Shown here: in pieces, positions 1-36,662 of the stretch
Numbering within the stretch: position 1 is the first letter of the stretch
How the letters are laid out: each line of letters begins with the position of its first letter
Virus record (IMG/VR): IMGVR_UViG_2713896792_000001
Location: 1-36,662 of that record
Length of the DNA: 36,662 nt
Source: a virus
Lineage: Duplodnaviria > Heunggongvirae > Uroviricota > Caudoviricetes
Reading direction: 5' to 3' (one strand)
Position numbers and translations under genes: made by a program
The notes under the pieces: generated by a model
What the model was told of the DNA's origin: nothing
The model's database searches: none
The model's input: only the letters and a program-made list of their open reading frames with translations

Positions 1-10265: not shown

Positions 10266-10768
10266 CTGCGTCGTCGCTCCGGCTTCAGTGATTTACGTAA
10301 TTCCCGCGCCAGAAAATAGCGTGTCCAGCTGCGGTTCTTTTCAAGCGTTTCCACCATAAAGTTATTACGTGGAGCCAGCCGCCAGCCGCTGCCACCGGAT
10401 GCACCACGATGATGGCTACGACGACGTTTTGCTCCTCCCCGGACACCAAAAAACAGAAACGCCGGATAGAAGTCACCAGAGATCATCCGGTTCCCCTTCC
10501 CGTTGCGCTGGTTAGGGGCAATGCGTGTCATAAAACCGGCTCGCTTTTTACTGGCTCTCGGCACCATGTAACCAATCGAACGAGCCAGACGTCCGGTCTG
10601 ATAACCGGGATTTTCACCCGGTGCCGACCGCGCACGTCGCATCACCAGCCGACGGGCATCACGCATATGACGCTGCCCAATCGTGACAAACGCCCGCCGG
10701 ACACGGGCGCGGTTAAAGCGCATCTCCGCGGGCTGCTGAACATCAACGTGAAAAAAGGGAGTCGCCAT
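10262..10768 (-). CDS. HK97 gp10-like head-tail joining protein
   Basis: 168-aa basic ORF in the head-tail joining cluster; ATG at 10768. Confidence 0.45.
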   Translation of the reverse strand: MATPFFHVDVQQPAEMRFNRARVRRAFVTIGQRHMRDARRLVMRRARSAPGENPGYQTGRLARSIGYMVPRASKKRAGFMTRIAPNQRNGKGNRMISGDFYPAFLFFGVRGGAKRRRSHHRGASGGSGWRLAPRNNFMVETLEKNRSWTRYFLARELRKSLKPERRRR

Positions 10769-11153
10769 TGCTGCCTCCGTGACTCTGCGTAAATTCGCCC
10801 AGTTCCGTACACTCCAGCAGCAGAAAGCGCCGCGCCCCGTTCAGATCGCGCTGACGTTTCACCCGGTACACACTGTCACCGCAGACCACCTCATAATCAG
10901 CGGTGATCCCCCGGCGGTAGCGAATGGTGATGTAATGGGTGATGGCGTCTCCAGTCTGCGCGGTTTCCTGCCAGGTGGTGGCACTGGTCTGGATAACCTT
11001 CGCCCATGCCCGGAACGCAACCGGGTATTGAGGCTCCACGCCAAAGTTATCCGCGGGCATATCCACCCGCTGGCGGATCAGGACGCGTTTATTCAGTTCG
11101 CCGGGGTCCGGCAGAATGTAGGTTGCGCTGGTCTGCGCCTGACGAATTTTCAT
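10743..11153 (-). CDS. head-tail adaptor / head closure protein
   Basis: 136-aa ORF downstream of the gp6-like connector gene. Confidence 0.45.
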   Translation of the reverse strand: MKIRQAQTSATYILPDPGELNKRVLIRQRVDMPADNFGVEPQYPVAFRAWAKVIQTSATTWQETAQTGDAITHYITIRYRRGITADYEVVCGDSVYRVKRQRDLNGARRFLLLECTELGEFTQSHGGSNGDSLFSR

Positions 11154-11473
11154 AGTGGTATAAGGCGATAAGGAACAACCAACCAGTTAAAACTCATTGG
11201 CAACTCCATTTTCTCAACGTCTGTAACCGTTGAGCGGTTTTCGTAGAAATGGCTGACAAGTAGCAGAAGCGCCAGCTTCACATCATCAGATATCACAAGC
11301 CCATCAGGATCATCCGCAGGCCTGTCATCTGCGGTTGCATACAACTTACGGTTAAGGAAGTTTTCCGTACGACTCTGAGCGGCCTTACCAAGCAGTTCAA
11401 GCAACTCATCTTCATCAGAGAAATCATCATCCAGACGGAGCTGAAGCTTAATCTCTTCCATTTTTAACAGCAT
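11150..11473 (-). CDS. head-tail connector protein (gp6-like)
   Basis: Start moved to Met16 of the track ORF (MLLKMEEIK...), preceded by AGGAGG; first gene after the major capsid gene. Confidence 0.5.
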   Translation of the reverse strand: MLLKMEEIKLQLRLDDDFSDEDELLELLGKAAQSRTENFLNRKLYATADDRPADDPDGLVISDDVKLALLLLVSHFYENRSTVTDVEKMELPMSFNWLVVPYRLIPL

Positions 11474-11551
11474 AAAACCTCCTGTGCCCGCCAGAACGCG
11501 GGCACAAAAAAACCGCATTACGCGGCGTGCTGTATTACGTAAAAAGACTAA

Positions 11552-12781
11552 TCAACCACCAACGCTACCTTTCCCCACCAGCGCTTTAATGGCAGAGGTG
11601 TCTTCCAGGATACAGTCAAAACGATGGAAGGCCAGAAAACCGGTCTGATCATATTCCGCGTAACGCTCAACCAGACGTTTAAGAATCATGTATCGCACAC
11701 GACGGATAATGAAGCGATCAAAGTCACCACAGAACATGAATTTTTTACCCGCCCCGATATCATCAATTTCCTGATCAATGACATACGGTACATTCAACAC
11801 TGAAGCAGGTGCCACACCAACAATATCCGGCAACCATAAAGGGCGTCCCTGACCGTCTTCCATCTCACTGATCAGTTTCAGCGTATTATCGTTAAACGCC
11901 AGGCGGAATTTCGGCCCGCGACGATATGCAGGATCAATGCTGTGTTTCAGAGCCAGAATTTCCTGCCACTTCACCGTATTTGCCGCGGCAGTCTGTGTTG
12001 TGCCGGTCACAGATGCGACCAGCCCTTTGGGTTGTTTAGGCGTACCAGCACCAGTTCCCTGAATCAGATAACGGGCTTCACCACGACCAATACGTTCAGC
12101 AATGCGACGGGCAAGATAAGCTTCCATATCGATCGCGCTGTCCTGCAGCAACTCATTAGACACACGAATGATTTTCGATGTCATTTTGAGCGCCCCAAGA
12201 CTTCCCATACCGAAATCGGTGTCTTCTTCACCGGCTTCTTCATTTTCGCCCAGCAGAACACCAACTTCGGAAGTACCATCAGCTGTTGCCCACTCCATAG
12301 TGCGACCGTCAGAAGTGGTCAGAATCTGCGCCACACTGGCGATGCCACCGTAGGATTTCATCTTCTCAACAACTTTCGCCAGGAATGTTTCTGGTACGGT
12401 ATATCCGCCCTTTTCATCCTGAGCTACACCCTGGGCACGAAGTTCACGCAACGCCTTTCGTTCTTCTGATGTCAGCTCACTGGCACCGTGACGCATCCAC
12501 TTATCAAAAACCTGAGCTCGTTTCTCATCCTGTTGCGGATTGTTTTCCGGATCAAGATTCTGACGCTGCTCTTCCTCATTGCTTTCAATGTACGCCTGAT
12601 CCTGACGACGCAGTTCTTCTTCGCGTGCAATTCGTTCATCAAGCGCTTCCAGTTCGGATTTTGCTTTGTTCCACTCAGTGCGCTGCTCTTCCGTCCATGC
12701 GTTATCACCAATTTTTTCATTCAGGGCGCGCATGTCAGTTGCGATAGTATTACGTTTCTGTTTCAGTTCATGCAGTTTCAT
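11552..12781 (-). CDS. major capsid protein, HK97 family
   Basis: 409-aa ORF immediately after the prohead protease, N-terminal coiled-coil-like delta region (MKLHELKQKRNTIATDMRALNEK...) as in HK97-type capsid precursors. Confidence 0.8.
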   Translation of the reverse strand: MKLHELKQKRNTIATDMRALNEKIGDNAWTEEQRTEWNKAKSELEALDERIAREEELRRQDQAYIESNEEEQRQNLDPENNPQQDEKRAQVFDKWMRHGASELTSEERKALRELRAQGVAQDEKGGYTVPETFLAKVVEKMKSYGGIASVAQILTTSDGRTMEWATADGTSEVGVLLGENEEAGEEDTDFGMGSLGALKMTSKIIRVSNELLQDSAIDMEAYLARRIAERIGRGEARYLIQGTGAGTPKQPKGLVASVTGTTQTAAANTVKWQEILALKHSIDPAYRRGPKFRLAFNDNTLKLISEMEDGQGRPLWLPDIVGVAPASVLNVPYVIDQEIDDIGAGKKFMFCGDFDRFIIRRVRYMILKRLVERYAEYDQTGFLAFHRFDCILEDTSAIKALVGKGSVGG

Positions 12782-12791
12782 GATGTTTCCT

Positions 12792-13394
12792 TTACGCGTT
12801 AAGAAGGGTCAGGACGCGTTCACGCGCCATACGTTGATTAATGGCTTTCTGTAGCGCGCCACTGTTGCGCGCCTCCTGCCATGCTTTCATGGAGCGAACA
12901 GCCGAGTCAGCCTCCTGATAGGCAGGATATGTCACAGGACTGACATCCAGCAGACGGGAAAAGCGGGTTATCTCGCGAATAACAACCCCGTCCTCATCCT
13001 GATACCACTCCTCACCGTCACGGGCGACACGGAAAGCGAAAGATGACTGGTTAATATCTCCACGTTGCATCGGGGCCAGCACCAGATCACGAATGGTCTG
13101 TGTCTCCGGAGCCTGGATGTCATAGCGTAATCCGCGCTCATCAACTGAAAGATTCAGCGTGCCTGCTGCACTACGCCCAAGAATAAAATTAGGATCGTGG
13201 TTAAACAGTGCGCGTACATCATCACCAAGCACATCGTCAAAAGCGCCGGGCCGGATGATTTCGCGGAATGAACCGAATATCAGCTCAGAACGACAGTCAA
13301 ACACCGATCCATAACCGATAATGTGCGCCGGGTTATCGTCATGCCGCTCAGCACGCACCTCACCGCTGTAACAACGGATTTCACGGTCATTCAT
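12792..13394 (-). CDS. prohead protease, HK97 family
   Basis: Start at Met20 of the track ORF (MNDREIR...), ATG overlapping the portal stop (ATGAATGA) and preceded by GAGGGA; sits between portal and capsid. Confidence 0.7.
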   Translation of the reverse strand: MNDREIRCYSGEVRAERHDDNPAHIIGYGSVFDCRSELIFGSFREIIRPGAFDDVLGDDVRALFNHDPNFILGRSAAGTLNLSVDERGLRYDIQAPETQTIRDLVLAPMQRGDINQSSFAFRVARDGEEWYQDEDGVVIREITRFSRLLDVSPVTYPAYQEADSAVRSMKAWQEARNSGALQKAINQRMARERVLTLLNA

Positions 13395-14613
13395 TGGTTT
13401 TTCCCTCATCGTTTTTTGGGGGCTTAAAATCTCCTGCCGGGTTAGCAGCATTCACGCTTACCAGCATCTCATCCAGCCCTTCAACCGGATTCATATCCTC
13501 GAATGCGCGGGCCTCATTACGGCTCATCCATCCATCGGTAATAGCGAAGTGATAGAATTGCGCGCGCTCCTGCGGAGTTCCGCGTAAAAGCCCCGTCAGA
13601 TTGAACCTGACGTAATACCCGGCGGCTAACTCAGCGCGGGTAAACAAGCGACGGTTAAGCTCCTGCTCCCAGTTCGTCACCCACGGCATCATCGTGTAGC
13701 GGACAAACTGAATCGCCTGCGCAGAAATATTGGAGAAGGTGGCTTTTTCGAGGTCATTAATCATGTGCGCAGGAATATTGAAAATACCGGCGATCATTGA
13801 ACGGTTCAGCTTCATCATGTCAATGATCTGAGCGTCAACTGGCGACACAGTCAGTGCCTTGTAATCCAGATCGGCTGGCAGCAGCATGGTTTTGTTTTCC
13901 TGGCGGCGTAACGCCTGCGATGCCTTCTGCCACTGATCTTTAAGCCAGCCCCAGCTTTCCTTATTGAGTCCGCTTTTAACGGATACTATCCCCGCCGGAC
14001 GGGCATTACCGCTGAAGAAGCTTTCTGTGTACTTCTGACCGCTCATCCCCATGCCTATTGTTTCGGCATGTTGCATAATCGGACTCAGCCCCATCTTCTG
14101 ATTATTACCCAGCGCACGGATGTGGATCATATCGTCCGGACTGATCGCAAACGCCCCATATTCGTTGTACAAACCGTAGGTATATCGGCCACCAGTATTC
14201 ATCAGCGTCGTTTCCCACGGCATACAGCAATCCAGGGATATGACTTCACCGCGACGATTACGTTTCACCCAGGTATACCCATTCCCCCAGCCAAGGATGT
14301 GACGTTGCTTCAGTTCGCGCCATTTGTAGCTGGTTTGCCAGGTATTGGGCTCATCATGAACCAGATAAAACGCAGGATGATCGCGTGCGGGTTCAACCTT
14401 CCCCTTGTGCCTGCGCATAACATGCAACGGCATCTGGGCAAGGCTGGAAGACAGGACATAGATACAGGAATACACCGCAGCCAGTTTCATCGCAGTCTCA
14501 GGACTGACATAAACGTCTGCCCGGAACAGCCCATCAGTATCAACGGCATCCCCGGTTATCGGGGTGGAAGGATTCTCCAGTGATTTACTTCTGAACAGAG
14601 CATCAAGCAGCAC
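13387..14613 (-). CDS. portal protein, HK97 family
   Basis: Track ORF 13387-14661 (424 aa, GTG start). A GTG at 14613 is preceded by AAGGGGGA and would avoid overlap with the small upstream ORF; true start unresolved between 14613 and 14661. Confidence 0.7.
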   Translation of the reverse strand: MLLDALFRSKSLENPSTPITGDAVDTDGLFRADVYVSPETAMKLAAVYSCIYVLSSSLAQMPLHVMRRHKGKVEPARDHPAFYLVHDEPNTWQTSYKWRELKQRHILGWGNGYTWVKRNRRGEVISLDCCMPWETTLMNTGGRYTYGLYNEYGAFAISPDDMIHIRALGNNQKMGLSPIMQHAETIGMGMSGQKYTESFFSGNARPAGIVSVKSGLNKESWGWLKDQWQKASQALRRQENKTMLLPADLDYKALTVSPVDAQIIDMMKLNRSMIAGIFNIPAHMINDLEKATFSNISAQAIQFVRYTMMPWVTNWEQELNRRLFTRAELAAGYYVRFNLTGLLRGTPQERAQFYHFAITDGWMSRNEARAFEDMNPVEGLDEMLVSVNAANPAGDFKPPKNDEGKTNE

Positions 14614-14764
14614 GCGTCCCCCTTCTGGCCATAGCCAGTGCGCCCACCAGCAGTAAAGCACCGGACAAAATCAGAGCCGGAGCCATACCAAACTGCAGGT
14701 AAACCCCGCACGTAAGCAGGCCAAAACCAGCCAGCCCGATAACATCAGCAATTAGTGATTTCAT
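14603..14764 (-). CDS. small hydrophobic protein (putative, 53 aa)
   Basis: ATG at 14764 overlaps the terminase large subunit stop (ATGA); translation [53 protein letters not shown], two hydrophobic segments; not in ORF track. Confidence 0.25.
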
Positions 14765-16494
14765 AGAATTAAGAGATCATCGTCCGGATCAAGAGATGAG
14801 AGGAAATCGTCAGGTTCTTTGAGCATTGCCCGACCGATCGTCATAATCAGTGCAACCGCACCATCGATTTTGTTTTCCGCCTGCTCCTTGACGGGCTTCA
14901 CTAAATCATCGTTACCTGGCATGTTTTTGCCGACCACATTGCCGATACACCAGGTCATGATGGGATTGCCGTCATGATGAAAGCGTCCCGATTCAATCGC
15001 TGCTTCCAGCTCTTTCATCGGATCGGACATATTGGCGAAGTTCTGGACGATAGTGACGGGATTCAGATCTTCATCAGCAAGGTCATGCGACAGCCCGGTC
15101 GCCCCGAAGGGGTCGATGGGTGACTCACTGACCGGGCTGATTTTGTTCGCCGCTTTGGCCTCCTCGAGGATGTAGCGATAATCCACCTCTGCACCATCGG
15201 TAACGGTCAGAACGCCCATTTCCACCCATTTCTGAAAGCGTTCGGCTGTCCGTCTATCTTCATTTTTCTCGACGCTGTACACCGTGTCATACGGTACCCA
15301 GAAGCGCGGGGCCACACTGTAGTAATGCGTTTTACCGTCAATCTCGCGGGTATAAAGTCGCGCCATGCTGTTCATATCCAGCTTACGCGCCAGGTCAAAG
15401 GCCAGAATGCACGGCTGCCCCTCGAACTGCTCAAGGGTCAGTGATTTATCCTCGCAGCTCTGCCAGCTCACCAGGTTGAAATACGCCGAACGCGCCGACA
15501 CCCAGATATTGAGGTGTTTTGTTTTAAAGACGTTTGCCAGACGGGCGTTATTTTTCGCACGCTGCTGCTGACTTAACAAAAATTCGCGATAAACCGACAC
15601 GCCAATATTTGGATTGGCTTTTTCCAGCACCTGCGGGTCGGTCCAGTCGTCACCTTCATCAACGGTATAGATGATCCCGAACAGTTCATCGTTAGGCACC
15701 GAGCCGTTGAGCATCTCAATGACTTCCCGCCGCTTGTCGTAGCACGGCCCCTCAATGTTGTACCCGGCGGTGGTGATGGCCCACATCAGTGGCTGACGTC
15801 GCGCCCCCATCCCGGTAAGCATTGTGGTATAAAGCGCATCGGTGGCATGCTCGTGATATTCATCAACCACGGCACAGTGGGGTGATGAACCATCACCGGG
15901 GTTACCGATCAGCGGTTCAAACCGCGCGCCATCCTCCGGACGGTTCATGTTTGAAGCGTTAACCTCAATCCCGAACGCTTCCGTCAGCATGGGTGTGCGT
16001 TTACACATCAGTCGCGCCGGGCGAAAGACTTCCCACGCCTGTTTCTCTGTCGTGGCACCGGAATACACTTCCGCGCCAAACTCGTTATCACAGGCAAAAC
16101 AATACAGGGCAACACCAGCAGAGATTGCTGATTTGCCGTTCTTACGGGGGATTTCGGTATACACCTCCCGGAAGCGGCGCAACCGGGTGCCTTTATTGAC
16201 CCAGCCAAACGCACAGCAGATCACAAATAGCTGCCACGGCTCCAGCGTGATGGGCATCCGTTTGAATGCCCACTCACCCTTGGTGTGCGGCAACAGCTGA
16301 ATAAATTTCGCGGCCCGTTCAGCCAGGTCCTTGTCGAAGCGGTAACGAAACGACTTACTTTTTTCCGCCATCAGGTCATCAAGATGGCGCTGGCAGGCCT
16401 GAATCACAAACTGGCAGGCCACAATCTTTCCGCGCACGACATCCCGGGCATACTGATTGGCAGCATTTACGTTGGGGTAAGATTTCCTGCTCAT
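14761..16494 (-). CDS. terminase large subunit
   Basis: 577-aa ORF; start ATG overlaps small-subunit stop (ATGA); position upstream of portal. Confidence 0.85.
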
Positions 16495-16985
16495 GACTCG
16501 ATGATTTTCAGAAACGGGTTAGTGGCTTTCTTCTGCCCCGCCAGGCCAATCAGACGCTGGCGGCTGCTGGGGTCGAGTCCGAGCATTGCCCCCGTGCTGC
16601 TCATCTCGGACTCCTGTTCTTTCTTGGCGGTCAGCTCCGGGTTTTTGACCATACCGCCCATTGCACCTGTAATGGTGTTGCCCTGGCTGGCAATATTTTT
16701 CACGGCACGTCGCCAGAACTCATAGGCCACGCACCACCGCTCAAGCACCGCGAGGTCAGTCACGCACAGCAGGCCCTGACCGCAGAGTTCTTTGGTTGTC
16801 AGTTGCCACATGATCGTGGCGAGAGGGAGATCTTCTTCAGCGAACCACTCCGGTGGCTCAACACCTTTGATGGGCGTAAAAACAGGTTCATCTTTATTCA
16901 GGGCTCGCTTGCCGGGGTTTCCGGCCAGCGCCTTGCGCGCCGTTGGCTTGGGGCGACGCCCGGAACGCCCCGCCGTTCCAGCCAT
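16491..16985 (-). CDS. terminase small subunit
   Basis: Track ORF begins at GTG 16994; first ATG (Met4, 16985) is preceded by CAGGAG; basic N-terminus typical of small terminase. Confidence 0.65.
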
Positions 16986-17029
16986 ATGCGGCACTCCTGG
17001 TTAAATTTCATTTTTCGCGGGTATAAAAA

Positions 17030-17090
17030 AACGATGGGGCGGGCAGTCCGGAAGACGTCAGGTCACAGAGATTTGACCCGCCCCTCCCCT
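17030..17090. other. candidate cos / packaging-site region
   Basis: Non-coding gap between terS and HNH gene with 8-bp inverted repeat GGGGCGGG (17036-17043) / CCCGCCCC (17077-17084). Confidence 0.3.
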
Positions 17091-17110
17091 CAGACAGTTG
17101 AGAGTTATTA

Positions 17111-17461
17111 TCACTTAAGCCGTTCACGGGCCGTCTTCGCCTTATGACACGGCCAGCACAGACTCTGCAGATTACTGTCGGCATCAGTGCCGCCATGTGC
17201 TTTAGGGATGATGTGGTCAACGGTTTTCGCTTCACGCGCCACACCAGCACGCAGACATAACTGACACAGGCCTTTGTCACGTTGCAGCACACGCACACGG
17301 ATAACATCCCACTTAGAACCATAACCGCGTTGATGACGGGATTGTCCTGACTTGTATTGCTTCCAGCCTTCGCTTTTGTGGCTTTCGCAGTAGCCTGACG
17401 GGTCTGTCGTGGTATTACGGCAGCCGCGAACGCGGCAGGATTTTGGAGTTCGAGGGGGCAT
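17111..17461 (-). CDS. HNH endonuclease
   Basis: 116-aa ORF with Cys-rich motifs (CRVRGC, CESH, CQLC, CWPCH) and His residues typical of HNH; adjacent to terminase as in HK97. Confidence 0.75.
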   Translation of the reverse strand: MPPRTPKSCRVRGCRNTTTDPSGYCESHKSEGWKQYKSGQSRHQRGYGSKWDVIRVRVLQRDKGLCQLCLRAGVAREAKTVDHIIPKAHGGTDADSNLQSLCWPCHKAKTARERLK

Positions 17462-17487
17462 AAATATATTCCTGTTCTTTGTCCGAA

Positions 17488-17760
17488 CTATTTGCCTGCT
17501 GCCAGCAAAGCGTTACGGCGCATATCGATACTTCGAATCCCCGCTTTGTCCATATTGCATTGTCCCAACGCCGAAAGCAGGCTCACATTCAGATCCAGAC
17601 TGGCCCCATAGGTCAGCGGCTCGGGAATGACTGGCTGGGGAGTTTCAGTAGTCAGGCTTGCTGGCAACGGTACCGCCGGAATCGGTACGTAAACTGTTCG
17701 CGTACTTCCGCAACCGGTCAGCAGCGGCAGCAGGCACATGACGTGAAGCACAATCATCAT
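17488..17760 (-). CDS. Rz1-like outer-membrane spanin lipoprotein
   Basis: From Met23 of track ORF: MMIVLHVMCLLPLLTGCGS... (signal peptide + lipobox LLTGC), Pro-rich mature region; overlaps the 3' end of the Rz-like gene in another frame. Confidence 0.45.
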   Translation of the reverse strand: MMIVLHVMCLLPLLTGCGSTRTVYVPIPAVPLPASLTTETPQPVIPEPLTYGASLDLNVSLLSALGQCNMDKAGIRSIDMRRNALLAAGK

Positions 17761-18037
17761 CCGCAACAGCCACTTTGATATCTTCCTGGGTTCTCTGTGA
17801 CTCCAGTGCGATCTGCTGTTTTGCATGCTGGTTAGCCTCTATAACTGTATTGATGATTTGCAGTGATTGAAGAACGTTACGGGTAATGGCAGTTGCTGAT
17901 TCAGCATTTCGTACAGCCTCATCAGCACGCTCCTTTTCGTGCTGATATTTGCTGTAGTAATGCCCAGCAGACCAGATGAAGGAACCAATGACGCTAACAA
18001 CGAAGGCAACAATAACCAGCTTATATCTCAGCTTCAT
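17645..18037 (-). CDS. Rz-like inner-membrane spanin
   Basis: 130-aa ORF with N-terminal TM segment (LVIVAFVVSVIGSFIW) followed by charged, probably helical region; directly downstream of endolysin. Confidence 0.5.
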   Translation of the reverse strand: MKLRYKLVIVAFVVSVIGSFIWSAGHYYSKYQHEKERADEAVRNAESATAITRNVLQSLQIINTVIEANQHAKQQIALESQRTQEDIKVAVADDDCASRHVPAAAADRLRKYANSLRTDSGGTVASKPDY

Positions 18038-18497
18038 TTACTACCCCACCAGCTTTTTTAAATCGGGCAATCAGGTCACCGATTTTATGTTCATACTGAC
18101 CGTAACCTGCACCAGGTAACGACGCCCAGATATTGCTGCAACGGTCGATTGCCTGACGAATACTGCCGCGGTCAATCATCGGTAAAGCACCACGCTCTTT
18201 AATCTGCTGCAGAGCTACAGCGTCCTGGCTTTCTGGAGAAAAATCTTTCAGGCCAAGCTGTTTACGGTAAGTATCCCACCAGCGTGAAAGAAGCTGGTAA
18301 CGTCCGGCAGCTGTTGATTTGAGTTTGGGGTTTAGCGTGACAAGTTTGCGAGGGTGATCGGAGTAATCAGTGAACAGTTCGCCACCAACAATAACATCAT
18401 AACCGTGGTTACGTGTCGGCTGTCGCCCGTTATCCGTTCCTTCTGACCATGCCACCATATCCAGGAAAGCTTTACGCTGGGAATTTAGTGCCTGCAT
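18021..18497 (-). CDS. R: endolysin, lambda R-type lytic transglycosylase
   Basis: 158-aa translation aligns along its length with lambda R as I recall it (…QRKAFLDM.AWSEGTDNGRQ.TRNHGYDVIVGGELFTDYSDHPRKLVTLNPKLKST…); strong SD GAAGGAG. Confidence 0.85.
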   Translation of the reverse strand: MQALNSQRKAFLDMVAWSEGTDNGRQPTRNHGYDVIVGGELFTDYSDHPRKLVTLNPKLKSTAAGRYQLLSRWWDTYRKQLGLKDFSPESQDAVALQQIKERGALPMIDRGSIRQAIDRCSNIWASLPGAGYGQYEHKIGDLIARFKKAGGVVNEAEI

Positions 18498-18500
18498 AAA

Positions 18501-18827
18501 TTACTCCTTCGAGCTACCAAATTTGTTACCGATTACTCGCATTGCAGCCCCACGAATAGCATCGACACCGATCAGCCCCACGCCACCACCAATGGCAACA
18601 GAAAGCGATTTAGGCCACCCGACATACTCAAGAGCGGATGCAAAGGTCAGCGTCAGAGCGCCACATAGCAAAATCTCGAGCGTTTTTCGCTTCCAGCCAC
18701 CACCACCGCCAAAATAGGCGATGCGCAAACCAGCCATAACGATCGACATAATCACTGCGCCCAGCGGTGTGTCTCCACGCCACCAGCTCTGGAGCAACTC
18801 CAGCCAGGTATTTGGGTTATGAGGCAT
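18501..18827 (-). CDS. holin (lambda S-like class I)
   Basis: 108-aa ORF immediately upstream of endolysin, three hydrophobic segments and charged C-terminus. Confidence 0.6.
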   Translation of the reverse strand: MPHNPNTWLELLQSWWRGDTPLGAVIMSIVMAGLRIAYFGGGGGWKRKTLEILLCGALTLTFASALEYVGWPKSLSVAIGGGVGLIGVDAIRGAAMRVIGNKFGSSKE

Positions 18828-18978
18828 TTATAGTTATCTCTCACCTTGCTGATACAGCAGGTGCAAATTGAGGGAATATCAGGAACCGCAAATCAGAAGC
18901 GGAAACGTCAAAGAAGCCGAGCAAATGGATAACTGCGGGATAGGCCAAGCCTAGCTAACAGCCGGGCCAGAGACGACA

Positions 18979-19000
18979 AAACCCGCTCATCGGCGGGTTT
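18979..19000 (-). terminator. candidate intrinsic terminator for minus-strand (late) transcription
   Basis: Stem AAACCCGC / GCGGGTTT with 6-nt loop; on the minus strand the hairpin is followed by TTTTGTCGTCT. Confidence 0.3.
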
Positions 19001-19118
19001 AAGCTGCGTGGCGAAGTAACCACTCTTAACACGATACAATACTTTTTGCGTACGCGTTAGTTTTTTATTATTTTGCTTTTTGATATGATTAACGTGGTTA
19101 CAAACAAGGAGAACTGCA

Positions 19119-19382
19119 ATGAGTAACTACCTAGAATTTAAGAAAAAAATTGGTGAATATGCAAATGTTACTCGGTGGGGTTTCCCCTGTACCGAGCGTG
19201 AAATCACTTTGATACAAAATGACATTAACTCCGCGCTTCAAAGTGGTAAAGTTATAAGTCGTAGCATGCTCCAAGGCATTATCAGCCGTCATGTTCCCAA
19301 TACCCAATTCTTAATCACTGAAAGTGTGGACAACTCTGATCTTAACACTGCATTAAGAATGCTGGCACCAAAACAAAAATGA
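19119..19382 (+). CDS. hypothetical protein (moron gene 1)
   Basis: 87-aa ORF, ATG at 19119 with AAGGAG 8 nt upstream; AT-rich by inspection; opposite strand to all flanking phage genes. Confidence 0.5.
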   Translation: MSNYLEFKKKIGEYANVTRWGFPCTEREITLIQNDINSALQSGKVISRSMLQGIISRHVPNTQFLITESVDNSDLNTALRMLAPKQK

Positions 19383-20122
19383 ATAATGATGAGTTTCAGA
19401 TCAGCCCCGACGAAGTAACGTCGGAGCTGACTTCTGCAAAGGAAAGATTTTTACGTGGTATTCAGCCATACGTGCGTAATGGCGGTATATCAAACCTTGC
19501 TGACCTACATGAAGTTCAGCAGCATGCTTCAAAATATTTTAATACCGCTGTTAAGTTAGTTCAAAAAGTAGATTTATGTAAACTGGATGACAATAAGACA
19601 TTCGCCATTTCGTTAGCTGGAGACTGTCGAGCAGTTCTGGAAACTTATTTAGAATACTACGACATGATGGTGGCAAACATTAAACACCTAAAAATTGATC
19701 CAGACAATATTGTATTGTATAGCAAAGATGGTCTATCAAACATTCAAAGAATCATTAAAAAGTACTCATCAAAAGATATTTACACCGCTATTATTGCGGA
19801 ATTTGAGTCTCGAAAATTGCCAATCGATGGATTTACTATAGGTACCCCAATGAATTGGAAATTAATTGTCACTGCTATTATTGGATTTTTAAGTTTTTGT
19901 ATTTTTTTATCAATTACACTGTTAATGCCAGACTTGAATGAGTTTCAAAAGAAAATGATTTCTTCTTTATATTTCATGAGTGCGGCCGTTGGAATATCAC
20001 CATTCATTGCAAATAATATAAAGGTCAATGGGAAGATGGTATTTCGTGGTTCGGAATTTAAAGTATCTGCTATTGGTGGTTTAGCAACATTGATTGTTTC
20101 TTTCATCATCCAAGTAATTTAG
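19379..20122 (+). CDS. hypothetical membrane protein (moron gene 2), soluble N-domain plus three C-terminal TM segments
   Basis: 247-aa ORF, start overlaps gene 1 stop (ATGA); hydrophobic segments WKLIVTAIIGFLSFCIFLSITLLM, SLYFMSAAVGISPFIANNI, VSAIGGLATLIVSFIIQVI. Confidence 0.55.
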   Translation: MNNDEFQISPDEVTSELTSAKERFLRGIQPYVRNGGISNLADLHEVQQHASKYFNTAVKLVQKVDLCKLDDNKTFAISLAGDCRAVLETYLEYYDMMVANIKHLKIDPDNIVLYSKDGLSNIQRIIKKYSSKDIYTAIIAEFESRKLPIDGFTIGTPMNWKLIVTAIIGFLSFCIFLSITLLMPDLNEFQKKMISSLYFMSAAVGISPFIANNIKVNGKMVFRGSEFKVSAIGGLATLIVSFIIQVI

Positions 20123-20124
20123 TA

Positions 20125-20144
20125 AAGAGGCCCTAAGGCCTCTT
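20125..20144. terminator. hairpin between convergent genes (possible weak terminator)
   Basis: AAGAGGCC-CTAA-GGCCTCTT perfect 8-bp stem in the gap between moron gene 2 stop and Q stop; no clean U-tract on either strand. Confidence 0.25.
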
Positions 20145-20148
20145 ATAA

Positions 20149-20490
20149 TCATAGCATTGATAGCACACCACTAACAAAACCTAATGCTGTTTGCATATCT
20201 TTTCTAATTGTCCCATCAGAACACTTACGCTTCTTCGCAATGGCGCGTAATGAAATACCAATAACAAAGTGGGCAATTATTAGCTCATATTCTTCTTGTT
20301 TATATTTACGTAACCGTGCGACACAACCGTCTATCACGATCCCTTCATCATCATCACACTGGAGACGTGTTTTTTTACCATGAGGTAAAAGCCCCTTGAA
20401 GCCTGCTGCTATCGGCTGCCAGTCCACACTACTGTTATCTGCTGCAGCCCATGCTCCCCAGCGGTCCAAAACTTCATACATGTCACGCAT
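20149..20490 (-). CDS. late antiterminator Q (QuuD / phage 82 Q-like)
   Basis: Start at Met7 of track ORF (MRDMYEVLDRWGAWAA...), preceded by GGAGAAAG; N-terminus and AAGFKGL motif match my recollection of E. coli QuuD; upstream of the lysis cassette. Confidence 0.7.
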   Translation of the reverse strand: MRDMYEVLDRWGAWAAADNSSVDWQPIAAGFKGLLPHGKKTRLQCDDDEGIVIDGCVARLRKYKQEEYELIIAHFVIGISLRAIAKKRKCSDGTIRKDMQTALGFVSGVLSML

Positions 20491-20507
20491 CAACTTTCTC
20501 CACAACA

Positions 20508-21503
20508 TCAGCCCAGTACGCCAGTTGCCAGCGCACGATCGATAAAACGAAATATCAGCTCCAGCTGAGAGCCATACTTCTCTTCAAATGCCACGGTATC
20601 CGCATGCAGTTCGTCGTGATGCTTTCTGCACAAAGGCAACACAAAGAGATCATGCGCTTTTGTACCCATTCCCCCCTGACCGTGGCCTATCAGGTGGTGA
20701 GGATCATCAGCAGGCTTTCCACAACATGCGCACGGCTGTGTCTTAACCCAGCGCGTGTACTTTTCATTAACCCAGCGGCGACGTTTTGGGCGTAACATAA
20801 AAGACTCCGGCGACTCCGGATCCACTTTCAGCGCCAGCACCTTTTTCGCCTTATCCTGGATGATGCTGGTGGCAGGAACCGAAGGCACAAGGTCACTTTC
20901 CCGGGTGACAGACGGCACAACAGGATTCGGTAATCTCAGTGCCTTACGGGCTGCGCTTTCCGGTAAGGCATCCGCCAGATCATTACGAACCAGCCACCAG
21001 CACAGTTCCGGCATTGTCACAACGTGACTGTCATCAAAACCGAGATCCCGACGCACAACAGACAACACCCAGCGGGCACAGTTATCCGTTGCCATTGATT
21101 CCAGCCGTTCCGTGAACTGATCGCGCAGCTGGTTATCGCAGTGCCAGCACAGACGGATTGCGCCCGGAGCGTGTCGCATTGTTGTCATGTTCTCGCTGTG
21201 CCAGTCGGAATGAGGCCACTGGCAGCCTTTTTCACGAAGTAACCAGCTTTCAAGACATTCCACGCCACCAGCACGACGGATCACTGCCTCATTGCGGAAC
21301 ACGGCCCGAACAGCAGGATCATCCGCCAGCGGTTGTGATGCCGCCGGAACGGCACCACTGGCAAAAGATGAATAACGTTCTGGCTCAGGCTCCAGCAGGA
21401 CACGCCCCTGCATAAACAGGGGCATCAGCTCTGAACCGGGTCTGAACAATACGATCCCCATACGCGGGGCAATTTCAGGGGTCAGTAATGCTCTCACGGT
21501 CAC
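20508..21503 (-). CDS. DUF968-like protein with C-terminal Cys/His nuclease-like motif
   Basis: 331-aa ORF (GTG start in track; first ATG is Met14); C-terminal PCACCGKPADDPHHLIGHG...CRKHHDELH motif resembles the YdfU/DUF968 family found in nin regions. Confidence 0.45.
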   Translation of the reverse strand: MTVRALLTPEIAPRMGIVLFRPGSELMPLFMQGRVLLEPEPERYSSFASGAVPAASQPLADDPAVRAVFRNEAVIRRAGGVECLESWLLREKGCQWPHSDWHSENMTTMRHAPGAIRLCWHCDNQLRDQFTERLESMATDNCARWVLSVVRRDLGFDDSHVVTMPELCWWLVRNDLADALPESAARKALRLPNPVVPSVTRESDLVPSVPATSIIQDKAKKVLALKVDPESPESFMLRPKRRRWVNEKYTRWVKTQPCACCGKPADDPHHLIGHGQGGMGTKAHDLFVLPLCRKHHDELHADTVAFEEKYGSQLELIFRFIDRALATGVLG

Positions 21504-21504
21504 C

Positions 21505-22302
21505 TCAATGAACGGTATCGAGCAGCTTTAACAGCTCAGGGAATCGGGATTCGAAGAAATGCGGCTGCGTCTCGCGCGGATTTGCGGGACTGGTGATGTT
21601 CTTGCCGAACATGCAGCCTTTCGCTGTCAGCGACCAGAATTTTTTGATGTTGTTAATCGCGGTACGGCTGTATCGTTCGCGTTGTTCAACGATCCCCAGC
21701 TTCGCCATCTGGTGATATGCCTGATTAGCCGTCAGGCAGATACCATACTGTTTCAGCAGTGCACTCAGTGACAGTGTCGGGCGACTTGAGCCATCAGGCG
21801 CGTCAGCAGGAGCATCAATGGCATAGCGCGGTGCCAGATTCGGTAAGCCAACAGCCTCCTGGAGTTTCTGACAGGCCCCAAGCACAGATGAGTTAGACAG
21901 GTTTAACTCCCGACGCATAAAGTCCAGCAGAATCACTCCAGCCTGCATCTTGTCAGCAGCCTGTCCGGATAATTTTTCCGGTGCGCTGGTTACCATGTCG
22001 AAAGTACGGATCACCTTCAGATGGAATGACGGGCTGATCCACATTGCATAGGCATACACCAATTCCTTACAGACATACGTCCCCTGATTATTTCCGCCGC
22101 GAATAACGTTAACTGGCTCTATATTGACCGAGTTGCAAATCTGCAACTCGCTTATTAAACGTTCAGTTTGCTCATTGCGGAGCCAGAATGCAGGCTTATG
22201 CTTATCCAGAGAACCGGCAGCCCTGTGCAGATCGTTCAGGCTGTAACGCCCATAAGCATCACGACGAACGTCAATACCATCAATGACCATCAGATTATTC
22301 AT
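21505..22302 (-). CDS. KilA-N domain protein
   Basis: Start at Met12 of track ORF with AGAGGAGAAA SD; N-terminal NLMVIDGIDVRRDAYGRYSLNDLHRAAG...FWLRNEQTERLISEL matches the KilA-N pattern. Confidence 0.55.
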   Translation of the reverse strand: MNNLMVIDGIDVRRDAYGRYSLNDLHRAAGSLDKHKPAFWLRNEQTERLISELQICNSVNIEPVNVIRGGNNQGTYVCKELVYAYAMWISPSFHLKVIRTFDMVTSAPEKLSGQAADKMQAGVILLDFMRRELNLSNSSVLGACQKLQEAVGLPNLAPRYAIDAPADAPDGSSRPTLSLSALLKQYGICLTANQAYHQMAKLGIVEQRERYSRTAINNIKKFWSLTAKGCMFGKNITSPANPRETQPHFFESRFPELLKLLDTVH

Positions 22303-22321
22303 ACTTCGTTTCTCCTCTTGA

Positions 22322-22711
22322 TCAGGCGGCTGCACCCGCCGTTTTCTCGTACTTACTGATAGTGATCTCGACCTTCCCTTCCGGGATAACCGGTCTCCAC
22401 TCCACCAGCATTCTTTTCACCTGACTGTCGTCTTCCCACACCCCCGCGTGGGTCAGGGCGTCAAACAGCGCCTTGTTATAGTTGTCCAGATCGCGGATCC
22501 GGTTATCCGGAGGAAACAACACGATCTCCACTGAAGCAGGTGCCGACGTTGGTTTCGGCAGACGATGTAACTGCTCAACTATTGCTGCACACGCCGCGCT
22601 CTGGAATTTTCGCCCCGCCTCGCTTATCAGGCTCTTACCTGCAAACGCCCCTTTGTTGGGGTGTCGCCAGTACGTGTTCACGCTGGGCGGAAAAGGCAGT
22701 ATTAGCTTCAT
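22322..22711 (-). CDS. rusA: RusA-family Holliday junction resolvase
   Basis: 129-aa ORF; N-terminal LILPFPPSVNTYWR and central RDLDNYNKALFDALTHAGVWEDD motifs match RusA; ATG overlaps upstream stop. Confidence 0.75.
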   Translation of the reverse strand: MKLILPFPPSVNTYWRHPNKGAFAGKSLISEAGRKFQSAACAAIVEQLHRLPKPTSAPASVEIVLFPPDNRIRDLDNYNKALFDALTHAGVWEDDSQVKRMLVEWRPVIPEGKVEITISKYEKTAGAAA

Positions 22712-23034
22712 ACTTTCAGCTCCCTCTCATGTAACCAGTGGGCTGCACGCAGCCTGGCGTTTTCCTCACCGGCAAGCAGTGCGCGGATAATCCCGACCGC
22801 CTCGCTGTCGTCGTCCTTCACCGCGGTATGAAGAGTGATACCCCGGGCCACGCCACGCTTTATCGTGATTACGCCTTTTTTCTCCAGTGCGCGAAGATGC
22901 TCCACCGCTGCATTCACTGAACGGTATCCCAGCATGGTTGCCACCTCCTGATTGGTTGGCGGGAAGCCACGTTCTTTCTGATAAGAAATCAGCATATCCA
23001 GCACCTGCTGCTGGCATTGAGTTAACGTCGTCAT
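22708..23034 (-). CDS. LexA N-terminal DNA-binding-domain protein lacking a peptidase domain
   Basis: Start at Met12 of track ORF; LTQCQQQVLDMLISYQKERGFPPTNQEVATMLGYRSVNAAVEHLRALEKKGVITIKRGVARGITL resembles the LexA winged-helix domain; only about 40 further residues, no Ser/Lys S24 domain. Confidence 0.5.
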   Translation of the reverse strand: MTTLTQCQQQVLDMLISYQKERGFPPTNQEVATMLGYRSVNAAVEHLRALEKKGVITIKRGVARGITLHTAVKDDDSEAVGIIRALLAGEENARLRAAHWLHERELKV

Positions 23035-23522
23035 TAAGCCCCCACGTAATTCCCTGACAGATACCACTCTTCACCCGATGCAGCGCGCTTGCTGCTTTTC
23101 CGTAAGCACCGCTCACGACGCGCCAGAAAATTGTTTCGTTCTGGCTGGGAGTGGCTTTCACGGAATGCCGCCATCCACACGGTTGCAGCACGACGGTATA
23201 AGCCCCTGGACTCCAGTTCTTCAGCCTGGCGGGTCAGGCACAAAATCACCTGGGGATCGTTAGTGCCGACATAGAAATTGCGCACAGGTCCGGTTTCACG
23301 AACTGGTTGTGGTTCCGGCTCCTGCGCTCTCTCAGTCAGGCGCGGGAAATGTCTGCGTGTATCACCTTCACAACGGTGAGCCACACGCCCACTCTGACGT
23401 AACTTGCTTGCTGACTGCAGAACGCGCTGCCGTGAGTAACCAGCAAAAGCATCTGCAATGTCTCCGGAAGTACACCCCGGATGGGCTTCAATGAATTTCT
23501 GAACGTCATTTAACAGACTCAT
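23034..23522 (-). CDS. PerC-like transcriptional regulator (candidate)
   Basis: Start at Met3 (ATG, SD GGGGGTGA); C-terminal AEELESRGLYRRAATVWMAAF...RRERCL resembles the PerC/Pch motif as I recall it. Confidence 0.4.
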   Translation of the reverse strand: MSLLNDVQKFIEAHPGCTSGDIADAFAGYSRQRVLQSASKLRQSGRVAHRCEGDTRRHFPRLTERAQEPEPQPVRETGPVRNFYVGTNDPQVILCLTRQAEELESRGLYRRAATVWMAAFRESHSQPERNNFLARRERCLRKSSKRAASGEEWYLSGNYVGA

Positions 23523-23524
23523 GA

Positions 23525-24466
23525 TCACCCCCTGAATCCTGCCGGGATCTGGCTGTAGTCCACGTTGTCGTAACTGGATTTGAAGTACGGGTCTTCGCGT
23601 TTTTCGGTGTACGTGCTGACGGACGGCGATAAGCGCAGGGAAAGCTCATCCCATTTTTCCCGCAGCTTCGACGGGCTGAGCACGTTACGGCACCAGAACG
23701 GATCGCGGCTGACGCGGCTGTACATCTCGCAGATTTGTTTGTGAGTACGACCATCCTGCACACACATCAGGCGAATTTCGTTTGCCCAGGCTGTCCAGTT
23801 CGGTTCTTTGGGACGAACCACCTCGCCGTCACATTCGGCAGCCTGCTCGTACAGGGCGATGATTTTTTTCCAGAGCCACTGTGCGCAGGTCAAATCATCC
23901 TGCGTCCCCCACTGGCGCTTTTTAGGGCTGAATACAACCGCATCAGGATGGCGAGTTAAAAAATCCTGTTCATCCGTCTGCGTGTCCGGTTGCGAAGCGT
24001 CCGGACGAGAAGTTTTTTTATCTGACGGATCATGTTTTGATTTTACTGACGGATCCCCGCCAGATTCTGACGGGTGAAAACCCGCTTTTTTGCCAGATTT
24101 CGACGCATCAAATTTTGACGGGTCAGATTTTGATGCGTCAGATTTTGACGGGTCAGAATCTGACAGTTGAGAAAATGCCGCTGCCTGAAGCTTCGCAACG
24201 TTAAGCTGATAAACATTCGACGCATTGCGGTTACCCTGGCGACGCGCCTTACGCGTTAACCAGCCTTCTGCTTCCAGCCGTGCGATAGCCGTTCTGACGG
24301 TACTCATCCCCGCGCCAATCTGGCGGGCAATGGTTTCAATTGATGGCCAGCACACACCTTCGTCATTACTGAAATCAGCCAGGCGGGCCATAATTGCCAC
24401 GCTGGATAATTTCATGCCTGATGCAGCGCAACCATCCCATACATAGCCGGTTAATTTAGTGCTCAT
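23525..24466 (-). CDS. phage replication initiation protein (O-like, N-terminal wHTH)
   Basis: 313-aa ORF; N-terminal helix-turn-helix-like region, low-complexity Asp/Ser/Lys linker encoded by the iteron array, distinct C-terminal domain. Confidence 0.6.
   Translation of the reverse strand: MSTKLTGYVWDGCAASGMKLSSVAIMARLADFSNDEGVCWPSIETIARQIGAGMSTVRTAIARLEAEGWLTRKARRQGNRNASNVYQLNVAKLQAAAFSQLSDSDPSKSDASKSDPSKFDASKSGKKAGFHPSESGGDPSVKSKHDPSDKKTSRPDASQPDTQTDEQDFLTRHPDAVVFSPKKRQWGTQDDLTCAQWLWKKIIALYEQAAECDGEVVRPKEPNWTAWANEIRLMCVQDGRTHKQICEMYSRVSRDPFWCRNVLSPSKLREKWDELSLRLSPSVSTYTEKREDPYFKSSYDNVDYSQIPAGFRG
24020..24166. repeat. iteron array (candidate origin of replication) inside the initiator gene
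   Basis: Tandem approx 15-bp repeats CAGATTTTGACGGGT / CAGATTTTGATGCGT / CAAATTTTGACGGGT / CAGATTTCGACGCAT / CAGATTCTGACGGGT plus TCTGACGG half-sites. Confidence 0.55.
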
Positions 24467-24475
24467 GACCGACCT

Positions 24476-24814
24476 CTATTTCCCTGAATTTACGACGAAA
24501 CTGTTCGAGCGGGCTGAAGCACTCATGCTCATAGCCTTCGCGGAGGTAGATAACCCGTTGTGTTTCCGGCTCCCAACGAATGACTCTGACGGGCACTCCG
24601 TAGTGATCTTTGAACCAGCGGTTAACTTGTCGCAAAGGACTGTCTCCTTCTGCCGGTTGAAATCACCCACAGCCCACTCTGCAAAGCTGTGGGTTACAAT
24701 TTCCCTGTCACCTGGTACATTTACTGCATAGCAATACTCCACCTTCGCTTTTCCACCCGGTACAGGAAGCGCAATCAGTTGCGAGCGACGGTAGTGTGTT
24801 GTTAAACTGTTCAT
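24476..24814 (-). CDS. hypothetical protein (frame uncertain; see findings)
   Basis: 112-aa ORF whose ATG overlaps the CII-like stop (ATGA); its C-terminal half is low-complexity, while an alternative frame (24456-24635, TTG start, AAGGAG SD) encodes a more protein-like 59-aa sequence. Confidence 0.3.
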
Positions 24815-25407
24815 GCGTTAGTTTCTCCACAGTCACGACACGCCACGGCGCCCGGAGCTGCACACTCGCGGGCGTCATTACTTTCTGAAATGCAAAAAAT
24901 TTTGTAGACCAGTGCTGCATGCTCCTGCAGCTTCGAAATTGAGAGGTACAGCTCGTCGTTAATTGCTGTCTTCTCATGCGGTTCCACTACACCGTCTTCA
25001 ATTGCTGAACGAATCTGTTTTGAATAACTGCCGATCTGTTCAATGACTTCCAGCAGGCGCTGGTTAATATCGGCGTTGTCCACATCCTCGACGTCAGGAA
25101 GAGACACAAAGACGCCATTTGCAGACTGCGCCACAGCGTCAGCAATGAAGTGAGTTCCACCAGCACGTTGCAAAATCATTGCCCATCCCAGCGGGAAAAT
25201 CTGATCGCCATCGGCACGAAGGCGGTTAAATAATGCGTTCTCTGTTACATCCAGCCAGTCAGCTGCTTCAGCGTAACCACCCGGCAACTTTGCGATAGTT
25301 TTTCTGACAGCTTTCACGTACCACTCAGGCTGTTTTTCTACTTTCCAGTGATGCTTACCCACGGTTAGCCTCATCGTTCTGTGGTTTCTGTTAATCGATT
25401 TATCCAT
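24811..25407 (-). CDS. CII-like regulatory protein (CP76/YdaT-like, candidate)
   Basis: Track ORF starts at GTG 25476 inside cro; first plausible ATG (Met24, 25407) overlaps cro stop (ATGGATAA); position immediately downstream of cro. Confidence 0.4.
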
Positions 25408-25600
25408 TAGATTTTTCATAAAGCTCAGGTTTAAATGGCAACCGTCCGCAAGTTCTATATGCAGCTTCTGCTGCACGTCCTTTTGGAATTAACTGGCCCG
25501 GACGGTTTCGCCACTGATAAACGGCTTCAGTTGTTATGCCGAAAAAAGCAGCAACTTTCTCAATACTGCCGAAGTAGCTTTCGATATCGTCAGTTGTCAT
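25400..25600 (-). CDS. Cro-like HTH repressor (YdaS family-like)
   Basis: 66-aa ORF divergent from cI, SD GGAGGG; HTH-like segment IEKVAAFFGITTEAVYQWRNR. Confidence 0.6.
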   Translation of the reverse strand: MTTDDIESYFGSIEKVAAFFGITTEAVYQWRNRPGQLIPKGRAAEAAYRTCGRLPFKPELYEKSNG

Positions 25601-25697
25601 ACGCCCTCCAAACTAAGTTTTATTAGATGCTAATTACAAATCTATCTTTGGTCAATAAAAACTAAGATTACTTAGTAATTAAAGAAATGGTGCTCCT
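25601..25697. promoter_or_regulatory. OR-like divergent promoter/operator region between cro and cI
   Basis: 97-bp AT-rich intergenic region containing ACTAAG (25612-25617) and inverted repeat CTAAG-ATTA-CTTAG (25662-25675). Confidence 0.5.
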
Positions 25698-26324
25698 ATG
25701 GAAACGGTTGGTCAGCGTATAAAAGCTCTGAGAAGAGTTACCAGAACGTCCCAGAAAGAATTGGGTAAATTTTGTGGAGTAAGCGACGTTGCTGTGGGGT
25801 ACTGGGAGAAAGACATCAATACCCCTGGTGGGGAGGCACTTTCGAAATTAGCGAAGTTCTTCAATACGTCAATAGATTACATTCTTTATGGTGCTGAGTT
25901 TGAAGGCAAACTCGTCACAAACATGCGCAGAGTTCCTGTAATATCGTGGGTTCAGGCTGGGCAGTTTACTGAGTGCAGGGCAGCAGAAGTGTTTAGTGAA
26001 GTGGACAAGTGGGTAGATACATCATTAAAGATTGGTGATAACTCATTTGCATTAGAGGTTAAAGGTGACTCCATGACTAACCCTAATGGCCTCCCAACAA
26101 TACCAGAAGGCGCAACAGTGATTGTAGATCCAGATGCAGAACCTCGTCATGGAAAAATAGTCATCGCTCGACTTGATGGAACAAACGAAGCTACAGTAAA
26201 AAAATTAGTCATCGATGGCCCTCAAAAGTTTTTAGTGCCATTAAATCCTCGGTATCCCAACATCCCTATCAATGGTAATTGCCTTATCATTGGTGTAGTC
26301 AAAGGAGTTCAATACGAACTCTAA
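25698..26324 (+). CDS. CI-type prophage repressor (HTH_XRE + S24 LexA-like peptidase)
   Basis: 208 aa; N-terminal HTH (QKELGKFCGVSDVAVGYWE), C-terminal S24 motifs EVKGDSMTNP (Ser) and ATVKKLV (Lys). Confidence 0.85.
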   Translation: METVGQRIKALRRVTRTSQKELGKFCGVSDVAVGYWEKDINTPGGEALSKLAKFFNTSIDYILYGAEFEGKLVTNMRRVPVISWVQAGQFTECRAAEVFSEVDKWVDTSLKIGDNSFALEVKGDSMTNPNGLPTIPEGATVIVDPDAEPRHGKIVIARLDGTNEATVKKLVIDGPQKFLVPLNPRYPNIPINGNCLIIGVVKGVQYEL

Positions 26325-26334
26325 GACCTCTCTT

Positions 26335-26410
26335 CTCTAACTAAGGCACCGAACTAAGAAAAGTTTGGTGTTTTCTCTTGCCATAATAACTAAGTTAAGT
26401 TAGATTTTAT
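26335..26410 (+). promoter_or_regulatory. OL/PL-like region: operator repeats and candidate early-left promoter
   Basis: Three copies of AACTAAG (26339-26345, 26352-26358, 26388-26394); -35 TTGCCA (26378-26383), 17-bp spacer, -10 TAGATT (26401-26406). Confidence 0.4.
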
Positions 26411-26493
26411 GTCAAAGATAACGAACAGGCAGGACGCCCACGAAGTAGCCGCCTGGGGCATATGAAGTCCAGGATGATTCGTTAGCAACAAAA

Positions 26494-26527
26494 AAGCGCC
26501 CTACAGGACGCTTAGCTCTTTAACAAT
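26494..26527 (+). promoter_or_regulatory. nut-like site: short hairpin followed by rrn-type boxA
   Basis: AAGCG-N10-CGCTT hairpin (26494-26513) then GCTCTTTAACAAT (26515-26527), which matches the rrn boxA consensus GCTCTTTAACAA. Confidence 0.35.
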
Positions 26528-26571
26528 CTGGTCCCCATCAACAAGTAACTGATAACTTGAGGAGATGTGAA

Positions 26572-26778
26572 ATGCACAAAACAGAACCCAAAATCGTCGC
26601 GCCTGGCTACACAGATGAGGAAATTTATGAGTGGATGACAAAGAAGCTGGCAGCTATAAACCAGCTTCGTGAAGTGCTGTCTTATCGACAGGAAACAATA
26701 GACTCCTTAAAAAAACTGGATCAGGAAATCACGGTTTTATCACAGGATGTTACTTTAGATATTGTGCAGACAAATTAG
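26572..26778 (+). CDS. small hypothetical protein (first early-left ORF)
   Basis: 68 aa from ATG 26572 with GAGGAG SD 7 nt upstream; not Arg-rich, so not an obvious N homolog. Confidence 0.35.
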   Translation: MHKTEPKIVAPGYTDEEIYEWMTKKLAAINQLREVLSYRQETIDSLKKLDQEITVLSQDVTLDIVQTN

Positions 26779-27184
26779 GATCCCATTCATTTTCGTCAAA
26801 ATCATCAAAGTGATGAATTTGTGATCTCCAGTCTCGATAATCTAAAAATTTCTGGGCGGTTACGCTTATTTTATCAAGTGTGAGTTCATCCTGAATTGAA
26901 AGAAGAAGTTCATCAAATTTCATCTCATTAATCTGTTTTGGCATCCAGTGATGCTTCATCAGAATAAGGTGAACCAGAGCCTTTTTCCCATTCAACTGAT
27001 TATAGGGAGTGCCGAATTTCTTCCGGTGCTCATGTAAGACAAGGTCCAAAAGAGTAAGTAATGTTGCCCTTGATTCAACTTTGCTTATTTCGACTGATGA
27101 CACTACCCCACTGATTTCAATGCCCCGATACTTTCCAACATTTTCACAGTGGGATTTGTACAGCGTATAGATATTACCGGACAT
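26750..27184 (-). CDS. hypothetical protein (immunity-region orphan, 144 aa)
   Basis: ATG at 27184 with AAAGGAAAAG upstream; AT-rich by inspection; convergent with and overlapping the 3' end of 26572-26778; no TM segments. Confidence 0.5.
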   Translation of the reverse strand: MSGNIYTLYKSHCENVGKYRGIEISGVVSSVEISKVESRATLLTLLDLVLHEHRKKFGTPYNQLNGKKALVHLILMKHHWMPKQINEMKFDELLLSIQDELTLDKISVTAQKFLDYRDWRSQIHHFDDFDENEWDPNLSAQYLK

Positions 27185-27471
27185 TTCTTTTCCTTTTGCG
27201 TTGTTGGGGATAACCAGATTAACCGAATCCTTGTTGTTGGGGAATAACTAGGTCCACCTCGCCTGATGTGGCTAAAAGCAGGCACATAACAGCTAAGTAT
27301 TTTCAACCAGAGAGAATCCTTAGCGTTGTGGTGAATGCGGCTCAGCGCACGCGGGTTAAGGTTGAGGCTGACAGTCGACCTTCTGTGGATACCCACCCGC
27401 CTGGTGTGCAACCTTCGCCAGGCACCGGGAGGCACCCGGCACCACAACTTTATGCTGTGTGTAGTCTTGGC

Positions 27472-27515
27472 GGTACCAGCTTGTACCCTTGCTTCCGGCT
27501 GGTACCGTCCTTTTT
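27472..27515 (+). terminator. intrinsic terminator-like hairpin in early-left leader
   Basis: GGTACCAGC (27472-27480) / GCTGGTACC (27498-27506) 9-bp stem, followed by GTCCTTTTTA. Confidence 0.4.
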
Positions 27516-27652
27516 ACAAAACAGAGAAGAGCATCACCGGACGACGGGCTCATAACCCAATCCATCCGGGCGGCAGTCACCGCAGGTGTTCTTCTCTGTT
27601 TTGTGGAGAAACTAACCGACCTTGCAGGGTCGATATGATGAGGAGCAGCAAA

Positions 27653-28015
27653 ATGGCTAGCGAACGCAGTACTGATGTGCAGGCATTTATCGGGGAGCTG
27701 GACGGCGGCGTATTTGAAACCAAAATCGGCGCAGTTCTCAGTGAAGTCGCTTCCGGTGTGATGAACACGAAAACCAAAGGTAAGGTCTCGCTCAACCTGG
27801 AAATCGAACCGTTTGATGAGAACCGAGTGAAAATCAAACACAAACTCTCATATGTTCGCCCGACTAACCGCGGGAAAATTTCCGAAGAAGACACCACCGA
27901 AACGCCGATGTATGTCAATCGCGGTGGTCGCCTGACTATTCTGCAGGAAGACCAGGGACAGTTACTGACTCTTGCCGGTGAACCTGACGGAAAACTCCGC
28001 GCAGCAGGTCGTTAA
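27653..28015 (+). CDS. yfdP: YfdP-like hypothetical protein
   Basis: 120 aa from Met107 of the track ORF (ATG 27653, SD GAGGAG); first of a 120/274/178/120-aa gene run matching the sizes and order I recall for CPS-53 yfdPQRS. Confidence 0.45.
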   Translation: MASERSTDVQAFIGELDGGVFETKIGAVLSEVASGVMNTKTKGKVSLNLEIEPFDENRVKIKHKLSYVRPTNRGKISEEDTTETPMYVNRGGRLTILQEDQGQLLTLAGEPDGKLRAAGR

Positions 28016-28080
28016 TATCGTTCTTAATAAACTGATTATTTATCTCATCACTGAATATCTTTATATAGTGAGGACTTATT

Positions 28081-28905
28081 ATGTCTCAGAACTTAGACGC
28101 AACCGCAATTAATCAAATCCATGCCCTTATTTCTGCTCAGGGTGTTAATGAAATTATCAGTAAGATTGGTGCCGATGCTGTGGCATTGCCTGAGAATTAC
28201 CGCATTCATGATCTGGAAAAATTTAATTTAAATCGTTTCCGTTTCCGTGGTGCGCTTTCCACTGCCAGCATCGATGACTTTACCCGTTATTCTAAAGATC
28301 TTGCAGATGAAGGCACCCGCTGCTTTATCGATGCCGATAATATGCGTGCCGTCAGTGTGCTTAACCTGGGTACTATTGATGAGCCAGGTCACGCAGATAA
28401 CACTGCCACTCTCAAACTGAAAAAGACAGCACCGTTCTCTGCTCTGTTGTCTGTTAACGGCGAGCGTAACTCCCAGAAGTCACTGGCAGAATGGATCGAA
28501 GACTGGGCCGACTACCTTGTGGGCTTTGATGCTAATGGTGATGCCATTCAGGCAACAAAAGCGGCTGCGGCAGTCCGTAAAATCACGATTGAAGCAAACC
28601 AGACCGCTGATTTTGAAGACAATGACTTCAGCGGCAAACGCTCCCTGATGGAGTCTGTCGAAGCGAAGACCAAAGATATTATGCCTGTGGCATTTGAATT
28701 TAAATGCGTTCCGTTTGAAGGCCTGAAAGAACGTCCGTTTAAATTACGCCTCAGCATTATCACTGGCGATCGTCCTGTACTGGTTCTGCGCATTATTCAG
28801 CTGGAAGCAGTACAGGAAGAAATGGCTAACGAATTTCGTGATCTGCTTGTTGAGAAATTCAAGGACAGCAAAGTAGAAACCTTTATTGGTACTTTCACCG
28901 CCTGA
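28081..28905 (+). CDS. yfdQ: YfdQ-like protein (DUF2303)
   Basis: 274-aa ORF, SD GTGAGGA; size and synteny match CPS-53 YfdQ (recollection). Confidence 0.55.
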
Positions 28906-28917
28906 TTTCATTACTGC

Positions 28918-28939
28918 AAATGCCCCTGCGGGGGCATTT
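28918..28939 (+). terminator. hairpin downstream of yfdQ-like gene (weak terminator or attenuator)
   Basis: AAATGCCCC-TGCG-GGGGCATTT perfect 9-bp stem; only a short T run follows. Confidence 0.3.
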
Positions 28940-29032
28940 ATGGAAACGTAATTGACTCAATAATCGCCGGATGGTGAGGGCTTCCTTTTACCAGAATTCA
29001 GCGCGGTGCAGCGCATATACGTGGAGAACAAA

Positions 29033-29569
29033 ATGTCATTTATTAAAACTTTTTCCGGGAAGCATTTTTATTATGACAGGATAAATAAAGACGACATCGT
29101 TATTAACGATATCGCGGTTTCTCTTTCAAATATCTGTCGCTTTGCAGGACATCTTTCACATTTCTACAGCGTCGCCCAACATGCGGTGCTTTGCAGCCAG
29201 CTGGTACCGCAGGAATTTGCTTTTGAAGCGTTAATGCATGATGCAACAGAAGCATATTGCCAGGACATCCCCGCACCACTGAAACGCCTTCTTCCTGACT
29301 ATAAACGGATGGAAGAAAAAATAGACGCCGTAATCCGTGAGAAATACGGGTTACCCCCGGTTATTAGCACGCCTGTGAAATATGCCGATCTCATCATGCT
29401 GGCAACCGAACGCCGCGATCTCGGGCTTGATGATGGCTCTTTCTGGCCTGTACTGGAAGGTATCCCGGCAACAGAGATGTTCAAAGTTATTCCACTGTCG
29501 CCAGGCCATGCCTATGGGATGTTTATGGAACGTTTTAACGAGTTATCGGAGTTACGCAAATGCGCATGA
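29033..29569 (+). CDS. yfdR: HD-domain 5'-deoxynucleotidase, YfdR-like
   Basis: 178 aa from Met10 of track ORF (SD GGAGAA); H...HD motif visible (AQHAV ... ALMHDATEAY). Confidence 0.6.
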   Translation: MSFIKTFSGKHFYYDRINKDDIVINDIAVSLSNICRFAGHLSHFYSVAQHAVLCSQLVPQEFAFEALMHDATEAYCQDIPAPLKRLLPDYKRMEEKIDAVIREKYGLPPVISTPVKYADLIMLATERRDLGLDDGSFWPVLEGIPATEMFKVIPLSPGHAYGMFMERFNELSELRKCA

Positions 29570-29922
29570 ATGTTTTCGAAATGGAAGGGGTTCTTCGCGG
29601 GAAATGTGTACCGCGAGATCTGAAAGTGAATGAAACAAATGCTGAGTATCTGGTACGTAAATTCGATGCGCTTGAAGCTAAATGTGCGGCTCTGGAAAAC
29701 AAAGTAATACCAGTGTCAGCTGAACTGCCGCCAGCAAATGAAAGTGTTCTGTTATTTGATGCTAATGGAGAAGGCTGGCTGATTGGCTGGCGTTCTCTCT
29801 GGTACACATGGGGGCAAAAAGAAACCGGAGAATGGCAGTGGACATTTAAGGTCGGGGACCTTGAAAACGTCAATATCACTCACTGGGCAGTAATGCCGAA
29901 AGCACCAGAGACTAAGAAATGA
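29560..29922 (+). CDS. yfdS: YfdS-like protein (DUF551-like)
   Basis: 120-aa ORF overlapping yfdR-like stop (alternative ATG at 29566 in an ATGA overlap); Trp-rich C-terminal region. Confidence 0.5.
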   Translation: MRMNVFEMEGVLRGKCVPRDLKVNETNAEYLVRKFDALEAKCAALENKVIPVSAELPPANESVLLFDANGEGWLIGWRSLWYTWGQKETGEWQWTFKVGDLENVNITHWAVMPKAPETKK

Positions 29923-30134
29923 GCGTGATAAAAACTCATACAGGAATTGTTATCACCCGAGACGGTGAAAAGCGGATGAAATTACATTCCACTGAAACGT
30001 CCTGGGTTGCCGGACGTTGTGAATCCTACGACAAAAAGACTGGTTACCGTTGGGGTGCGCCAAACATGCGTCGCCGTCTGCTCCTGGACAGCATCAGGCC
30101 AATAAAACAGGTAGCAACCAGAGAACAAAATTAA
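29919..30134 (+). CDS. small hypothetical protein
   Basis: 71-aa ORF whose ATG overlaps the upstream stop (ATGA). Confidence 0.4.
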   Translation: MSVIKTHTGIVITRDGEKRMKLHSTETSWVAGRCESYDKKTGYRWGAPNMRRRLLLDSIRPIKQVATREQN

Positions 30135-30193
30135 TTATCAGGACTGGAATTTGATATTACTGCCCGTGTGCAGCGGGCTAAGTGGAGAAACAT

Positions 30194-30400
30194 ATGCTGA
30201 ACCTCGATTGCGTTCCTATCTCAACTTATTGCAAAGAAACTGGCGAAACTCCTGAAGCAATAAACAAACGTGTACAGCGCGGTGTTTGGCGTGAAGGTGT
30301 TCAGGTTTTAAAGGTTGAAGGCGTTAAGGAGAGGTGGATTGATCTTAGTGAGGTTGCAAAATGGGCCAGACAAAATTGCTCAAACTACCGCGCGGCGTAA
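30194..30400 (+). CDS. excisionase (Xis-like)
   Basis: 68 aa from Met5 of track ORF (SD GGAGAA); winged-helix-like pattern and position immediately upstream of and overlapping int. Confidence 0.5.
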   Translation: MLNLDCVPISTYCKETGETPEAINKRVQRGVWREGVQVLKVEGVKERWIDLSEVAKWARQNCSNYRAA

Positions 30401-31557
30401 CAATCAGAAAACACCGTCAGGGAGAAACGATCAATATAACTTTCACCTACAAAGGAGTTAAATGTCGTGAGCCACTTTCCAATCTGGAAGTAACACCAAA
30501 GAACATTAAATACGCCGAGCGCACACTCGGCGAAATTCATAATAAGATCGAAAGGGGAACATTCATTTATGCGGAATATTTTCCCCGTTCTGCTCGTTTG
30601 AAAATTTTTGGTAATGCTGCTGCAGGCAAAACGGTAAAAATGTACCTGGACGAATACCTTGAAATCTGCGAAACGAGAAAACTTTCACCATCTACGATTG
30701 GTGGTTATAAAAAATGCCGTAGTGCGTTAGCCTCACTCCACATTTGCCCTGCAAGTGAATTAACACCAGCAATCCTGAAAGCGTGGATTCAAAGCCAGAA
30801 AACGACCTTAAAAACAATTCGCAACCAGTTATCTTTCCTGCGGTCAGCACTTGATGAAGCCGTAACCGATGGGGTACTTCAAATTAACCCCGTATCGTTG
30901 GTAACTGCTTCGCGCTACCAAAGTGATAAGTCAGAAGCAGAAAGCAGCTACGTGGTTGATCCGCTATCACCAACAGAAGTTGATGCATTACTAGCAGCAG
31001 CCGGAAACAAACAATGGGAGAATCTGTTCCGGTTCGCTATACATACAGGCCTGCGTAGTTCTGAATTATGTGCCCTTCGATGGCGTGATATCGACTTTGT
31101 TGGAAAAACTGCCCATGTCCAGAGCGCAAGTGTTGTCGGTGTTATCAAAGGGACAAAGACAAAAGCAGGTACTCGTAAAGTTGAACTGACAGAAGAGGCA
31201 ATGTTGGCGCTGATAAATCAGAAGCCATTTACATTCATGAAGGATGCTACTGTCTTTGAAGACCCAAAGACCAATAAGCCTTGGGCAAGTGCTGATGCAA
31301 TCAGGAAAAAAGCATGGGTGCCAACATTACGGAAAGCAGGTATTCGATACAGAAATCCATATCAAACTAGGCATACATTCGCCACCAGCCATATCAGCCG
31401 AGGAGCAAATCTGTTTTGGCTTGCAGCTCAAATGGGGCATAAAGGGCCGGAAATGCTTTTCAGGCATTATGGTTCGTATCTCGTAGACTATGATGGCAAG
31501 ACAGCTTGTAAGGACCAAGTATCAAAAAATCCGGAGAACATGAAAATTGAGAAGTAA
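30361..31557 (+). CDS. tyrosine integrase (lambda-type, with arm-binding N-domain)
   Basis: 398-aa ORF; C-terminal catalytic region RHTFATSHISRGANLFWLAAQMGHKGPEMLFRHYGSY (R, H-x-x-R, Y); overlaps xis 3' end. Confidence 0.8.
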   Translation: MGQTKLLKLPRGVTIRKHRQGETINITFTYKGVKCREPLSNLEVTPKNIKYAERTLGEIHNKIERGTFIYAEYFPRSARLKIFGNAAAGKTVKMYLDEYLEICETRKLSPSTIGGYKKCRSALASLHICPASELTPAILKAWIQSQKTTLKTIRNQLSFLRSALDEAVTDGVLQINPVSLVTASRYQSDKSEAESSYVVDPLSPTEVDALLAAAGNKQWENLFRFAIHTGLRSSELCALRWRDIDFVGKTAHVQSASVVGVIKGTKTKAGTRKVELTEEAMLALINQKPFTFMKDATVFEDPKTNKPWASADAIRKKAWVPTLRKAGIRYRNPYQTRHTFATSHISRGANLFWLAAQMGHKGPEMLFRHYGSYLVDYDGKTACKDQVSKNPENMKIEK

Positions 31558-31665
31558 AACGCCCGATAGCACTAGCCCCCCTTCGCAAAACAGTAAAGCT
31601 TACAAGAATGTTAGCAGGATGATGAGGATAGTGTACAATGGTTTTAGTGTGCATTAAATGCAAAG

Positions 31666-31700
31666 ATTTGACGTTTTTTGTCAAATTTGTGCTATAAAAT
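31666..31700 (+). promoter_or_regulatory. candidate promoter/operator of the AbiL-like operon
   Basis: Palindrome ATTTGAC-N7-GTCAAAT (31666-31686) and extended -10-like TGcTATAAA (31690-31698) about 50 bp upstream of the ATPase ATG. Confidence 0.3.
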
Positions 31701-31747
31701 CACTTTTAGTGGTTTTTAAGCTATGGGAAGTTAAAAGGGTATAAATT

Positions 31748-33013
31748 ATGTTGATTGAGTTTACAGTACAAAACTATAAATCTATTTCAGAGAAACAAAC
31801 ACTGAGTTTAGTTGCATCAAAACTTAACGATTTGCCTAATAATCTGTTCAGTATTGATGAACCTAAATCTCTTGAATTGCTTAAAAGTGCTGTGATTTAT
31901 GGCCCTAATGCTGCCGGAAAATCAAACATTATTAACGCTATTACAACTATGGCTGAACTTATTGTCCGGTCTGCTACAGGTTATAAAAGTGGTGATAAAC
32001 TTGATATCACGCCTTTTAGACTAGACTCAAAGAAGATTAATCAACCATCTGAATTTGAAATTAACTTTATTTCCGAAGGCATCAGATACCAGTATGGTTT
32101 TTCTGCAACAGAAGATTTTATTCACGACGAATGGTTATTTGCATTCCCCAAAGGCAGACCACAAAAATGGTTTTTACGTCTATGGGATGAAGAAAAACAA
32201 ACCCATGAATGGGAGTTGGGGCCATCGTTGACAGGAGAAAAACAAACATGGTTGAAATCAACCAGGCCTAATGCGCTCTTTCTTTCTACAGCGGTACAAT
32301 TAAACAGTGTACAACTAAAACCTGTATACGATTGGTTTTATTACAAAGTTAAATTTACTGAATTAACAGGTTGGGATAGTGATTACAGTGCAAAGCAATG
32401 CTTAAATGATAAGAAAGATGAGATTCTCAATTTTTTAAAAGCTGCCGATGTAGGTATTGATGACATTCATGTAACAAAAGAAAAATTCAATCCCAATGCT
32501 CTTCCTGATGATATGCCTGCAGCCATCAAGGAACTAGTGATTAAGAATATGCAAGGCAAGGAAGAATATGTCATTAAAACACTTCATAATAATGAGGATG
32601 GAGAGCCAATTCCATTCGATTTAAAAGATGAATCGCATGGAACTAGAAAAATCTTTAGTTTCGCGGGTCCCTTATCACATTCACTCGAGACAGGAAACAT
32701 CCTGTTTATTGATGAATTAAATGATAACTTACACCCCAAATTAGTTGAGTTTATTGTAGGTTTATTTCACGATAAAAATATCAATAAGAATGGTGCCCAG
32801 TTAATCTTTACAACTCATGAGACGTCTATTTTAAATCAAGATGTTTTCAGACGAGATCAGATTTGGTTTGTAGAAAAAGACAATTCAAAGCAAACAAATC
32901 TTTTCCCACTTACGGATTTTAGTCCAAGAAAAGGAAGGGAGAATTTAGAAGCTTCTTATCTTGACGGTAGATATGGGGCTTTACCACTCATTGGGAAATG
33001 GGAGAGATATTAA
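31748..33013 (+). CDS. AAA_21/ABC-type ATPase, AbiLi-like
   Basis: 421 aa; Walker A GPNAAGKSN, Walker B ILFIDELNDN, H-loop FTTHE; AT-rich gene; SD AAGGG. Confidence 0.7.
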   Translation: MLIEFTVQNYKSISEKQTLSLVASKLNDLPNNLFSIDEPKSLELLKSAVIYGPNAAGKSNIINAITTMAELIVRSATGYKSGDKLDITPFRLDSKKINQPSEFEINFISEGIRYQYGFSATEDFIHDEWLFAFPKGRPQKWFLRLWDEEKQTHEWELGPSLTGEKQTWLKSTRPNALFLSTAVQLNSVQLKPVYDWFYYKVKFTELTGWDSDYSAKQCLNDKKDEILNFLKAADVGIDDIHVTKEKFNPNALPDDMPAAIKELVIKNMQGKEEYVIKTLHNNEDGEPIPFDLKDESHGTRKIFSFAGPLSHSLETGNILFIDELNDNLHPKLVEFIVGLFHDKNINKNGAQLIFTTHETSILNQDVFRRDQIWFVEKDNSKQTNLFPLTDFSPRKGRENLEASYLDGRYGALPLIGKWERY

Positions 33014-33699
33014 TGGGAAGCGAAGATCTGTTCAAAAAAAGAAAGGCTCGGCGTAATAATGAATTCAAACGAGTTAGTAAAGCACGAGCTCAAATGAAGA
33101 AAATTCTTATCGTCTGTGAGGGAGAGAAGACTGAGCCCGCATATTTTACAGATTTTATAAAACATTGCCGTATAAGCACGGCAAGCATAGTTGAGATTTC
33201 TGGAGAGTGCGGCTCAAGCCCTATGAATGTGGTATCTTGGGCAAAAGAAAAATATAATACGGAAAAAAAAAGGAGCGACCCTTATGATAAGGTTTATTGT
33301 GTCTTTGATAGAGACGCTCACCCTAACTATGATGAAGCTCTTAGCAGGATTAATTCCTTAAATCCAAAAGGGATTTTTGTTGCTATAACTTCCATACCAT
33401 GTTTCGAGTACTGGCTGATACTACATTTTGGATACACCCGAAAATCATTTTCACCTCAGAAAGGCAAAAGTGAAGGCGCACAAATGCTAGCTGAGTTAAA
33501 AAAATACATGCCAGATTATGAGAAAAAGGCATCAGGTGTATTTAATAAATTGCAAGATCGGCTCGATACGGCATTAATCAATGCTAAAAGAGTCGAAGAT
33601 GCCGCCAAAAAAGACGGTTCGATAAATCCTTCAACTAAAGTTGGCGCTTTGATTACAGATCTAATTAACATTCGTGATGACTTTGAAAATGAGAAGTAA
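33013..33699 (+). CDS. RloB-like (TOPRIM-like) protein, AbiLii-like
   Basis: Start at Met6 of track ORF (TAATG overlap, SD GGGAGAG); N-terminal ILIVCEGEKTEPAYF motif characteristic of RloB-family proteins (recollection). Confidence 0.6.
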   Translation: MGSEDLFKKRKARRNNEFKRVSKARAQMKKILIVCEGEKTEPAYFTDFIKHCRISTASIVEISGECGSSPMNVVSWAKEKYNTEKKRSDPYDKVYCVFDRDAHPNYDEALSRINSLNPKGIFVAITSIPCFEYWLILHFGYTRKSFSPQKGKSEGAQMLAELKKYMPDYEKKASGVFNKLQDRLDTALINAKRVEDAAKKDGSINPSTKVGALITDLINIRDDFENEK

Positions 33700-33824
33700 A
33701 AATAACATGTCATGATGTAGCGACGGCAGCATGTTTAAGTTCAAATGGCAAAGTGTACGCGAAGTATACGCGGATCAAAAACAATAGAAAAAACGTATAT
33801 TTTACAAAAGATTATATAAATTTT

Positions 33825-33855
33825 GACGCGGGTTCAACTCCCGCCAGCTCCACCA
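33825..33855 (+). other. ssrA: attachment-site core: 3'-terminal 31 nt of the tmRNA gene ssrA (fragment only)
   Basis: GACGCGGGTTCAACTCCCGCCAGCTCCACCA is identical to the 3' end of E. coli ssrA as I recall it; the upstream sequence is not ssrA. Confidence 0.6.
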
Positions 33856-33901
33856 AAATTCTCCATCGGTGATTACCAGAGTCATCCGATGAAGTCCTAA
33901 G

Positions 33902-33935
33902 AGCCCGCACGGCGCAAGCCCTGCGGGCTTTTTTG
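33902..33935 (+). terminator. rho-independent terminator (native ssrA terminator)
   Basis: AGCCCGCA ... TGCGGGCT stem followed by TTTTTT. Confidence 0.55.
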
Positions 33936-33986
33936 TGCCCTCAATTTGTCCCGCGAAGTCCGAAGAAAACTAATTAAATCCGATCC

Positions 33987-34044
33987 TTTTAGGCACCTTG
34001 TTAGGCACCTCATAAAGCTTTATTGTTTTTTGAGGTGCCTAAAA
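33987..34044. repeat. TAGGCACC repeat cluster upstream of intA-like gene (candidate protein-binding sites)
   Basis: Direct repeats TTTTAGGCACCT / TTGTTAGGCACCTCA and inverted copy TGAGGTGCCTAAAA. Confidence 0.35.
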
Positions 34045-34060
34045 CTATGGAAACCCGGCA

Positions 34061-35302
34061 ATGGCAAGACAAACCAAACCTCTATCCGTTAAAGAAATAG
34101 AATCAGCCAAACCCAAGGAGGCGGACTACGTTCTCTATGATGGCGATGGCCTTGAGCTACTCATTAAATCCAGCGGGAGTAAAATCTGGCAGTTTCGCTA
34201 CATTCGCCCTGTCACCAAGAAACGAGCAAAGAAGAGCATAGGCTCCTACCCGTCAGTTACCCTTGCCGATGCCAGAAACTACCGTGCAGAGTCCCGCTCA
34301 CTACTGGCTAAACAGATCGATCCGCAGGAACATCAGCAAGAACAATTGCGCAGTTCGCTGGAAGCCAAAACCAACACTTTCCAACTCGTAGCTGAACGTT
34401 GGTGGAATGTGAAGAAAGCCAGTGTGACAGAGGACTATGCGGAAGATATCTGGCGCTCTCTTGAAAGAGACGTCTTTCCTGCGATTGGCGACGTTAGCGT
34501 TACAGATATTAAAGCTCATACACTGGTTCAGGCCGTACAACCGGTTCAGGCCAGAGGAGCACTGGAAACTGTTCGTCGCCTGTGCCAACGTATTAATGAG
34601 GTCATGATCTATGCCCAGAACACAGGGCTGATTGATGCTGTTCCCAGCGTTAATATCGGTAAAGCCTTCGAGAAGCCTCAGAAAAAGAACATGCCCAGCA
34701 TTCGACCGGATCAGCTACCTCAGTTAATGCAGACGATGCGAACAGCCAGCATTAGCCTTTCCACACGCTGCCTGTTCATGTGGCAACTTCTTACTATTAC
34801 CCGCCCTGCCGAAGCGGCTGAAGCTCTCTGGGAAGAGGTAGACATAGAAGCGCGAGAGTGGAAGATTCCTGCAGCACGCATGAAAATGAACCGCGACCAT
34901 ACTGTTCCATTGTCAGATGAAGCAATTGCGATACTAGAGATGATGAAGCCGTTAAGTGGAAATCGAGAATTTATCTTTCCCAGCCGCATCAAGCCAAACC
35001 AGCCGATGAACAGTCAGACCGTAAACGCATCGCTAAAACGCGCAGGTTTTGGTGGGGTGCTCGTTTCACACGGCCTGCGATCTATCGCCAGTACAGCCCT
35101 TAATGAGCAGGGATTTCCACCTGATGTTATTGAGGCTGCACTTGCTCATGTGGATAAGAATGAGGTTCGTCGTGCGTATAACCGTAGTGATTATCTTGAG
35201 CAGCGACGGCCTATGATGCAGTGGTGGGCTGATTTTGTGATGGCTGCAGATCACGGTAGTATGATTGAAGGAGGGATAAAGGCAATGCGGTTAGTTGGAT
35301 GA
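34061..35302 (+). CDS. intA: P4-family tyrosine integrase, CP4-57 IntA-like
   Basis: 413-aa ORF directly downstream of the ssrA 3' end, as intA is in E. coli K-12; N-terminus MARQTKPL..YDGDGLELLIKSSGSK.WQFRY and C-terminus VSHGLRSIASTALNEQGFPPDVIEAALAH match IntA as recalled. Confidence 0.8.
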   Translation: MARQTKPLSVKEIESAKPKEADYVLYDGDGLELLIKSSGSKIWQFRYIRPVTKKRAKKSIGSYPSVTLADARNYRAESRSLLAKQIDPQEHQQEQLRSSLEAKTNTFQLVAERWWNVKKASVTEDYAEDIWRSLERDVFPAIGDVSVTDIKAHTLVQAVQPVQARGALETVRRLCQRINEVMIYAQNTGLIDAVPSVNIGKAFEKPQKKNMPSIRPDQLPQLMQTMRTASISLSTRCLFMWQLLTITRPAEAAEALWEEVDIEAREWKIPAARMKMNRDHTVPLSDEAIAILEMMKPLSGNREFIFPSRIKPNQPMNSQTVNASLKRAGFGGVLVSHGLRSIASTALNEQGFPPDVIEAALAHVDKNEVRRAYNRSDYLEQRRPMMQWWADFVMAADHGSMIEGGIKAMRLVG

Positions 35303-35382
35303 CATGTCGTAGCTAAAACCCGTTCTGTTTTTGGGTAGATTAACCTGAAGGTCTGCAATTTTAAATGACGCTGAAAGAAGTT

Positions 35383-35410
35383 AAACCCTGCTCTTAAGCA
35401 GGGTTTTTAT
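35383..35410 (+). terminator. rho-independent terminator downstream of intA-like gene
   Basis: AAACCCTGCT-CTTA-AGCAGGGTTT 10-bp stem followed by TTAT. Confidence 0.45.
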
Positions 35411-35512
35411 GATTTATTCTAATTTTGGTTTTGAATCTTTCTGACCTGCTCCCCGTTGATTAGTACACCCCGATGTTAGTAATGTCTTCATAAGCCACAT
35501 GAGGACATCCCC

Positions 35513-35776
35513 ATGAAGAAGCGTTTTTCCGACGAACAGATCATCAGTATTCTCCGCGAAGCCGAAGCTGGGGTACCCGCCCGTGAACTCTGCCGCAAGC
35601 ATGCCATTTCCGATGCCACGTTTTACACCTGGCGTAAGAAGTATGGCGGTATGGAGGTGCCTGAAGTTAAGCGCCTGAAGTCGCTTGAGGAAGAGAACGC
35701 CAGACTCAAGAAGCTGCTTGCCGAAGCCATGCTGGATAAAGAGGCGCTTCAGGTGGCTCTTGGGCGAAAGTACTGA
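35513..35776 (+). CDS. IS3-family transposase OrfA (HTH)
   Basis: 87 aa; HTH plus leucine-zipper-like C-terminus ([26 protein letters not shown]). Confidence 0.8.
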
Positions 35777-35799
35777 CGACAGACCAGAAGCGGGAAGCC

Positions 35800-36633
35800 G
35801 TGATGTTGATGTGTGATGCGACCGGTCTGTCGCAACGTCGTGCCTGCAGGCTTACAGGTTTATCCCTGTCGACCTGCCGCTATGAGGCTCACCGTCCGGC
35901 TGCTGATGCGCATTTATCAGGGCGCATCACTGAGCTGGCACTGGAGCGCAGGCGTTTTGGCTACCGTCGTATTTGGCAGTTGCTGCGCCGTGAAGGGCTT
36001 CATGTTAATCATAAGCGCGTGTACCGGCTTTATCACCTCAGTGGCCTGGGCGTAAAACGCAGAAGACGTCGTAAAGGGCTGGCAACAGAACGTCTGCCGC
36101 TGCTCCGTCCGGCGGCGCCCAATCTGACCTGGTCGATGGATTTCGTCATGGACGCACTTTCCACCGGTCGCAGGATCAAGTGTCTTACCTGCGTCGATGA
36201 TTTCACAAAGGAATGCCTGACGGTCACTGTTGCCTTTGGGATTTCAGGCGTTCAGGTCACGCGTATTCTGGACAGCATTGCACTGTTTCGAGGCTATCCG
36301 GCGACGATAAGAACTGACCAGGGGCCGGAGTTCACTTGCCGTGCACTGGATCAATGGGCCTTTGAGCATGGTGTTGAGTTGCGCTTAATCCAGCCGGGCA
36401 AGCCAACGCAGAACGGATTTATTGAGAGCTTTAACGGACGATTTCGCGATGAATGTTTGAATGAGCACTGGTTCAGCGATATCGTTCATGCCAGGAAAAT
36501 TATTAATGACTGGCGGCAGGATTATAACGAATGCCGCCCGCACTCCACGCTGAATTATCAGACACCGTCTGAATTTGCAGCGGGCTGGAGAAAGGGTCAT
36601 TCTGAGAATGAAGATTCCGACGTTACTAACTGA
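35800..36633 (+). CDS. IS3-family transposase OrfB (DDE/rve catalytic domain)
   Basis: 277 aa in the -1 frame relative to orfA; that frame is open from 35740, so an OrfAB fusion by -1 frameshifting is possible; DDE-type motifs ([23 protein letters not shown]). Confidence 0.8.
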
Positions 36634-36662
36634 GTGTTGTATCTAATCGTGGGGGCAGGTCA

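Follow-up and report, generated by a model that had tools for sequence, protein, structure and literature searches.

A 31-nt ssrA 3' fragment as the very probable attR core of a temperate prophage adjoining a CP4-57-type island

Within the 36,662-nt stretch of viral DNA analysed here (the window), positions 33825-33855 very probably constitute the attR core of a temperate prophage integrated into the T-arm/3' end of ssrA. The segment, GACGCGGGTTCAACTCCCGCCAGCTCCACCA, is identical to the final 31 nt (333-363) of the 363-nt annotated ssrA, with the annotated genes of E. coli 1506D011, PEC122 and K-12 used as references, and it occurs only once in the window even when three mismatches are allowed (shuffled sequences with any match: 0/100). 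No tmRNA gene is detected in the window, either by ARAGORN or by Rfam at the gathering threshold; in a permissive Rfam search the tmRNA model reaches 31 bits (gathering score 47), with confident alignment only for the final ~31 nt. The earlier note had proposed that only the last 31 nt of ssrA are present here and had named a failed alignment to the gene as grounds for refutation. The alignment returns identity to ssrA 333-363, and 33825-33855 is the sole ssrA sequence in the window, from which the intact gene and attL are both absent. On the basis of the Rfam tmRNA structure line of the full ssrA, the fragment is divided as follows:

33825-33827, plus strand: leading bases GAC
33828-33832, plus strand: 5' half of the T-stem, GCGGG
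33833-33839, plus strand: T-loop, TTCAACT
33840-33844, plus strand: 3' half of the T-stem, CCCGC
33845-33851, plus strand: 3' strand of the acceptor stem, CAGCTCC
33852-33855, plus strand: discriminator and CCA, ACCA

To the left of the 31-mer a degenerate likeness to ssrA extends for ~6 nt more (AATTT-TGACG vs AATTTCGGACG), and the match to the attL of related prophages comprises 32 nt, including one extra A past the CCA. The left limit of ssrA homology coincides with the attP limit in the free phages LLS and phiNP, and likewise with that of 19 independent loci. The DNA immediately upstream is, as had been suggested, phage or cargo and not ssrA: the RloB/AbiLii gene runs to 33699, and between it and the fragment lies a 125-nt A+T-rich arm.

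The prophage side of the junction comprises the following features, of which the first is the element itself:

1-33855: right-hand ~34 kb of a prophage, an SfV/SfIV-like mosaic myovirus (similarity to the PEC122 prophage, SfV and SfIV)
30182-30400, plus strand: excisionase gene xis, 72 aa, overlapping the start of int (phrog_2917, E 1.6e-45)
30361-31557, plus strand: prophage tyrosine integrase gene int, 398 aa, phiNP/LLS type (Pfam Arm-DNA-bind_2, 5e-23, and Phage_integrase)
31748-33013, plus strand: AbiLi-like AAA ATPase, cargo (PADLOC AbiLi, 4e-101; Pfam AAA_21, 1e-38)
32998-33699, plus strand: AbiLii/RloB-family protein, second cargo gene (Pfam RloB, 1e-39; PADLOC AbiLii, 3e-29)

The gene order is tail, head, terminase, lysis, Q, replication and immunity, followed by xis-int. 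Positions 1-25000 are 99.3% identical to the E. coli PEC122 prophage, annotated there as tail, head, terminase, lysis, Q and replication, and the similarity amounts to 98% for the structural genes of SfV and 95-96% for the early genes of SfIV. The integrase gene is transcribed towards the att site and lies 2.3 kb upstream of the ssrA fragment. Its product is 92% identical to the integrase (Int) of phiNP, 86% to that of LLS, 98% to that of the PEC122 prophage and 69% to that of phage LMessi; Xis is 88% identical to LLS gp33, a putative excisionase. The two-gene AbiL defence cargo is inserted between int and the att arm. The content of this defence-gene slot varies among relatives: where the window has AbiL, one relative has DarTG, and others have different genes; in cargo-free relatives the 11-mer pair of the arm begins directly after the int stop codon. 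As a separate observation, the Mu Gp48-like tail protein of the window is common to thousands of prophages at other sites, as found by exact-protein lookup. The window itself appears to be a contig broken at repeats, with ISSen4 at its right end and a tail-fibre gene at its left, and the left end of the prophage, together with attL, would lie beyond the window start.

The assignment of the fragment as attR is most directly supported by comparison with related genomes. Two complete E. coli genomes, 1506D011 and PEC122 (NZ_CP149559, NZ_CM168021), display the succession of intact ssrA, prophage, fragment and P4-type integrase, and each of them shares a different part of the window prophage. The former shares the junction: it contains positions 33300-34500 at 99.9% identity, with an intact ssrA, a 45 kb prophage, the fragment and a P4-type integrase. 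The latter shares positions 1-25000; it is laid out in the same way, carries the window's structural genes and encodes an Int that is 98% identical. In these two closest complete genomes the intact target gene stands at the far end of the element in the orientation of the fragment, and the ssrA at their attL is followed by ATCATGATTGGACGG..., as is the core in the attP of LLS. None of the complete E. coli genomes searched contains the whole window, the best one covering 77% of 25001-36662. By comparison with these relatives, an intact ssrA is predicted for the genome from which the window derives.

A scan of integrase loci, with one genome per species, yielded 21 homologous loci from at least 15 genera of Enterobacterales, and in 19 of them an ssrA fragment lies downstream of int in the same orientation. 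In other E. coli genomes ssrA is directly followed by the same island as in the window, and homology to the window begins at ~33819; a wholly empty ssrA site is found in 2520/5426 E. coli genomes. The window itself presents both a displaced 3' fragment at the end of the element and the element's own integrase (30361-31557), the signature of a tDNA element, as well as the features of a phiNP/LLS-type module, namely a homologous Int, an ssrA 3'-end core downstream of int and a xis overlapping int. Taken with the Int identities to phiNP and LLS, the two complete genomes and the 19/21 loci bear out the initial proposal of a prophage integrated into the 3' end of ssrA.

To the right of the fragment, the sequence continues into a second element, with the following features:

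33856-33989, plus strand: leader of a CP4-57-type island, including a rho-independent terminator (133/135 nt as after ssrA in K-12)
33902-33935, plus strand: terminator hairpin and T-run, which ends ssrA transcripts in K-12 (terminator-like site found)
33990 and 34002 (plus strand) and 34034-34041 (minus strand, inverted): three TAGGCACC repeats just upstream of the island integrase gene
34061-35302, plus strand: P4/CP4-57-type tyrosine integrase, IntA-like, 413 aa (Pfam Arm-DNA-bind_3, Phage_int_M and Phage_integrase)
35442-36662, plus strand: complete ISSen4 (IS3 family), 1221 bp (100% to annotated ISSen4 copies)

In at least 10 genera this leader is likewise found after the phage attR. The earlier note had described the terminator as native to ssrA and the integrase as IntA-like, exactly as downstream of ssrA in K-12. 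The terminator is indeed the same as that after ssrA in K-12, but the word native does not hold, as the K-12 annotation places it inside CP4-57. Similarly, the integrase is IntA-like, with 85% identity to K-12 IntA over the full length of 413 aa, but not exactly so, the nucleotide identity being 79% over 1.4 kb. A weak Rfam hit for the IsrM gene (32 bits, gathering score 376) covers the terminator only and was rejected. According to the K-12 annotation, CP4-57 begins 15 nt before the end of ssrA and finishes just before psaA, a 14-nt pseudo-ssrA, CCGCCAGCCCACCA, which adjoins its end. Because of this starting point, the last 15 nt of the fragment (33841-33855) are the attL core of the island as well.

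ISSen4 is inserted in the island 140 bp past the stop codon of the integrase gene. Its inverted repeats, TGACCTGC..., are found at both ends, the right one ending on the last base of the window, and homology with an IS-free relative stops at 35442. The Rfam IS1222 frameshift element at 35743-35860 lies within it.

The presence of two adjacent elements raises the matter of their order of arrival. The island had been described as pre-existing when the phage arrived; that it is of the P4 type is confirmed, but pre-existing is more than the structure can convey, as both histories would give the same one. If the phage had integrated first into a free ssrA, the CP4-57-type island would later have entered the orphan fragment at attR. 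Both histories predict exactly the observed sequence, the fragment retains the full 15-nt segment that the K-12 annotation assigns to the end of CP4-57, and the phage is independent of the island, since it occurs alone at the Mixta and Xenorhabdus loci. Against this order, the leader and the island integrase gene occur in 2113/5426 E. coli genomes, many of them with ssrA annotated under the match, whereas this particular phage junction is seldom encountered (5 genomes cover at least 80% of it). It would furthermore require a P4-type integrase to accept as attB a 31-nt orphan devoid of the remainder of ssrA. Moreover, phiNP integrates into MG1655, which already carries CP4-57 (PMC6456863), and arrival of the phage beside a resident island is therefore demonstrably possible. 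Earlier arrival of the phage is judged unlikely; the island-first order is favoured only by the prevalence of the island and by the phiNP lysogeny of CP4-57-bearing K-12.

Under a further alternative, the prophage would be grounded, with attL or the left end lost or rearranged, so that the fragment would no longer act as a recombination site. This is considered improbable. The left end does lie outside the window, both ends of the window fall at repeat elements that promote rearrangement, and in the closest relative of the junction the right end of the adjacent island has been lost to IS3 elements. On the other hand, intact copies of int, xis, the arm repeats and the core are present, with a 31-mer identical to ssrA; the structural, lysis and regulatory set is apparently complete, and the prophage is 99.3% identical to one with an intact ssrA at its boundary. 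A chance or otherwise unrelated match of the 31-mer (a remnant of an ssrA deletion or a tRNA-like sequence, with no site-specific junction), whose sole support is that the window lacks the remainder of ssrA, is practically negligible and is refuted by the comparative data, given that no shuffled sequence contains a match even at three mismatches, that the left homology limit agrees with the attP limits of LLS and phiNP and with the 19 loci, and that the right flank continues as it does downstream of ssrA in K-12.

With the fragment taken as attR, the integration event may be outlined as follows. The phage attP would carry a copy of the ssrA 3' end between a P arm and a P' arm, and Int would recombine this copy with ssrA. 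At the distant junction, attL, to the left of the window, ssrA would then be completed by the phage copy, and the former 3' end of the gene would persist as an orphan of 31 nt abutting the phage P arm. Since attB would lie wholly inside ssrA, the phage could integrate regardless of the DNA downstream. Excision, for which the prophage may still be competent, would require Int, Xis (30182-30400) and probably IHF, and would restore an attB in which ssrA is joined to AAATTCTCC....

The position of strand exchange can be narrowed by comparison. In phiNP and at a Trabulsiella locus (L005), phage-side mismatches to ssrA extend to the third base of the 5' half of the T-stem (GCTGG), and the exchange must therefore lie further right. 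In that part of the core the sole symmetric element is GCGGG-TTCAACT-CCCGC. It is thus probable, as judged from the sequences, that the crossover takes place in or next to the 7-nt T-loop TTCAACT, with a 7-bp overlap and the two stem halves acting as core-type sites. Integrase subfamilies differ in the sublocation that they use, T-loop or 3' end, and a 'T-loop sublocation' for integration was reportedly described by Williams in 2002. The T-loop sublocation is summarised in bioRxiv 10.1101/2020.11.02.365908.

The A+T-rich DNA between the cargo and the core contains two further features that are relevant to integrase binding:

33751-33772, plus strand: tandem 11-nt pair AAGTGTACGCG / AAGTATACGCG, probable Int arm-type sites of the P arm (exact in sequence)
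33773-33824, plus strand: A+T-rich spacer from the arm sites to the core, 52 nt, 85% A+T (length conserved among relatives)

An equivalent tandem pair is present in ~23 related arms, in the frame -82 to -61 from GGTTCAAC, and its flanks differ. A pair of the same motif, AAGGATACGCA/AAGGAGCCGCG, lies in the P' arm, ~110 nt after the CCA and followed by a terminator; it is found in LLS, L001, L002 and LMessi, and the P' arm of the present genome is outside the window. In phage LMessi both arms carry ATGCAC-type pairs, so that the motif changes jointly on the two arms. Repeated motifs on both arms, at set distances from the core, accord with a lambda-type attP. The conserved position, the co-variation on both arms and the Arm-DNA-bind_2 domain of Int are the reasons for which the upstream 11-mers are probably to be read as Int arm-type sites, with an arm motif that is only loosely conserved in sequence.

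Candidate arm-type repeats had been noted on both sides of the core. The upstream ones stand as those of the prophage, being conserved in ~23 arms, but the downstream TAGGCACC repeats belong to the island. This motif occurs four times in the window against 0.84 expected, with three of the four copies at 33990-34041, and 9 related loci, spread over several genera, keep the triple-repeat layout after their phage attR. At the same positions K-12 has TAGGCCCA twice and an inverted TGGGCCTA, all three copies changing together. The repeats are probably sites of the island integrase or an int operator. Their assignment as arm sites of the prophage was rejected, as they occur in island-bearing loci whatever the phage and co-vary with the type of island integrase.

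As regards IHF, its consensus WATCAANNNNTTR is located at -29 in 11/22 related arms, exactly in five and with one mismatch in six. The window contains no match to the consensus with one mismatch or fewer; its best match has two, and a weak IHF-like match, TTACAAAAGATTA, is located at 33801-33813. An IHF site in the arm of the window was therefore not accepted on the strength of a two-mismatch match, although relatives have good ones at the same position.

Among the closest described systems is phiNP, for which an attP consisting of the 25-bp 3' end of ssrA was reportedly given by Petty in 2011. In the published account of this temperate myovirus of Citrobacter rodentium and E. coli, attP is the 25-bp ssrA 3' end, GGTTCAAC...CCACCA (PMC6456863; Magaziner 2019), and integration into ssrA of both C. 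rodentium and E. coli K-12 MG1655 has been shown experimentally (PMC6456863). The likeness to the window extends from the 92% identity of Int to the location of xis upstream of int, the core GGTTCAACTCCCGCCAGCTCCACCA and the equal distance of the 11-mers from the core. A cargo gene is likewise placed between int and the arm, and the K-12 lysogen presents the same tandem of phage and island (PMC6456863). The differences are equally clear. The identity to ssrA covers 25 nt in phiNP vs 31 in the window, because the phage side of the window happens to match six further bases; the cargo of phiNP is a single AAA ATPase vs AbiL here; the arm 11-mers differ in sequence (AAGTRTACGCG in the window against AAAGMGCCGYA in phiNP); and the remainder of the window phage is an SfV/SfIV-like mosaic.

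In LLS, the deduction of attP relied on a 29-bp copy of the 3' end of ssrA, and the authors point out that CP4-57 targets this gene too, by means of an unrelated integrase (PMC12315714). The free LLS genome (PQ299149) contains a contiguous attP, in the order P arm, core and P' arm, annotated as 'tmRNA pseudogene'. LLS resembles the window in Int (86%) and Xis (88%), and its P' arm is the same as the sequence after ssrA in lysogens. It differs in being a siphovirus-type lambdoid phage with other structural genes, another cargo gene and another P-arm sequence.

CP4-57 of K-12 is the counterpart of the downstream island, which resembles it in the leader (133/135), in an integrase 85% identical to IntA with the same domains, and in the layout of the triple repeat. 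In contrast, the repeats of the window are TAGGCACC vs TAGGCCCA, the N-terminus of the integrase has diverged, ISSen4 follows int after 140 bp, with the remaining island, including any psaA-like attR at its right end and cargo such as alpA, outside the window, and the island attL core is an orphan fragment and not a functional ssrA. CP4-57 is said to have been treated as a cryptic prophage of E. coli K-12 by Kirby in 1994 and Wang in 2009. In K-12 it is a P4-type island at ssrA, and its excision deletes U357 of tmRNA (PMC10107115). Excision of the window island should by comparison spare U357 of the functional tmRNA, because its attL core is the orphan fragment and not functional ssrA.

More generally, among hotspots for tandem integrative elements ssrA is the best known, and Williams reportedly described tandem island arrays at tRNA and tmRNA genes in 2002 and 2003, the latter under 'Traffic at the tmRNA gene'. 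In the Islander signature an intact gene comes first, then the island and then a displaced 3' fragment oriented like the gene; each member of an array contributes one integrase and one fragment, and of all integration targets the tmRNA gene shows the strongest enrichment (PMC4383910). In relation to such tandem tDNA arrays, the window represents one more instance with no difference in kind.

The comparison with island-free genomes brings to light a relationship between the phage family and the resident ssrA site. The ancestral flank of ssrA is ATCATGATTGG..., with its own terminator; it follows the gene uninterrupted in 2520/5426 E. coli genomes, and in K-12 it is found just past the right end of CP4-57. 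The P' arm of the phage family, ~120 nt long and including the tandem arm-type motif pair, is homologous to this flank. The reading of ATCATGATTGG... after ssrA in the lysogens as purely phage-derived, with the K-12 copy after psaA as a phage relic, was rejected, as the sequence is present in 2520 island-free genomes, and it is therefore the resident flank of the species, whichever of phage and host first had it.

The junction gives an exact right-hand limit for a prophage that is probably inducible and an exact left-hand limit for a second island, and is thereby useful for annotation and for the design of excision PCR. Its type is already known: it is a textbook tDNA junction, and the integrase/att family has been characterised in phiNP and LLS. 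Mildly new points are that the arm sites are defined by comparison, that the defence-gene slot between int and the arm varies, and that the P' arm is homologous to the flank resident beside ssrA. That this homology is functional, with a neighbouring island altering phage excision and island excision uncoupled from tmRNA inactivation, is a speculative proposal and on balance doubtful. If it were true, phage-type arm sites would be present in the bacterial attB region itself. An attR resembling attP would then arise when the phage enters an empty site, and integration beside a CP4-57-type island, the situation in the window, would remove that homology. The adjacent island could thus alter the efficiency or directionality of phage excision, and the phage, by shifting the island attL core off functional ssrA, would uncouple island excision from the delta-U357 switch of K-12.

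The phage P' arm, which lies opposite the arm carried by the window, spans about 120 nt and bears tandem AAGGATACGCA/AAGGAGCCGCG motifs, as seen after the ssrA core in L001, PEC122 (L002) and LLS (L003). This arm shares homology with the flank resident 3' of ssrA in E. coli (K-12, L004 2777986-2778110), and the homology ends directly after the arm motifs. In K-12 this flank sits directly past psaA, the pseudo-ssrA at the right end of CP4-57, and it is unbroken in 2520 of 5426 complete genomes. The sequence may originally have belonged to either the phage or the host.

A one-base-deleted ssrA 3' end, CCAGCCCACCA, is found on the phage attR fragment of Leclercia, Atlantibacter and Citrobacter freundii, at the following comparison loci:

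L006, 8260-8284, deleted 3' end
L007, 4028-4052, deleted 3' end
L010, 8260-8284, deleted 3' end

This end is identical to K-12 psaA and to the delta-U357 ssrA that remains after CP4-57 excision. The target of the phage may have been an ssrA of the delta-U357 type, which integration would have repaired.

The window's junction is also present in the complete genome of strain 1506D011 (L037, NZ_CP149559 1105000-1153800), where many IS3 copies are scattered throughout the CP4-57-type island and no psaA-like right end is found in it. Since ypjA is truncated there, this island is probably immobile. Regarding the island leader in the window, the Salmonella sRNA IsrM gives a weak Rfam match at 33846-33934 (32 bits against a gathering score of 376), confined to the leader's terminator; the leader of the PEC122 island bears a closer likeness to the 3' part of IsrM than does that of the window.

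Between the integrase gene and the arm-type sites lies a variable cargo slot, which in the window holds defence genes:

31558-33750, AbiLi/AbiLii defence cargo

The same slot contains DarTG in PEC122, an AAA ATPase in phiNP and one hypothetical gene in LLS, and is empty in more than ten relatives. Divergence of Int at its C-terminus sets in past about residue 382, which corresponds to the start of the cargo.

Both window ends fall at repeat-prone spots, the right one at an insertion sequence:

35442-36662, complete ISSen4 (IS3 family, 1221 bp), 140 bp after the island integrase

ISSen4 is missing from a relative that is otherwise 99.96% identical. Because its right inverted repeat stops exactly at the last base, the window is probably a contig broken at a repeat. 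The left end cuts a tail-fibre gene (1-304), whose PEC122 counterpart has alternative fibre genes beside it, together with a pinE-type invertase; a contig break would fit this second repeat-prone spot too. The structural module also includes:

308-892, minus strand, Mu Gp48-like baseplate protein

An identical protein sequence occurs in many prophages at other sites and with other integrases (27633 index blocks), a spread that shows how mosaic the structural module is.
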